Shown: piece after piece, positions 1 to 64,000 of the stretch
Layout of the letters: every line of letters begins with the position of its first letter
How positions within the stretch are numbered: the stretch's first letter is position 1
From: an uncultured Actinomycetota bacterium
Lineage (GTDB): Bacteria > Actinomycetota > Actinomycetes > Propionibacteriales > Nocardioidaceae
NCBI GenBank assembly: GCA_963795135.1
Contig: CAWCGS010000008.1
Location: 257,794-321,793 of the forward strand
Direction: 5' to 3'
Length of the DNA stretch: 64,000 nt
The notes under the pieces: model-generated
What the model was told of the DNA's origin: nothing
What the model saw: the letters and a program-made list of their open reading frames with translations, nothing else
Database searches by the model: none
Program-made: the position numbers and the translations under genes

Positions 1-110
1 CCGCCGGCCGAACCGACCGGCCCAGCCGGTCCGGCCTGCCCGCACCGATGAACGCCAGAACCGATGAACCGATGAACGGCCCGACACGAAGCTCTCGAAA
101 GGAGCATCAC

Positions 111-1061
111 ATGCACAGCAAGAAAATCCTGGCCGCGACCGGCGTAGTCGCCCTTGCCCTGGGCCTCGCGGCCTGCGGCGACGACGGCGGTGGCGGGTCC
201 GCCACCGAGGGCACCCTGAGCGGCGCCTCGATCACGGTCGGCTCGAAGGACTTCGACGAGCAGCTGATCCTCGGCAACATCAGCAAGCTGGCGCTCGAGA
301 ACGCCGGCGCCGACGTCAAGGACGAGATCAACACCGGTGGCACCGACGTCACCCGCCGGGCACTGACCAGCGGGGCGATCAACACCTACTGGGAGTACAA
401 CGGCACCGCCTGGGTCTCCTTCTTCAAGGAGACCGAGCCGATCCCGGACCGGGTCGAGCAGTACGAGGTCGTGCGTGACCGCGACCTGGAGGAGAACAAG
501 CTCCACTGGCTCGAGCCGGCCGACTTCAACAACACCTACGCGCTGGCCTACGCCAGCGAGGCCGCCGACGAACTCGGCAACCCCGAGACGCTCTCGGACC
601 TGGGTGACCTGATCAGCAGCGACCCCGACAAGGCGACGATCTGCGTGGAGAGCGAGTTCTCCGCCCGTGACGACGGCCTGCCGGGCATGGAGAAGACCTA
701 CGGCTACACGTTCCCGTCGAGCAACATCACGGTGCTCGACACCGCGATCGTCTACTCCGCCGCCGACAAGCAGGACCCCTGCTACTTCGGTGAGGTCTTC
801 ACCAGCGACGGTCGCGTCAGCGCCCTCGACCTGACCGTCCTCGAGGACGACAAGGGGTTCTTCCCGCTCTACAACCCGAGCCCGGTCTTCACCGACGACG
901 TCTACTCCGAGTACGGCGACGCCCTCGACGAGATCTTCAACCCGATCTCCGAGGCGCTCACCCAGGAGGAGATGACGGCTCTCAACGAGAAGGTGTCGGT
1001 CGACCTCGAGCAGCCCGACCAGGTGGCCGAGGACTGGATGAAGGACAACGGCTTCATCTGA
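111..1061 (+). CDS. Glycine betaine/osmoprotectant ABC transporter substrate-binding lipoprotein (OpuAC/OsmF-like)
   Basis: GAAAGGAG RBS before ATG 111; lipobox LAAC; VGSKDFDEQ, YWEYNGT and FNNTYALA motifs. Confidence 0.9.
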   Translation: MHSKKILAATGVVALALGLAACGDDGGGGSATEGTLSGASITVGSKDFDEQLILGNISKLALENAGADVKDEINTGGTDVTRRALTSGAINTYWEYNGTAWVSFFKETEPIPDRVEQYEVVRDRDLEENKLHWLEPADFNNTYALAYASEAADELGNPETLSDLGDLISSDPDKATICVESEFSARDDGLPGMEKTYGYTFPSSNITVLDTAIVYSAADKQDPCYFGEVFTSDGRVSALDLTVLEDDKGFFPLYNPSPVFTDDVYSEYGDALDEIFNPISEALTQEEMTALNEKVSVDLEQPDQVAEDWMKDNGFI

Positions 1062-1104
1062 GCCGACCCCAGGCTCCCGCACCGTCCCGGCGGCCGTCAC
1101 CTCG

Positions 1105-2076
1105 TCACGTCGACGAGGGGGCGGCCGCCGGTCGCGTCGGACGACCGGGTCGGGCCGTACGGCGCCGCAGCAGCAGCCAGGCCGGCGTACCGAGGAGGAC
1201 CAGCAGGGCGGCGAACGGCAGCACCGTGCCCGCCACGGTGGCGAGGCCGGTGAGGACCGTGCCCAGCGCCTTCCAGCCGTCCGCGAGACCGGGCAGGAAC
1301 CCGGCGTCGTCGGTGGCGGGCTCCTCCTCCGCCCGGGTCCGCTCCAGGTGCACGGTGATCGTCGACAGCGAGGTCTGGTCGGCGAGGTAGGCCTGCTGGG
1401 ACTTCAGGCTGTCGAGCGCGGCCTGGCGGCGCGTGAGCTGGGCCTCGATCGCGACGACGTCACGGATCGAGGTGGCGCGGCCGAAGAGCACCTCCACCCG
1501 CGCCAGGCTCTGCTCCTGGGCCCGGATCCGGGCCACGACGTCGATCACCTGCGTGGAGACGTCCTCCGAGCTGCGGGTGGAGGACTCCAGGTCCCCGATC
1601 TGCTCCAGCGCCGACACGGCCTCGCTGAAGTCGGCCGACGGCACGCGCACCACCAGCCGTGAGCGGCGTACGCCGTCACCGCCGTCGTCCGCGGTGGAGG
1701 TCTCCTCGTCGGTGACCTCGCCGCGCATCTCGTCGACCAGCTTCTGCACCGCGAAGCGCGCGTCGGCCACGTCGTCGGTGCGCAGCGAGACGGTGGCGGT
1801 GGAGATGACCGACCGCTGCTCGATGGCGGTCTGCGTGGCCGCGTCGACGTCCTGAGCTGCGAACGCGTCCCCGGTCACGGACGCGGTGTCGCCCCCGCCG
1901 GACCCCGAGTCCTCGGCAGCAGGCGCAGGAACGACCTCGGTGGTGGAGCTCCCCGAGGACGCGTCCTCCGAGTCGGAGCCTCCCCCGAGAGCGCAACCGG
2001 CGATGAGCAGCACGGGGGCGGTGACGGCGGCCAGCAGGAGGGAGGCCCGGGAGCGCCGCCGTGATCGTGGGTTCAT
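1105..2076 (-). CDS. DUF4349 domain lipoprotein
   Basis: Signal peptide ending LIAGC; RVPSADF, EDVSTQVID and coiled-coil segments; C-terminal TM helix. Confidence 0.8.
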   Translation of the reverse strand: MNPRSRRRSRASLLLAAVTAPVLLIAGCALGGGSDSEDASSGSSTTEVVPAPAAEDSGSGGGDTASVTGDAFAAQDVDAATQTAIEQRSVISTATVSLRTDDVADARFAVQKLVDEMRGEVTDEETSTADDGGDGVRRSRLVVRVPSADFSEAVSALEQIGDLESSTRSSEDVSTQVIDVVARIRAQEQSLARVEVLFGRATSIRDVVAIEAQLTRRQAALDSLKSQQAYLADQTSLSTITVHLERTRAEEEPATDDAGFLPGLADGWKALGTVLTGLATVAGTVLPFAALLVLLGTPAWLLLRRRTARPGRPTRPAAAPSST

Positions 2077-2178
2077 GGCAGTCGGACGCCCGGTGCCCGC
2101 TGGTGGTTCCCGCACGTCGATGAGGCATCGGTACGGCGTCCGCGCCTGGTCCGTGCGGCGGTCTGGCAGGGTGGAGGC

Positions 2179-3696
2179 GTGCGCGTGCTGGTGGTCGGAG
2201 CGGGACTGGCCGGACTCACCGCGGCGCACGACCTCGCGGTCGCCGGGCACGACGTGCTGGTGCTGGAGGGTGCCGCGCGGGTCGGCGGCAAGCTGCGCCG
2301 CCAGCGGGTGGCCGGGGTGGAGGTCGACGTCGGCGCCGAGGCGATGCTCAACCGTCGTCCGGAGGGGGTCGAGCTGGCCCGGTCGCTGGGGCTGGAGCCG
2401 GTGCACCCCAGCGCGGCGACGTCGCGAGTGTGGACCCGGGGAGCCTTGCGCCCGCTGCCGCGCACGCTGCTCGGCGCACCCCTGGACGGCGACCAGCTCG
2501 CGGCGTCCGGGGTGCTGAGCGACGCCGGGGTGGCGCGGGCGCTGGCCGAGGTGGTCGGCCCGGTCGAGGGGGACCCGTCGGTGGGCGACCTGGTGGCGGC
2601 GCGCTTCGGCGACGAGGTGACCGACCGGCTGGTCGAGCCGCTGCTCGGCGGGGTGTACGCCGGTCGCGCGCGCGAGATCTCGGCCCGTGCTGCTGCGCCC
2701 CAGCTGGTCGCGCTGGCCCGGCGCGGCTCGATCCTCGAGCAGGCGGCGCTGCTGCCCGTGGACTCCTCACCGGTCTTCGCCGGTCTGGTCGGTGGGATGA
2801 CCGGGCTGGTCGACGCGCTCGCCGCTGGTCCGTTCGAGGTCCGGACCGGGGTGCAGGTGCGGGAGGTGCTGCGGGTGAGGGGTGGTTTCGTGGCTCGCTG
2901 CGCTCGCACCTCAACCACCGATCGGGCGTCCGCTCGCACGTCGACCACCGATCGGGCGTCCGCTCGCACGTCGACCACCGATCGGGCGTCCGCTCGCACG
3001 TCGACCGCCGATCGGGCGTCCGCTCGCACGTCGACCGCCGATCGGGCGTCCGCTCGCGCGTCGGGCGCCGGGGCGGAGCGGTTCGAGACCGAGGTGTTCG
3101 ACGCGGTGGTGATGGCGACGCCCGCAGCGCCGACGTCGCGCCTGCTCGTCGAGCTCGCGCCGGCCGCCGCCGCGGAGCTCGCGGGCATCGACTCCGCCTC
3201 GATGGCCGTGGTGACGCTGGCCTTCCGGACCGCTGAGGTGCCCGACCTGGTGAGGACCGGCGCCTCCGGCTTCCTCGTGCCCCCCGTCGACCGGAGGCGG
3301 ATCAAGGCCGCGACGTTCTCGTTCGCCAAGTGGGACTGGGTGGGCGACGCCGGGGCCGCCGAGGGCGTGCTCCACCTGCGCACCTCGATCGGTCGGATCG
3401 GGGAGGAGTCGGACCTCCAGGCCACCGACGACGAGCTCGTCGCCCGCTCGCTGGTCGAGCTCGCCGACGCGGTCGACCTCCGCGCCGTACCGGTCGACAC
3501 CCACGTGCAGAGGTGGGGCGGCGGGTTGCCGCAGTACCGACCCGGCCACCTCGACCGCGTCGCGCGGATCCGCGCCGACCTGGCGGGTGTGCCGGGGCTG
3601 GCCGTCTGCGGCGCGGCGTACGACGGCGTGGGCCTGCCCGCGGTGATCGCCTCGGCCCACCGCGCCGTGCGCGACCTCACCGCCGACCCCGCCTGA
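2179..3696 (+). CDS. hemG: Protoporphyrinogen/coproporphyrinogen oxidase (HemY/HemG) with an in-frame repeat insertion
   Basis: VVGAGLAGL Rossmann motif, DVGAEAM, EPLLGGVYAG, LPQYRPGH, YDGVGLPAVI; close to hemQ. Confidence 0.93.
   Translation: MRVLVVGAGLAGLTAAHDLAVAGHDVLVLEGAARVGGKLRRQRVAGVEVDVGAEAMLNRRPEGVELARSLGLEPVHPSAATSRVWTRGALRPLPRTLLGAPLDGDQLAASGVLSDAGVARALAEVVGPVEGDPSVGDLVAARFGDEVTDRLVEPLLGGVYAGRAREISARAAAPQLVALARRGSILEQAALLPVDSSPVFAGLVGGMTGLVDALAAGPFEVRTGVQVREVLRVRGGFVARCARTSTTDRASARTSTTDRASARTSTTDRASARTSTADRASARTSTADRASARASGAGAERFETEVFDAVVMATPAAPTSRLLVELAPAAAAELAGIDSASMAVVTLAFRTAEVPDLVRTGASGFLVPPVDRRRIKAATFSFAKWDWVGDAGAAEGVLHLRTSIGRIGEESDLQATDDELVARSLVELADAVDLRAVPVDTHVQRWGGGLPQYRPGHLDRVARIRADLAGVPGLAVCGAAYDGVGLPAVIASAHRAVRDLTADPA
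2881..3063 (+). repeat. REP-like element plus 30-bp tandem repeat (5 copies and a partial) inside hemG
   Basis: 2881-2920 is identical to 19796-19835; unit CGCTCGCACGTCGACC(A/G)CCGATCGGGCGTC from 2901 encodes ARTST(T/A)DRAS. Confidence 0.95.
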
Positions 3697-3781
3697 GCCG
3701 CTGTGCCCGTGCCCAGGCATCGGCCCAGCGCCGGCCCACGTGCAGGGTCCACACCACGAAGCCGCGACTAGGGTCGACCGC

Positions 3782-4405
3782 ATGCACGAGCACAAGGGGT
3801 TCGACGACGAGGCCGCCACGTGGGACGACGATCCGGGTCACGAGGCGCGGCAGGTGGCGGTGGCCAGGGCCATCGCGGAGACCGTGGAGCTGGGGCCCGG
3901 GACGAGCGCGGTCGACATCGGCGGCGGCACCGGTCGGCTGAGCATCCTGCTTGCCGACCGGGTCGGCTCCGTCGTCGTGACCGACCCGTCCGCCGGGATG
4001 GTGCAGGTCGCACGGGAGCGGATCGAGGCGGCGGGGCTGCGTGACCGGCTGCGCGCCGTCCAGGCCGACCTCACGAGGGACCGGCTCGAGGGGACCTACG
4101 ACGTGGTCTGGAGCTCGATGGCCCTGCACCACGTGCGCGACCCGGACGCGCTGCTGCGGTCGGTGGCGGGGCTCCTGGTCGAGGGTGGCTGGCTGGCGAT
4201 CGCCGACCTGGACGCGGATCCCGAGGGGGCCTTCCACGCCGACAAGGTCGACTTCGACGGACACGACGGGTTCGACAGGGAGCGTCTTGCCGAGCAGCTG
4301 GCCCGGGCCGGGTTCGTCGAGGTCCGCTTCGTCGACGCCACGACCATCCTCAAGGGCGATCGCGAGTTCGGTGTCTTCCTGTGCACGGCGACCAAGGGCG
4401 CCTGA
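3782..4405 (+). CDS. Class I SAM-dependent methyltransferase
   Basis: FDDEAATWD N-terminus, VDIGGGTG motif I, YDVVWSSMALHH. Confidence 0.9.
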   Translation: MHEHKGFDDEAATWDDDPGHEARQVAVARAIAETVELGPGTSAVDIGGGTGRLSILLADRVGSVVVTDPSAGMVQVARERIEAAGLRDRLRAVQADLTRDRLEGTYDVVWSSMALHHVRDPDALLRSVAGLLVEGGWLAIADLDADPEGAFHADKVDFDGHDGFDRERLAEQLARAGFVEVRFVDATTILKGDREFGVFLCTATKGA

Positions 4406-4570
4406 GCCCATCGGGTTGCCAAGACCGTCGCCCCCACCGCGCAGGATGCGGTGACGGCTCGGGGGGCCGCACCTCGGCGACCGGCTGGTCCAGGCGAGGC
4501 ACCCCTGCGGCGAACGCCTGGCGCGGCGGCCACCGCTCGATCATCCACGACCCCCGGGCAGAATGGCAGC

Positions 4571-5290
4571 ATGAGCGACGACACGACCACCCAGAGCAAC
4601 GCCGCCCGGCTGCGGGAGATCAACGAGTCGATCCGCTACACCATGTGGTCGGTCTTCCGGCTCCGCGACGTGCTGGGTGACGATGCCGACCGCACCGCCG
4701 AGGGCGCCGAGGTCGAGAAGCTCTTCGCCGAGCTCGCCTCCGAGGACGTCGTGGTCCGTGGCGTCTACGACGTCAGCGGGCTGCGGGCCGACGCCGACCT
4801 GATGGTCTGGTGGCACGCGTCGCAGAGCGAGCCGCTGCAGGGCGCCTACCACCGCTTCCGGCGTACGGCGTTCGGTCGCCGCCTCGACCCCGTCTGGTCG
4901 CAGCTGGCGCTGCACCGGCCGGCGGAGTTCAACAAGAGCCACGTGCCGGCGTTCCTCAACGACGAGGCGCCCAAGGCGCACCTGTCGGTCTACCCGTTCG
5001 TCCGCTCCTACGAGTGGTACCTCCTGCCCGACGAGGAGCGCCGCGCGCTGCTCGCCGAGCACGGCAAGATGGCCCGCCCCTACCCCGACGTGCGCGCCAA
5101 CACGGTCGCGTCGTTCGCGCTCGGTGACTACGAGTGGATGCTGGCCTTCGAGGCCGACGACCTGTTCCGCATCGTCGACCTGATGCGCGACCTGCGCGCC
5201 TCCGCCGCCCGCCGGCACGTGCGCGAGGAGGTGCCGTTCTACACCGGCTCCCTGGTGCCGATCGCCGATCTGGTCGACCGCCTGCCGTAG
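4571..5290 (+). CDS. hemQ: Coproheme decarboxylase (chlorite dismutase family)
   Basis: [38 protein letters not shown] motifs; hem context. Confidence 0.93.
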
Positions 5291-5491
5291 GGCACGCTCG
5301 GTGGTGGCGGTGGGTGGGCCACCGTCGGGCGGCCAGCCGGCCGCGGAGCAGACGCAGGAAAAGGGCATGCGGGACTCCGGGGGAGTGGTGCCCGGGTCGA
5401 CCGTGGGAGGAGATGCGTTCGACTGATCAACGACCCCGCGCGCCAGAGGTGACGCACGGAACCTCGTCGTGCCGGTGGCCGTCAGACCCCC

Positions 5492-6154
5492 ATGCGCACC
5501 CCACTCACGGCCGTGCCCGCCGCCCTGCTCCTGGCCCTGCTCCTGACCGTGGTGCTGACCGCCTGCTCCTCCGAGCCGACCGGCGGGAGCGGTGACCGTG
5601 CGGACGACCCGGCCGGCCGTTCGGCCGACCCCGGGCCGATGCCCACCAGCGCCCCGGCCGCGGCGGGCGAGGTGGTCACCCGGGCGCCGGTCACGGTGAT
5701 GGACACCGGCTCGCCCGAGCTCTGCCTCGGCCCGGTCGCCGAGTCCTACCCGCCCCAGTGCGGCGGGCCGGCGCTGGTCGGGTGGGCGTGGGGCGACCAC
5801 GGCGGAGAGCTCGAGAGGGTCGGCGACGTGCGGTGGGGCGAGTTCGTGGTGACCGGCACCTGGGACGGGACGTCGGTGACGGTCGCCTCGGCACGGGCCG
5901 CCGGACCGGGTGACCGACCCGTCGACGACGCCCCGCACCCGGCCCCGACGCACAGGCTGTCGGCTGACGAGCTGGCCGGGATCGCCGAGGAGGTCGGCGA
6001 CCTGGGCGGCGCCCGCAGCGCGGGCGGCGCCTACGCCACGCAGGAGCAGGTCCTCGTCGACGTGGTCTACGACGACGGCTCCCTCCAGTCGTGGGCCGAC
6101 GCGACGTACGGCGTGGGTGTGGTCCTGGTGACCGCGGGCCTGGTCGACGCCTGA
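5492..6154 (+). CDS. Hypothetical lipoprotein
   Basis: Lipobox LTAC; ELCLGPVAESYPPQC segment. Confidence 0.75.
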   Translation: MRTPLTAVPAALLLALLLTVVLTACSSEPTGGSGDRADDPAGRSADPGPMPTSAPAAAGEVVTRAPVTVMDTGSPELCLGPVAESYPPQCGGPALVGWAWGDHGGELERVGDVRWGEFVVTGTWDGTSVTVASARAAGPGDRPVDDAPHPAPTHRLSADELAGIAEEVGDLGGARSAGGAYATQEQVLVDVVYDDGSLQSWADATYGVGVVLVTAGLVDA

Positions 6155-6191
6155 CTCGACGCCCGACTCGACGCCGTGCCGCCCCGGTGAC

Positions 6192-7562
6192 TCAGATCGG
6201 GTGGTTGGCCACGAACCGTCCCGTCGGGTCGTACGTCGCCCGCAGGTGCGACAGCCGCGCCCAGTCCTCCCCGTCGTAGAGCGCGCTGGTGTCGACCCGG
6301 TTGTCGGTGAACGTCGCCGCCAGGCCGGCCAACGACCAGGGCGCCAGCGCCCGGTCGACCCGGGCGCAGGCGGCCCGTCCGGGCTCGACCGCCTCCGGCA
6401 CCGGGGTCACCGCGATCGAGTGCAGCGCGTAGTCGCCGCGGAGGCAGGAGAGCGCACCCCCGTGCCCCGCGGGTCTGGAGAAGGCGCCTCCGAGGTGGCG
6501 GATCTCGGCGAAGAGCAGCCCGCTCGCGGTGCCGGGGCCGACCTCGGCCAGCAGGGCCTGGACCGCCTCCTCGGGCACCTCGTCGAGCATGCTGTGCCCG
6601 GCCACCGCGGGCGTCGGCATCGGCGGGTCCATGTGCACGTCGAGCAGCCCGGGGGCAGGGATCCGCCCGAAGGTGTCCATCTCGGGCCCCAGGTCGCGGA
6701 GCGGGGCCAGCACCTCGGCGGCCCGGTCGTCCTCCTCCAGCACGGCGCCGTCGATCACCACGAGGTCGCGGCCGCTGAGGAACGGCGGCAGCTCGGGGAG
6801 CGGCGGGAAGCTCATCACGCGCAGCGACGTCGTGGCCGACTCCGGGGCCGAGCGGGTCCACGAGGCCCAGGCCCGGACCACCTCGGGGGCGCGCTCGCGG
6901 TCCCACAGCAGCATCCCGGCGTACACGTCGGCGTAGGGGAGCAGGTCGATCTCCATCGCGACCACGACCCCGAAGTTGCCGCCGCCGCCCCGGACCGCCC
7001 AGAAGAGGTCGGGCTCGGTCGCGGCGTCCGCGCGGACGAGCGACCCGTCGGCGGTGACGACCTCCACCGCGCGCACGGCGTTGGCGGCCAGGCCGTGGGC
7101 GCGGCCGTAGAAGGACAGGCCCCCCGAGAGGAGGTAGCCGGCCACGGCCACGTCGGGCGCACTGCCGTGCAGGGCCGTGAGCCCGTGGGCCGCGGCAGCA
7201 GCGACGACCTGGTGCCACTGGGTGCCGCCGACGACCCGGGCCGTGCGGGCGGCCGGGTCGACGGTGACACCGGTCAGCTCGGAGAGCCGGAGCAGCACGA
7301 CGTCCGCGAGCGAGACGCCGACCAGCGGTCCGGCTCCGTGGCCGGTGCTCTGCGGGGCGACCCGCAGCCCGGCCCCGGCCGCGGCGCGGACGACGTCGGC
7401 GACCTCCTCGGCGCTGCGCGGGACGGCGACCGCGGCGGGTCGCTGGTCGACGACGAGGTTCCAGGGCGTGCGGGCGGCGTCGTACCCGGGGTCGCCGGGC
7501 AGGTGTGCCTCGCACACGCCGCGCAGGGTCTCGGCCGACGGGCCGGGGGCTGTGGTGGTCAT
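6192..7562 (-). CDS. FAD-linked oxidase (VAO/berberine-bridge-like family)
   Basis: QSTGHG (probable covalent-FAD His), DLFWAVRGGGGNFGVV, YDPTGRF. Confidence 0.9.
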   Translation of the reverse strand: MTTTAPGPSAETLRGVCEAHLPGDPGYDAARTPWNLVVDQRPAAVAVPRSAEEVADVVRAAAGAGLRVAPQSTGHGAGPLVGVSLADVVLLRLSELTGVTVDPAARTARVVGGTQWHQVVAAAAAHGLTALHGSAPDVAVAGYLLSGGLSFYGRAHGLAANAVRAVEVVTADGSLVRADAATEPDLFWAVRGGGGNFGVVVAMEIDLLPYADVYAGMLLWDRERAPEVVRAWASWTRSAPESATTSLRVMSFPPLPELPPFLSGRDLVVIDGAVLEEDDRAAEVLAPLRDLGPEMDTFGRIPAPGLLDVHMDPPMPTPAVAGHSMLDEVPEEAVQALLAEVGPGTASGLLFAEIRHLGGAFSRPAGHGGALSCLRGDYALHSIAVTPVPEAVEPGRAACARVDRALAPWSLAGLAATFTDNRVDTSALYDGEDWARLSHLRATYDPTGRFVANHPI

Positions 7563-8638
7563 GGGTGTTCCTCCGGTGGTGGGTCCAGCAGGTGGTTCCC
7601 GAGAGGTCGGTGGGCAGGGGTCCAGTCGGTCTCGACCGGACCGCCGGGCCAGGGCGGCTGCAGGCGCAGCAGCCGGTCGACGGCGAGGAACTCGCGCTGC
7701 AGCGCCTCGTCCATCGCATCGAACGGCGGCACCTGCGAGGCGTGGGCGCGGATCGCGGCCCAGCGCAGCTCCAGCAGGTCCGCGACGTCGACGAGCGTGG
7801 TGACCGCCTCGTCCGGGGTCCCGAGCGTGTCGACGCCGGTGAGCTCGGTCATGGCGGCGCGCCCGAGGCAGAAGAGGTAGAGCGCGCCGGGCCGGTGACG
7901 TGCGACGTCGTACGCCGCCAGGGTCGCGTCGCGCACGACCGCGTGGTCGCGGTGACCGTCGCTGGCGTCGAGCGTGACCACGACGTCGGGCCGGAGGTCG
8001 TCGAGGTACGTCGCGACCCGGTCGCGCAGCTCGGTCGGGTCGGCGGCGGCCAACGAGCCCGGGGCCGGCGCGCCGTCCACGCCCGAGTCGCGGTAGTCGA
8101 GCACCTCGACGTGGTCAACGCCGAGCAGGTCGCAGGCCCGGCGCAGCTCGCGCTCCCGTGCGGTGGGCAGGTCGGCGGCGGTCAGGCCGGAGCCGGGCGC
8201 CGGCTCGCCGAGCTCGCCCCGGGTCGCGCAGACCACCCAGGAGCGGACCCCGGTCCGCGCGGCGTGGGCCAGCACGGACCCGCAGCCGAAGGCCTCGTCG
8301 TCGGGGTGGGCCACCACGACCAGCAGCCGCGGGGCGACCCCGGCCTCGAGGGCCACCCGCATCCCCGGCACCCCCAGGTCGGCGGTCTCGGCCACGGTGA
8401 GCGCCGGGGTGGCGCCGAGGTCGTCCAGCCGGTCGGTGAGCACGTCGAGGACCTCGTCGGCCGCGGCCCGGTCGGTCGTCAGCACCCGGAGGGAGACCAG
8501 GTCGGTGGCGGTGCGCCCGGCGTGGGCCACGACGTCCTCGACGCGGCTCAGCGCCAGCGCGAGCTGCGCCGCGACGTCGTCCTCGTGCACGAGCCGGCCC
8601 ACGTCGTCGAGCGGACCGGTGGCGGGGATGGTGAGCAT
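7559..8638 (-). CDS. Rid/YjgF-like N-terminal domain fused to PIG-L/LmbE deacetylase
   Basis: N-terminal QLALALSRVEDVVAHAG...MRVALEA is Rid-like; AHPDDE, TRGELG, GHRDH and HASQ are PIG-L motifs. Confidence 0.8.
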   Translation of the reverse strand: MLTIPATGPLDDVGRLVHEDDVAAQLALALSRVEDVVAHAGRTATDLVSLRVLTTDRAAADEVLDVLTDRLDDLGATPALTVAETADLGVPGMRVALEAGVAPRLLVVVAHPDDEAFGCGSVLAHAARTGVRSWVVCATRGELGEPAPGSGLTAADLPTARERELRRACDLLGVDHVEVLDYRDSGVDGAPAPGSLAAADPTELRDRVATYLDDLRPDVVVTLDASDGHRDHAVVRDATLAAYDVARHRPGALYLFCLGRAAMTELTGVDTLGTPDEAVTTLVDVADLLELRWAAIRAHASQVPPFDAMDEALQREFLAVDRLLRLQPPWPGGPVETDWTPAHRPLGNHLLDPPPEEHP

Positions 8639-8773
8639 GCTCCGATGCTCACCCGGGAGAGTGGACACGGCCATCCCAGGCCTACCGGAAGTCCTAGCCC
8701 GGCGCGACTGGTGGTATAGACCACCCAGCAATGTGGGATGTCGTCGCGCGGGCCCTCGCTCGATACTGACGAC

Positions 8774-9910
8774 ATGCCCAGAGCGCTCACCGCCGAGCGC
8801 GTGGCGCAGGACATCGGGGTCGTGGCGCGCGCCGGACTGGATCTCGAGACCTTCCTCGCCGAGGCCGTGGAGTCGGTCTGTCGGGCGGTGCCCTGGGTCG
8901 CTGCGTGCATGGCCACCCAGGACCCCGGTACGCAGCTGCTCACCAGCGCCCGCAAGTTCGGCGCGCTGCAGGGCCTCAACGACCACGACCGGGAGTTCGG
9001 CCTCGTCGAGTACGGCGCCCTGGAGCCCACCGCCTTCGCCGAGATCGCCCGGTCGCCCCTCCCGGCGGCCGGGGTGCACGCCTTCCACGAGGGGGAGGTC
9101 GAGCAGTCGCAGCGGATGCGGACGTTCATGCGGCCCCGCTTCGACTTCTGCGACGAGGCGCGCGTGGTCTTCCGCGACGGCGACCAGACCTGGGGTGCCA
9201 TGTCGCTCTTCCGAGGGCTCGAGGACCACCCGTTCTCCGAGGACGAGGTGAGGTTCCTGGGCTCCCTGTCCCAGCAGCTGGCCCTCGGGGTGCGCACCGG
9301 CCTGCTGGCCCGGATCGCCGGTGCCCCGCACCCGAGCGCGGCGAGCGGGACGGCCGTCCTGGTCATCGGCCCGGACGACCGGATCATCCAGATGAGCCTG
9401 GGGGCCGAGGCGCGGATCGCCGACCTGATCGCGACGGGAGCGTCCTCCGGCGACCCGCTGGCCGCGGTGGGGGCGCTGGTGGGTGCGGCGCGCCGCTACG
9501 CCCGGGGGGAGTCCTCGACGCCGCCGCGGTCACGGGTACGCGGGGCGAGCGGCATGTGGCTGGTGCTCCAGGCCTCGCCGCTGACCTCGTCCGGCGACCG
9601 GGTGGGCGAGGTGGTGGTCACGATCGAGGAGGCCCGGCCGCCCGAGATCGTGGCGCTGGTGGTTGCCGCCTTCGACCTGACCCCGCGCGAGCGTGACGTC
9701 ACCCAGCTGGTCCTGCAGGGAGTCGACACCAAGGAGGTCGCGGCCGCCCTGCACGTCTCGGCGTACACGGTGCAGGACCACCTGAAGTCGATCTTCGAGA
9801 AGGCCGACGTCCGGTCGCGGCGGGAGCTGGTCGCGCGCATCTACTTCGACCAGTACGTGCCGCGGATGGGCTCCGAGCTGGGCCCGGCGGGGTGGTTCAG
9901 CACCTCCTGA
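8774..9910 (+). CDS. LuxR-family transcriptional regulator with GAF-like N-terminus
   Basis: C-terminal LTPRERDV...SAYTVQDHLKSIFEK HTH; divergent from the PIG-L/oxidase operon. Confidence 0.88.
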   Translation: MPRALTAERVAQDIGVVARAGLDLETFLAEAVESVCRAVPWVAACMATQDPGTQLLTSARKFGALQGLNDHDREFGLVEYGALEPTAFAEIARSPLPAAGVHAFHEGEVEQSQRMRTFMRPRFDFCDEARVVFRDGDQTWGAMSLFRGLEDHPFSEDEVRFLGSLSQQLALGVRTGLLARIAGAPHPSAASGTAVLVIGPDDRIIQMSLGAEARIADLIATGASSGDPLAAVGALVGAARRYARGESSTPPRSRVRGASGMWLVLQASPLTSSGDRVGEVVVTIEEARPPEIVALVVAAFDLTPRERDVTQLVLQGVDTKEVAAALHVSAYTVQDHLKSIFEKADVRSRRELVARIYFDQYVPRMGSELGPAGWFSTS

Positions 9911-9943
9911 CCGTCCGCCCCTCAGGCGCGGACGGTCCGCACC

Positions 9944-10348
9944 TCAGGCCTCGTCGGCCGGCTCGAGGGTCAGGCTGATCGAGTTGATGCAGTAGCGGTC
10001 GCCGGTCGGGGTGCCGTGGCCGTCGGGAAAGACGTGCCCGAGGTGGGAGCCGCACGCGGCGCACCGGACCTCGACGCGCTTCATCCCGAGGGTGGAGTCG
10101 TCGACGTACTCGACCGTGTCGGTGATCGGCTGGTAGAAGCTCGGCCAGCCGCAGCCGGAGTGGAACTTGGTGTCGGACTCGAAGAGCTTGGCCTGGCAGG
10201 CCTTGCAGCGGTAGATCCCGGTCGTCTCGGTGTCGGTGTACTCACCGACGAAAGCGCGCTCGGTGCCGGCCTTGCGGAGCACGGCGTACTCGTCGGGGGA
10301 GAGCTGCTGACGCCACTCGGAGTCGGACTTCTCGACGTTGTAAGGCAT
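9944..10348 (-). CDS. msrB: Peptide-methionine (R)-S-oxide reductase
   Basis: GTERAF, SGCGWPSF, HLGHVF, RYCINS; two CxxC motifs. Confidence 0.97.
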   Translation of the reverse strand: MPYNVEKSDSEWRQQLSPDEYAVLRKAGTERAFVGEYTDTETTGIYRCKACQAKLFESDTKFHSGCGWPSFYQPITDTVEYVDDSTLGMKRVEVRCAACGSHLGHVFPDGHGTPTGDRYCINSISLTLEPADEA

Positions 10349-10386
10349 GAACCGATCGTAGTGTGGATACCAAGGTTGACGAGTTC

Positions 10387-10404
10387 GGAGAACATGTGTT
10401 CACT
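10387..10404. promoter_or_regulatory. Palindromic operator upstream of the desaturase operon (DesT/FabR-like)
   Basis: GGAGAACATGTGTTCACT within an imperfect palindrome spanning 10383-10408. Confidence 0.5.
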
Positions 10405-10441
10405 GAACCGCTCCGAGACATCGTCGACCGAAGGGGCCGCC

Positions 10442-11527
10442 GTGGCCACGAAGGCAGCAAGCACGATCCCGTGGGACCGCGTGCGCCGCGCCGGCTCCAA
10501 GCTCACCACCCCGCTGCTGCCCGACGACTACCTGACGCTGCTCAACCCGCTGTGGACCACCCGCGAGCTGCGCGGACGGATCGAGAAGGTCGTCCCCGAG
10601 ACCGATGACGCGGCCACCCTGGTCATCCGGCCGGGCTGGGGCTGGCGCCACGACCACCGCGCCGGTCAGTACGTCGGCATCGGGGTGCAGGTCGACGGTC
10701 GGTTCCAGTGGCGCTCCTACTCGATCAGCTCCCCGCCGAAGCGCGGCCGGCGCACGATCACGATCACCGTGCGGGCGATGCCGGAGGGCCTGCTCTCCTC
10801 CCACCTGGTCAGCGGCCTGGAGCCCGGCACCATCGTGCGGCTCGCCTCGCCCGAGGGCGACTTCGTGCTGCCGGAGCCGCCGCCCGAGCGGATGCTCTTC
10901 CTGGTCGGCGGCTCGGGGATCACCCCGGTGATGGCCATGCTGCGCACCCTCGACCGGCGCGACTCCATGCCCGACGTGGTCGTCCACTACTCCTCGCCGA
11001 CGGCCGAGCGGATGATCTTCCGCGACGAGCTCACCGCCCTCGCCGACCGGCACGACGGGCTCACGCTGCACCTGCGGGAGACCGACTCCGAGGGCGTGCT
11101 CGACCCGTCCGGGCTCGACGAGCTGTGCCCCGACTGGCGCGACCGCGAGACCTACGCCTGCGGCCCGGCGCCGATGCTCGACGCGGTGACCGAGCACTTC
11201 GAGGCCGCGGACCTGGAGGACCAGCTGCACCTCGAGCGGTTCTCCCTCGAGCTCGGCGGCGAGGGCGGCGAGGGCGGCACCATCACCTTCCGCAACTCCA
11301 ACAAGACCATCGACGCCGACGGTGCGACGACGGTCCTCGAGGCCGGCGAGGAGGTCGGCATCGGCATGCCCTACGGCTGCCGGATGGGCATCTGCCACAC
11401 CTGCACGCTGACCATGGTCTCCGGCACCGTCCGCGACCTGCGCAACGGCACCGAGTACAACCAGCCCAACGAGCAGATCCAGACCTGCGTGACGGCCGCC
11501 GTGGGCGACTGCACGCTCGACATCTAG
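10442..11527 (+). CDS. NAD(P)H oxidoreductase/ferredoxin reductase, partner of the desaturase
   Basis: RSYSIS, GGSGITP, YACGP, C-terminal 2Fe-2S motif CRMGICHTC. Confidence 0.92.
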   Translation: MATKAASTIPWDRVRRAGSKLTTPLLPDDYLTLLNPLWTTRELRGRIEKVVPETDDAATLVIRPGWGWRHDHRAGQYVGIGVQVDGRFQWRSYSISSPPKRGRRTITITVRAMPEGLLSSHLVSGLEPGTIVRLASPEGDFVLPEPPPERMLFLVGGSGITPVMAMLRTLDRRDSMPDVVVHYSSPTAERMIFRDELTALADRHDGLTLHLRETDSEGVLDPSGLDELCPDWRDRETYACGPAPMLDAVTEHFEAADLEDQLHLERFSLELGGEGGEGGTITFRNSNKTIDADGATTVLEAGEEVGIGMPYGCRMGICHTCTLTMVSGTVRDLRNGTEYNQPNEQIQTCVTAAVGDCTLDI

Positions 11528-11562
11528 CCACATCCAGACCCGAGAACCGAAGGGGCACCCGC

Positions 11563-12768
11563 ATGGCGATCAGTGACGTCCAGGCCTACACCCACCTCAG
11601 CGACGAGGAGGTGGAGCAGATCGGACGCGAGCTCGACGCGATCCGCGCCGAGATCGAGGAGTCCCGCAGCGACGCCGACGCGGCGTACATCAACCGGATG
11701 ATCCGCATCCAGCGCGGCCTCGCGGCCGCGGGGCGGATCACCCTGATCGCCGGCACGCAGTCCTCGAAGACCCGCAAGCCGGCCTGGGCGCTGGGCGCCG
11801 GGCTGCTCGGCGTGGCCAAGATCCTCGAGAACATGGAGATCGGCCACAACGTCATGCACGGCCAGTGGGACTGGATGAACGACCCGGAGATCCACTCCTC
11901 CAACTGGGAGTGGGACACCGCCCAGCCCGCCGAGCAGTGGAAGCACTCCCACAACTACGTGCACCACCAGTTCACCAACGTGCTGGGCTACGACAACGAC
12001 ATCGGCTACGGCATCCTGCGGATGGCGCGCGAGCAGAAGTGGTCGCCGTTCAACCTCGGGCAGCCGGTCTACAACGCCGCGCTCGCCGGGCTCTTCCAGT
12101 GGGGCGTCGCGCTGCACGACCTCGACATCGAGGCGATCCGCAAGGGCAAGAAGGACCCCAAGGAGATGAAGCGCCAGCTCAAGCAGATCTGGCGCAAGGG
12201 CCGCAACCAGGTGCTCAAGGACTACGTCGTCTACCCCGCGCTGAGCGGCAAGCACTGGAAGACCACGCTCACCGCCAACGCGACCGCCAACTTCACCCGC
12301 AACGTGTGGTCCTACATGATCATCTTCTGCGGGCACTTCCCCGACGGTGCCCTGCACTTCACCGAGGAGGAGATCGAGGACGAGACCCGCGCCGACTGGT
12401 ACCTCCGCCAGATCCTCGGCGCCGCCAACTTCACCGGCAGCGACCTGCTGCACATCATGTCCGGCAACCTCGGCTTCCAGATCGAGCACCACCTCTTCCC
12501 GGACCTGCCCAGCAACCGCTACGCCGAGATCTCGGTGAAGGTGCAGGCCTTGTGCGAGAAGTACGACATCCCCTACACCACGGGCCCGCTCGCCCGGCAG
12601 TACGGCCAGACGCTGCGCACGATCATGAAGCTCTCGTTGCCCAACAAGATGACCGCCAGCAACCAGCCCGAGCCGCCCACGACGCCGGTCGAGCGCACCC
12701 GCAAGACCGACGCCGAGCGGCCCAGCCGTCGCCGTGAGCTGGGGGCCTGGTCGCGGAGCGCCTCGTGA
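11563..12768 (+). CDS. Acyl-CoA membrane desaturase (DesA3-like)
   Basis: His boxes HNVMH, HNYVHH and QIEHHLFP. Confidence 0.93.
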   Translation: MAISDVQAYTHLSDEEVEQIGRELDAIRAEIEESRSDADAAYINRMIRIQRGLAAAGRITLIAGTQSSKTRKPAWALGAGLLGVAKILENMEIGHNVMHGQWDWMNDPEIHSSNWEWDTAQPAEQWKHSHNYVHHQFTNVLGYDNDIGYGILRMAREQKWSPFNLGQPVYNAALAGLFQWGVALHDLDIEAIRKGKKDPKEMKRQLKQIWRKGRNQVLKDYVVYPALSGKHWKTTLTANATANFTRNVWSYMIIFCGHFPDGALHFTEEEIEDETRADWYLRQILGAANFTGSDLLHIMSGNLGFQIEHHLFPDLPSNRYAEISVKVQALCEKYDIPYTTGPLARQYGQTLRTIMKLSLPNKMTASNQPEPPTTPVERTRKTDAERPSRRRELGAWSRSAS

Positions 12769-13115
12769 GCGGGGCGTTCGGCGCGGGCGACGTCGTGGCC
12801 CTGCCGTTCGCCTGGTCCGGCTCGCTGCACCACGTGGAGCGCAAGCGCGTGACCCAGTGCGCGCTGAGCCGGATCTGCGGGGTGTGCCGCGAGTCGCTGG
12901 GGCGACCCATCGCGTTCGTCGGCACTCCCGAGGAGGTCGGCCGCAACGCCTTCCACTTCCCCCCGCTGCACGTGGGCTGTGCCGAGACCCTCGTCGCCTA
13001 CGACGGCGCCGACCCCGCGTGGACGATCACGACGACCGCGGCCTTCGAGTTCGTCCGGCCCGGGCGGGACGACCTCGACCGCGAGCCGCGCTTCGAGCCG
13101 AGCGCGCTGCTGTGA
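12765..13115 (+). CDS. Small hypothetical protein, putative Zn-binding (CxxC...HxxC)
   Basis: GTGA overlap with the desaturase stop; ICGVC...PPLHVGC. Confidence 0.7.
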   Translation: MSGAFGAGDVVALPFAWSGSLHHVERKRVTQCALSRICGVCRESLGRPIAFVGTPEEVGRNAFHFPPLHVGCAETLVAYDGADPAWTITTTAAFEFVRPGRDDLDREPRFEPSALL

Positions 13116-13125
13116 GGCGGCCCGC

Positions 13126-14661
13126 CTAGCGGCCTCCCCTCGTGGCGTCAGAGGGTGAGTGGTCGGGCGCGAGCGGACCCGCCCCGCGTTGCCGGCGACG
13201 TACCACGACCGTGAGCACGACGCCCAGGGTGAGCAGCACGTAGACGGTGGCGGCGAACGGGCTGGTCACCAGGGCCGTGGGATCGCCCTGGCTGATCGCC
13301 AGGGTCCGACGCAGCTGCTCCTCGGCGATCGGTCCGAGGATCAGTCCGATCACGGCCGGCCCGACCGGGTAGCCGAAGCGACGCATCCCGTAGCCCAGCA
13401 CTCCCACCGCGAGCAGGACCCAGAGGTCCGTGCGGACGCCGTTGAGGGCGTAGCCGCCGAGGGCGGAGAACGTCAGGATCCCGGCGTAGAGGTAGGGCCG
13501 CGGGATCTGCAGCAGGCGGACCCAGAGCCCCACCAGGGGCAGGTTCAGCAGGAGCAGCATCACGTTGCCGATGTAGAGGCTGGCGATCAGCGCCCACACC
13601 AGGGGTCCCTCGGTCTCGAAGAGCAGCGGGCCCGGCTGGATGCCGTAGGTCTGGAACGCCGCGATCAGCACCGCGGCCGTCGCCGAGGTCGGCAGGCCGA
13701 GCGTCAGCAGCGGGACGAGGACGCCCGCGGCCGAGGCGTTGTTGGCCGCCTCCGGCCCGGCGACGCCCTCGATCGCGCCGTGCCCGAACTCCTCGGGGTG
13801 CGGTGAGAGCTTCTTCTCCAGCGCGTAGGACATGAACGTCGGGATCTCGGCGCCACCGGCCGGCATCGCGCCGATCGGGAAGCCGAGGGCGGTGCCGCGC
13901 AGCCACGGCTTCCAGGAGCGACGCAGGTCGTCGCGGCTCATCCAGCCCCGGCTCACCGGGATCACGTGCACGGGGCCGTGCCGCAGCCGCGAGGCCACCC
14001 AGAGCGCCTCGCCCACGGCGAAGATGCCCACCGCGAACGTCGCCACGTCGACCCCGTCGGCCAGCACGGGCAGGTCGAGGGTGAAGCGACGCTGGCCGGT
14101 CAGGCTGTCGGTGCCGACCAGTCCGACCAGCAGGCCGACGCTGAGCGCGGCGACCCCCCGCGAGACCGAGCTGCCGAGCAGCGCCGAGACCGTCAGGAGC
14201 GCGACCACGGTCAGTGCGACGTAGTCGGGCGGCCCGATCTCGACCGCGAGTCCCGCCAGGGTCGGGGCGGCGATCGTCAGGCCGATCGTGGCGATGGTGC
14301 CGGCCACGAACGAGCCGATCGCCGCCGTCGCGAGCGCCGCGGCGCCGCGTCCGGCTCGGGCCATCTTGTTGCCCTCGAGGGCGGTGATGATCGAGGCGGA
14401 CTCACCCGGTGTGTTGAGCAGGATCGAGGTGGTCGACCCGCCGTACATCCCGCCGTAGTAGATCCCGGCGAACATGATGAACGCCGCGGTGGGCTCGAGC
14501 GTGTAGGTGACGGGCAGCAGCAGCGCCACCGTCATCGCGGGCCCGATGCCCGGGAGGACGCCGACGGCGGTGCCGAGCGTGACCCCGACGAGGGCGTAGA
14601 GCAGGAAGATCGGCTGCAGCGCCGTGCCGAAACCGTCCATGAGGGCAGCGAAGTCACCCAT
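13126..14661 (-). CDS. tctA: Tripartite tricarboxylate transporter large permease
   Basis: [30 protein letters not shown]. Confidence 0.95.
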
Positions 14662-15172
14662 CGAGGAGGGTCACCCCCTCGAACGGACCGGCCGGCAGGG
14701 TCACGCCGAGCGCGGAGACGAACAGGGCCTGAGCGGTGAAGCCGATGATCACGCCGGCCAGGGCGGCCCGGCCGAGGTGGGCACCCAGGGACCAGGCGAC
14801 CAGCGCGAAGAGCAGGGCTCCGGCCAGGGCCCAGCCGGCCACGTCGACCACGGCGACGTGGGCGACGAACGCGAGCACGATCTTGGCCAGCGTGACCCAG
14901 TCGGTCGAGGCGGTCGGGTCGACGTCCTCGCCCTCCTCGGGGGCGGCCAGCCGCCCCCGGAGCGCGGAGGTCAGCACGGCCGCCCCCGCGAGCACCAGGG
15001 CGACCCCGACGGCGTACGGGAAGACCCGCGGGCCGACCACGTTGGAGCTCAGCGGCACCGTGATCCGGGTGGCGCCCAGCAGGGTGGCCACGCCGAGCAG
15101 GATGATGCCCGAGGCGACGACGGCGTCGGGGACGACGGAACGCGTCGTCCCCGACTCGGCGGTGGTGCTCAT
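14654..15172 (-). CDS. tctB: Tripartite tricarboxylate transporter small permease
   Basis: VGPRVFP, TM helices, LGVTLPAG; lies between tctC and tctA. Confidence 0.9.
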
Positions 15173-15173
15173 G

Positions 15174-16184
15174 TCAGCTCACGAGGCCGAGGTCGCGCAG
15201 GACGGTGGTGGTCACCTGGCGCTCCTCGTCGATGAAGGTCGCGAACTCGTCGCCGGTCAGGAACGTGTCGTCCCAGCCGTTGGTCTCCAGCGCGTCCTGC
15301 CACTCGGCGGAGTCGTGCATCTCGGTGACCAGGTCGACCAGACGGGTCGTCGCCTCCTCCGAGAGGTCGGCCGGGGCGACGACGCCGCGCCAGTTGATGA
15401 ACTCGACGTCGAAGCCGGCCTCGGTCAGCGTGGGAGCGTCGATCCCCTCGACGCGGTCGGGGCCGGTCACGGCGAGGGCGCGGAGCTTGCCGGCCTTGAC
15501 CTGCTCGGCGTACTCGCTGACGCCGGAGACCCCGGCGGCGACCTTGTTGCCGAGCAGCGCGGCCACGGTCTCGCCGCCGCCCGAGAAGGCGATGTAGTTG
15601 AGGTCCTCGGGGCTCGCCCCGGCCGCCTCGGCCAGGAGGCCCGCCACGATGTGGTCGGTGCCGCCGGCCGAGCCGCCGGCGATGGCGACGTCGCGGCCGT
15701 TGGCCGCGAGGTCGTCGGCGAGGTCCTGGATCGTCTCGTAGGGGCTCTCGGCCGGGACCACGACGATCTCGTCCTCGGCGGTCAGCCGCGCGATCGGGGT
15801 GACGTCGTCGAGGGTGGCCTCGGACTGGTTGGTCTCGACCGCCCCGACCATCACGAGGCCCATCACCATCAGGTAGTCCTCGCTCGTCTCGTTCGCGAGC
15901 TGGGCCAGGCCGATGGTGCCGCCGGCGCCGGGGACATTGCTGACCTGGGTGGACTTGGCGAGGCCGGCGCCCTCCAGGCTGCTGGCCATGGCCCGGGCGG
16001 TGCCGTCCCAGCCGCCGCCCGGGTCGGCCGGCGCCATCAGCTGGATCCGGGCGCTGGCACCGTCGGACGCGCTGTCGGTGGAGCCGGAGCACGCCGAGAG
16101 GGCCAGCGCGGCAGCGCCGAGGACGGCGACCACAGAGGCGGTGCGTCCGCGGGGGCGGGGAGGGAGCGAGAGGGACAGGGACAT
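15174..16184 (-). CDS. tctC: Tripartite tricarboxylate transporter substrate-binding lipoprotein
   Basis: Lipobox LSAC; PGGGWD, NVPGAGG, NWRGV. Confidence 0.95.
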
Positions 16185-16263
16185 GGTCGGATCCTTCGTT
16201 TCGGGGACGTGACGTGACGAGATGCTCGGACGCTAGGTCCGGCACGCAGGGGCGACCAGCCTC

Positions 16264-16299
16264 CGGTCGTACCGGTCGTACTGTTCGTTTCGGTCGTGA
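16264..16299. promoter_or_regulatory. 9-bp direct repeats in the tctC/kinase intergenic region; candidate response-regulator site
   Basis: CGGTCGTAC CGGTCGTAC TGTTCGTTT CGGTCGTGA. Confidence 0.45.
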
Positions 16300-16333
16300 C
16301 GCTCGCCACGTCGTGGTGGTGCACGATGGCGGG

Positions 16334-17947
16334 GTGAGACGTCGGGTTCCGCTCGCAGCGCAGCTGCTGGCCATGCAGGTCGCGATCGTGCTCGCGGTCC
16401 TGGTGGCCGCGGGGATGCTGGCCTTCCAGCTCCAGCAGGACCAGACCCGCGATGCGTACGCCGACCGGGTGCTGGGCATGGCGCGGAGCCTCGCCGACCA
16501 GCCTGCGGTCCTCGAGGCCTATGGGTCGGAGGACCCGTCGGCGCTGCTCCAGCCGCTGGCCGAGCTCGTCCGACGCGCGGGGGGCGCGGAGTTCGTCGTG
16601 TTCACCGACACCGCCGGGCTGCGCTACTCCCACCCGGACCCGGAGAAGATCGGGCGCCGCGTCTCGACGGACCCCAGCGTCGCGCTGAGCGGCGGCGAGT
16701 TCGTCGGCACCGAGACCGGGACCCTGGGTGTCTCGCTGCGCGCGAAGGTGCCGGTGCGCGACGACGCCGGCAGCATCGTGGGCCAGGTGTCGGTCGGGAT
16801 CCTCGAGAGCAAGCTGTCCTCCGAGCTCGAGGGGGTGCTGCCGCGGCTGGTGGCCTGGCTGACCGCGGCGGCGTTCGTCGGGGTGCTGGGTGCCATCGGC
16901 GTGACGCGCCTGGTGCGACGCCGGATCCACGGACTGGAGCCGGAGGAGATCGTGGAGCTGCTCCAGGCCAGGGACGCGATGCTGCACGGCGTGCGCGACG
17001 GCGTGGTCGCCGTCGACGACCGGGGGCGGCTGGCCCTGGTCAACGACGAGGCGATGCGGCTGCTGGGTCTGCGGGACGACCCCACCCGCCGTCGCGCCGA
17101 CGAGGTCCTGGACGGCGACGACCTGCTGCCGCTCGTCGAGCGCCCCGACGACGTCTCGGACCGGGTCGTGCTGGTGGGGGAGCGGGTCCTGGTCGTCAGC
17201 TGCACGACCGCCCGGGTCGAGGGCCGCGTGGTGGGGCGGGTGCTGGTGCTGCGTGACCGGACCGAGCTGACCGAGGCCCTGCGGGCACTCGACGGGGAGC
17301 GCACGATCACCGACGCGCTGCGGGCGCAGGCGCACGAGTTCTCCAACAACCTCCATGTCCTGTCCGGGCTGATCGAGCTCGGGCGCGACGACGACGCGGT
17401 CGGGTTCATCGAGCGGGTGGGCGGGGGCACGGCCACCGGCGGGGGATCCCCGTTGCGCCACGTGGAGGACCCGTCGGTCGCCGCCCTCCTGCTGGCCAAG
17501 ACGGCGGCGGCCCGGGAGAAGGGCCGCATCCTCCGGCTCGACCCCGCCTCCGAGGTGGCGGACGGCGCCGGCGACGACGTGGTCACGATCCTCGGCAACC
17601 TCGTCGACAACGCGCTGGAGGCCGTGGGACCCGGAGGGGCTGTCGACCTCCTGGTCCGGCACACAGCCGGCGGTGTGCACGTGCAGGTGAGCGACGACGG
17701 TCCCGGTGTGCCGGCGTCGCTGCGCGACGAGATCTTCCGGATCGGGGTGAGCACCAAGGTCGCGACCAACGAGCACCAGGGCCGGGGGATCGGGCTCGTG
17801 CTCGTGGCCCGGATCGTCGCTCGCCGGCACGGTACGGTCAGCGTGGGCGACCGTCCGGGCGGAGGCGCGGTCTTCACCGTGGACCTGCCGCCGGACGCGG
17901 TCGCGATGTCGGCCGCCTCTCGTGCGGCGAGGGCGGGGGAGGCGTGA
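16334..17947 (+). CDS. CitA/DcuS-family sensor histidine kinase
   Basis: RYSHP sensor motif, PAS domain, H-box HEFSNNLH, GNLVDNA, DDGPG, GRGIGL; start uncertain. Confidence 0.93.
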   Translation: MRRRVPLAAQLLAMQVAIVLAVLVAAGMLAFQLQQDQTRDAYADRVLGMARSLADQPAVLEAYGSEDPSALLQPLAELVRRAGGAEFVVFTDTAGLRYSHPDPEKIGRRVSTDPSVALSGGEFVGTETGTLGVSLRAKVPVRDDAGSIVGQVSVGILESKLSSELEGVLPRLVAWLTAAAFVGVLGAIGVTRLVRRRIHGLEPEEIVELLQARDAMLHGVRDGVVAVDDRGRLALVNDEAMRLLGLRDDPTRRRADEVLDGDDLLPLVERPDDVSDRVVLVGERVLVVSCTTARVEGRVVGRVLVLRDRTELTEALRALDGERTITDALRAQAHEFSNNLHVLSGLIELGRDDDAVGFIERVGGGTATGGGSPLRHVEDPSVAALLLAKTAAAREKGRILRLDPASEVADGAGDDVVTILGNLVDNALEAVGPGGAVDLLVRHTAGGVHVQVSDDGPGVPASLRDEIFRIGVSTKVATNEHQGRGIGLVLVARIVARRHGTVSVGDRPGGGAVFTVDLPPDAVAMSAASRAARAGEA

Positions 17948-18678
17948 TGGGAGCGAAGGCGCCTATCCGCGTCCTGGTGGTCGACGACGACTTCGCCGTC
18001 GCGGAGGTGCACCGGGCCTACGTCGAGGCGGTGCCCGGCTTCTCGGTCGTCGCGGTCGCCCAGACCGGCGGCCAGGCCCTGCTGGCCGTCGAGGAGCAGC
18101 AGCCGGACCTGGTCCTGCTCGACATCCACCTGCCCGACATGTCGGGTCTGGAGGTCCTGCGACGGCTCCGCTCGCGAGTAGGCGGCACCGATCTCGACGT
18201 CCTGGCCATCACGGCGGCCCGCGAGGTGGAGACCGTGCGCACCGCCATGGCCGGGGGCGTCACCGACTACCTGGTCAAGCCCTTCCCGATGCGCGTCCTG
18301 CGCGAGCGGCTGCAGGCCTACGCCGTCCAGCGCGACCACCTGCAGCGGCTGGCCGACCGGCAGGCCACCGTGCAGGACCAGCACGAGGTGGACCGCATGC
18401 TCTCCGCCCGGCTGCACCGCAGCGAGCGCCGCGACCTCCCCAAAGGCCTGGCCCAGCACACGCTGACCCTGGTCGCCGACGTGCTCCGCGAGGCAGGAGG
18501 CGACCTGTCCGCGGGGGAGGCAGCGAGCCGCAGCGGTCTCTCGCGGGTCAGCGCCCGTCGCTACCTCGAGCAGCTCGCCGCCATGGGCCTGGCCGAGATC
18601 CGGCCGCGCTACGGGTCGGCCGGGAGACCGGAGCACGGCTACCTGTGGTCCGGCGGTCCGGGCGCTGGCCCCGGCTAG
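17944..18678 (+). CDS. CitB-family response regulator
   Basis: VDDD, LLDIHLPD, YLVKPF, SRVSARRYLE...YGSAGRPE. Confidence 0.93.
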   Translation: MMGAKAPIRVLVVDDDFAVAEVHRAYVEAVPGFSVVAVAQTGGQALLAVEEQQPDLVLLDIHLPDMSGLEVLRRLRSRVGGTDLDVLAITAAREVETVRTAMAGGVTDYLVKPFPMRVLRERLQAYAVQRDHLQRLADRQATVQDQHEVDRMLSARLHRSERRDLPKGLAQHTLTLVADVLREAGGDLSAGEAASRSGLSRVSARRYLEQLAAMGLAEIRPRYGSAGRPEHGYLWSGGPGAGPG

Positions 18679-18727
18679 GACCGTGAGCGGCGGTCCTTGG
18701 GGGCTCGCTGGGGGCTAGGTTGGGCGG

Positions 18728-19132
18728 ATGGACGGAACCGGCACCCCCGAGGACCCCTGGCAGCTGACGACGGCGCCCGGGAGCTCGACGTACACGATGC
18801 ACCGCGACGAGTCGGCCGACCCGCCCCTGCTGGTCTGCCAGGTGGGGTCCACCAAGCTCACCTACCTCGCCTCGGCGGTCGACGACCTCCACGCGTGGCT
18901 GGTCGAGCAGGGCGACTGGGTGCCGCTGGGTGCCGCCGACGAGAAGAAGGAGCCTGCCGACGGCACGGTGGAGGCCTTCGGGCGCGTCGAGGAGAACCCG
19001 GTCGGCGGCTGGTACGGCCAGCGCAAGGGCTACCGCGGCCGCTTCGGCATGTACCTCCCGCCGCTGCTCGAGGCGCTCGGCCTGGTCGAGCTGGAGCACA
19101 ACGCCCGCAACAACCGGGTCCGCGCCCTCTGA
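18728..19132 (+). CDS. Conserved hypothetical protein (DUF6855-like)
   Basis: GTPEDPWQL, NPVGGWYG, RGRFGMY, EHNARNNR. Confidence 0.75.
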   Translation: MDGTGTPEDPWQLTTAPGSSTYTMHRDESADPPLLVCQVGSTKLTYLASAVDDLHAWLVEQGDWVPLGAADEKKEPADGTVEAFGRVEENPVGGWYGQRKGYRGRFGMYLPPLLEALGLVELEHNARNNRVRAL

Positions 19133-19164
19133 CAGCCGTGCGCGGTCGAGCAGCGACAGGCCCG

Positions 19165-19835
19165 CCACCGGGCCACCACGTTGGTCGAGTAGGGAGGCCC
19201 CCCAGGGCCGACCGTAGCGAGACCCCGTACGCCGAGAAGCAGCCGACTTCACGCGCTGGTTGAGGTGTGAGGGCCGCCAGGCCCGAGCCACGAAACCGAC
19301 TGCGGGGGTGGTGGTTTCGAGGCTCGCTGCGCTCGCACCTCAACCACCGGGCCACCACGTTGGTCGAGTAGGGAGGCCCCCCAGGGCCGACCGTAGCGAG
19401 ACCCCGTGCCCCGAGACCGACTGCCGGCGAGGGTGGTTTCGAGGCTCGCTGGCGCTCGCACCTCAACCACCGGGCCACCACGTTGGTCGAGTAGGGAGGC
19501 CCCCCGGGGCCGACCGTAGCGAGACCCCGTGCCCCGAGAAGTAGCCGACTTCACGCGTTGGTTGAGGTGTGAGGGCCGCCAGGCCCGAGCCACGAAACCG
19601 GGCCTGCGAGGGGTGGTGGTTTCGAGGCTCGCTCCGCTCGCACCTCAACCACCGGGATCGCTCGTTGGTCGAGTAGGGAGGCCCCCCGGGGCCGACCGTA
19701 GCGAGACCCCGTGCCCCGAGAAGTAGCCGCAACCCGTCGCTGGTTGAGGTGCGAGGGCCGTCAGGCCCGAGCCACGAAACCGGGCGCGCGCCGAAGGTGG
19801 TTTCGTGGCTCGCTGCGCTCGCACCTCAACCACCG
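19165..19835. repeat. Mosaic REP/BIME-like array, order X-Y-Z-X-Z-X-Y-Z-X-Y-Z
   Basis: X (GGTCGAGTAGGGAGG...CGAGACC) at 19183, 19362, 19485, 19667; Y (GGTTGAGGTG...CGAAACC) at 19258, 19560, 19742; inverted Z (GGTGGTTTCG...CACCTCAACCACC) at 19310, 19432, 19615, 19796. Confidence 0.95.
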
Positions 19836-19929
19836 CCGGGATGGCTCAGGACCCCTGCGGTTGAGCGGGAAAACTTTACCCAACTACTTTCGCCAACCCC
19901 TGTGCACAACCCCGATTTCGGGGTCCGAC

Positions 19930-19951
19930 TGTCGGTGGCCCCTGCTGCAAT
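19930..19951 (+). promoter_or_regulatory. Putative PafBC/RecA-NDp-type DNA-damage promoter, leaderless
   Basis: TGTCGG-N10-TGCAAT versus consensus TGTCGG-N10-TANNNT (1 mismatch), 6 nt before ATG 19958. Confidence 0.55.
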
Positions 19952-19957
19952 AGACCC

Positions 19958-21260
19958 ATGACCGAAGCAGCGCCGACCACCACCGAGACCCTCCTCGGCG
20001 AGCTGCGCACGGCCAACACCGACATCGCCCAGGTGGAGATCCGCAAGCTCGAGCTGACGGTGGAGTGGGCGGTCGAGAACACCGTCGAAGCCGACGGGGA
20101 GTGGGCCGCCCACCAGGTCAGCCTCTTCGGCGACCGGGCCCTGCCGATCGCCGGGCCTGGGGCTCCGCTGGTCTCGGAGTTCGCGCTGATGGAGTACGCC
20201 GCCGCGCTGGGCCTGTCGACCGACTCCGGCAAGGCCTACGTCGGCAAGACCCTCGAGCTGCGCTACCGCCTCCCCCGGCTCTGGGAGCAGGTGATGACCG
20301 GGCGGGTGCCGGTGTGGCGGGCGATGCGGGTCGCCGAGCACACCCTCTGCCTCCCGATGGCCGCAGCCGCCGACGTCGACACCGCACTCGCTCCCGCTGC
20401 TGGGACGTGCTCGTGGGCCCAGATCGGCCGGCTCGTCGAGGAGGCCCTGGCCCGCCACGACCCCGCCGAGGCCGAGGAGCGTCGCCGGCGCGCCGCGGAC
20501 GGACGACGCTTCGACGTCGAGACCGACCTCGTCGACACCGCCGGCACCGTCCAGGTCACCGGCTGCCTCGACCTGGCCGACGCGCTGGACCTCGAGGCGG
20601 CGGTCAGCCGGTCCGCGACCCAGCTGGCCGAGCTGGGCTCCACCGAGACCCTCGACGTACGCCGCTCGATCGCCGTCGGTGAGATCGCCCGGCAGCAGCT
20701 CGCCCTCGACCTGGAGACCGGCGAGATCCAGCCCAGTCGGGGTCGGGGCGTGGTGCTCCACGTCCACCTCACCGACGCCGCCATCACCGGGGTCGGCGGC
20801 AACGTCGCCCGCTGCGGCAACACCCGCACCCCGGTCCTGCTCGACCAGGTCAAGCAGTGGTGCCAATCAGCGGGGCAGATCACCGTCGTCCCGATCAAGG
20901 ACCTCGGCGCCCACCACCACGTGGAGGCCTACGAGATCCCGGACCGGATCAAGACCCAGACCGAGCTGCTCAACCACACCTGCGTCTTCCCCCACTGCAC
21001 CCGCCGCGCCGAGAGCTGCGACCACGACCACATCGACCCCCACCACCCCGACGGCACCGGCGGCGCCACCTGCTCGCACAACATCGCGCCACTCTGCCGG
21101 ACGACACCACCGGGCGAAGACCCACGGCCGATGGCGCTACCGACGGATCCATCCCACCGGCTACGAGTGGACCACCCCGCACGGCTACCGGATCCTCCGC
21201 GACCACCACGGCACCCACCCCGCCGTTCCGCCCGACCACCCACCCGACCGCGAGCCCTGA
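19958..21260 (+). CDS. DUF222/13E12-like HNH endonuclease; +1 frameshift near 21100 (error or pseudogene)
   Basis: CVFPHC...CDHDHIDP...GGATCSHNIAPLCR continues as RHHRAKTHGRW in the next frame to the stop at 21260. Confidence 0.85.
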
Positions 21261-21360
21261 CCCAGCCCCGAGCCCCGGCGTACCCCCCACCACGCCGGGG
21301 CCACCGGCACGCCGGTCCAACGGGCCGTAGCCGGCCGCAGCGCCGGCGGGTGGCGGCGCC

Positions 21361-21465
21361 TGCGGATTGGTCACCAACCGCAGGCCGCACGCCGAAATCA
21401 CTGCGGTTTGGTCCCAAACCGACGACCGCGGGCCAGCAACCTTGCGGTTTGGTCCCAAACCGACG
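21361..21465. repeat. Three palindromic ~21-bp repeats at a 41-bp period with unique spacers
   Basis: TGCGGATTGGTCACCAACCGCA (21361); TGCGGTTTGGTCCCAAACCGA (21402 and 21443). Confidence 0.8.
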
Positions 21466-21530
21466 CGGCGCGCGGGCTCGCCACCGGACCGGCTGGGACC
21501 CGGACCGTCCCGATCAAGACCCCGCGAGCG

Positions 21531-21579
21531 GAACAGCGAGGGTTCTCAGTCACTGGGTGACTGAGAACCCTCGCTGTTC
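21531..21579. repeat. Perfect 23-bp inverted repeat (hairpin, possible bidirectional terminator)
   Basis: GAACAGCGAGGGTTCTCAGTCAC-TGG-GTGACTGAGAACCCTCGCTGTTC between convergent genes. Confidence 0.9.
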
Positions 21580-21628
21580 GTCGAGCAGTGGCGGCAATGG
21601 CCGCGCGGGCGCGCGGGCGCGCGGTGCG

Positions 21629-21853
21629 TCAGCCGCGGAAGCCGACGGTGCCGGAGACGCCGCCACCGATCTCGACGTAGGCGATCTTCGAGCCGGGGAT
21701 GACGGTACGACGGCCCTTGCTGTCGGTCAGCGACAGCAGGCCGTGCTCGGTGCCGAGGGCCTCGGAGACCAGGCTCTCGATCGCCTCGGCCTTCTCGTCG
21801 GTCTCGAGGACGATCTCGCGAGGGGCGTGCTGGATGCCGATCTTGACCTCCAC
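21629..21853 (-). CDS. DUF3107 family protein
   Basis: VEVKIGIQHAPREI...IAYVEIG...VGF. Confidence 0.9.
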   Translation of the reverse strand: MEVKIGIQHAPREIVLETDEKAEAIESLVSEALGTEHGLLSLTDSKGRRTVIPGSKIAYVEIGGGVSGTVGFRG

Positions 21854-21909
21854 GGTCGGTACTCCTTCAGATCCTTGGTGCTGGGTGGGTGCGCTGGGGG
21901 TGCGGTGGG

Positions 21910-22602
21910 TCAGGACGTGCTGGGCTTCACGGGCTTGCCCGCCGCCTCGGCCGCCTGCTCGGCGGCGTGCTCGTCGGTCAAGGGGTAGCCGCGGATACCG
22001 CGCCACGCGAGCCCGGCGACCAGGTCGGAGGCCTGCTTGCGGGCGATGCCGCCGGCCTCGATCAACCAGAACCGCGCGCTGACCTGAGCCATTCCGACCA
22101 GCGACACCGCGAGCAGTCGCGCGGCCTCGTCGGGCAGCCCGGTGTCGTCGCGGATCACGTGGGCGATCAGGTCGGCGCACTCGGTGGTCACCCGGTCGAC
22201 GTGCTCGCGCACCGCCGGCTCGTTGGTGAGGTCGGACTCGAAGACCAGCCGGAAGGCGCCGGTGTCGTTGGCGACGTAGTCGAAGAAGGCGCCCACGGCG
22301 GCCTCGACGCGCAGCTTGTTGTCGGCCGTGGACTCCAGCGCGCCCCGACAGTTGTCGATGATCGTGTCGCAGGAGGAGTCCAGGAGCGCGAGGTAGAGGT
22401 CGAGCTTGCCGGGGAAGTGCTGGTAGAGGACCGGCTTGGACACCCCGGCCCTCTCGGCGATGTCGTCCATCGCCGCCGAGTGGTAGCCGTGGTTGACGAA
22501 GACCTCCAGCGCCGACTCGAGCAGCTGGACCCGCCGCTCACGTCGGGGGAGGCGCCCTCCCCGGGGTCGCGCCTCCTCGACCATCCGATGCGTCTCGCTC
22601 AT
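21910..22602 (-). CDS. TetR/AcrR family regulator
   Basis: GYHSAAMDDIAERAGVSKPVLYQHFPGK. Confidence 0.93.
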   Translation of the reverse strand: MSETHRMVEEARPRGGRLPRRERRVQLLESALEVFVNHGYHSAAMDDIAERAGVSKPVLYQHFPGKLDLYLALLDSSCDTIIDNCRGALESTADNKLRVEAAVGAFFDYVANDTGAFRLVFESDLTNEPAVREHVDRVTTECADLIAHVIRDDTGLPDEAARLLAVSLVGMAQVSARFWLIEAGGIARKQASDLVAGLAWRGIRGYPLTDEHAAEQAAEAAGKPVKPSTS

Positions 22603-22779
22603 GCCTCGGAGCCTACCCGCCGGTACCGGCAGGTCCGGATGACGGGACGCGCGGGTCGGGCCACCACCTGCGAGCCACGATGGGACGACCAGGGGAACAC
22701 CGCGAGCGGCGACGACGTTGTGCCGGTTCCCGCCCCACCCGCAGACGTGACCCCCATGTCGTGACCGAGGAGTGACACC

Positions 22780-23979
22780 GTGAGTTTCCCCGCGCTGGTC
22801 GAGCCCGCCGATGAGCTGACGATCGACGAGGTACGCCGCTACAGCCGCCACCTGATCATCCCCGACGTGGGCATGACCGGGCAGAAGCGGCTGAAGAACG
22901 CCAAGGTGCTGGTCATCGGCGCCGGAGGCCTCGGCAGCCCCGCCCTGCTCTACCTGGCCGCGGCCGGTGTGGGCACGCTCGGCATCGCCGAGTTCGACGA
23001 GGTCGACGAGTCCAACCTGCAGCGCCAGATCATCCACACCCAGTCCGACATCGGGAAGTCCAAGGCCGTCTCCGCGAAGGAGTCGATCAACGAGGCCAAC
23101 CCCTACGTCGACGTGGTCCTGCACGAGGAGCGCCTCGACAACGACAACGTGATGGGCGTCTTCGAGGGCTATGACCTGATCGTCGACGGGACCGACAACT
23201 TCGCGACCCGCTACATGGTCAACGACGCGGCGTACTTCCTCGGGATCCCCTACGTCTGGGGCTCGATCTACCGCTTCGACGGCCAGGCCTCGGTCTTCGC
23301 GCCGACGATGAGCGACGACGCTCCCTGCTACCGCTGCCTCTACCCCGAGCCGCCCCCGCCGGGCATGGTCCCGAGCTGCGCCGAGGGCGGCGTGCTCGGC
23401 GTCCTGTGCGCCAGCATCGGGTCGATCCAGGTCAACGAGGCGATCAAGGTGATCACCGGCATCGGCGACCCGGCCATCGGCAAGCTCGTCATCTACGACG
23501 CGCTCGAGCTCGAGTGGCGCAAGCTCAAGGTCCGCAAGGACCCCAACTGCGCGCTCTGCGGCGAGAACGCCACGGTGACCGGGCTGATCGACTACGACGC
23601 GTTCTGCGGCGCGGTCTCCGACGAGGCCGCCGACGCGGCGGTCGGGTCGACGATCTCGGTCACCCAGCTCGAGCACATGCTCAAGGAGCGCGAGGAGGGG
23701 ACCCGCGACTTCGTCCTGGTCGACGTCCGCGAGCCCAACGAGTACGAGATCAACCAGATCCCCGGCTCGGTGCTGATCCCCAAGGGCGAGTTCCTCAACG
23801 GCAACGCGCTCGGCGAGCTCAGCCAGGACACCCCGGTCGTGCTGCACTGCAAGAGCGGCGTCCGCTCGGCCGAGGCGCTCGCGGTGCTCAAGGGCGCCGG
23901 GTACGGCGATGCCGTGCACGTCGGCGGCGGCGTGGTCGCCTGGGTCAACCAGATCGACCCCAGCCAGCCGTCGTACTGA
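22780..23979 (+). CDS. moeZ: Adenylyltransferase/sulfurtransferase (ThiF plus rhodanese domains)
   Basis: RYSRHLI, GAGGLG, SNLQRQ, CYRC, C-terminal CKSGVRS. Confidence 0.95.
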   Translation: MSFPALVEPADELTIDEVRRYSRHLIIPDVGMTGQKRLKNAKVLVIGAGGLGSPALLYLAAAGVGTLGIAEFDEVDESNLQRQIIHTQSDIGKSKAVSAKESINEANPYVDVVLHEERLDNDNVMGVFEGYDLIVDGTDNFATRYMVNDAAYFLGIPYVWGSIYRFDGQASVFAPTMSDDAPCYRCLYPEPPPPGMVPSCAEGGVLGVLCASIGSIQVNEAIKVITGIGDPAIGKLVIYDALELEWRKLKVRKDPNCALCGENATVTGLIDYDAFCGAVSDEAADAAVGSTISVTQLEHMLKEREEGTRDFVLVDVREPNEYEINQIPGSVLIPKGEFLNGNALGELSQDTPVVLHCKSGVRSAEALAVLKGAGYGDAVHVGGGVVAWVNQIDPSQPSY

Positions 23980-23998
23980 CCGTCCGACCGGCAAGGAC

Positions 23999-24034
23999 TA
24001 CGCCCGTCTAGTCATTTATGACTAGGCGGGCGTA
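23999..24034 (+). terminator. Stem-loop after moeZ
   Basis: TACGCCCGTCTAGTCAT-TT-ATGACTAGGCGGGCGTA with one G:U pair. Confidence 0.55.
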
Positions 24035-24065
24035 ACCCTTCTGGAACTCGCTCGTTGTCATCACC

Positions 24066-24953
24066 ATGCTGACCACGAAGCCGCGACTCGGCCGTACCTT
24101 TGCCACCCTCGCCCTGGCCACCACGGCCACGCTGGGCGCCACTCTCTCCGTCGCCTCCCCGGCGACCTCGGCCGGACAGGGCTACGCGCCCGCCGACACC
24201 GCCACGATCACGCCCGGCGTCCAGATGTACACCGACGGTGCGCAGTGCACCGGCAACTTCGTCTTCACCGACGCCAGCGCCAACACCTACGTCGGGTACG
24301 CCGCCCACTGCGCCGGCATGGGTGCGGCGACCGACACCAACGGCTGCCTCAACGACTCGGTCGCCCTCGGCACCCCCGTCGAGTTCCGCCGCGGCGGCTC
24401 CTTGGTCACCAGCGGCACCAAGGTCGGTGCGGGGACGCTGGCCTACAGCTCGTGGCGGACCATGCGGGCCCAGGGCGAGGACCCGGCCGGCAACGCCTGC
24501 GCCTACAACGACTTCGCGCTGGTCAAGGTCAACGCCGCCGACACCGGCAAGGTCAACCCGAGCGTCCCGTTCTGGGGCGGCCCGACCGGGATCGACACCG
24601 ACGGCACCGACGCGGGCGACCGGGTCTACTCCTACGGCAACTCCAGCCTGCGTGGCGGCGTCGAGGCCCTCTCGCCGAAGACCGGCATCTCGCTCGGCGA
24701 CGACGCGGCCGACGGCGGCTGGTCGCACCCGCTCTACACCGTGACCCCCGGCGTCCCCGGAGACTCGGGCTCGGCCTTCCTCAGCGAGAACGGGCAGGCC
24801 ATCGGCACGCTGTCGACGCTGGGCCTCGCCCCGCTGCCGGCCTCCAACAACATCGGCGACCTCAGCCGTGAGCTGGCCTACGCCCAGGCCAACTCCGGCA
24901 TCGCCGGCCTGCGTCTGGTCCCGGGCACCGAGCCCTTCGACCCGATCCTCTGA
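24066..24953 (+). CDS. Secreted trypsin-like serine protease
   Basis: Signal peptide; AAHC, DFALV and GDSGS catalytic triad motifs. Confidence 0.85.
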   Translation: MLTTKPRLGRTFATLALATTATLGATLSVASPATSAGQGYAPADTATITPGVQMYTDGAQCTGNFVFTDASANTYVGYAAHCAGMGAATDTNGCLNDSVALGTPVEFRRGGSLVTSGTKVGAGTLAYSSWRTMRAQGEDPAGNACAYNDFALVKVNAADTGKVNPSVPFWGGPTGIDTDGTDAGDRVYSYGNSSLRGGVEALSPKTGISLGDDAADGGWSHPLYTVTPGVPGDSGSAFLSENGQAIGTLSTLGLAPLPASNNIGDLSRELAYAQANSGIAGLRLVPGTEPFDPIL

Positions 24954-25136
24954 CGGCACACGTCGGCGACGCGCGATCCTCGGGCCCGGCGGACCCCCGG
25001 CGGTACGTTGAGCCCCATGGCCGCGGACAACCGGGACGAGTCGCCCCGCAGCCACCGCGCGCCTGACGCGGCCGACACCTGCGTGACACCTGCACCCACG
25101 GGCACCGCCACCACGGCGGTGCCCGTGGGTGCTGTC

Positions 25137-25442
25137 GTGACTGACGCCGAGGAGCACGTCGAGGCCGTGCTCGGCCTGGTCGAGCGGGTGCCGCCGGGCC
25201 GGGTGACGACGTACGGCGCCCTCGCGGCCGTGGTGGGCGGCGGCCCGCGGCAGGTCGGGGCGGTGATGTCGCGCCACGGCGGTCCGGTGCCGTGGTGGCG
25301 CGTGGTCCGCGCCGACGGGTCGCTGCCGCCGAGCCACCTCGGGGAGGCGCAGCGGCGCTACACCGAGGAGGGCACCCCGCGCCGACCGTCGGGGGCGGTG
25401 GACATGGGCGGGGCCTTCTGGGACCCCGCCCGACCCGACTGA
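25137..25442 (+). CDS. Alkyltransferase-like (ATL/MGMT family) DNA-binding protein
   Basis: VPPGRVTTYG, PRQVG, VPWWRVV with Trp in place of the catalytic Cys; start uncertain. Confidence 0.85.
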   Translation: MTDAEEHVEAVLGLVERVPPGRVTTYGALAAVVGGGPRQVGAVMSRHGGPVPWWRVVRADGSLPPSHLGEAQRRYTEEGTPRRPSGAVDMGGAFWDPARPD

Positions 25443-25499
25443 CCTTTCCCGACCGGACTGACCTTTCCCGACCGGTCGGCCGCGGACCGACGGCGAGGG

Positions 25500-27899
25500 T
25501 CAGCGCAGCCGCTCCAGGTAGCCGGCCGTCAGCCGCGCCTCGCCCAGCCGGCGCTCCCAGGTCACGCCGACCAGCGTGAGCAGCGCGCCGGCCAGCCCGA
25601 TCAGCACCCACTGCGGGGTCTGGGCGGCGTACGGCGCGAGCTCGCGCAGCACGAGCACCCCGCCGCCGGTGGCGCCCACCACGAGCGGGGCGTTCCAGCG
25701 CAGCCGGGTGCCGAGGAGGGCGAGGGTGAGCAGCGCACCCCCGAGCAGGGCCGCGCGGGGCGTCAGCGGGTCGTCCAGCACCCACAGCAGCGAGGGAACG
25801 GTGCCGAGCAGCAGCCCGGGCAGCAGCACCGAGCTCGGCGCTCCGGGCCGCTGCTTCAGGCGGTGCAGGCCCAGGAGCAGCAGCACCGTCGCGGTCGGGA
25901 GCGTGTAGGCCTCCGGCGCGGTGACGCCGAGGTCGGCGAGGCGGACCCAGGTGGCGGCCGCGAGCAGCAGCCCGCCGAGGGCGGCCGCGGGACGGCGGTG
26001 GTCGTGGAGCAGCGAGGTGGAGGTCACCAAGGCGCCGGCGACGGTCAGGTGCAGGGCGAGCGACGTGGCCGGGTCGGTGGCGGCGACGACCGCGGAGGCG
26101 CCGGCCAGCACGGCAGCGAGACCGGCAGTGGTCTCGACCTCGGCCCGCGGGAGGGCCAGGGCGAGGAGGCCGACGGCGACGAGCACGGGCAGCCCCCGCG
26201 CCGCCAGGTCGAGGTCGACGACCTCACCGAGCGACCAGAGGGTGCCGGCCAGGGTCACCGGCAGCAGCAGCCCGGCCCCGGCGACCGTCCGCGGCCCGCG
26301 GTCGCGCAGCAGCAGCCCGACCGCGACCACGGTCGCCGCCCCCGCGCTCAGGGCGGTGAGCCCGGCGCTGGGCAGGGCGACCAGGGCTGCGGCCGTGAGC
26401 ACGCCGGCCGCGGCCGCCAGACCCCCCTCGCCCGCGACCACGCCACGCGCCGTGAGGGCGCCGGCGAGCCCGAGCAGCGCCACGGTCACGACCCACAGCG
26501 GCGTGGGGAGCAGTCCGAGCGTGGCGATCCCGGCGAGCGCCACCAGCGTCAGCGGAGCCGCGAGCGGCACCCGGACCGCCCGCGACCCGAGCCCCACCAG
26601 GCCTACCAGCAGGAGGACGGCGACCGAGGGGACCAGGACGCCCGGGGCGGCCACCAGCACGAGCGGGGCGACCCGCACGCCGGCGCCGGCCGCGAACGGC
26701 TCGCCGAGAGTGAGCAGCGCCGAGACGCCCTGCACTCCCAGCGCGAGCACGGTCACGACCAGCGGCAGCGAGGCGAAGCCGGCCGGCGCGAGCGGGACGC
26801 CCGACCAACGGCGGGGGACGCGGACGGCGATCGCGGCGCCGAGCAGGGCGATGACCAGGGCGGCCACGGTGACCCGGGTCAGGCCCTCGTCCACGACCGG
26901 GAGGGCGACGACGCCGACCACCAGCGACCCGGCGCCGGCGAGGCCCAGCACCTGCACGGAGTGGTCGCGGACCACGACCAGGGGGAGCAGCAGCAGCGCC
27001 GCCGAGGCCAGCAGCGACCAGGCGGTCCCGTCGGCGGACCAGACCGTGGCGAGGCTCGGTCGCTCGAGCGCCGCGGCGAGCCCGTGGAGCGTCAGCGCCG
27101 ACCAGGTCAGCCCGCCGGTGAGCAGACCTACCCAGGGCAGCACCGCAGCACCCCGCGACAGCCCCAGCCCGGCGAGGCCCGCGGCGGCGATGACGGCCAG
27201 GGACTCCACGAGCAGGGCCGAGGCGCTGAGCTCCATCGCGGCGGCGTACGCCGTGGCGAAGCCGAGGCCGGCGAACAGCTGGGGCGCGGCCAGCCGCGGC
27301 TGCGCCACCGTCCAGCCCAGGGCGGCGACCAGCAGCGTCAGGCCGACCGTGAGCAGGGTCTGCGGGTAGTCCAGCGACCCCAGCCAGCCGGCGTGCTCGG
27401 CCCCGAGCACGTCGAGGGTCAGCAGGCCGAGGGCCACCGTGCTCAGCGCCTCCCCGGCCACCCGCAGCCCGCGCCGGGCCAGGCCGGCACCGACGGCGCC
27501 CGAGGCGGCGGTGAGCGCGACCAGGACCGCCGTACGCCCGCCGACACCGAGCCAGGACCACGCGACGGCGAGGAAGATGACGGCGGCGACGAGCAGGCAC
27601 AGCGCGCCGAGGCCGAGCAGGACCACCGGCACCGAGGTGGGGCGCAGGCCGCGGCGGCGGTGCGGGGCGGGCCCGGGAGCGGTGGCGGGGACAGCGACCG
27701 TCGGGACCGTCAGCGGCTCCGGTGCGGTGGAGACCACGCGCAGCCGACCGAGCAGCGAGTCGGCCCGCTGCAGGGTCCCGAAGAGCTCGTGGCTCAGCGG
27801 GTGGCGCAGCAGCAGGCCGCAGGCGGGGCAGTCCGGAGCGCCGGCGGGGAGGTCGGCGGAGCAGTCGGGACAGGCGTGTGGGTCGGCGTAGCGCGTCAT
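25500..27899 (-). CDS. Large polytopic membrane protein with N-terminal zinc ribbon (SCO7613-like C-terminus)
   Basis: CPDC...CPAC; many TM helices; PEAYTLP and GVTWERR. Confidence 0.82.
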   Translation of the reverse strand: MTRYADPHACPDCSADLPAGAPDCPACGLLLRHPLSHELFGTLQRADSLLGRLRVVSTAPEPLTVPTVAVPATAPGPAPHRRRGLRPTSVPVVLLGLGALCLLVAAVIFLAVAWSWLGVGGRTAVLVALTAASGAVGAGLARRGLRVAGEALSTVALGLLTLDVLGAEHAGWLGSLDYPQTLLTVGLTLLVAALGWTVAQPRLAAPQLFAGLGFATAYAAAMELSASALLVESLAVIAAAGLAGLGLSRGAAVLPWVGLLTGGLTWSALTLHGLAAALERPSLATVWSADGTAWSLLASAALLLLPLVVVRDHSVQVLGLAGAGSLVVGVVALPVVDEGLTRVTVAALVIALLGAAIAVRVPRRWSGVPLAPAGFASLPLVVTVLALGVQGVSALLTLGEPFAAGAGVRVAPLVLVAAPGVLVPSVAVLLLVGLVGLGSRAVRVPLAAPLTLVALAGIATLGLLPTPLWVVTVALLGLAGALTARGVVAGEGGLAAAAGVLTAAALVALPSAGLTALSAGAATVVAVGLLLRDRGPRTVAGAGLLLPVTLAGTLWSLGEVVDLDLAARGLPVLVAVGLLALALPRAEVETTAGLAAVLAGASAVVAATDPATSLALHLTVAGALVTSTSLLHDHRRPAAALGGLLLAAATWVRLADLGVTAPEAYTLPTATVLLLLGLHRLKQRPGAPSSVLLPGLLLGTVPSLLWVLDDPLTPRAALLGGALLTLALLGTRLRWNAPLVVGATGGGVLVLRELAPYAAQTPQWVLIGLAGALLTLVGVTWERRLGEARLTAGYLERLR

Positions 27900-27993
27900 G
27901 GGTCCATTGACGCGCCCGGACCGGGTACGGCGCCGCGGCCGAGCGACTCAACCCGGGTGAGTACCCGGGCTCAGCCGCTCGGGGAGGGGAGCC

Positions 27994-28494
27994 TCAGGCG
28001 GTCAGGCCGAGCGCGGAGACCGCGGCGTCGTAGTCGGGCTCCTGGGCGATCTCGGGGACCAGCTCGGAGTGGAGCACCGTGCCGTCCTCGTCGACCACGA
28101 CCACGGCGCGGGCCAGCAGACCCTCGAACTTGCCGTCGAGCAGGCGCACCCCGTAGTCGTCACCGAAGCTGGAGCGGAAGGCCGAGGCGGCGGTGACGCC
28201 CTCGATGCCCTCGGAGCCGCAGAAGCGCGCCTGGGCGAACGGCAGGTCGTGGGAGACGCAGACCACGCGGGTGTTGTCGAGGTCAGCGGCGATCTCGTTG
28301 AACTTGCGCACGCTCTGGGCGCAGGTGCCGGTGTCGACGCTGGGGAAGATGTTGATGACGGTGCGGGTGCCGGACGGCAGCGTCACGTCGCCGAAGTCGG
28401 AGCCGATCAGCGCGAACCCCGGAGCCGGCGAGCCCACGGTGGGGAGGTCGCCGATGGTCTGGACGGGGTTGCCGCCGAGTGCAGTGGTAGCCAT
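27994..28494 (-). CDS. tpx: Thiol peroxidase
   Basis: NIFPSVDTGTC, DLPFAQARFC, EPDYD. Confidence 0.95.
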   Translation of the reverse strand: MATTALGGNPVQTIGDLPTVGSPAPGFALIGSDFGDVTLPSGTRTVINIFPSVDTGTCAQSVRKFNEIAADLDNTRVVCVSHDLPFAQARFCGSEGIEGVTAASAFRSSFGDDYGVRLLDGKFEGLLARAVVVVDEDGTVLHSELVPEIAQEPDYDAAVSALGLTA

Positions 28495-28518
28495 GGCTGC
28501 ATTTTTGCAGAGGGCTGG

Positions 28519-29916
28519 TCAGCGGCCCGCATCCGCGCGTGCGGCCGAGCTGCGGGCGAGGTCGGCCAGCCGGGCCAGCGCCGCCGGGAAGATCTCCGTC
28601 GGCGGGGTGACCAGCCCGGCGCCGACCTGGCCCACGCCGGCCACCTTGCCGGCCATGCCGGTGTTGATCTGGGGCAGGATCCCGGTGCGGCAGACCCGGG
28701 TGACGTCGATGCCGGTCGGGGTGCCCTGGAACTCCAGCACCGGCACCGACCAGCGGGGGTTCTCGCCGAGCGTGATCTCGTGCATGCGGCGGGTCGTGGC
28801 CAGGGCGTCGGGCACCGAGCCACCCACCAGCCGGACGATCGCCGGGGCCGTCGCCATCGCGAAGCCGCCCAGGCCCGCGGTCTCGGTGATCGCGCTGTCG
28901 CCGATGTCGGGGTTGGCGTCGTCGGGTCCGAAGTCACCGAGGTAGAGGCCGTCGGCGACCTGGGCCGGCCCCGTGAACCACTGATCGCCGGTGCCGGCGG
29001 TCTGGATGCCGAAGTCGGTGCCGTTGCGGGCCATGGCCACGACCATCGTGGACCCCTCGGTGCCCCGGGCGGCGTCGAGGGCGAGCTTGCAGGCGGGCAT
29101 GGCGAGGTTGAGGAAGAAGTGGTCGTTGCCGCCGACGAAGCGCAGCACCTCGCTCACGTCCGCCGGGTCGCCGGTGGTGACCAGGGCGGGCGCGAGGTCG
29201 CGCAGCAGCATCAGCGTGCCGGCGCGGTTGCGGTTGTGGGCCTCGTCGCCCATCTGGAGCATCTGGGTCAGGATCCCGGTGACGTCGACCGGCTCCACGG
29301 CCCGGACGGCGCCCCGCAGCAGCGGCCCGAGCACCTCACCCATCCAGCGCAGGCGGGTGAGCACGTCGGGGGAGTAGGCGCCGTAGCGCAGCACCTTGCC
29401 GAGACCCTCGTTGAGGGAGCAGTGGGTACGTCGCCCGGTGGCGCGGTCCTCCAGCACCCACATCCACATGCTGGGCGTGACCACGCCGGCCATCGGCCCG
29501 ACCGTGCGGCGGTGGTGACACGGCTGGAGGCTGACGCCCTCGCCCGACTCGAAGAGGGCGACGGCGTCCTCGGGGTCGCCGACCAGGCCCTCGAGCGCCG
29601 CGCCGGCCATCAGCGCGCCGCGCATCGGCCCCGAGGCCCGCTCCCAGCTGAGCGGGGGGCCCGCGTGGAGGAACTCGCCCTGCTGGAGGCCGAGCACCTC
29701 CGCGGCCGGCGCCACGTCGACCAGGTGGGCGGTGACACCGAGGACGGCGGCGAGCGCGGCGGCGTTCGCCTCCGCCCGGCGCGGGTCGGCCGCCACCGTC
29801 GCCAGGTCGGCCTCGGTGCCGGGCAGGGGCGGGCGCCAGTCGACGCGGGCCACGTCGACGGCCTGGGCCGCGACGGCGTCGCCGAGCAGGTCGGCGCCGG
29901 TGTTGACGATCCTCAT
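28519..29916 (-). CDS. DUF1116 (YlbE/YahG; AllG-like oxamate carbamoyltransferase subunit)
   Basis: LHAGPP, GPMAGV, MGDEAHNRN, MARNG, DIGDSAITE, INTGMA. Confidence 0.9.
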   Translation of the reverse strand: MRIVNTGADLLGDAVAAQAVDVARVDWRPPLPGTEADLATVAADPRRAEANAAALAAVLGVTAHLVDVAPAAEVLGLQQGEFLHAGPPLSWERASGPMRGALMAGAALEGLVGDPEDAVALFESGEGVSLQPCHHRRTVGPMAGVVTPSMWMWVLEDRATGRRTHCSLNEGLGKVLRYGAYSPDVLTRLRWMGEVLGPLLRGAVRAVEPVDVTGILTQMLQMGDEAHNRNRAGTLMLLRDLAPALVTTGDPADVSEVLRFVGGNDHFFLNLAMPACKLALDAARGTEGSTMVVAMARNGTDFGIQTAGTGDQWFTGPAQVADGLYLGDFGPDDANPDIGDSAITETAGLGGFAMATAPAIVRLVGGSVPDALATTRRMHEITLGENPRWSVPVLEFQGTPTGIDVTRVCRTGILPQINTGMAGKVAGVGQVGAGLVTPPTEIFPAALARLADLARSSAARADAGR

Positions 29917-31394
29917 CGCGTGCCCCCGACCCAGCGCAGGGCGTAGCGGGCGGCGGCGGCGTTGGAGAGGTGCACCTGGGCGCCGGTCTCGGCGAGCGCC
30001 TCCCGTTGACGCTGGAGGTCCTGGGGGTCCGCGCGGGTCCCGACCACGACCACCGACACGACCGGGCGCGCGCCGTCGAGCAGCGGGGCGAGCGCGGCCG
30101 CGGGGTCGGCCTCGGCGCCGTGGCCGAGGACCACGTCGAGCAGCACCGACGCCGTCGCCGGGTCGCCGAGCACCTCACCCAGGTGCTCGAGGCGGACCGT
30201 GGGGTCGATCATCGGGTGGGCCCGACCGCGGGTGAGCGTGTCGTCGCCGAAGTCGACCACCGCGTGGCCGGAGCGCAGCGCGTCGGGCGTGCTGCCCACC
30301 TCGCCGAGCTGGTCGGCAGCCAGCTGCCGGGCCTCGCCGGCCAGGGTGCCGCCGACGAAGAGCCCGCGCAGGAAGCCCGAGCGCTCGTCGGTGCGTGGTC
30401 GCCGCGTGCCCAGGAGGGGCCAGTCGGGCACGCCCCAGCCCAGCCGGCGCAGCACGGCCTCGGTGGCGGCGGTCAGGTCGGGGCGCCCGGGGCCCAGCAG
30501 CGCGAGCTCGACCGGGGTGTCCAGGGTGGCGGCGTACGCCTGGACGGCCGTGGCCACCTCGGGTGCGGGCGGCTTCGAGACCAGCACGATCAGCTCCACG
30601 GCGGGGTCGGCGTCGAGCCGACGCAGCGCCTCGCGGGTGGACAGCCCGCCGACCTCCGCCGACAGGTCGCGCCCGCCGACGCCCAGCGCGGCGCTGACGC
30701 CGACGCCCGCGTGGTCGAGGAGGGCCAGCACCTGCTGGCAGCCGGTGCCGGAGGCGGCGACGATGCCGACGGGGCCGGGGGCGACGACGTTGGCGAAGCC
30801 CAGCCCGACGCCGCCGACGATCGCAGTGCCGCAGTCGGGGCCCAGCACCAGCAGCCCGCGCGTCGGCGGCCGCCTGCTTCAGCGCGACCTCCTGGTCGAG
30901 CGGCACGTTGTCGCTGAAGACCATCACGTCGTGACCCGCCTCGACCGCGTCCACGGCCTCGACGAACGCCGAGGCGCCGGGCACGGAGACCAGGACGACG
31001 GTGTCGTCCGGCTCGCCGCGCAGGGCGGCGGCCGTCGTGCGGTGCGGCGCGACCTCGCCGGCCGCGGCCGGACGCCGGCCGGAGCCGGCCAGGGCCGCGG
31101 TGACGCCGGCGAGCGCCGCGGCGTGGTCGCCGTCGGGGCCGAGCCGCAGGGCCACCACGAGGTCGTTGACATCCGTGTCGGCCGGCACCGCGAACCCCAT
31201 GCCGGTGAGCACCTCGACGTTGAGGGCGGTGGCCATGGCCACCTGCGCGGTGACCACGCCCGGCAGCTGCTGGACGGCCCGGCTGACCTGGAGCAGGGTG
31301 ATCGAGTCGGCGTAGGCCCCGCGGCGCAGCTCCACGTGGTCGCGGGCTCCACGTGGTCGACGGTGCCGAGGGGGGCGTCGGGCTGCCCGCTCAT
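29913..31394 (-). CDS. fdrA: FdrA/YahF (AllF-like) acyl-CoA synthetase-fold protein, with frameshifts near 31344 and 30860
   Basis: GAYADSITLLQVS and VMVFSDNV in one frame; GPDCGT, AASGTG, VSKPP and GRAHPMID in another. Confidence 0.85.
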
Positions 31395-32050
31395 GCCGCG
31401 AGCGCCCATCGCGCGCCCTCGAGCAGCCCGGTGCCCGAGGAGCCACCGACCGCGACCAGCGCGTCGGTGGCCGCCGGCTCGTCGGGGGAGCCGAGCGCGG
31501 TCAGCCACGCGGCGTACTCCGGCAGGACCTCGCCGTGCAGGGCGCAGTCGAGCAGCGTGGCAGAGAGCAGCGTGGTGCGGTCGAGCAGCCGGCGCACCTC
31601 GGCGTCGACGGTGGGGGTCGCCCGGCCCGCGGCGCGGTGCGCGGCCAGCCAACCGCAGAGGACGTCGTCGCCGTAGGGCGTCAGTCCGTCGCCGGCCCCG
31701 ACCAGGTCACCCACCGGCGTGCGCAGGGCACCGGTGGCGTCGAGCCCGGCGCCGAGCCGGGGCGCGGTCACGTCGGCGAGCCGGCCCACGACGTACGTCG
31801 TGCCGTCGAGCAGCAGCCGTCCGTCGCGCACCTCCGCACCGACCGGTCGCGGGAGGCTCGGCAGCCGGGTGCGCAGGGCGCACGGCACGGCGCTGGCCCG
31901 CGCCGAGAGGACGCCGAGGCACCGACCGTCGAGGTCGACGTACACCGCGTCCGGTCCGACGTGCACGAGCGGCAGCGGTCCGTCGGGTGCGGCGCGCAGC
32001 CGCTCGGCGACGCGGGCGGGTGCGCTCACGGGGACCGGAGACGGCTGCAC
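31391..32050 (-). CDS. DUF2877 (YlbF/AllH-like) protein
   Basis: GAGDGLTPYGDDVLCG, TTLLS, VGGSSG; ATGA coupling to fdrA; start uncertain. Confidence 0.85.
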   Translation of the reverse strand: MQPSPVPVSAPARVAERLRAAPDGPLPLVHVGPDAVYVDLDGRCLGVLSARASAVPCALRTRLPSLPRPVGAEVRDGRLLLDGTTYVVGRLADVTAPRLGAGLDATGALRTPVGDLVGAGDGLTPYGDDVLCGWLAAHRAAGRATPTVDAEVRRLLDRTTLLSATLLDCALHGEVLPEYAAWLTALGSPDEPAATDALVAVGGSSGTGLLEGARWALAA

Positions 32051-32180
32051 CGGCCCGACGCTACCCCGAGTCGCGCGCCGGGGGTCGCTGCGGCGTTCCT
32101 CCGACACGCCGGGGCCGGGAGGGTGTCTCATGTCCTGCAGGGGGCGGGCTCCACCGCCCCGAGCGTCGGGAGGTTGTGCG

Positions 32181-33614
32181 ATGTCGATGTTCAGCTGGAC
32201 GGTGGTCGACCCGGGTCCGGACGAGGCGGTGGCCCCGCACGAGCGGCTGGCCTGGGGCAAGACCGTGGGGCTCGGGGCGCAGCACGTCGTGGCGATGTTC
32301 GGGGCGACGTTCGTCTTCCCGATCATCATGGGGCTCAACCCCAACCTCGCGATCATGATGAGCGGGATCGCGACCATCTGCTTCCTGCTGATCGTCAAGG
32401 GCAAGGTGCCGAGCTATCTGGGCACCTCCGCGTCCTTCGTCGGCGGCGCGACGGCGATCTACACCTACGAGGGCGCCGGCGGCCCCGGTGGTCCCGCCGA
32501 CGTGACGGGCGCGATCCTGGTCGCCGGCGTCGTGCTCGCCCTGGTGGGCGTGGTCATCCACGTGCTGGGCGCCGACGCCGTCAACGCCGTGCTGCCGCCG
32601 GTCGTGACCGGCGCGGTCGTGATGCTGATCGGCTTCAACCTCGCACCGGTCGCCACCCAGACCTACATGCCCTCCGACCCGTGGGTCGCGATCATCACGA
32701 TGACGCTGGTGATCGTGATGGCGGTCGGGCTGCGCGGGTTCTTCGGCCGGATCGCGATCTTCCTCGGGCTGATCGCCGGCTACGTCGTCTCGGCGCTGGC
32801 CGACGTGATCTTCGGCCAGACCTCGCTGCCGCTGCCCGGCAACCCCGAGCCCGGCCCGCACGACCGGGTCAACTGGGACGCCGTGAGCGGCTCCGACTGG
32901 TTCGGCTTCCCGACGCAGACCCAGGACGGCCTGGTCGGCAACCAGAACGCCAACCCCGACTTCCTGTCGGTCGTGGGCTGGCACCTGCCGTCGTTCTCGA
33001 TCGTCTTCGTGCTGCTGGTGCTGCCGGCGGTGATCGCGCTGGTCGCCGAGAACCTCGGCCACGTCAAGGCCGTCGGTGAGATGACCGGGGTCGACCTCGA
33101 CCCCGTGATGGGGCGCGCGGTCGCCGCCGACGGCGTCGGCACCGTGATCGCCACCTCGGTCGGCGGCTCGCCCACGACGACGTACGCCGAGAACATCGGC
33201 GTCATGGCGGCCACCAAGGTCTACTCGACCGCGGCCTACTACGTCGCGGCGATCGTGGCGATCCTGCTCGGGCTGGTGCCGAAGTTCGGCGCCCTGGTCA
33301 ACGCCACGCCGCCCGCCGTGCTCGGTGGCATCACCTTGGTGCTCTACGGGATGATCGGGCTCCTCGGTGCCAAGATCTGGAAGGAGAACGGGGTGGACTT
33401 CGGCCGACCGATCAACCTCGTCCCGGTCAGCGCCGGCATCATCCTCGCGATCGGCAACGCGTCGTTGGAGGTCACCGACGACTTCGTGCTCAGCGGCATC
33501 GCCCTCGGCACGCTGGTGACGGTGCTCGGCTACCACCTGGCGCGCCTGGTCAGCCGCGGCGGCGACGACGGCACGATGATCGCGGTCGGGCACGAGGGGG
33601 CCCACACCGAGTGA
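32181..33614 (+). CDS. NCS2 nucleobase permease, UraA/RutG-like
   Basis: GGAGG RBS; GAQHVVAMFG; signature TTYAENIGVMAATKVYS. Confidence 0.93.
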   Translation: MSMFSWTVVDPGPDEAVAPHERLAWGKTVGLGAQHVVAMFGATFVFPIIMGLNPNLAIMMSGIATICFLLIVKGKVPSYLGTSASFVGGATAIYTYEGAGGPGGPADVTGAILVAGVVLALVGVVIHVLGADAVNAVLPPVVTGAVVMLIGFNLAPVATQTYMPSDPWVAIITMTLVIVMAVGLRGFFGRIAIFLGLIAGYVVSALADVIFGQTSLPLPGNPEPGPHDRVNWDAVSGSDWFGFPTQTQDGLVGNQNANPDFLSVVGWHLPSFSIVFVLLVLPAVIALVAENLGHVKAVGEMTGVDLDPVMGRAVAADGVGTVIATSVGGSPTTTYAENIGVMAATKVYSTAAYYVAAIVAILLGLVPKFGALVNATPPAVLGGITLVLYGMIGLLGAKIWKENGVDFGRPINLVPVSAGIILAIGNASLEVTDDFVLSGIALGTLVTVLGYHLARLVSRGGDDGTMIAVGHEGAHTE

Positions 33615-34429
33615 AGCCCGCTCCGTTCGCCTACCTGCGGCCGTCCTCGCTCGAGGAGGCGGTCGCGGCCCTGGCCGCGGACCCCGGGGCGAAGGTGCTC
33701 GCCGGAGGGCAGTCGCTGGTGCCGCTGCTGTCGATGCGGCTGGCCGCGCCGTCGCTGCTCGTCGACCTCAACGGCCTGCCCGGGCTGGACGCCGTCTCGG
33801 TCGACGAGTCGGGGGTGCGGGTCGGCGCGCTGGCCCGCCACAGCGACGTGCTCGCGTCGCCCGACGTACGTCGGGTCCAGCCGCTGCTGAGCACGGCGCT
33901 GACCTACGTGGCCCACCCGACGATCCGCAACCGCGGCACCGCTGTCGGGTCGTTGGTGCACGCCGACGCCGCCGCGGAGCTGCCGGTGGTGCTGCGGCTG
34001 CTCGACGGCTCCCTCGACGTGGTCGGGCCCGACGGTGCGCGCACGATCGCGGCGTCCGAGCTCTTCCTCGGACCGCTGGAGACCTCGCTGCGCCACGACG
34101 AGATCGCCACGTCGGCGTGGTTCCCGGCCCTGGCGCCGGGAGCGCGGGTCGGCTTCGCGGAGATCGCGCGACGCCACGGCGACTACGCCCTGGTGGGGGT
34201 CGCGGTGGTCGCCGACGGGGCGTCGGTGCGGGCCGGCTACGTCTCGGTCAGCGACGTCCCGGTCGTCGTCGACCTCACGGGTCTCTCGCCGGAGGAGGCG
34301 GGCGACGTGGCGCTGCGCGAGCTCAGTCCCGCCGACGACGTGCACGCGACCGCCGACTACCGCGCCCACCTCGTGCGCGTGCTGACCGCGCGGGTGCTGC
34401 GCGAGGTGCAGGCGGAGGTGGCGGCATGA
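33611..34429 (+). CDS. Molybdenum hydroxylase FAD subunit (CoxM-like)
   Basis: MKPAPFAY, LAGGQSL, IRNRGT, RRHGDYA. Confidence 0.93.
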   Translation: MKPAPFAYLRPSSLEEAVAALAADPGAKVLAGGQSLVPLLSMRLAAPSLLVDLNGLPGLDAVSVDESGVRVGALARHSDVLASPDVRRVQPLLSTALTYVAHPTIRNRGTAVGSLVHADAAAELPVVLRLLDGSLDVVGPDGARTIAASELFLGPLETSLRHDEIATSAWFPALAPGARVGFAEIARRHGDYALVGVAVVADGASVRAGYVSVSDVPVVVDLTGLSPEEAGDVALRELSPADDVHATADYRAHLVRVLTARVLREVQAEVAA

Positions 34430-34950
34430 CCGAGCCCGCCGAGCAGCTCCACGACGTACGCCTCTCCGTCAACGGGGTCGCCCACGACGTGCGCGTCCCG
34501 GCCCGGCGGCTGCTGTCCGACGCGCTGCGCCACGACCTGGGCCTGACCGGCACCCACGTCGGCTGCGAGCACGGCGTGTGCGGGGCGTGCACGGTGCTGA
34601 TGGACGGCCGGCCGGTGCGGGCCTGCCTGCTGCTCGCGGTCTCGGCAGTGGACGCGGAGATCACCACCGTCGAGGGGCTCGCGCCGTCCGACGGGCCGAT
34701 GAGCCCCGTGCAGCGGGCCTTCGCCGAGTGCCACGCCCTCCAGTGCGGCTTCTGCACGCCCGGCTTCCTGACCACCGTCACCGCCGGCCTGCGCGACAAC
34801 CCCACCCCCAGCCACGACCAGGCGCGGCAGATGATCGCCGGCAACCTGTGCCGGTGCACCGGCTACCAGAACATCGTGGCCGCGGTGGAGCGGGCGGCGG
34901 AGCTCGCCGTGGTCGAGGGGCAGGCTCCGGGCCGGGAGGGGGAGCGGTGA
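34426..34950 (+). CDS. Molybdenum hydroxylase 2x[2Fe-2S] subunit (CoxS-like)
   Basis: GCEHGVCGAC, QCGFCTPG, NLCRCTGY. Confidence 0.95.
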   Translation: MTEPAEQLHDVRLSVNGVAHDVRVPARRLLSDALRHDLGLTGTHVGCEHGVCGACTVLMDGRPVRACLLLAVSAVDAEITTVEGLAPSDGPMSPVQRAFAECHALQCGFCTPGFLTTVTAGLRDNPTPSHDQARQMIAGNLCRCTGYQNIVAAVERAAELAVVEGQAPGREGER

Positions 34951-37361
34951 CCACGCGGCTGATGGGCACCGGCGTCCCGCGGGTGGAGGACGAGCGTTTC
35001 CTGCGGGGGCAGGGGCGCTTCGCCGACGACGTGGCCGTCGGGCCCGCCACGCTGCACGCGGCCGTGCTGCGCTCACCGCACGCGCACGCGCGCATCATCG
35101 ACATCGACGTCGAGGCCGTGCTCGACCTCGACGGCGTCCACCTGGTGTGGACCTACGAGGACCTCGGCGCGCTGTCGGCGCCGATGGCCGACCCGCTGCC
35201 GCTGCTGATCCCGCACCCCGACCTGACCCACGGCCGCACCCAGCACGCGCTGGCCAAGGAGCAGGTCAACCACGTGGGCGAGGCGATCGCCTTCGTCGTC
35301 GCCGACGACCGCTACGTCGCCGAGGACGCCGTCGGCCGGATCCGGGTCACCTACGAGGTGCTGCCGCCGGTGGTCGGCATCCCGGCCGCGCGGGCCGCCG
35401 AGCGGCTGGTGCACGACGACGTGCCCGGCAACGTCGGCGCCGAGATGGTGCAGAGCACCGGGGACGTCGAGGCGGCGCTGGCGGCCTCGCCGCACCGGCT
35501 GGCGCTCGACCTCACCGTGGAGCGCAGTGCGTGCACGCCGCTGGAGGGCCGCGGCACCGTCGCCCGCTGGGATCCCGACTCCGGCCGGCTCCAGGTCTGG
35601 ACGTCGACGCAGACCTCCACCGGCGTCCGCGCCGCCGTGGCCGTCAAGCTCGGCCTCGACCTCGGGCAGGTCGACGTGATCACCCCCGACGTCGGTGGCG
35701 GCTTCGGGGTCAAGATCAACCACCCGTGGCCCGAGGAGCTGCTGGTCCCGCTGGCGGCGCGCGCCCTGGGCCGCACGGTGAAGTTCACCGAGGACCGGCG
35801 CGAGCACTTCGTCTCCACCGCCCACGAGCGAGGGCAGGTGCACCACGTCGAGGTCGGCTTCGACGACGACGGGCGGCTGCTGGGGCTCGACGTGACGTTC
35901 TGGCACGACCACGGCGCCTACACGCCGTACGGCCTGATCGTCCCGATCATCACCTCCACCCAGCTGCTCGGGCCCTACAAGCCGGCCGTCTACCGGGTGC
36001 GGTTCGAGTCGCTCTACACCAACACCGTCATGGTCACGCCCTACCGCGGGGCCGGGCGGCCGCAGGGCTGCTACGTCATGGAGCGCACGATGGACGCGAT
36101 CGCCGCGGCGCTCGGGCGCGACCGCACCGAGGTGCGCGCGGCGAACTTCATCCAGCCCGACGAGTTCCCCTTCGACCAGGGGCTGATCTTCCAGGACGGG
36201 CGCGAGCTCGAGTACGACTCCGGCGACTACCCCGCGATGCTGGAGAAGATCAAGACGCTGGTGGGGTGGGACGAGTTCCCCGCCTTCCGGGCGGAGATGG
36301 CGGCCGAGGGACGCCGGGTCGGGCTCGGGCTGGCCTGCTACGTCGAGGGCACCGGCGTCGGTCCCTACGAGGGCGCCCACGTGCACGTCGAGACCACCGG
36401 CAAGGTCAAGGTCTCGACCGGCCTGACCACCCAGGGGCAGGGACACGAGACCGTCTTCGCCCAGCTGGTCGCCGACGCGCTCGGCTGCCGGTTCGAGGAC
36501 GTCGAGGTGGTCACCGGCGACACCCGCCGGATGCCCTACGCCGTCGGCACCTTCGCCTCGCGGGCGGCGGTGATGAGCGGGTCGGCCGTCCACCTCGCGG
36601 CCCGACGTACTCGCGAGAAGGTGCTGCGGATCGCCGCCGACGCCCTCGAGGCCGCCGAGGACGACCTCGAGATCGTGGACGGCACCGTGCGGGTCAAGGG
36701 CTCGCCGGGCTCGGCGATCGACCTCGGCACCGTGTCGGTGCTCTCCAACCCGCTGCGCTACGCCTTCGACGAGGCCTCCAAGGCCGCCACGCAGTTCTCG
36801 GTGGGCGACCCGGGCAAGCCACCGGTCGCCGAGGACGACGAGCCGGGGCTCGAGGGGCGCGACTTCTACTCGCCCGAGCGGGCCACGTTCGCCTCCGGCA
36901 TGCACGCGGTGATCGTCGAGACCGACCCCGAGACCGCCGAGATCACGGTGCTGAAGTACGCCGTCGTCCACGACTGCGGGCGGCTGATCAACCCGATGAT
37001 CGTGCGCGGGCAGATCCACGGCGGTGTCGCCCAGGGCGTGGCCGGCGCGCTCTACGAGCGGATGGCCTACGACGACGACGGCCAGCTGCTCAACGCCTCG
37101 TTCATGGACTTCCTGATGCCCTACGTGACCGAGGTGCCCGACGGCATCGACATCGACCACCTCGAGACGCCGTCGCCCCTCAACCCACTCGGCATCAAGG
37201 GGGCCGGTGAGGCCGGCGTGATCCCGTCGGCCGCGGTCTTCGCCGCCGCGATCGAGGACGCCGAAGGGCTCCGTCCTGGCGCCCTGGCGATCACGGCGAT
37301 GCCGATCTCGCCGTCCGACCTGTTCCACCTGCGGCTGCAGCACAGCGAGGAGCGCTCATGA
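34947..37361 (+). CDS. Molybdenum hydroxylase large subunit (xanthine oxidase family, CoxL form II-like)
   Basis: RSPHAHA, VGGGFG, PYRGAGRP, GQGHET, GQIHGG, KGAGEAG. Confidence 0.93.
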   Translation: MTTRLMGTGVPRVEDERFLRGQGRFADDVAVGPATLHAAVLRSPHAHARIIDIDVEAVLDLDGVHLVWTYEDLGALSAPMADPLPLLIPHPDLTHGRTQHALAKEQVNHVGEAIAFVVADDRYVAEDAVGRIRVTYEVLPPVVGIPAARAAERLVHDDVPGNVGAEMVQSTGDVEAALAASPHRLALDLTVERSACTPLEGRGTVARWDPDSGRLQVWTSTQTSTGVRAAVAVKLGLDLGQVDVITPDVGGGFGVKINHPWPEELLVPLAARALGRTVKFTEDRREHFVSTAHERGQVHHVEVGFDDDGRLLGLDVTFWHDHGAYTPYGLIVPIITSTQLLGPYKPAVYRVRFESLYTNTVMVTPYRGAGRPQGCYVMERTMDAIAAALGRDRTEVRAANFIQPDEFPFDQGLIFQDGRELEYDSGDYPAMLEKIKTLVGWDEFPAFRAEMAAEGRRVGLGLACYVEGTGVGPYEGAHVHVETTGKVKVSTGLTTQGQGHETVFAQLVADALGCRFEDVEVVTGDTRRMPYAVGTFASRAAVMSGSAVHLAARRTREKVLRIAADALEAAEDDLEIVDGTVRVKGSPGSAIDLGTVSVLSNPLRYAFDEASKAATQFSVGDPGKPPVAEDDEPGLEGRDFYSPERATFASGMHAVIVETDPETAEITVLKYAVVHDCGRLINPMIVRGQIHGGVAQGVAGALYERMAYDDDGQLLNASFMDFLMPYVTEVPDGIDIDHLETPSPLNPLGIKGAGEAGVIPSAAVFAAAIEDAEGLRPGALAITAMPISPSDLFHLRLQHSEERS

Positions 37362-38020
37362 AGATCGTCGACCAGGTCACCGTGCCCGCTCCCCGCGAGC
37401 GGGTGTGGGCCTCGATCCTCGACGGCGGGGTGCTGGTGCGGGCCATCCCGGGCTGCGAGCGGCTGGTCAGCACCGCCGAGCACGAGTACGACATGACCGT
37501 CACCGCCGGCGTCGCCTCGATCCGCGGGACCTACGAGGGCCACTGCCGGCTGAGCGACCTGGTCGACGGCGAGTCGCTGGTGATGTCGCTGACCGGGTCG
37601 GGCGCCCCTGGCACCGTCGACGCCACCGTGCGGGTCCGGCTCAGCGACGACGCCGGCGCGACCACCGTGGCCTACGACGCCGACGCCACCGTGGGCGGCA
37701 TGGTCGGCGGGGTCGGCCAGCGGATGCTGACCTCGGTGTCGCGGCGGATGGCGCGGGAGTTCTTCGACAACCTCGCCGGCCAGATCGCTGCGCCCGCCGC
37801 CTCCTCCGGTCGCGGGTCTGCGGACGCTCCGGTGGGTGCCTCCGCGCCGGACGCCGGGCCCGCAGTCCCCGGGACGGTCTTCGCGCCGCCGCCCGCCCGG
37901 GGCGGGGGAGCGGGGGGTGCGGGCGCGAGCGGCGACTTCGTCCGTGGCATCGCGGTCGGCGCCGGTCTGGTGCTGATCGGGGTGCTCGCCGGCTCCCGCC
38001 TCGGCCGCCGCCGCGGGTGA
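37358..38020 (+). CDS. CoxG-like SRPBCC protein with C-terminal membrane anchor
   Basis: IPGCE, VGGVGQRML, low-complexity linker and TM helix. Confidence 0.88.
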   Translation: MKIVDQVTVPAPRERVWASILDGGVLVRAIPGCERLVSTAEHEYDMTVTAGVASIRGTYEGHCRLSDLVDGESLVMSLTGSGAPGTVDATVRVRLSDDAGATTVAYDADATVGGMVGGVGQRMLTSVSRRMAREFFDNLAGQIAAPAASSGRGSADAPVGASAPDAGPAVPGTVFAPPPARGGGAGGAGASGDFVRGIAVGAGLVLIGVLAGSRLGRRRG

Positions 38021-38119
38021 CCGGTCGGCGGTGGGTGTGCCACCGGATCTGCGGCGTAGGAGGTGGTTGAGCCACCGCCGCACGGGGTCGGCTGCGGCGG
38101 GGTCGGGCATGCTGGCCCC

Positions 38120-39535
38120 ATGTCCGGGACCGAGCTGACCGCGTCGTCGACCGCCCGCGAGATGCGCGACGCCGTGCAGGCGCGGCGAATCTCCGCCCGT
38201 GAGCTGCTCGAGCTGCACCTGGAGCGGATCGCGGAGCGCAACCCCGAGCTGACCGCCGTCGTCGCCCTCGACGCCGAGCGGGCCCGGGCGGGCGCGGCAG
38301 CGGCCGACCAGCATCTCGCCTCGGGGGCGCCGACCGGGCCGCTGCACGGTCTGCCGTTCGCGGTGAAGGACACCCACAACGTCGCCGGGTGGACCACGAC
38401 GTACGGCTCCCGCCTCTTCGCCGACCACGTGCCGGACGCCGACGACCTGATCGTCGAGCGGGTACGTCGGGCCGGGGTGGTGCTGCTGGGCAAGACCAAC
38501 GTGCCGGAGTTCGCGGCCGGGTCGCACACCTTCAACCGGCTCTACGGCACCACCCGCAACCCCGCCGACCCCAGCCGCTCCGCGGGCGGCTCGAGCGGCG
38601 GCGCGGCGGCGGCGCTGGCCTCGGGGATGGTCCCGCTGGCCGACGGGTCCGACATGGGCGGCTCGCTGCGCAACCCCGCGTCGTTCTGCGGCGTCGTCGG
38701 GCTGCGGCCCTCGCTGGGCCGGGTGCCGACCTGGCCCGCGAGCAACCAGTGGGAGACCACCTCGGTCAGCGGCCCCCTCGCCCGCACCGTCGGCGACGTG
38801 GCGCTGCTGCTGTCGGTGGTCGCCGGCCCCGACCCCCGGGTGCCGCTGGCGCTCGGCGACCCGGGCGCGGTCTTCGCGCCCCCCGTCACCGGATCGCTCG
38901 ACGGGCTGCGGGTGGCCTGGTCGCTCGACCTCGGCGGCGCCTTCGAGGTCGACACCGAGGTGGCGCGGGTGACCGAGGAGGCGGGGCGGCTGATGGCGCG
39001 CCACGGGGCCCGGGTCTTCGGCGCCCACCCCGACCTGACCGGGGCCGACGACACCTTCCGCACCCTGCGCGCCTGGCACCTCCACGCGTCGTACGCCGAC
39101 CTGCTGGCCCGGCACCCGCACGAGCTCAAGCAGTCGCTGGCCGACAACATCCGGGCCGGCGAGCCGCTGACGGGTCCCGACGTCGCCGCGGCCTACCGGA
39201 CCCGCACCGAGATCACCGAGCGGATGCGCCGCTTCTTCCTCGACTACGACGTGCTGGTGCTGCCGGTCTCGCAGGTGCCGCCGTTCCCGGTCGACCAGGA
39301 GTACCCGACGTCGATCAACGGCCGTCCGATGACGTCCTACCTCGACTGGATGCGCTCGGCCTACCTGATCTCGGTGACCGGCTGCCCGGCCATCTCGGTG
39401 CCGGCCGGCCGCACCGCCGACGGGCTACCGGTCGGCGTGCAGATCGTCGCCCCGCACGGCGCCGACCGCCGGCTGCTCGAGGTCGCCGCCGCGTTCGAGG
39501 CGGTCTCGGGAGCCGGCACCGGTCACGACTCGTAG
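38120..39535 (+). CDS. Amidase-signature family amidase
   Basis: AVKD, GKTNVPEF, GGSSGG, GSDMGGSLRNPA. Confidence 0.93.
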   Translation: MSGTELTASSTAREMRDAVQARRISARELLELHLERIAERNPELTAVVALDAERARAGAAAADQHLASGAPTGPLHGLPFAVKDTHNVAGWTTTYGSRLFADHVPDADDLIVERVRRAGVVLLGKTNVPEFAAGSHTFNRLYGTTRNPADPSRSAGGSSGGAAAALASGMVPLADGSDMGGSLRNPASFCGVVGLRPSLGRVPTWPASNQWETTSVSGPLARTVGDVALLLSVVAGPDPRVPLALGDPGAVFAPPVTGSLDGLRVAWSLDLGGAFEVDTEVARVTEEAGRLMARHGARVFGAHPDLTGADDTFRTLRAWHLHASYADLLARHPHELKQSLADNIRAGEPLTGPDVAAAYRTRTEITERMRRFFLDYDVLVLPVSQVPPFPVDQEYPTSINGRPMTSYLDWMRSAYLISVTGCPAISVPAGRTADGLPVGVQIVAPHGADRRLLEVAAAFEAVSGAGTGHDS

Positions 39536-40703
39536 GACCGCCCGCCGAGCTTGAGCTGCGACTCCCAGGTCTCGCCGCCCTCGGTCCAGCACATCGTGGC
39601 GCCTTGGGGATCCGTCTCGCAGACCTCCTTCTGCGGCGTCGGCGGCGGCATCGTGATCCCGTGCGGGGTCTCGGTGCACGCACCCGTGCCGGTGTCACAG
39701 GTCGTGACCGCCTGCTCCCCGACCCGGAAGAGGTCGCCCGCAGCGGTCCACCCGTAGTCGTAGACGTAGCCGGGCAACGAGACGTGCTCGCCGGTGTCGA
39801 CCGCGTAGACGTCGAACGAGTCGTCGCCGGCCAGGTCGGCCTCCTCGACCACGGCCACGGCGTAGCGGCCGTCGGGCGAGAGCATGAAGTAGGCGTAGCT
39901 GCTCACCTCGACCCTGAGCAGGGGCTCGCCGTACGCGTCGAGCACCGAGATCTCGTCCTCGCCGTACGTCGTCGTCCGGCCCCGGCCCTGCGGGGCCGAC
40001 GCGTCGCCGAGGTCCTCGACCTCGCCCGAGCGCCAGTCGACGGCGAAGAGGCCGTCGCCGGTCCGGCGTAGACGGTGTCGCCGGCGAGCGTGACCGGCGG
40101 GGCCGCCCACCCGCCGCCGGGATCGGCGCTCGGGAGGGGCACCCGGGCCGCCTCGGTGTCGTCCCGCAGGTCGCGCACCACGACCTCGGCCTCGCCGTCG
40201 GTGACCTCGGCCCAGGCGAGGTAGGGCTGCTCCGGGTCGGTGCCCGGCACGGTCTCCTCGGTGGTGACGCCGATGCGCTCGACGGTGCCGTCGGGCCGCA
40301 CCAACGAGAAGCGCTGGGGCCCGCCGCCGTCGCTGTAGGCGTTGTTGCCGTGCCGGACCAGCACCCCGGACGAGGTGTAGTAGAGCGACTTGATCGCGCG
40401 GTCGTCGATCTCCGCCGTCACCGCGCCGTCCTCGAGGTAGACGGTGGTGCTGAGCGCGAAGACCGCTCCGGCGCCGGTGGACCCGGCGGGGTCGGGAGCC
40501 GAGTCGCCGTCGCGGGTCGAGCCCGTGAGCCCGAGGGCACCCGCGCCGACCACGACGGCCGCGGTCAGCGCCGCCGTGGCGGTGAGGGCCTGACGACGAC
40601 GGCGGGCGCCGCGGCCGCGACGCAGGACCGACGCGGCGTCCGGGGGTGGGATGTCGAGGCCGTCGGCCTCGGCGTGCAGCAGGTGGGCGAGTCGCTCAGT
40701 CAT
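39523..40703 (-). CDS. Putative anti-sigma/membrane-anchored protein, frameshift near 40062
   Basis: MTERLAHLLH...RRGRGARRRR plus TM helix; continues in a second frame (TGDGLFAVDW...); overlaps the sigma gene stop. Confidence 0.7.
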
Positions 40704-41259
40704 GGGTGCCTCCCCGGGCCGGGCGGCCCGGTCTCTCGGGGCCGGTGGTGCTGGGATGGGGGACCACGGCGTCGCCGAGCAGCGTGCGCAGGCGCGCCAG
40801 CCCGTCGTACGTCTGGCTCTTGACCGTGCCCTCGGAGCAGCCGAGGGCACGGGCGGTCTCGGCGACGCTCAGGTCCTCGTAGTAGCGGAGCACGACGGCC
40901 GCGCGCTGCCGCGGGGCGAGCTGCGCGAGGGCGTCGACCAGGGCGGGCCGGTCGGTCGGGTCGGGCCCGGCACGGCCGCCGTCCGGCTCCGGCAGGACCT
41001 CGGTCGGCCGTTCGTTGCGCCACTCCTTGCGGCGGAACCACGACGACGCCGTGTTGACCACCGCCGTGCGGGCGTAGGCGGGCGCGGCCGAGACGTCGCG
41101 CACCCGGCCCCACGACGCGTACGTCTTGGCCAGCGCGGTCTGGACGAGGTCCTCGGCGAGGCCCCGCTCACCCACCAGCAGGTAGGCGGTGCGGTAGAGC
41201 GAGGCCCACGAGGCGTGGACGAGCTCGGTGAACTCGGCGTCCGAGGGTGGACGGGACAT
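40696..41259 (-). CDS. ECF RNA polymerase sigma factor (SigE family)
   Basis: LYRTAYLL, AEDLVQTAL, VVLRYYEDLS...EGTVKSQ. Confidence 0.93.
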   Translation of the reverse strand: MSRPPSDAEFTELVHASWASLYRTAYLLVGERGLAEDLVQTALAKTYASWGRVRDVSAAPAYARTAVVNTASSWFRRKEWRNERPTEVLPEPDGGRAGPDPTDRPALVDALAQLAPRQRAAVVLRYYEDLSVAETARALGCSEGTVKSQTYDGLARLRTLLGDAVVPHPSTTGPERPGRPARGGTHD

Positions 41260-41332
41260 CGGCGACTCCCTTGCTGGTCACCTCTTCAGACGCGGCAGCC
41301 GGCCGCCGGGTTGGGTGCGTGTCGCAGCAGCC

Positions 41333-42052
41333 TCAGCCGGTGTCGCCGAACTGCTCCACGCGGATCGTGTCGGCGCGCACGCCGACCTCGCCGAGCAGGC
41401 GGGTGGCGTAGGAGGCGAAGCCGACCGAGCCGCAGACGTAGGCACGCTCGGCGCCCTCGACGAGCGCCGTGAGCTCGTCGGGGTACGGCGGGGCGGCGAC
41501 GCGGTCGTCGAGGTTCTCGCGGGTCAGCGCCACGAACGCGCCCGCCGCACGCAGCTCGGCGGCGTAGGGCAGGCGGGCCAGGGTCTGCGCGACCGCGACC
41601 ACCCGCAACCGGTCGGTGAGGCCGTGGCGGGCGGCGTGGCGCAGCATCGCCACCACCGGGACCACGCCGGTGCCGCCCGCGACGCAGACCGCCGGCACGT
41701 CACCGGTCCAGGTGAACCAGCCGCCGATCGGCCCGCGCAGCTCCAGCTCGTCACCGACCGCGGCGACGTCGTGCAGGTGGCCCGACACCTCGCCGTCGGG
41801 CAGGCACTCGACCATCAGCTCCAGCAGCGGGTCGGCGGGATCGGAGGCGACCGAGTAGGACCGCTGGGCGGTGTAGTCGTCGGGCGCCCGCAGCCGCACG
41901 ACGTAGTGCTGGCCGGGCTGGTGGTCGACCCGGTCGGCCACGTCGAGCCGCAGCCGCACCAGCGGCACCTGCGCGTCGCCGCCGTGCTCGAGCTCCACGA
42001 TCCGCCCGGTCGTCCACGGCCCGACCGGTGGCCCCACGGGCGGCACCGTCAC
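41333..42052 (-). CDS. FAD/NAD-binding ferredoxin-reductase-like oxidoreductase
   Basis: PGQHY, RSYSVAS, GGTGVVP, YVCGS, EQFG; GTGA coupling to the upstream gene. Confidence 0.9.
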   Translation of the reverse strand: MTVPPVGPPVGPWTTGRIVELEHGGDAQVPLVRLRLDVADRVDHQPGQHYVVRLRAPDDYTAQRSYSVASDPADPLLELMVECLPDGEVSGHLHDVAAVGDELELRGPIGGWFTWTGDVPAVCVAGGTGVVPVVAMLRHAARHGLTDRLRVVAVAQTLARLPYAAELRAAGAFVALTRENLDDRVAAPPYPDELTALVEGAERAYVCGSVGFASYATRLLGEVGVRADTIRVEQFGDTG

Positions 42053-42669
42053 GGGTCGCCCTGGTAGCGCTGCTCCAGCCACGGGTCGCCGCGGTCGTGG
42101 TAGCCGTTCTGCTCCCAGAAGCCCGGCCGGTCCGCGGCCATCAGCTCCAGGCGGGTCACCCACTTGGCCGACTTCCAGAAGTACAGGTGCGGCACGAGCA
42201 GCCGCACGGGCCCGCCGTGGTCGACGGCCAGCGGCCGGCCGTCGAACTCCCACACCACCCAGGCCCGCCCGCCGGTGACGTCGGCGATGGGCAGGTTGGT
42301 GGTGTAGCCGGTGGTCGAGTGGGCCATCACGTACGCCGCCTCGGGCAGCGGCCCGGCCGCGTCGAGCAGGGTGTCGACGCTGACGCCGGCGAAGGTCGTG
42401 TCGAACTTGCTCCACGTGGTCACGCAGTGGATGTCGCCCGTGTACGTCGACCCGGGCAGCGCGCGGATCTCGCGCCAGTCCCACGTGCGCGGCGTCCCGA
42501 CGAGGCCGTCGACGCTCATCGTCCAGCGCTCGGGGTCGAGGTGCGGGGTGACCTCGGCGGTGAGCGCCGGCCACTCGGCCCCGACGTCGTACTGACCAGG
42601 GGGGAGACGCTCGGCGTGCTGGCGCCGCTGCTCGCGACGACGGCCGGTGAAACCACGGGTGACGGGCAC
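42049..42669 (-). CDS. Sulfite oxidase-like molybdopterin oxidoreductase
   Basis: RLPPGQ, DIHCVTTWS, HGGPVRL, WKSAKW, GFWEQNGYH. Confidence 0.92.
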   Translation of the reverse strand: MPVTRGFTGRRREQRRQHAERLPPGQYDVGAEWPALTAEVTPHLDPERWTMSVDGLVGTPRTWDWREIRALPGSTYTGDIHCVTTWSKFDTTFAGVSVDTLLDAAGPLPEAAYVMAHSTTGYTTNLPIADVTGGRAWVVWEFDGRPLAVDHGGPVRLLVPHLYFWKSAKWVTRLELMAADRPGFWEQNGYHDRGDPWLEQRYQGDP

Positions 42670-42720
42670 GCTCGGGAGTCTCCCAGAGCAGCCTCGGCGC
42701 GCGGGTGACAGGCTGGGGAC

Positions 42721-43344
42721 GTGCCGTCCCCGCGCCGTCTGCTGCTGCTCCTCCTCGGGTGCGTCGTCCTCGGCATCGGGGTCGCCCTGCTGCTCACCGC
42801 CGACCTCGGCTCCGACGGCTACTCGACGCTGGTCAACGGGCTCTCGATCGGCACCGGGATCTCCTTCAGCCTCGCCAACCTGGTCGTGGGCGTGACGTTC
42901 GTGGCTCTGGCCGCCGTGCGGGGGGTCCGCCCCGGCTTCGGCACCGTCGTGCAGGTGGTCGTGGTCGGGATCGTGGTGTCGGTGATCCTCGGCGCGACCT
43001 CGCCGGCCGAGCACCTCCTGGCGCAGGCGCTGCTGCTGGCGGCGGCGTTCCCGGTGCTGGCGGTCGGGATCGCGGCCTACCTCGGCAGCCACAGCGGCGC
43101 CGGTCCGGCCGAGGCGATGGCCCTGGCCTGGGACCCGCCGGTGCCGTTCCGGTGGAGCTACAGCCTGGTCCAGGGTGGGGGAGCGCTGGTCGGCTGGCTG
43201 CTCGGCGCGACGGTCGGACCCGGCACGATCGCGGTCATCGTGCTGCTCGGGCCGGGGGTCGACCTGGCCAGCCGGCTGCTGCGGCTCGAGGTGCACCAGG
43301 GCCCGCCACCGGCCCCCGGTCAGCAGGAGGCGGCCCGCTCCTAG
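42721..43344 (+). CDS. YczE/YitT-like membrane protein
   Basis: ADLGSDG, PGFGT, GAGP, GATVGPGT; hydrophobic throughout. Confidence 0.78.
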   Translation: MPSPRRLLLLLLGCVVLGIGVALLLTADLGSDGYSTLVNGLSIGTGISFSLANLVVGVTFVALAAVRGVRPGFGTVVQVVVVGIVVSVILGATSPAEHLLAQALLLAAAFPVLAVGIAAYLGSHSGAGPAEAMALAWDPPVPFRWSYSLVQGGGALVGWLLGATVGPGTIAVIVLLGPGVDLASRLLRLEVHQGPPPAPGQQEAARS

Positions 43345-43353
43345 GATGAGCGC

Positions 43354-43653
43354 ATGCCCGAGATCACTAGGACCGAGGTCGCCCACCTCGCGACCCTGGC
43401 GCGGATCGACCTCGACGACGCCGAGCTCGACCACCTCGCCCCGCAGCTGTCGGTGATCCTGGAGTCGGTCGCCTCGATCGCCGGGGTCGCCGGCGACGAC
43501 GTGCCCCCGACCTCCCACCCGATGCCGCTCACCAACGTCTTCCGCGAGGACGTCGTGGTGCCCGGGCTCACCGCCGAGGAGGCGCTCTCCGGCGCCCCCG
43601 AGGTCGAGGAGCAGCGCTTCTCCGTGCCGCGCATCCTGGGGGACGAGCAGTGA
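43354..43653 (+). CDS. gatC: Asp/Glu-tRNA amidotransferase subunit C
   Basis: [23 protein letters not shown]. Confidence 0.96.
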
Positions 43654-45239
43654 GCACCCCCGACCGCACCCGCAGCACAGCCGCGGACCTCGCCGCCGAC
43701 CTCGCCTCCGGCGCGGTCACCTCGGTCGACCTCACCCAGGCCCACCTCGACCGGATCGCCGCGGTCGACGGTGCCGTGCACGCCTTCCTGCACGTCGACG
43801 CCGAGGGCGCGCTCGAGCAGGCCGCCGCGTCCGACGCGCGCCGCGCCGCCGGCTCGCCGGCCAGCGACCTCGACGGCGTACCGATCGCGGTCAAGGACGT
43901 GCTCGCCACCCGCGGGCTGCCCACGACGTGCGGCTCGAAGATCCTCGAGGGCTGGGTCCCGCCGTACGACGCCACCGTGGTCACGCGGCTGCGCGAGGCC
44001 GGCCTGCCGATCCTGGGCAAGACCAACATGGACGAGTTCGCGATGGGCTCCTCCACCGAGCACTCCGCCTACGGCCCGACCCGCAACCCCTGGGACCTCG
44101 ACCGGATCCCCGGCGGCTCCGGCGGCGGCTCCGCGGCCGCGCTGGCGGCGTACGAGGCTCCGCTCGCGCTCGGCACCGACACCGGCGGCTCGATCCGCCA
44201 GCCCGGCGCGGTCACCGGCACCGTCGGGGTGAAGCCGACGTACGGCTCGGTCTCGCGCTACGGCCTCGTCGCGCTGGCCAACTCCCTCGACCAGGTCGGG
44301 CCGGTCACCCGCACCGTGCTCGACGCGGCGATGCTGCACGAGCTGATCGGCGGCCACGACCCCCGAGACTCCACCTCGATCCGCGACGCCGTCCCCGACC
44401 TCACCGACGCGGCCCGGCTCGGCGCGACCGGCGACCTGAGCGGCGTGCGCGTCGGCGTGGTCACCGAGCTCGGCGGGGACGGCTACCAGGACGGCGTGCT
44501 CCAGCGCTTCCAGGAGTCGGTCGACCTGATGGTCGCGGCCGGCGCCGAGGTGGTCGAGGTGTCGTGCCCGAGCTTCGTGCACGCGCTGGCGACCTACTAC
44601 CTCATCCTCCCGGCCGAGGCGTCGAGCAACCTCGCGAAGTTCGACGCGATGCGCTACGGCCTGCGGGTGCTGCCCGAGGGCATCGACGCCCCGTCGGCCG
44701 AGGAGGTGATGCGGGCCACCCGCGACGCCGGCTTCGGCGACGAGGTGAAGCGCCGGATCATCCTCGGCACCTACGCGCTCTCCAGCGGCTACTACGACGC
44801 CTACTACGGGCAGGCCCAGAAGGTGCGCACGCTGATCGCCCGCGACTTCGACGCCGCGTTCACGCAGGCCGACGTGCTGGTCTCGCCGACCTCGCCCACC
44901 ACGGCCTTCAAGCTCGGCGAGAAGCTCGACGACCCGATGGCGATGTACCTCAACGACCTCGCCACGATCCCGGCCAACCTGTCGGGCGTGCCCGGCATCT
45001 CGGTGCCGAGCGGCCTCGCCGACGAGGACGGGCTGCCCGCGGCCGTCCAGGTCCTCGCCCCGACCATGGCCGACGACCGGGTCTACCGCGTCGGCGCCGC
45101 CCTCGAGGCGCTCCTGCGCGAGAAGTGGGGCGGCCCCCTCCTCGACCAGGCCCCCTCGCTGGTCGAGCTCGCCTCGTCGTTGGTAGACCAGGCCCGCTCG
45201 TTGGTCGAGCCTGTCGAGACCCACGGAGGCGCACGATGA
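43650..45239 (+). CDS. gatA: Asp/Glu-tRNA amidotransferase subunit A
   Basis: [37 protein letters not shown]. Confidence 0.97.
45144..45221 (+). repeat. Degenerate 21/42-bp duplication ending in the short REP GGTCGAGCCTGTCGAGACC, within the gatA 3' end
   Basis: GACCAGGCCC(C/G)CTCG(C/T)TGGTCGAGC at 45144 and 45186; REP at 45203-45221. Confidence 0.75.
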
Positions 45240-46741
45240 CCGCGACACCGACCACCCTGGTCCCCTTCGACGAGGTGCTCGAGCGCTACGACCCCGCCCT
45301 CGGGCTCGAGGTGCACGTCGAGCTCAACACCCACACCAAGATGTTCTGCGGGTGCCCCGCCTCCTTCGGCGAGGAGCCCAACACCTCGGTGTGCCCGGTC
45401 TGCCTCGGCCTGCCCGGCGCGATGCCGGTGGTCAACGGCACGGCGGTCGAGTCGGCGATCCGGATCGGGCTCGCACTCAACTGCGAGATCGCCGAGTGGT
45501 GCCGCTTCGCGCGGAAGAACTACTTCTACCCCGACATGCCGAAGAACTTCCAGACCAGCCAGTACGACGAGCCGATCTGCTTCGAGGGCTACATGGACGT
45601 CACGCTGCCCGACGGCGAGACCTTCCGGGTCGAGATCGAGCGCGCCCACATGGAGGAGGACACCGGCAAGTCGCTGCACGTCGGCGGCGCCACCGGTCGC
45701 ATCCACGGGGCCGACCACTCGCTGGTCGACTACAACCGGGCCGGCATCCCGCTGATCGAGATCGTCACGAAGCCGATCATGGGCGCCGGCGCGAAGGCCC
45801 CGCTGGTCGCCCGCGAGTACGTCTCCCAGCTGCGCGACCTGATCGTCGCCCTCGGGGTCTCCGAGGCGCGGATGGACCAGGGCAACCTGCGTGCCGACGT
45901 CAACCTCTCGCTCGCGCCGGTCGGCACCGGCACCCTCGGCACCCGCACCGAGACCAAGAACGTCAACTCGTTCCGCTCGGTCGAGCGCGCGGTCCGCCAC
46001 GAGATGTCGCGGCACGCCGGCGTCCTCGACGACGGCGGCTCGATCCTCCAGGAGACCCGCCACTGGCACGAGGACACCGGGGTCACCACGAGCGGACGCG
46101 AGAAGTCCGACGCCGACGACTACCGCTACTTCCCCGAGCCCGACCTGGTGCCGGTCGCCCCGTCCCGCGAGTGGGTCGAGGAGCTGCGCGGCACCCTGCC
46201 CGAGAACCCCGCGGCCCGACGTACCCGGCTCCAGACCGCGTGGGGCTTCTCCGACCTCGAGATGCGCGACACCGTGGGTGCCGGGGCGCTGGGCCTGGTG
46301 GCCGAGACGATCGACGCCGGCGCCTCCCCGCAGGCCGCCCGCAAGTGGTGGCTCTCCGAGCTCGCCCGCCGCGCCAACGACACCGGCGTGGAGATCGCCG
46401 AGCTCGGGGTCACCCCGGCCGACGTGGCCGGCGTCCAGGCGCTGGTCGACGCCGGCACGATCAACGACAAGCTGGCCCGCCAGGTCTTCGACGGGCTGCT
46501 CGCCGGCGAGGGCACGCCCGAGGAGATCGTCGCGGCCCGCGGGCTCGCCGTGGTGTCCGACGACGGAGCCCTCGGCGCGGCGGTGGACGCCGCCATCGCC
46601 GCCAACCCCGACGTGGCCGACAAGATCCGCGACGGCAAGGTCGCCGCCGCGGGCGCGCTCATCGGTGCGGTGATGAAGGAGATGCGCGGCCAGGCCGACG
46701 CCGGCCGGGTGCGCGAGCTGATCCTCGAGAAGCTGGCCTGA
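45236..46741 (+). CDS. gatB: Asp/Glu-tRNA amidotransferase subunit B
   Basis: [34 protein letters not shown]. Confidence 0.97.
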
Positions 46742-46759
46742 CCTGAGACGGGCCGACGG

Positions 46760-46778
46760 GGTCTCGGCAGGCTCGACC
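46760..46778 (-). repeat. Short REP copy, inverted relative to 45203-45221
   Basis: Reverse complement GGTCGAGCCTGCCGAGACC, 18/19 identical. Confidence 0.75.
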
Positions 46779-46888
46779 ACCGGGGTCGCGGCGGCATGCG
46801 GCGGGTCGTGTGCCTCACATCGGACCGGACGGCGTTCTCAGGCACACGACTTCCGGGGTACGCTGCGCCCGCCAAGCACCACTCATCA

Positions 46889-46995
46889 CGCTCGTGGCGG
46901 GGAAAGCCGGTCCAAGTCCGGCACTGACCCGCAACCGTAGGCCCGCACCTCGTCGATCGACGGAGTGCGAGCAAGTCGGAACACCCACCACGACG
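46889..46995 (+). ncRNA. Cobalamin riboswitch
   Basis: GGGAAAGCCGGTCCAAGTCCGGCACTGACCCGCAACCGTA core and B12-box-like AAGTCGGAACACC, upstream of the ECF operon; boundaries approximate. Confidence 0.88.
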
Positions 46996-47078
46996 CGTCC
47001 TGATCACCAACGCTGTCGTGGAAAACAGCGGGTGGATCCTCGCGGAGCCTCCCGTCGTGTGCAGCGGGAAGGAACCAC

Positions 47079-48717
47079 ATGTCTCCCCTCGTGGCGCGCC
47101 GTGCCGGCGCCCTCGTCCTGGCCGGAGCCCTCACCGGCGCCGTGCTCAGCCCCACCGCGGCCTCGGCCGCCGCGCCCGGCGGTCCGCCCACCGGCCCCTC
47201 GGCCGCCGCCGGCGCCTGGATCGCCGGCCAGCTCGGCGCCAACGGACTGCTGCCGGGCCAGTTCGGCCCCGACTTCCCCGACTACGGGCTGACCATCGAC
47301 GCCGCCCTCGCCATCGACGCCGTCGGCGGGCCGCAGGCCGCGGTGCAGCAGATCGCCGGCGCGATCGAGGAGAACGTCGACAGCTACATCGGCTACGACT
47401 ACACCTTCGAAGGCGTGCGCTACTACGGCGACGTCGCCGGCGCGACGGCCAAGGCGGCGGTGCTGGCCCGGACGGCGGGCGCCGACGAGACGGACTTCGG
47501 CGGCACCGACCTCGTGGAGCGGCTGGAGTCGCTGACGATCGACGACGGCGCCACCGCGGGTCGGATCTTCGACACCGCTCAGGGCGAGCCCGACTACGCG
47601 TACGCCAACACCATCAGCCAGTCCTTCGCCGCCCGCGCGCTCACCGACGCCGCCAGCCCCGAGGCCGCGGCCGCGACCGACTTCCTGCTCGCCCAGCAGT
47701 GCAGCGAGGGCTTCTTCCGGCTGAGCTTCTCCGACATCGACGCGGCCGACCAGACCTGCGACTCCGACCCCGACGCCGCCGGCGACACCGACGTGACGGC
47801 GTTCGCGCTGCTGGCGCTGGTCGAGCAGGCCGGTGACCCGGACGTCGACACGGCGATCGCGGCCACCGTCGGCTGGCTCGAGGGCACGCAGGCCGCTGAC
47901 GGCTCCTTCGGCGGCGGCGTCGCCACCGAGAGCGCCAACGCCAACAGCACCGGCCTGGCCGGGTGGGCGCTCGGCGAGGCCGGCGCGGACGCCGCCGCCG
48001 CGGACGCCGCGGCGTGGGTGGCTGCGCTCCAGGCCCCCGCCGACACCGCCTGCCTCACCGGCCCGCTCGCGGCGGAAGCCGGGGCCATCGCCTACGACCA
48101 GGCCGCTCTCACTGCTGGCGAGGCCGACGGCATCTCCGCAGAGCTGGGCGACCAGTGGCGGCGTACGACGGCCCAGGCCCTGCCCGTCCTGCAGCACCTG
48201 GAGGGAGTGGCAGCCGTCAACGCGCTGCGGCTCGTCGGTCCCCGCGGCTTCCAGCGCGCCCGGTCCAGCGTGGACCTGACCGTCCGTGGTCTCGGTGCCG
48301 TGGGCGACGGCTGCGTCACGGGCCCCGGCGCCAAGGCGGCCGTGACCGGCGCTGCCCCGTCCGCCTCGATCAAGCTGCCGGGCGGCACCGGTGAGCGCAC
48401 CTACACCGCCTCCTGGCTCGGCGACCCCGCCACGACCACCGTCAAGGTCCTCGGCGCCACCAAGCTCGCCGTCGACGCGAAGCGCGGCAGCGGTCAAGGC
48501 CGGTCGCAAGCAGGTCGTCAAGGTCACGGGCCTGGTCCAGGGCGAGAAGGTCACGGTCTTCCTGCGCGGCCGCAAGGTCGACACCGGGCGCGCGTCGCGC
48601 TCGGGTCGCTTCACGGCCCGCTTCGTGGTGCGCGGCAAGCCGGGCCGGGCGAAGGTCAAGGCCGTCGGTCACTTCGGCAACCGCCGGGGCACCGACGCCT
48701 TCCGCGTGGTGCGGTGA
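47079..48717 (+). CDS. Secreted prenyltransferase/squalene-cyclase-repeat (alpha/alpha toroid) protein, frameshift near 48486
   Basis: Signal peptide; FLLAQQCSEGFF and WLEGTQAADGSFG QW-like repeats; NANSTGLA; basic C-terminal beta domain in the next frame. Confidence 0.78.
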
Positions 48718-48718
48718 C

Positions 48719-49777
48719 GTGCGGGTCGCCTCGACCCACGTCGCGCGGCTGACGGCCGCGGTCGGACTGACCGCGGCCGCCGGGCTCACCGTCCTCGGTG
48801 GGGCCGCCGCCCCGGCGCAGGCAGCCGGGTGCACGACGTCCACCGGCGTCACCCTCGTCGTCGACCGCAACGGTCTCGGCGGTGGCGTGCAGGAGACCTG
48901 CGACGCCAGTGGTGGCGGTCGGACGGCGGCTGACCTCTTCGGCACCCGACTCACCTATGCCCAGCGCGAGCCGGGATTCGTGTGCCGGGTCGACAATGCT
49001 CCGTCGAGCGACCCGTGCGTCAACACCTCGCCGTCCGACGCCTACTGGAGCCTGTGGTGGTCCGACGGCACCTCGGGGTCGTGGACCTACTCGAGCGTCG
49101 GGGCGCGGTCGCTGCGGATCCCCGACGGCGGCTACGTGGGCTTCTCCTGGAACACCGGCGGGGACCGCGACGCCCCGTCGTCCAGCACCCCGGCCCGCCA
49201 GGCCGAGCCCACTCCGGCTCCGCAGCCCTCCGGTGGCGGCTCGTCCGGCTCCGGCGGCTCCGGCGGCTCGGGCGGCTCGGGTGGCTCGGGTGGCGCGTCG
49301 GGATCGGGGGGGTCGAGCAGTGGCTCGGGAGGCTCCTCGACCGGCGGGTCCGGGGGGACCGCGGGCACGGGGGGCGGCAACGGCTCCGGCACCACCGGTG
49401 GCGCCACCGGCTCGACGTCGAGCCCGGGCGACCCGGCCGACCCGTCGGCCGAGGCCGGCGACGGCGCGACCACAGGAGCCGGTGCCTCGGCCTCCGCCTC
49501 GGCGAAGCCGGGCCGCACGAAGCGTGACCGCGCCACCAGCCGCGTACGTCGGGCCGGGGCCGGGGCCGCGCGGAGCGCCTCCGCCGAGCCCTCGTCCACC
49601 GACAGCCCGACGACCGCAGCCGAGGCCGAGTCCTCGGAGCAGGTGACCCCGACGGCCTCGCCGCCGGACGCCGACGGTGGGCTGCCCGGCTGGGTCGCTC
49701 CCGGCGTGCTCGTGCTGCTCTTCGGAGCCGTCGGCGCGACCGTGCTCGTGCGACGGCGGGGCTCGGCCGGCTCGTGA
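48719..49777 (+). CDS. Exported DUF4430/SCO2322-like protein with Gly/Ser linker and C-terminal TM anchor
   Basis: Signal peptide AQA; GVTLVVD, FVCRVD, AYWSLW, WTYSSVGA; GGS-rich tract; TM helix followed by RRR. Confidence 0.78.
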   Translation: MRVASTHVARLTAAVGLTAAAGLTVLGGAAAPAQAAGCTTSTGVTLVVDRNGLGGGVQETCDASGGGRTAADLFGTRLTYAQREPGFVCRVDNAPSSDPCVNTSPSDAYWSLWWSDGTSGSWTYSSVGARSLRIPDGGYVGFSWNTGGDRDAPSSSTPARQAEPTPAPQPSGGGSSGSGGSGGSGGSGGSGGASGSGGSSSGSGGSSTGGSGGTAGTGGGNGSGTTGGATGSTSSPGDPADPSAEAGDGATTGAGASASASAKPGRTKRDRATSRVRRAGAGAARSASAEPSSTDSPTTAAEAESSEQVTPTASPPDADGGLPGWVAPGVLVLLFGAVGATVLVRRRGSAGS

Positions 49778-50850
49778 ACCCGCGGCTGTCGCGTGACCTG
49801 CACCCCGTGGCCTGGTGGCTGTGGGCGATCGGGCTCGCGGCGGCCGCGTCGTTCACGACCAACCCCTGGCTGCTCCTGCTGCTGGTCGGGGTGGCGGCCC
49901 TCGTCGTGATGGCCTGCCGCTCCGACCAGCCGTGGGGCCGCTCGTTCCGGCTCTACGTCTGGCTGGGCGTGGCGATCGTCGTGCTGCGCGTGGTCTTCCG
50001 GATCCTCTTCGGGGGCAGCTATCCCGGCACCGTCGTCCTCGACCTGCCGCAGGTGCCGCTGCCCGACTGGGTCCTCGGCATCACCCTGCTCGGCCCGGTC
50101 ACCCGCGAGGCGCTCCTCTTCGGTCTCTACGACGGTCTGCGGCTGGCCACCATCGTGATCTGCATCGGGGCCGCCAACTCCCTCGCCAACCCCAAGCGCC
50201 TGCTCCGCTCGGTGCCGCCGGCGCTCTACGAGATCGGCACGGCGCTGGTCGTGGCGGTGACCGTGCTGCCGCAGTTCGCCGACAGCGTGCGCCGGGTCCG
50301 CGCCGCGCAACGGCTCCGCGCCGGCGCCGAGGGGCGGGTGCGGGGGCTGAGGCGGCTGGTCGTCCCCGTGCTCGAGGACGCCCTCGAGCGGTCGCTGGCG
50401 CTCGCCGCGGGCATGGACACCCGGGGCTACGGCCGCGCCGGTGGGCTCACCGCGACCCAGCGGCGTACGACGGGGGCGTTGATGCTGACCGGTCTCTGCG
50501 GGGTCTGCGTCGGCGTCTACGCGGTGCTCGACCGCACCGCACCCCGGCTGCTGGCGCTGCCGATGCTGGGCCTGGGTCTCGCGCTCGCCGTGGCCGGGCT
50601 GCTCAGCGCCGGACGACGCGTGCAGCGCACCCGCTACCGGCCCGACCCCTGGCGCTGGCCCGAGACGGCCGTCGCCGTGTCGGGGCTGAGCGTCGCCGTC
50701 GTCGGCTGGTGGGTCAGCGGCCACCAGATCTTCATCGCCTACCCCGACCCGTCGGTCGCACCCCAGCTCAGCCTGGTCGCGCTCGTCGGCGCGCTGGTGG
50801 GCGTCGCGGCGCTGGTCGCCGCCCCGCCCCCGAGGCAGGTGCACGCATGA
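49774..50850 (+). CDS. ECF transporter T component (CbiQ-like)
   Basis: LHPVAW, LEDALERSLALAAGMDTRGYG. Confidence 0.9.
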   Translation: MNPRLSRDLHPVAWWLWAIGLAAAASFTTNPWLLLLLVGVAALVVMACRSDQPWGRSFRLYVWLGVAIVVLRVVFRILFGGSYPGTVVLDLPQVPLPDWVLGITLLGPVTREALLFGLYDGLRLATIVICIGAANSLANPKRLLRSVPPALYEIGTALVVAVTVLPQFADSVRRVRAAQRLRAGAEGRVRGLRRLVVPVLEDALERSLALAAGMDTRGYGRAGGLTATQRRTTGALMLTGLCGVCVGVYAVLDRTAPRLLALPMLGLGLALAVAGLLSAGRRVQRTRYRPDPWRWPETAVAVSGLSVAVVGWWVSGHQIFIAYPDPSVAPQLSLVALVGALVGVAALVAAPPPRQVHA

Positions 50851-52418
50851 TCGAGCTGCGCGACATCGCCTTCGCCTACGACGAGACCCCGGTGCTCGCC
50901 GGCGTCGACCTGAGCGTCGACGACGGTGAGCTGGTGCTGGTCACCGGCCCGACCGGGTCGGGCAAGTCGACGCTGCTGGGGGTGGTGACCGGCCTGGTGC
51001 CGCGCTTCAGCGGAGGACGACTCTCCGGCGACCTGCTCCTCGACGGCACCAGCATCATCTCGACGCCACCGCGCGACCGCGCGCACCAGATCGGGTACGT
51101 CGGCCAGGACCCGGCCGCGGGCTTCGTCACCGACACCGTCGAGGAGGAGCTCGCCTACGGCATGGAGCAGCTCGGCCTCCCGCCGGAGACGATGCGCCGC
51201 CGGGTGGAGGAGACCCTGGACCTGCTCGGCGTGGCCGAGCTGCGCCACCGCGACCTGCGCACCCTCTCGGGCGGGCAGCAGCAGCGGGTGGCCATCGGCT
51301 CGGTGCTGACCATGCACCCGCGGCTGCTGGTGCTCGACGAGCCGACCTCGGCGCTGGACCCCACCGCGGCCGAGGAGGTGCTGGCCACGCTGACCCGCCT
51401 GGTGCACGACCTGGGGGTCTCGGTGCTGCTGGCCGAGCACCGGCTGGAGCGGGTCGTGCCGTTCGCCGACCGGATGTGCCTGCTGCCCGGCGACGGCAGC
51501 GTGCTGGTCGGCGAGCCCGCCACCCTGCTGGCCACCTCGCCGGTGGTGCCGCCCATCGTGGAGCTCGGCCGCGCCGCGGGGTGGACGCCGCTGCCGCTCT
51601 CGGTGCGGACCGCCCGACGCCGCGCCCGCGAGCTCAGCCTCACCCCGCCGACGTACGTCGAACCGGCGCCGGCGGCGGTCGGGCTCGCCGTCAAGCGGCT
51701 CACCGTCGCCCACGGTCGCACCGTCGCGGTCAAGGAGCTGGACCTCGGGCTCGGCCAGGGTCGGGTCACGGCGCTGATGGGGCGCAACGGCGCCGGCAAG
51801 TCCTCGCTGCTGTGGGCCCTCCAGGGGTCGGGCGCGCGGCGGGCGGGCTCGGTGTCGGTCGCGGGCCGCGACCCCGCCGACCTCGACCCGGCCGAGCGGC
51901 GCACGGTCGTGGGCCTGCTGCCCCAGAACGCCGCCGACCTGCTCTACCTCGAGACCGTCGACGAGGAGTGCGCCGCGGGGGGCGCCGGCACCCGCGCGAT
52001 CCTCGAGCGGCTCGTGCCCGGCGTGGCGGGCGACGTGCACCCGCGCGACCTGTCCGAGGGGCAGCGACTGGCGCTGGCGCTGGCCCTGGTGCTGGTGGCC
52101 CGCCCGCAGGTGCTGCTGCTCGACGAGCCGACGCGGGGGCTCGACTACGCCGCCAAGGCCGAGCTGGCCCGGATCCTGCGCGACCTGGCCGAGGCCGGTC
52201 ATGCGGTCTTCGTGGCCACCCACGACGTGGAGTTCGTGGCCCAGGCCGCCGACGAGGTCGTGGTGATGGCCGAGGGCGAGGTCGTCTCCTCCGGCTCCGC
52301 CCGGCAGGTCCTGCCGCAGTCGCCGGCGTTCGCGCCGCAGGTGACCAAGGTGCTCGGCGCCGCGTGGCTGCGGGTCGACGAGGTCGTCGCCGCCCTGGGC
52401 GACCGGGAGTCGGCGTGA
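50847..52418 (+). CDS. ECF transporter ATPase with two ABC domains
   Basis: GPTGSGKST, LSGGQQQR, LDEPT; then GRNGAGKS, LSEGQR, LDEPTRGLD. Confidence 0.93.
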   Translation: MIELRDIAFAYDETPVLAGVDLSVDDGELVLVTGPTGSGKSTLLGVVTGLVPRFSGGRLSGDLLLDGTSIISTPPRDRAHQIGYVGQDPAAGFVTDTVEEELAYGMEQLGLPPETMRRRVEETLDLLGVAELRHRDLRTLSGGQQQRVAIGSVLTMHPRLLVLDEPTSALDPTAAEEVLATLTRLVHDLGVSVLLAEHRLERVVPFADRMCLLPGDGSVLVGEPATLLATSPVVPPIVELGRAAGWTPLPLSVRTARRRARELSLTPPTYVEPAPAAVGLAVKRLTVAHGRTVAVKELDLGLGQGRVTALMGRNGAGKSSLLWALQGSGARRAGSVSVAGRDPADLDPAERRTVVGLLPQNAADLLYLETVDEECAAGGAGTRAILERLVPGVAGDVHPRDLSEGQRLALALALVLVARPQVLLLDEPTRGLDYAAKAELARILRDLAEAGHAVFVATHDVEFVAQAADEVVVMAEGEVVSSGSARQVLPQSPAFAPQVTKVLGAAWLRVDEVVAALGDRESA

Positions 52419-53254
52419 GCCACACCCACGACGCCCGGCACGCCCGGGTCAGGGCCTCGGCACCGGTCTCGGCCATCCGGCTCTCGGGACGCTCGGCGCT
52501 GGTGCTGGGTGTGGCCTCCCTCGGCGGGCTGATGATGCTCTGCTGGCCGCTGCTGCTCCGGGTGCCGGACGACGCCCGCGTCGACCCGCCGTTCCTCTTC
52601 CTGGCGCTGCTGCCCGTCGTGATCGCCGTCGTGCTGGCGGAGATCAGCGAGGGCGGCCTCGACCCCCGGACGCTGGCGATCCTGGGCGTGCTCTCGGCCT
52701 CCGTGGCCGTCCTGCGCGGGATGTCGGCGGGCACGGCGGGGGTGGAGCTGGTCTTCTTCCTGCTGATCCTGGGCGGGCGCGTCTTCGGGCCGGGCTTCGG
52801 CTTCGTGCTCGGCTGCACCTCGCTGTTCGCCTCCGCGCTGATGACCGCCGGTGTCGGCCCGTGGCTGCCCTTCCAGATGCTGGTCTCGGCCTGGGTGGGG
52901 ATGGGCGCCGGGCTGCTGCCGCGCCGGGTCTCGGGCCGCGGCGAGATCCTGATGCTGGTCGTCTACGGCATCCTGGCCGCCTACGCGTTCGGGCTGCTGA
53001 TGAACCTCTCCGGCTGGCCCTTCCTGCTCGGGGTCCAGGTGCCCGGCCACGAGGGGTCGCTGGCCTACGTGCCCGGCGCCCCGTTGCTGGACAACCTGCA
53101 GACCTTCCTCGCCTACACGCTGATCACCTCGACCGGCAGCTTCGACACCGGCCGGGCGATCACGAACTCCATCGCGATCGTGCTCCTCGGCCCGGCCGTG
53201 CTGACCACCCTGCGCCGCGCCGCCCGGCGCGCCGTCGTGGAGCCGGCTGCGTAG
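52415..53254 (+). CDS. ECF transporter S component, likely cobalamin (CbrT-like)
   Basis: GRVFGPGFGFVLG, GVGPWLPFQM, DTGRAITN. Confidence 0.87.
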   Translation: MSHTHDARHARVRASAPVSAIRLSGRSALVLGVASLGGLMMLCWPLLLRVPDDARVDPPFLFLALLPVVIAVVLAEISEGGLDPRTLAILGVLSASVAVLRGMSAGTAGVELVFFLLILGGRVFGPGFGFVLGCTSLFASALMTAGVGPWLPFQMLVSAWVGMGAGLLPRRVSGRGEILMLVVYGILAAYAFGLLMNLSGWPFLLGVQVPGHEGSLAYVPGAPLLDNLQTFLAYTLITSTGSFDTGRAITNSIAIVLLGPAVLTTLRRAARRAVVEPAA

Positions 53255-53264
53255 TCACCGCCCC

Positions 53265-53591
53265 GGAGGTTGAGGTGCGAGCGCCAGCGAGCCTCGAAAC
53301 CATGACCGCCGGTGGTTGAGGTGCGAGCGCCAGCGAGCCTCGAAACCATGACCGCCGGTGGTTGAGGTGCGAGCGCCAGCGAGCCTCGAAACCATGACCG
53401 CCGGTGGTCGAGGTCGCGAGCGCCAGCGTGGTCGGCCTCGCACCTCAACCAGCGTGCGGGCCTGGCGGCCCTCGCACCTCAACCAGCGTGCGGGCCTGGC
53501 GGCCCTCGCACCTCGACCAGCGTGCGGGCCTGGCGGCCCTCGCACCTCGACCAGCGTGCGGGCCTGGCGGCCCTCGCACCTCGACCAGCGT
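53265..53591. repeat. Convergent REP tandem arrays: 46-bp unit (3 and a partial) and inverted 34-bp unit (4 and a partial)
   Basis: GGTTGAGGTGCGAGCGCCAGCGAGCCTCGAAACCATGACCGCCGGT at 53268, 53314, 53360, (53406); CCTCGCACCTC(A/G)ACCAGCGTGCGGGCCTGGCGGC at 53436, 53470, 53504, 53538, (53572). Confidence 0.95.
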
Positions 53592-54505
53592 CAGTCCAGG
53601 TCGGCGAGGAAGTCCAGGAGCAGCCGGTGGACGCGCTCGGGCTGCTCCATCGCGACGAAGTGGGAGCCGCGGAGCTCGACGTACTCGGCGCCGGGGATCC
53701 GGTCGGCGGCGGACTTCATGTCGCGGGCCCCGGCGAGCAGGTCGAAGGTGGCGGAGACGAAGACCGCCGGCACCGTGATCCGGCTCAGGCTCACCCGGGC
53801 GTGGCGCGAGGTGCTCAGCGCCAGGTGGAAGTACCAGTCGACCGGGGTCGAGAGGAACTCCTTCATGCCGAGCGCGGCCAGGTCGGGGTCGGGCATCCGG
53901 AAGAAGAAGCCGGTACGCCGCACCAGGTCGACCGCGCGCGGCCCGATCGGCAGCCGGGCGACGACCGGGGTCAGGGCGCGGCCGCCGATGCTGAGCGTCC
54001 GGGCGAGGTTGACGGTCAGCAGACGGGCCACGGCGTGCGGCACGTGCAGCGGGGCGAGCATCGTGCGGAACGTGTCACCCGGCACGCCGCACACGGCGAA
54101 GAGTCCGGCGACCCGCTCGGGGTGCTGCACGGCCAGCTCGAACATCGTGTTGACGCCCATCGACCAGCCCATCAGCACCGCGCGGTCGATGCCGAAGTGG
54201 TCCATCACGGACAGCCCGTCCTGGACGAAGTGCTCGATCTCGACATGGCTGGGGTCGACCGGCCGCTCGGAGCCGCCGACGCCGCGGTGGAACCACGACA
54301 CCACCCGGACCCCGCAGTCGGGCCGGAGCAGCGCCGGCCACATGAACGGGTTCGTGCCGAGCCCGTTGCACAGGACCACGGTGGGCCCGTCGATCAGCAG
54401 GTCGGGGTCGTTGGTCCACGCCCGCAGGTGCGTCCCGTCGTCGGACCGGATCTCGTGGTAGCTGATCGACGACGCGGTCGCGGTCCGGGCTGCGGAGGTC
54501 GGCAT
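53591..54505 (-). CDS. Alpha/beta hydrolase
   Basis: LCNGLG, HRGVGGS, GWSMG nucleophile elbow, GSHF. Confidence 0.9.
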   Translation of the reverse strand: MPTSAARTATASSISYHEIRSDDGTHLRAWTNDPDLLIDGPTVVLCNGLGTNPFMWPALLRPDCGVRVVSWFHRGVGGSERPVDPSHVEIEHFVQDGLSVMDHFGIDRAVLMGWSMGVNTMFELAVQHPERVAGLFAVCGVPGDTFRTMLAPLHVPHAVARLLTVNLARTLSIGGRALTPVVARLPIGPRAVDLVRRTGFFFRMPDPDLAALGMKEFLSTPVDWYFHLALSTSRHARVSLSRITVPAVFVSATFDLLAGARDMKSAADRIPGAEYVELRGSHFVAMEQPERVHRLLLDFLADLD

Positions 54506-54540
54506 CCTCCGATTGTGCCCGACCCCGGGCGGATCCCGGG

Positions 54541-54774
54541 TCAGCCGAGGGCGCGGCGGACGGCGGGGCCGCCGGGTGCGGCGGGCCGGTAGCGCTCGCG
54601 GAGGAAGTCCTCGACGTCCTCGCGCTCGGCCCGGCGCTGCGCGCAGGCGGTCGCGGCGATCATCGCGTTGCGTCGGGCGACCTGCTGGGACTCCACCGAC
54701 CACTGGCGGGCGGCCGCGGTCAGCCCGGCGAGCCCCGGAAGGGCAGGACGGCGGGGAGGGGAGGAGGTTGTCAT
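54541..54774 (-). CDS. Small hypothetical protein
   Basis: GGAG RBS; WSVESQQVARRNAMIA...EREDVEDFL. Confidence 0.6.
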   Translation of the reverse strand: MTTSSPPRRPALPGLAGLTAAARQWSVESQQVARRNAMIAATACAQRRAEREDVEDFLRERYRPAAPGGPAVRRALG

Positions 54775-54931
54775 GCGGTGCTCCAGGTGTCACGGAGAAG
54801 AAAGGTGCTTGCGGTCGAACCTAGACCTTCCGAGGGGTCAGGGTCATCTCTGCCGTGTGACTTCTGTGTGAACCTTCAGCAGACGTTCAGGAGCAGACGT
54901 CCGGGCGCCACCGCTCGGCCTGACCGAGGGC

Positions 54932-55831
54932 TCAGTCCGGCACCGGCTCGGCGATGGTCCCGCCGGAGCGGGTCGCGCCGATGCTGGCGACCACGACGCA
55001 GGCCATCGCCAGCAGCTGCAGCGGGGTCAGCAGCTCGCCGAGCACGACCAGCCCGGCCAGCGCCGCGGCGGCCGGCTCGATGCTCATCAGCACGCTGAAG
55101 ACCGAGGGACGCAGGGAGCGCAGCGCCACCAGCTCGCAGGTGTAGGGGATGACCGAGCTGAGCAGGCCGACGAGGGCGCCGAGCAGCAGGATCCGCGGCT
55201 CGACGAGCGACGACGTACCGCCGAGGCCCACCATCAGCGGCAGCAGCAGCGCCGCGGCGACGACGCTGGCCATGGTGAGCCCGTCGATGCCGGGCCAGCG
55301 GCGTCCGGTCTGCGCGCTGAGCAGGATGTACGCCGCCCAGCTGGCGCCGGCGACCAGCGCGTAGAGGACGCCGCTCAGGGTCAGGTCGGTGCGCTCGAGC
55401 CCCAGCAGCAGCACGCCCGCGGCGGCCAGCCCCACCCACACCAGGTCGCGGGCCCGGCGCGAGCCGAGCACCGCCAGCGTGAGCGGCCCGACGAACTCGA
55501 TCGTCACCGCGATGCCGAGCGGGATCCGGGCGAAGGCCTGGTAGATCGACCAGTTCATCAGCCCGAGCGTGGCCCCGAAGGCCAGCACCACCAGCCAGTC
55601 CTGGCGCGACCGGCCGCGGACCGCAGGACGGGCGACCACGGCCAGCAGGAGCGCGCTGGCCGCCAGGCGCACCCACACGATCGTGGTGGGCCGCGCCTCG
55701 TCGAAGAGGTCCTTGGCCACGCCGGCGCCGAACTGGACCGAGAGGATGCCGATCAGCACCAGCCACACCGGCGGGATGCGTCGCCCGGACAGAAGCGGTG
55801 ACCGGGGCGCCGATGAGTTGGCCGTGGTCAC
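54932..55831 (-). CDS. EamA/RhtA-like exporter
   Basis: SVQFGA, RIPLGIAVTIEFVGPL, SSVIPY, MSIEPA. Confidence 0.92.
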   Translation of the reverse strand: MTTANSSAPRSPLLSGRRIPPVWLVLIGILSVQFGAGVAKDLFDEARPTTIVWVRLAASALLLAVVARPAVRGRSRQDWLVVLAFGATLGLMNWSIYQAFARIPLGIAVTIEFVGPLTLAVLGSRRARDLVWVGLAAAGVLLLGLERTDLTLSGVLYALVAGASWAAYILLSAQTGRRWPGIDGLTMASVVAAALLLPLMVGLGGTSSLVEPRILLLGALVGLLSSVIPYTCELVALRSLRPSVFSVLMSIEPAAAALAGLVVLGELLTPLQLLAMACVVVASIGATRSGGTIAEPVPD

Positions 55832-55879
55832 CGGGTCAATGTAGGAGGAGAGTGGACAGGGCTGACGAGAGGGGATCGC

Positions 55880-56974
55880 ATGAGCACCGTGCTGCTGGTC
55901 GGGACACGCAAGGGACTGTGGATCGGCACGTCCGACGACGACCGCACCGAGTGGGACTTCACCGGCCCGCACCACGACATGGAGGAGGTCTACTCCTGCC
56001 TGGTCGACCCGCGGGTGACCGGCCCCGACGGCACGCCCCGGATCTTCTCCGGAGCCTCCTCGATGTGGCTGGGCCCGCAGGTGCGCTGGTCCGACGACCT
56101 CGGCGCGACCTGGCACGAGACCCCCGGGGGCGGCGTCCGCTTCCCCGACGGTGAGGACGCCTCGGTCGAGCGGGTGTGGCAGCTGGTCGCGGGCAGCGAG
56201 CCCGGCGTGATCTGGGCCGGCACCGAGCCCGGCGCGGTGTGGCGCTCGCGTGACGGGGGCGAGTCCTTCGCGCTCGAGGAGGGGCTGTGGAACCACCCGC
56301 AGCGGGCCGAGTGGGGCGCCGGCTTCGGCGGCCAGGCCTTCCACACGATCCTGCCCCACCCCACCGACCCGGCCTCGGTCACCGCGGCGATCTCGACCGG
56401 CGGGGTCTACCAGACCGCCGACGACGGGGCCTCCTGGACGGCGCGCAACCAGGGCATCCGGGCCGAGTTCATGCCCGAGGGTCAGCAGTACCCCGACTTC
56501 GGGCAGTGCGTGCACAAGGTCACCCGCCACCCCAGCCGGCCCGATCGCCTCTACCTGCAGAACCACGGCGGCGTCTACCGCTCCGACGACCACGCGGGGT
56601 CCTGGCAGTCGATCGCCGAAGGGCTCCCGGCCGACTTCGGCTTCCCCGTGGTGGTGCACCCCCACGAGCCCGACACCGTCTACGTCTTCCCGCTGGGCGG
56701 CGGCGACGGCCGCCGGCCCCCCGGGGGCCGGGCCCGGGTGTGGCGCTCGACCGACGCCGGCGAGAGCTGGACGGCGCTGGAGAAGGGGCTGCCGGACTAC
56801 TTCCACGTGGCGGTCATGCGCGACGCGATGTGCACCGACCAGCACGACCCGGCCGGGCTCTACCTCGGGGCCCGCAACGGCGCGGTCTGGGGCACCGCCG
56901 ACGCCGGGGAGTCCTGGCGCCCGCTGGTGGCCAACATCCCCGACGTGATGGTCGTCAGGGCGGCGACCTTCTGA
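55880..56974 (+). CDS. BNR/Asp-box repeat beta-propeller protein (sialidase-like)
   Basis: GTRKGL; repeated SxDxGxxW Asp-boxes; LQNHGGVYRSDD. Confidence 0.88.
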   Translation: MSTVLLVGTRKGLWIGTSDDDRTEWDFTGPHHDMEEVYSCLVDPRVTGPDGTPRIFSGASSMWLGPQVRWSDDLGATWHETPGGGVRFPDGEDASVERVWQLVAGSEPGVIWAGTEPGAVWRSRDGGESFALEEGLWNHPQRAEWGAGFGGQAFHTILPHPTDPASVTAAISTGGVYQTADDGASWTARNQGIRAEFMPEGQQYPDFGQCVHKVTRHPSRPDRLYLQNHGGVYRSDDHAGSWQSIAEGLPADFGFPVVVHPHEPDTVYVFPLGGGDGRRPPGGRARVWRSTDAGESWTALEKGLPDYFHVAVMRDAMCTDQHDPAGLYLGARNGAVWGTADAGESWRPLVANIPDVMVVRAATF

Positions 56975-56986
56975 CAGCATGCGGGC

Positions 56987-57442
56987 ATGACCGGCTTCGA
57001 GGTGTCCCGCTCCACCCACGTCGCGGCCGACCCCGCACTGGTGCACCGTCTCGTCGACGACTTCCACGAGTGGCCGGCGTGGTCGCCGTGGGAGGGCCTC
57101 GACGCCGACATGCAGCGCAGCTACACCGGTGCCGAGTCCGGAGTCGGCGCCCACTACGCCTGGAAGGGCAACCGCAAGGCGGGTGAGGGGTCGATGGAGA
57201 TCACCTCCTCCACCCCCGAGCGCGTCGTGCTCACCCTGGTCTTCCTCAAGCCCTGGAAGGCGACCAACGAGGTGGCCTTCGAGCTCACCCCCCGCAACGG
57301 CGGCACCGACGTGACCTGGCGGATGTCCGGTGAGCAGAAGGGCCTGATGGCCGTCCTGGGCAAGGTCGTCTCGATGGACCGGCTGGTCGGCAAGGACTTC
57401 GAGCGTGGTCTGGCGCAGCTCAAGTCGGCCGCCGAGGCCTGA
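56987..57442 (+). CDS. SRPBCC family protein
   Basis: WPAWSPW, GVGAHYAWKGN, GKDFERGL. Confidence 0.88.
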   Translation: MTGFEVSRSTHVAADPALVHRLVDDFHEWPAWSPWEGLDADMQRSYTGAESGVGAHYAWKGNRKAGEGSMEITSSTPERVVLTLVFLKPWKATNEVAFELTPRNGGTDVTWRMSGEQKGLMAVLGKVVSMDRLVGKDFERGLAQLKSAAEA

Positions 57443-57523
57443 GCCCAGCGGCGGCCGGGCGGCCGACGGGCTGCGGATGAGATCGACGTACGCCGTCGCG
57501 TCGGGGCCAACTAGCCTGGGCCC

Positions 57524-59209
57524 ATGACCGATCCCGGCTCCGCGCCCGACATCAAGCCCCGCTCGCGCGACGTCACCGACGGACTCGAGCGGGCCGCCGC
57601 ACGCGGCATGCTGCGCGCCGTCGGGATGGGCGACGACGACTTCGCCAAGCCGCAGATCGGTGTGGCCTCGAGCTGGAACGAGATCACCCCCTGCAACCTC
57701 TCGCTCGACCGGCTGGCCAAGGCGGTCAAGAACGGCGTCCACGCCGCCGGCGGCTATCCGCTGGAGTTCGGCACGATCTCGGTCTCCGACGGCATCTCGA
57801 TGGGCCACGAGGGCATGCACTTCTCGCTGGTCTCCCGCGAGGTCATCGCCGACTCCGTCGAGACCGTGATGATGGCCGAGCGCCTCGACGGCTCGGTGCT
57901 GCTGGCCGGCTGCGACAAGTCGCTGCCCGGCATGATGATGGCCGCCGCGCGGCTCGACCTCGCCGCGGTCTTCCTCTACGCCGGCTCGACCATGCCCGGC
58001 TCGGTCGACGGTGAGGACGTCACGATCATCGACGCCTTCGAGGCCGTCGGCGCCTGCCTGGCCGGCAAGATGAGCCGCGAGCAGGTCGACAAGATCGAGC
58101 GGGCGATCTGCCCCGGTGAGGGCGCCTGCGGCGGCATGTACACCGCCAACACGATGGCCTCGGTCGCCGAGGCGATCGGCATGTCGCTGCCCGGCTCGGC
58201 CGCCCCGCCCGCCGTCGACCGGCGGCGCGACGGCTTCGCGCACCGCTCCGGCGAGGCGGTCGTCAACCTGCTGCGCCAGGGCATCACCGCGCGCCAGATC
58301 ATGACCAAGGAGGCGTTCGAGAACGCCATCACGGTGGTGATGGCGCTGGGCGGCTCGACCAACGCCGTCCTGCACCTGCTGGCCATGGCCCGCGAGGCCG
58401 AGGTCGACCTCACCATCGACGACTTCAACCGGATCGGCGACAAGGTCCCGCACCTCGGCGACCTCAAGCCCTTCGGCAGGTACGTGATGAACGACGTCGA
58501 CAAGATCGGCGGCATCCCCGTGGTGATGAAGGCGCTGCTCGACGCCGGGCTGATGCACGGCGACTGCCTCACCGTCACCGGCAGGACGATGGCCGAGAAC
58601 CTCGCCGACCTCGCCCCGCGCGACCTCGACGACGACGTGATCCGCAGCCTCGACCGGCCCATCCACGCCACCGGCGGGATCACGATCCTCAAGGGCTCGC
58701 TGGCCCCCGAGGGAGCGGTCGTGAAGTCGGCCGGCTTCGACGAGTCGGTCTTCACCGGCACCGCCCGGGTCTTCGACGGCGAGCGCGCCGCGATGGACGC
58801 GCTCAGTGCCGGGCAGATCACCGCCGGCGACGTCGTCGTGATCCGCTACGAGGGGCCCAAGGGCGGCCCCGGCATGCGCGAGATGCTCGCGATCACCGGC
58901 GCCATCAAGGGCGCCGGGCTCGGCAAGGACGTCCTGCTGCTCACCGACGGCCGCTTCTCCGGCGGTACGACGGGTCTCTGCGTCGGGCACGTCGCCCCCG
59001 AGGCGGTCGACGGCGGACCCATCGCCTTCGTCCGCGACGGCGACCCGATCACCCTCGACGTGCTCAACCGCACGCTCGAGGTGGAGATGCCCGACCTCGA
59101 GGAGCGCAAGGTCGGCTGGGAGCCTCGGGCGCCGAAGTACACCCGCGGCGTCCTCGGCAAGTACGCCAAGGTCGTGCAGTCCGCCGCGCACGGTGCGGTG
59201 ACCAGCTGA
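57524..59209 (+). CDS. ilvD: Dihydroxy-acid dehydratase
   Basis: [35 protein letters not shown]. Confidence 0.97.
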
Positions 59210-59286
59210 TCAACGACGCACGCGACGACCGACGCGACGACCCGCGCGACGACCAGGACCGCTCGCTCCTCACTGCTGCCGTCCTG

Positions 59287-60241
59287 GTGCTGGTCGGCCT
59301 GGTGCTGCTCGCAGCTGGGATCCGGGTCCTGGAGAGCGACCCCACGACCGGGTCGGGGCTCCCGGCGGCGACGGAGCCCGCTCCCGCGGCCCGGGGGGCG
59401 GCGAACGCCGAGCCGGCACCGTCGCAGCGAGCGCGCAGCACGGCCGACGAAGCGGGCGACCCTGCCCTCCGGCGGACGCCGGATCTTCGACGGGCGCCGC
59501 TTCCTGGTCGCCTACTACGGCACCGGCGGTACGCCGGCCCTCGGCGTCCTGGGGGAGGACCGCCCGGCCGTGATGCACTCCCGTCTGGTCGCGGCGGCGC
59601 GTCCCTTCGGCCGCCTGGGGCGGCCGGTGCAGCCGGTCTACGAGCTGATCGTCACCGTGGCCGACGCCTCGCCCGGGCCCGACGGCGACTACAGCCACGA
59701 CATCGACCGCGCGGTCGTCCAGCGCTACATCGACGCCGCCCACCGGCAGGGCGCGCTGCTGCTGCTCGACGTACAGCCGGGCCGTGCCGGCTTCCTGATG
59801 ACCGCGCGCCGCTGGGCGTGGGCGCTGCGCGACCCCTACGTCGGGCTGGCGCTGGACCCCGAGTGGCGGATGGGGCGGGGCGAGGTGCCGGGCCGCACGA
59901 TCGGGTCGGTCCACGCCGACGAGGTCAACCGCACCTCGGCCTGGCTCGCCGAGCTGGTCCGCCGCCGCGACCTCCCGGAGAAGCTCTTGGTGCTGCACCA
60001 GTTCCGCGAGGACATGATCGAGCGGATCGGCCTGGTCCACCGCCGCAACGGCCTCGCGCTGGTCCAGCACGTCGACGGCTTCGGCACCCGCGGCGAGAAG
60101 CGGGCGACGTACGCGACGGTGCAGCGGGGGCGGAAGTTCACGATGGGGCTGAAGCTCTTCTACGACGAGGACGTCCGTCGGATGGGCCCGGCCGAGGTCG
60201 GCGCGCTGCGCCCGCGGGTCCGGTTCGTCTCGTTCCAGTAG
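59287..60241 (+). CDS. Exported hypothetical protein, frameshift near 59455; start uncertain
   Basis: N-terminal TM helix, then in a second frame FLVAYYG, LLDVQPG, LALDPEW, LVLHQF, HVDGFG, KLFYDED. Confidence 0.7.
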
Positions 60242-60303
60242 CCCACCGGTCGCACCAGCCCCACCGGGCGGGCACTTCCTGAAATCGGCCGCCAGGAAGC
60301 GGC

Positions 60304-61530
60304 TCAGAAGTAGTCGCGCACGTGCAGCTGGTGACCGCCGAGCAGCGCGTCGAGGACGCGGTCGTGGTCGGCCGGCCCGGTCAGGTGGCCGAGCAGCCGC
60401 AGGTTGGCGCACGACTGCGCGCCGGACCAGGCCAGCGCGATCCCGTGCGGGCTGAACACCGGTACGTCGTCCCGGGACCCGGTCGCCTCGCACACCGCAG
60501 GCTCCGCACCGACCGTGAGCCGGTAGTCGCCGTCGAGCACGCCGAGGCGGTCGCCGGCGACCGCGAAGCCGATCGAGGCAGCGCCGCCGCCGGGCAGCGT
60601 GAGCCGGCGGGCCTCGAGGGCGCCGGGCACGTCGAGCAGCCGCAGCATGTAGGGGTGCCGCTCGGTGACGTCCCAGGTGGCGGCGGGGAGCGCCAGCCGG
60701 GCGGGGTCGAGCCCCGAGGTGGTCAGCCGGACGCGGCCGGTCACCGAGGCGAACGACCCGACCAGTCGCCACAGCGCGCGGTAGGCGTCGGTGCTCGTGG
60801 CCAGCAGGTCCTCGACCTCGAGCACCGCGGTCGGCCCGTAGCCGCTGCCGCGGCGCCACGCGGCGTACCCCACGACCTGCTCGTCGGCGCCGACGGCGAG
60901 GCTGATCGCGGTGAACGCGGCCAGCACCTCCTCGTCGGTGTCGCCGAAGCGCGGGCCGGTGCGGGTGAGCGGCCCGTTCTGCGCGGCGGCCCAGGTGGCG
61001 TAGACCTCGCGCACCGCGGGCAGGTCGGCGACCTCGGCGCGCCGGGTGCGCACCCCCACGGGCGGGGCCACCCCGGCGAGCTCCGCGGTCGGCACCTCGA
61101 CGGTGTCGAGGGAGGCGACCAGCTCGTAGCCGAACGGTCGGTAGATGCCGGGCGCGGTCGGGTAGAGCGTGGAGACCACCTCGCCACGCTCGACCGCCTC
61201 TGCGAGCGCCCGCGCCAGGACCTCCTGGAGCAGGCCCCGACCGCGGTGCTCGGCGGCGACCGCCACGGAGGCGATGCCCGAGGTCGGGACCGGCAGCCCC
61301 CCGAACCAGGAGTGGTACTCGTGGGCGGCGACCCGCGCCAGGACCCGGTCACCTGCACCCGACCCGGCACCCGCGTCCTCGACGACGCCCCACACGTGCC
61401 GCCCGGGGGTCGGCCACGGCGGAGTGGTCCAGGGTGGTGACCCGGGAGGCGGCTCGCCGAACGCCTCGATGCTCAGCGCTCGGCTCGCGGCGAGGTCGTC
61501 GCGTCCCAGCTTGCGCAGCACGTCAGCCAT
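60304..61530 (-). CDS. Eis-family GNAT acetyltransferase
   Basis: VAVAAEHRGRG, LYPTAPGIYRPFGYE, C-terminal DYF. Confidence 0.9.
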   Translation of the reverse strand: MADVLRKLGRDDLAASRALSIEAFGEPPPGSPPWTTPPWPTPGRHVWGVVEDAGAGSGAGDRVLARVAAHEYHSWFGGLPVPTSGIASVAVAAEHRGRGLLQEVLARALAEAVERGEVVSTLYPTAPGIYRPFGYELVASLDTVEVPTAELAGVAPPVGVRTRRAEVADLPAVREVYATWAAAQNGPLTRTGPRFGDTDEEVLAAFTAISLAVGADEQVVGYAAWRRGSGYGPTAVLEVEDLLATSTDAYRALWRLVGSFASVTGRVRLTTSGLDPARLALPAATWDVTERHPYMLRLLDVPGALEARRLTLPGGGAASIGFAVAGDRLGVLDGDYRLTVGAEPAVCEATGSRDDVPVFSPHGIALAWSGAQSCANLRLLGHLTGPADHDRVLDALLGGHQLHVRDYF

Positions 61531-61583
61531 GCCGGCAACCTATCGGGGCAACCGACCGACCGGCGCTGCTGTAGACAGGCACG

Positions 61584-62834
61584 GTGCACCCCGAGAACGC
61601 CGCCGACCTCGACCGCCGGGACCCGCTGGCGGCCCACCGCGCGACCTTCGTCGGCGCCGACACCGAGCTGGTCTACTTCGACGGCAACTCCCTGGGGCGA
61701 CCGCTCGCCGTCACCGCGGAGCGGCTGACGTCCTTCGTCGAGCAGGAGTGGGGCGGCCGGCTGATCCGGGGCTGGGACGAGTCGTGGTTCGACCTGCCGC
61801 TACGGGTCGGTGACGACCTGGGTCGGGTGCTGCTGGGCGCGGCGCCGGGCCAGACCGCGGTCGGCGACTCGACCACGGTGCTGCTCTACAAGCTGATGCG
61901 GGCCGCGGTCGCTGCCCGCCCGGGCCGCACGGAGATCGTGGTCGACCGCGACAACTTCCCGACCGACCGGTACGTCGCCGAGGGGGTCGCGCGCGAGTGC
62001 GGGCTCGAGGTGCGCTGGGTCGACGTCGACCCGGCGGCGGGGCTCACGCCCGACCTGGTCGCCGCCGCCGTGGGGCCCCGCACGGCGCTCGTGGTGGCCA
62101 GCCACGTGGCCTACCGCTCCGCCTGGATCGCGGACGCCGCCGAGATCACCCGCGTCGCCCACGACGCCGGGGCCCTGGTGCTCTGGGACCTCTCCCACTC
62201 GGTGGGCTCGGTGCCGGTCGACCTGGACGCCTGGCAGGCCGACCTGGCCGTGGGCTGCAGCTACAAGTACCTCAACGGCGGTCCCGGCGCGCCGGCCTTC
62301 GGCTACGTCGCGCAGCGCCTGCTCGCCGACCTCGACCAGCCGGTGCAGGGCTGGATGGGCCACCGCGACCCGTTCCGGATGGGTCCGGGCTACACCCCGG
62401 CCGACGGGATCCGTCGGCTGCTCAGCGGCACGCCGCCGATCGTGGCGATGCAGCCGCTGCGCGACATGCTCGGGCTGCTCGAGCAGGTCGGGATCCAGGC
62501 GGTGCGCGCGAAGTCGCAGGCCCTGACGACGTACGCCGTCGACCTGGCCGACGAGGTGCTGGCGCCGCTCGGCGTGGGGCTGGCCTCACCGCGCGACCCC
62601 GAGCGGCGTGGCGGCCACGTCACGCTGACCCACCCCGCGATGCGGGAGGTCAACGCGCGACTGTGGCGGCGCGACGTGATCCCGGACTACCGCGACCCCG
62701 AGGGCCTGCGGCTGGGGCTCTCACCGCTCTCGACGTCGTACGTCGAGGTGGCCACCGGCATCGAGGCGATCCGCACGACGCTCGTGGCGGTGGGGGCCGG
62801 TGACGGGCAGCCTGGTCGCCCGGCGGGCGTCTGA
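61584..62834 (+). CDS. kynU: Kynureninase (PLP-dependent)
   Basis: YFDGNSLG, NFPTD, WDLSHSVG, GCSYKYLNGGPG, RRGGHV. Confidence 0.92.
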   Translation: MHPENAADLDRRDPLAAHRATFVGADTELVYFDGNSLGRPLAVTAERLTSFVEQEWGGRLIRGWDESWFDLPLRVGDDLGRVLLGAAPGQTAVGDSTTVLLYKLMRAAVAARPGRTEIVVDRDNFPTDRYVAEGVARECGLEVRWVDVDPAAGLTPDLVAAAVGPRTALVVASHVAYRSAWIADAAEITRVAHDAGALVLWDLSHSVGSVPVDLDAWQADLAVGCSYKYLNGGPGAPAFGYVAQRLLADLDQPVQGWMGHRDPFRMGPGYTPADGIRRLLSGTPPIVAMQPLRDMLGLLEQVGIQAVRAKSQALTTYAVDLADEVLAPLGVGLASPRDPERRGGHVTLTHPAMREVNARLWRRDVIPDYRDPEGLRLGLSPLSTSYVEVATGIEAIRTTLVAVGAGDGQPGRPAGV

Positions 62835-62846
62835 CGACGACCCGGG

Positions 62847-64000
62847 TCAGCGACCGCGGCGGCGGCGATCGGTGCGCTCGCGCAGCGGACCGACCAGGCG
62901 CGGGCCGGACAGCCGGTTCTCCAGGCGCCGGGCCTCGCGCTTGAGCGGCTGCGCGAGGTACTCACCGAGGATCACGCCGGCGGCCAGCGCGAGCGCCGCC
63001 GACCCGGCGGTCACCAGCGCGAGCACGCCCCGGGTCTCGCCCCCGGTCTCGGCGAGCAGCGAGAGCCCGCGATAGATCGAGAGCCCCGGCAGCAGCGGCA
63101 CGATCGCGGAGACGACCACCACCAGGGGCGGCACCCGCACCCGGCCCGCGACGCCGAAGCTGACCAGACCGATCCCGAGCGCGGCCACCCCCACCGACCA
63201 GGCCCGCCCGAAGCCGGTGAGGTCGATGCTCTCGGCCGTCAGGGCCGCCACGGCGGCGATCAGGCCGATGGCGGGCACGACCCGCCACGGGGCGTACGAC
63301 GCCACGGCGAAGGCCGCCGCCGCGATCCCGGCCCCCAGGGCCATCAGCGTCAGGGTGTCGAGCGCCACGGTGCGGCCGGGCACGATCCGGCCCACGCCGA
63401 TGCCGGCGATGTTGGCGACCGCGAGACCGCCCGAGACCCCGGCGATGATGCCGGCGGTGGCGAGCAGGGCCTCGATCATCCGGGCCGAGGAGGTGACGTA
63501 GAAGCCGGAGAGGGCGTCCTGCAGCGCGCCCATCAGGCCGATCCCCGACAGCAGCATGATGATGTTGGCGGTGACCACGAGCGACGGGTCGTCGGCCAGA
63601 CCGAGCGCGGTGGCCAGCACCGCGAGCAGCGTGGCCACACCCCCGCCGGCGACCTGCTGGTAGAACGCCGGCAGCCGGCGGCGCGACATCGTCAGCTGCA
63701 GCCGGTCGATCGTCATCGCGGCCACGGAGGCGATCAGGGCCACCGCGGCCGTGCCGCCGAGCATCATCCCGATCCCCGCGCACATGACGCCCCACGCGAG
63801 CGTGACCGCCCACCGCGGCGTGTGGTGGCCCGAGGAGGCGATGCGGGCCGCCTCGCTGCGGGCCTCGGCCAGGGTGACCCGGTCGGCGAGCAGGTCGCGC
63901 ACCAGGTGGTCGACGCGGGTGAGGTCCTCGTAGTCGATGTCGCGCTGCTTGACCTGGCGCAGGATCACGACCGGGTGGTCCTCGGGCGCGGCCTGGTAGC
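62847..64000 (-). CDS. ThrE-family threonine/serine exporter, 5' end outside the window
   Basis: IDYEDL, LQDALSGFYVT, VPLLPGLSIYRG; many TM helices. Confidence 0.88.
   Translation of the reverse strand, partial: YQAAPEDHPVVILRQVKQRDIDYEDLTRVDHLVRDLLADRVTLAEARSEAARIASSGHHTPRWAVTLAWGVMCAGIGMMLGGTAAVALIASVAAMTIDRLQLTMSRRRLPAFYQQVAGGGVATLLAVLATALGLADDPSLVVTANIIMLLSGIGLMGALQDALSGFYVTSSARMIEALLATAGIIAGVSGGLAVANIAGIGVGRIVPGRTVALDTLTLMALGAGIAAAAFAVASYAPWRVVPAIGLIAAVAALTAESIDLTGFGRAWSVGVAALGIGLVSFGVAGRVRVPPLVVVVSAIVPLLPGLSIYRGLSLLAETGGETRGVLALVTAGSAALALAAGVILGEYLAQPLKREARRLENRLSGPRLVGPLRERTDRRRRGR

What the first reader, a model, noticed from the sequence alone, without database searches (positions are those of the whole stretch)
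28519..39535. Putative undescribed oxidative pyrimidine catabolic route using an AllFGH-like carbamoyltransferase
Seen: divergent operons, DUF2877-fdrA-DUF1116 on one side and permease-coxMSL-coxG-amidase on the other. The permease signature TTYAENIG is of the UraA (uracil) type rather than the QN xanthine type. Known: E. coli FdrA/YlbE/YlbF (AllFGH) convert oxalurate to oxamate plus carbamoyl phosphate; actinobacterial uracil/thymine dehydrogenase is a Mo-hydroxylase producing barbiturate; malonamidase is an amidase-signature enzyme. Inference: uracil -> barbiturate -> ureidomalonate -> malonamate plus carbamoyl phosphate -> malonate plus NH3, an energy-conserving alternative to ureidomalonase. 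The substrate is not proven.
Basis: partly seen in the sequence, partly recalled or inferred. Interest (0 to 1): 0.72.

Follow-up and report, generated by a model that had tools for sequence, protein, structure and literature searches.

The report
Uracil breakdown cluster, ATP-yielding variant
This is half of a gene set that is gained and lost as a unit across soil actinobacteria and sits beside barbiturase and carbamate kinase; it likely oxidises uracil and thymine and is predicted to recover ATP from the opened ring instead of discarding urea, a step nobody has yet tested.

Summary
The genes are there as described. allF (fdrA) has two frame breaks that near-identical soil contigs lack, so probably assembly errors. 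The missing steps lie on contig C9: a barbiturase (83% to the Rhodococcus-type enzyme, all five specificity residues), a carbamate kinase next to it, and a hydantoinase A/B pair. Among 261 Actinomycetes genomes, the same 62 carry barbiturase and this AllG clade; 59 and 60 of them carry the Mo-enzyme and HyuB clades; none of the other 199 does. Five Rhodococcus-type genomes keep barbiturase, Mo-enzyme and HyuAB but lack AllG and carbamate kinase and have a different amidase behind barbiturase. So the 'CO dehydrogenase' is very likely uracil/thymine dehydrogenase (known; gene identification published 2024, paper not readable here). AllFGH plus carbamate kinase likely replace ureidomalonase. I found this branch in no paper; it is untested. 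'Malonamidase' rests on context only: the amidase alternates with a nitrilase-family enzyme (both in 2 of 62). New variant of a known pathway. The scan reported it before on other genomes (e1-5259958, e1-4225047, e1-4225048).

The parts
28519..29916 (-). allG-like gene (DUF1116), 465 aa; predicted subunit of an acyl-ureide carbamoyltransferase
   Evidence: PF06545 E 3.5e-94; 46% to E. coli AllG, 44% full length to YahG; PDB 3CLQ E 1.7e-105
29913..30860 (-). allF-like gene (fdrA), 3' part
   Evidence: PF00549 E 1.7e-26; NF004760 profile positions 170-491; 40% to AllF, 37% to YahF
30861..31394 (-). allF-like gene, 5' part, in another frame: 1-nt insertion near 30862 and 17-nt duplication at about 31329-31359; ATG at 31394 overlaps the allH stop
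   Evidence: NF004760 positions 6-167 in a second frame; sequence; relatives G020 and G017 lack the extra base; near-identical soil contigs lack both lesions
31391..32050 (-). allH-like gene (DUF2877); start codon approximate
   Evidence: PF11392 E 9.2e-21; 29% to AllH, 27% to YahE
32051..32180 (.). divergent intergenic region; a PucR-family gene sits here in most relatives but not in this lineage
   Evidence: conserved blocks CGGCGTTCCT and GGGTGT-T-ATG in 4 of 4 aligned genomes
32181..33614 (+). NCS2 nucleobase permease of the UraA/RutG (E-N motif) type, 477 aa
   Evidence: PF00860; best NCBIfam RutG then UraA, both below cut-off; UraA structures E 1e-51 against UapA E 4e-13
33611..34429 (+). 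Mo-hydroxylase FAD subunit (CoxM-like)
   Evidence: PF00941 and PF03450; 47% to the subunit in the R. erythropolis-type barbiturase cluster
34426..34950 (+). Mo-hydroxylase 2Fe-2S subunit (CoxS-like)
   Evidence: PF01799, PF00111; 64% to the Rhodococcus-type subunit
34947..37361 (+). Mo-hydroxylase large subunit, motif PYRGAGR; likely uracil/thymine dehydrogenase, labelled CO dehydrogenase in databases
   Evidence: NF040766 1476 bits, cut-off 950; database names; 61% over 808 columns to the Rhodococcus-type subunit, same motif
37358..38020 (+). CoxG-like accessory protein
   Evidence: PF06240
38063..39535 (+). amidase-signature amidase (PRK07486 subfamily); candidate malonamate amidase; true start may be 38120
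   Evidence: PF01425; NF005686 465.1 bits, cut-off 465; triad motifs present; distribution

Best explanation
The two divergent operons are the front part of an actinobacterial gene set that co-occurs with barbiturase, carbamate kinase and a hydantoinase A/B pair (here on contig C9); it likely degrades uracil and thymine oxidatively and is predicted to split the opened ring with phosphate so that carbamate kinase would make ATP. Steps: (1) the UraA-type permease imports uracil/thymine (inferred from motif and nearest relatives); (2) the Mo-hydroxylase oxidises them to barbiturate / 5-methylbarbiturate (inferred from orthology to the enzyme in the Rhodococcus barbiturase cluster; about 0.9); (3) barbiturase opens barbiturate to ureidomalonate (family membership shown; the reaction is known for the R. 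erythropolis enzyme); (4) AllF-AllG-AllH converts ureidomalonate + Pi to malonamate + carbamoyl phosphate, the one-CH2-longer version of the E. coli oxalurate reaction (inferred; about 0.65); (5) carbamate kinase makes ATP + NH3 + CO2 (inferred); (6) the amidase releases malonate + NH3 (inferred from context only; about 0.55); (7) a class III CoA-transferase and a fused carboxyltransferase, often linked to barbiturase, would take malonate to malonyl-CoA and acetyl-CoA (inferred). My guess for HyuAB is ATP-dependent opening of 5-methylbarbiturate in the thymine branch (about 0.4).
For: Barbiturase at G000:C9:121840-122940: 83% (305/368) to a protein that differs from PDB 5HWE at 1 of 369 residues, and all five Bar signature residues Asn, His, Lys, Val, Ser of PMC3758960. 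Carbamate kinase directly upstream; kinase hit in 72 of 80 barbiturase loci and within 1.5 kb in 56 of 62 genomes. Both halves are contiguous in relatives: coxL...coxG-amidase-hyuAB-kinase-barbiturase in 9 of 80 loci with 10-kb flanks; whole set within 31 kb in complete genome G361; also Pedococcus cremeus and Cryptosporangium japonicum. In 261 Actinomycetes genomes barbiturase (70% identity or more) and AllG (57% or more) are in the same 62, the CoxL clade in 59 and the HyuB clade in 60 of them, and in none of the other 199; presence varies jointly inside six families (7/14, 9/16, 12/16, 14/16, 3/8, 1/4), so this is not only deep kinship. Carbamate kinase is in 62 of 62. Of 7 Mycobacteriaceae genomes with barbiturase, 5 lack AllG and kinase and have another amidase (80% or more among themselves) right behind barbiturase; that amidase clade is in 0 of the 63 genomes with AllG plus kinase. 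Barbiturase, AllF, AllG and a Mo-enzyme of a different clade share one locus in G022 and G365. Pyrimidine and malonate genes join the cluster elsewhere: cytosine permease, deaminase and malonate decarboxylase mdcA/D/E in R. daqingensis, UPRTase, CoA-transferase and carboxyltransferase in Rhodococcus-type genomes. The window amidase clade (21 genomes) and a nitrilase-family enzyme (38) overlap in only 2 of 62, as expected of two enzymes for one simple amide step. E. coli AllFGH interconverts oxamate + carbamoyl phosphate and oxalurate (PMC11326118).
Against: No activity was measured for any step. The trio is no closer to characterised AllFGH (46/40/29%) than to uncharacterised YahFGE, and has the yahE-F-G gene order and domain split, so substrate transfer is by context only. 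Other AllFG clades sit with a cysteine hydrolase or biuret genes (G282; PMC12625717), so the family takes several ureides. The amidase has no malonamidase among 31 PDB hits at E 1e-30 or better, and the Rhodococcus amidase behind barbiturase groups with its family in a small 11-sequence tree (40% identity), so it could itself hydrolyse ureidomalonate. Outside Nocardioides and G077 the amidase's relatives lie away from the cluster. G121 has barbiturase but none of AllG, kinase or the Rhodococcus amidase, and 5 of 62 genomes have neither amidase type. The carboxyltransferase is not specific to the pathway: 80 of 261 genomes, 44 of the 62. The permease scores below the RutG and UraA cut-offs. In this assembly allF is frame-broken and no pucR was found (genome 72% complete). 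Kin are not independent, so the co-occurrence counts overstate the number of events.
Confidence: 0.65

Rival explanations
1. Same pyrimidine pathway, but the amidase in the window is the ureidomalonase (urea + malonate, as in Rhodococcus), and AllFGH plus carbamate kinase work on a side stream, for example the methylated ureide of the thymine/HyuAB branch.
For: The amidase behind barbiturase in Rhodococcus-type genomes is of the same NCBIfam subfamily (PRK07486) and joins the window amidase's family in the tree. One locus has a window-type amidase directly behind barbiturase (L073).
Against: 41 of 62 genomes lack this amidase clade and most of them have a nitrilase-family enzyme instead, while all 62 keep AllG and kinase. 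The kinase is fixed next to barbiturase, not next to hyuAB. Rhodococcus-type genomes keep HyuAB without AllFGH. Identity is only 40%, the same as to two other amidases of G154.
Confidence: 0.15
2. AllFGH does act on ureidomalonate but by CoA-dependent chemistry (AllF has CoA-binding and CoA-ligase folds), giving a CoA ester such as malonamoyl- or malonyl-CoA rather than free malonamate; carbamoyl phosphate is still passed to the kinase.
For: PF00549 CoA-ligase domain and weak succinyl-CoA synthetase alpha hits in AllF; frequent linkage of a CoA-transferase and a carboxyltransferase (27 of 62 within 15 kb of barbiturase).
Against: The purified E. coli enzyme worked with oxamate, carbamoyl phosphate and Mg2+ and no added CoA is listed in the assay (PMC11326118). 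A separate amidase or nitrilase is kept in 57 of 62 genomes.
Confidence: 0.1
3. Purine or oxalurate cluster: the Mo-enzyme is a xanthine-type dehydrogenase and AllFGH splits oxalurate as in E. coli.
For: The only characterised AllFGH acts on oxalurate (PMC11326118); PucR-family regulators and NCS2 permeases are common in purine operons (own knowledge).
Against: The genome has a separate xanthine dehydrogenase locus (C14:1135871-1140606) and a separate uricase-allantoinase locus (C8:63743-67660) (names from similarity and recalled motifs). AllD was not found in G000 nor in 5 of 5 complete relatives that hold the cluster, with E. coli ringing as control. No purine gene appears in the clusters annotated. 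Other oxalurate sources (HpxJ/PucG aminotransferase) were not searched.
Confidence: 0.04
4. CoxMSL-G is an aerobic CO dehydrogenase, as databases name it, and its neighbours are incidental.
For: NF040766 'aerobic carbon-monoxide dehydrogenase large subunit' far above cut-off; most named homologues carry that label; M-S-L order with coxG.
Against: The Cu-binding Cys motif AYXCSFR of form I is absent; the motif is PYRGAGR (PMC4053681, which says function of form II is undemonstrated). The clade occurs only in barbiturase genomes (59 of 62 against 0 of 199). The two species noted for PYRGAGR in PMC4053681, Saccharomonospora viridis and Streptosporangium roseum, are both in the barbiturase group of PMC3758960.
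Confidence: 0.02

Closest known systems
Oxidative pyrimidine pathway of Rhodococcus erythropolis JCM 3132: uracil-thymine dehydrogenase (EC 1.17.99.4; Soong et al. 2024, PMID 38485553), barbiturase (PDB 5HWE), ureidomalonase (Soong et al. 2001, PMID 11485332)
   Same: Barbiturase 83% identical with all five signature residues; a permease-coxM-coxS-coxL-coxG-hyuA-hyuB block with 61% CoxL identity lies behind barbiturase in an R. erythropolis-type genome.
   Different: Those genomes lack AllG and carbamate kinase (0 of 5) and the published route ends in urea + malonate (PMC3758960). Here AllFGH and kinase are present and the Rhodococcus amidase clade is absent. I could not read the 2024 paper, so that its genes are this clade is inferred.
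E. coli oxamate carbamoyltransferase AllF-AllG-AllH with carbamate kinase AllK (Kim and Kim 2024, PMC11326118)
   Same: Same three families (PF00549 FdrA, PF06545, PF11392), 46/40/29% identity, paired with a carbamate kinase.
   Different: Order allH-allF-allG; the roughly 47-residue segment at the end of E. coli AllF sits at the start of AllG as in YahG; no allantoin genes or AllD nearby; linked to barbiturase; aerobic host.
E. coli YahE-YahF-YahG-YahI (uncharacterised paralogous trio with carbamate kinase-like protein)
   Same: Same order and domain split; equal or higher BLAST scores (AllG-like 379 against 357 bits; kinase 195 against 160).
   Different: Function unknown; its neighbours are an ankyrin protein and an amidohydrolase, not barbiturase or a Mo-enzyme.
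biuH-allFGHK clusters of nitrifiers (PMC12625717) and ureidoglycine carbamoyltransferase of Rubrobacter xylanophilus (PMC4016543)
   Same: A ureide-cleaving transferase coupled to carbamate kinase in place of a hydrolase.
   Different: Other substrates; the first is genomic prediction read as oxalurate use, the second uses an ATCase-fold enzyme.

Membership tests
Form I aerobic CO dehydrogenase | active-site motif AYXCSFR with the Cu-binding Cys | tested here: not met
   motif is PYRGAGR, residues 365-371; definition from PMC4053681
NCBIfam NF040766 (CODH_aero_grp5) | score above curated cut-off 950 | tested here: met
   1476.5 bits; a naming rule, not a tested function
Uracil/thymine dehydrogenase EC 1.17.99.4 | three-subunit Mo-hydroxylase (FAD, 2Fe-2S, Moco) | tested here: met
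Uracil/thymine dehydrogenase EC 1.17.99.4 | orthologue in the R. erythropolis barbiturase cluster | tested here: met
   47/64/61% for M/S/L in G154, whose barbiturase matches 5HWE at 368 of 369 residues
Uracil/thymine dehydrogenase EC 1.17.99.4 | same genes as identified by Soong et al. 2024; oxidation of uracil to barbiturate | not testable with these tools
   paper not held; no assay
Barbiturase (group VI, C9 gene outside the window) | Asn194, His324, Lys328, Val348, Ser349 signature | tested here: met
   all five present
Oxamate carbamoyltransferase AllFGH | three linked genes of the FdrA, AllG and AllH families | tested here: met
   allF frame-broken in this assembly, so NF004760 cut-off 433 is not reached by either piece (249 and 75 bits)
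Oxamate carbamoyltransferase AllFGH | closer to AllFGH than to the paralogue YahFGE | tested here: not met
   scores equal or higher for YahF/YahG
Oxamate carbamoyltransferase AllFGH | upstream oxalurate source AllD | tested here: not met
   not found in G000 (72% complete) or in 5 complete relatives
Oxamate carbamoyltransferase AllFGH | phosphorolysis of an acyl-urea to carbamoyl phosphate | not testable with these tools
   needs assay; carbamate kinase co-occurs in 62 of 62
UraA/RutG uracil permeases | E-N signature motif and nearest structure UraA | tested here: met
UraA/RutG uracil permeases | score above TIGR03616 / NF007995 cut-offs | tested here: not met
   348 of 759 and 250 of 477 bits (the ORF given had extra upstream residues)
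Malonamidase (amidase-signature type) | amidase-signature fold with Lys-Ser-Ser triad motifs | tested here: met
Malonamidase (amidase-signature type) | close homology to a characterised malonamidase | tested here: inconclusive
   none among 31 PDB hits at E 1e-30 or better; that a malonamidase E2 structure exists is recalled

The most novel reading that the evidence does not exclude
The usual bacterial form of oxidative pyrimidine catabolism is not the textbook urea-releasing one. In 63 of 69 barbiturase-carrying genomes examined, ureidomalonate is split by an AllFGH-type carbamoyltransferase and carbamate kinase, giving ATP and free ammonia; an ATP-dependent HyuAB opens 5-methylbarbiturate for the thymine branch; and Rhodococcus ureidomalonase is a late replacement recruited from the downstream amidase family after loss of AllFGH and the kinase.
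Probability: 0.35. Interest if true: 0.8.

Novelty: new variant of a known kind. Interest (0 to 1): 0.58.

Why it matters
It would correct the end of a pathway known since the 1950s for most organisms that carry it (62 of 261 Actinomycetes genomes sampled). It would give the AllFGH family a second substrate and make it a general acyl-urea carbamoyltransferase. It would also move a whole database family (NF040766, PYRGAGR 'form II coxL') from CO oxidation to pyrimidine oxidation, which affects metagenome surveys that count such genes as CO oxidisers (PMC6053391 and PMC10773090 read PYRGAGR genes that way in archaea, whose clade I did not test). Each step can be tested with a few purified proteins.

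Tried and rejected
Real pseudogene for allF: not favoured. The four listed contig pieces that bridge 30862 each lack one base, one with only 1 mismatch in 137 nt; one 155-nt piece with 0 mismatches lacks the 17-nt duplication (256 pieces were not shown; at the 96% setting the 17-nt piece was not listed, and two pieces again lacked the extra base). These runs are not the window's own sample, so a strain-specific lesion is not excluded. Expression: no RNA holder listed. Genus search around R. daqingensis found barbiturase in 1 of 15 genomes and did not reach R. erythropolis; the family draw did. Homologue search of CoxL returned only CO-dehydrogenase or xanthine-dehydrogenase labels; cluster look-up gave no 'ureidomalonase' or 'uracil dehydrogenase' name. 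Carboxyltransferase as a pathway marker: rejected, it occurs in 36 genomes without barbiturase. Sigma-70 promoter and terminator scan of the intergenic region: 0 sites. The GGCA-N5-TGCC box of e1-5276074 was in none of 14 allH-permease intervals of relatives, with or without pucR, nor in the window's. Papers not held: PMC3415516, PMID 38485553. No structure or complex prediction was run, since it could not tell ureidomalonate from oxalurate. Dropped before counting: 5 genomes whose only PF09663-type hits were 37-44% identical (G287, G308, G354, G440, G464) and 7 whose best AllG hit was 52% or less (G282, G295, G297, G345, G428, G453, G495); thresholds were set at the visible gaps in the identity lists. 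G279 and G319 (barbiturase) and G338 and G501 (AllG) were counted on partial hits.

Full report
OBSERVATION. The window lies in a 72%-complete genome (G000, contig C8) whose nearest named relatives are Nocardioides. Between 28519 and 39535 there are two divergent, tightly packed arms: allH-allF-allG on the minus strand and permease-coxM-coxS-coxL-coxG-amidase on the plus strand. GC is 72-78%, like the flanks. The permease has the E-N motif of UraA and is far closer to UraA structures (E 1e-51) than to the uric acid-xanthine permease (E 4e-13). allF is split over two frames: one extra base near 30862 and a 17-nt duplication just after the start. Soil metagenome contigs that are nearly identical to the window lack both, and several relatives show scattered frame breaks in other genes of the cluster, so assembly error is the likelier cause. 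Of 24 same-genus genomes 16 have an AllG hit, against 0 of 16 in other families of the order; 14 of the 16 show the same divergent layout. Most have a PucR-family gene between the arms (Pfam-confirmed in 3), which the window, G020, G012 and G010 lack.

THE MISSING HALF. Both are on contig C9, adjacent, just behind a hydantoinase A/B pair. The ring-opening enzyme hits barbiturase 5HWE at E 4e-201 and cyanuric acid hydrolases at E 3e-95 or weaker. It has the five residues that PMC3758960 lists as the Bar signature. In 80 barbiturase loci from GTDB (the best 80 of 571 confirmed; 10-kb flanks) the kinase is present in 72, hyuB in 52, and the window's coxL in 9, joined through coxG-amidase-hyuAB. 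The complete genome G361 has every gene within 31 kb with the same flank beyond allG as the window, so G000 carries a split version of one cluster. Pedococcus cremeus, Cryptosporangium japonicum, Nakamurella silvestris, G077 and G466 have the same core.

CO-OCCURRENCE. In one draw of 261 Actinomycetes genomes (260 at 90% completeness or more, plus G000) barbiturase-clade hits were in 62, AllG-clade hits in the same 62, CoxL-clade hits in 59 and HyuB-clade hits in 60, all within the 62. Carbamate kinase, searched only in these 62 plus 7 others, was found in 62 of 62, within 1.5 kb of barbiturase in 56. AllG lies on the barbiturase contig in 32 of 62 and within 100 kb in 30. Presence is mixed inside six families and the genes vary together there, but kin are not independent and I ran no tree-based test.

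THE RHODOCOCCUS CONTRAST. Among 201 Mycobacteriaceae genomes 7 have a barbiturase-clade gene. G154 encodes a barbiturase that matches 5HWE at 368 of 369 residues and proteins that NCBI labels R. erythropolis. Its cluster reads UPRTase, barbiturase, amidase, aminotransferase, permease, coxM, coxS, coxL, coxG, hyuA, hyuB, NmrA-like, with a CoA-transferase and a carboxyltransferase upstream. Its CoxL is 61% identical to the window's and has the same PYRGAGR motif. This is the group in which uracil-thymine dehydrogenase, barbiturase and ureidomalonase were described (PMC3758960; reference to Soong et al. 2024), which makes the window's Mo-enzyme very likely the dehydrogenase. G154, G180, G228, G188 and G041 have no AllG and no carbamate kinase (0 of 5 each) and all have one amidase clade directly behind barbiturase, which none of the 63 genomes with AllG and kinase has at that similarity (best 49%). 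G077, in the same family, has AllG and kinase, with a window-type amidase right behind allG. G121 has none of the three. That the Rhodococcus amidase is the ureidomalonase is my inference from position; no call names it. The simplest reading is two alternative ends to one pathway.

THE AllFGH STEP. Purified E. coli AllFGH converts oxamate + carbamoyl phosphate to oxalurate (PMC11326118, parts 2 and 3 of 6 read). Ureidomalonate is oxalurate with one more CH2, so the analogous reaction gives malonamate + carbamoyl phosphate (inference). The window's proteins are 46, 40 and 29% identical to AllG, AllF and AllH and about as close to YahG, YahF and YahE; they are family members, not orthologues of the oxalurate enzyme. 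AllD was not found in G000 or in 5 complete relatives, and purines have their own loci in G000. G022 and G365 place barbiturase and allF-allG beside a Mo-enzyme of another clade (30% to the window's), so the barbiturase-AllFG link does not depend on this Mo-enzyme.

THE AMIDASE AND THE CARBON. The window amidase clade is in 21 of the 62 genomes, a nitrilase-family enzyme in 38, both in 2, neither in 5. The split largely follows families, so it is a hint, but it fits two unrelated enzymes doing one step. No malonamidase is among its PDB hits. In an 11-sequence tree the Rhodococcus amidase is a long branch attached to this family, which keeps open that the window's enzyme cleaves ureidomalonate itself. 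Malonate as end product is supported by mdcA, mdcD and mdcE inside the R. daqingensis cluster and by a CoA-transferase plus carboxyltransferase pair, within 15 kb of barbiturase in 27 of 62 genomes but also present in 36 genomes without it; G000 has the pair on C14. Cytosine deaminase-like genes join several clusters.

HyuAB. Its best NCBIfam hit is caprolactamase alpha, below cut-off. I recall that barbiturase does not act on 5-methylbarbiturate; a search found no paper on an enzyme for it. An ATP-dependent opening of that compound is my guess.

LITERATURE. Nine searches were answered; none lists a paper that joins barbiturase with FdrA/AllFGH, carbamate kinase, malonamate or ureidomalonate phosphorolysis. 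The library lacks most subscription journals, including the Soong papers and Seffernick 2012, where gene neighbours may be discussed; supplements were not read, and those of PMC12625717 discuss allFGH. Seen: PMC11326118 two parts; PMC3758960 passages and section 12; PMC4053681, PMC12625717, PMC4051656, PMC4016543, PMC6053391, PMC10773090, PMC12529397 passages; Soong 2001, 2002 and 2024 as references only.

EARLIER NOTES OF THE SCAN. My reading was stated before the first look-up. The scan reached the same reading on other genomes several times; these are not independent support.

VERDICT. A real, conserved cluster; front half known, back half a well-supported but untested variant. Pyrimidine pathway about 0.9; AllFGH phosphorolysis of ureidomalonate about 0.65. 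Interest 0.58.

Noticed in passing
G000:C9:115980-119962 (L022:3981-7966): Hydantoinase/oxoprolinase A/B pair, 77-91% conserved, present in 60 of 62 barbiturase genomes and in none of the other 199; role unknown, possibly the thymine branch. An NmrA-like gene usually follows it.
   Followed up: partly
L037:2479-13186 (G022) and L155:5242-17963 (G365): A second cluster type: permease, a small unknown gene, barbiturase and allF-allG with a Mo-hydroxylase of a different clade (about 30% to the window's); suggests a second, unrelated uracil dehydrogenase.
   Followed up: partly
L161:9023-13595 (G282): Cysteine hydrolase (isochorismatase family) - allF - allG - carbamate kinase operon without barbiturase, resembling the biuH-allFGHK clusters of nitrifiers.
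   Followed up: partly
L038:1-16806 (G004): Distant AllF, AllG (37%) and carbamate kinase inside a cluster with a radical SAM protein, AIR-synthase-like, ComA, lyases and a glycosyltransferase; a quite different use of the family.
   Followed up: no
window 32050-32181: Two short blocks (CGGCGTTCCT and GGGTGT-T-ATG) conserved in 4 of 4 genomes that lack pucR at the locus; possible promoter or operator.
   Followed up: partly
L149 (G121:C31:1-20000): Barbiturase, CoA-transferase, carboxyltransferase and hyuAB with no AllG, kinase or Rhodococcus-type amidase found in the genome; a third ending or a decaying cluster.
   Followed up: partly
window 19958-21330 and 47079-48752: An HNH/DUF222-like gene and a secreted prenyltransferase-fold-like gene (names recalled from sequence look, not searched) also appear to change frame near their ends, in line with indel errors in this assembly.
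   Followed up: no
L023:11413-12070 (G020): The closest relative has its own frame break, in allH rather than allF.
   Followed up: partly
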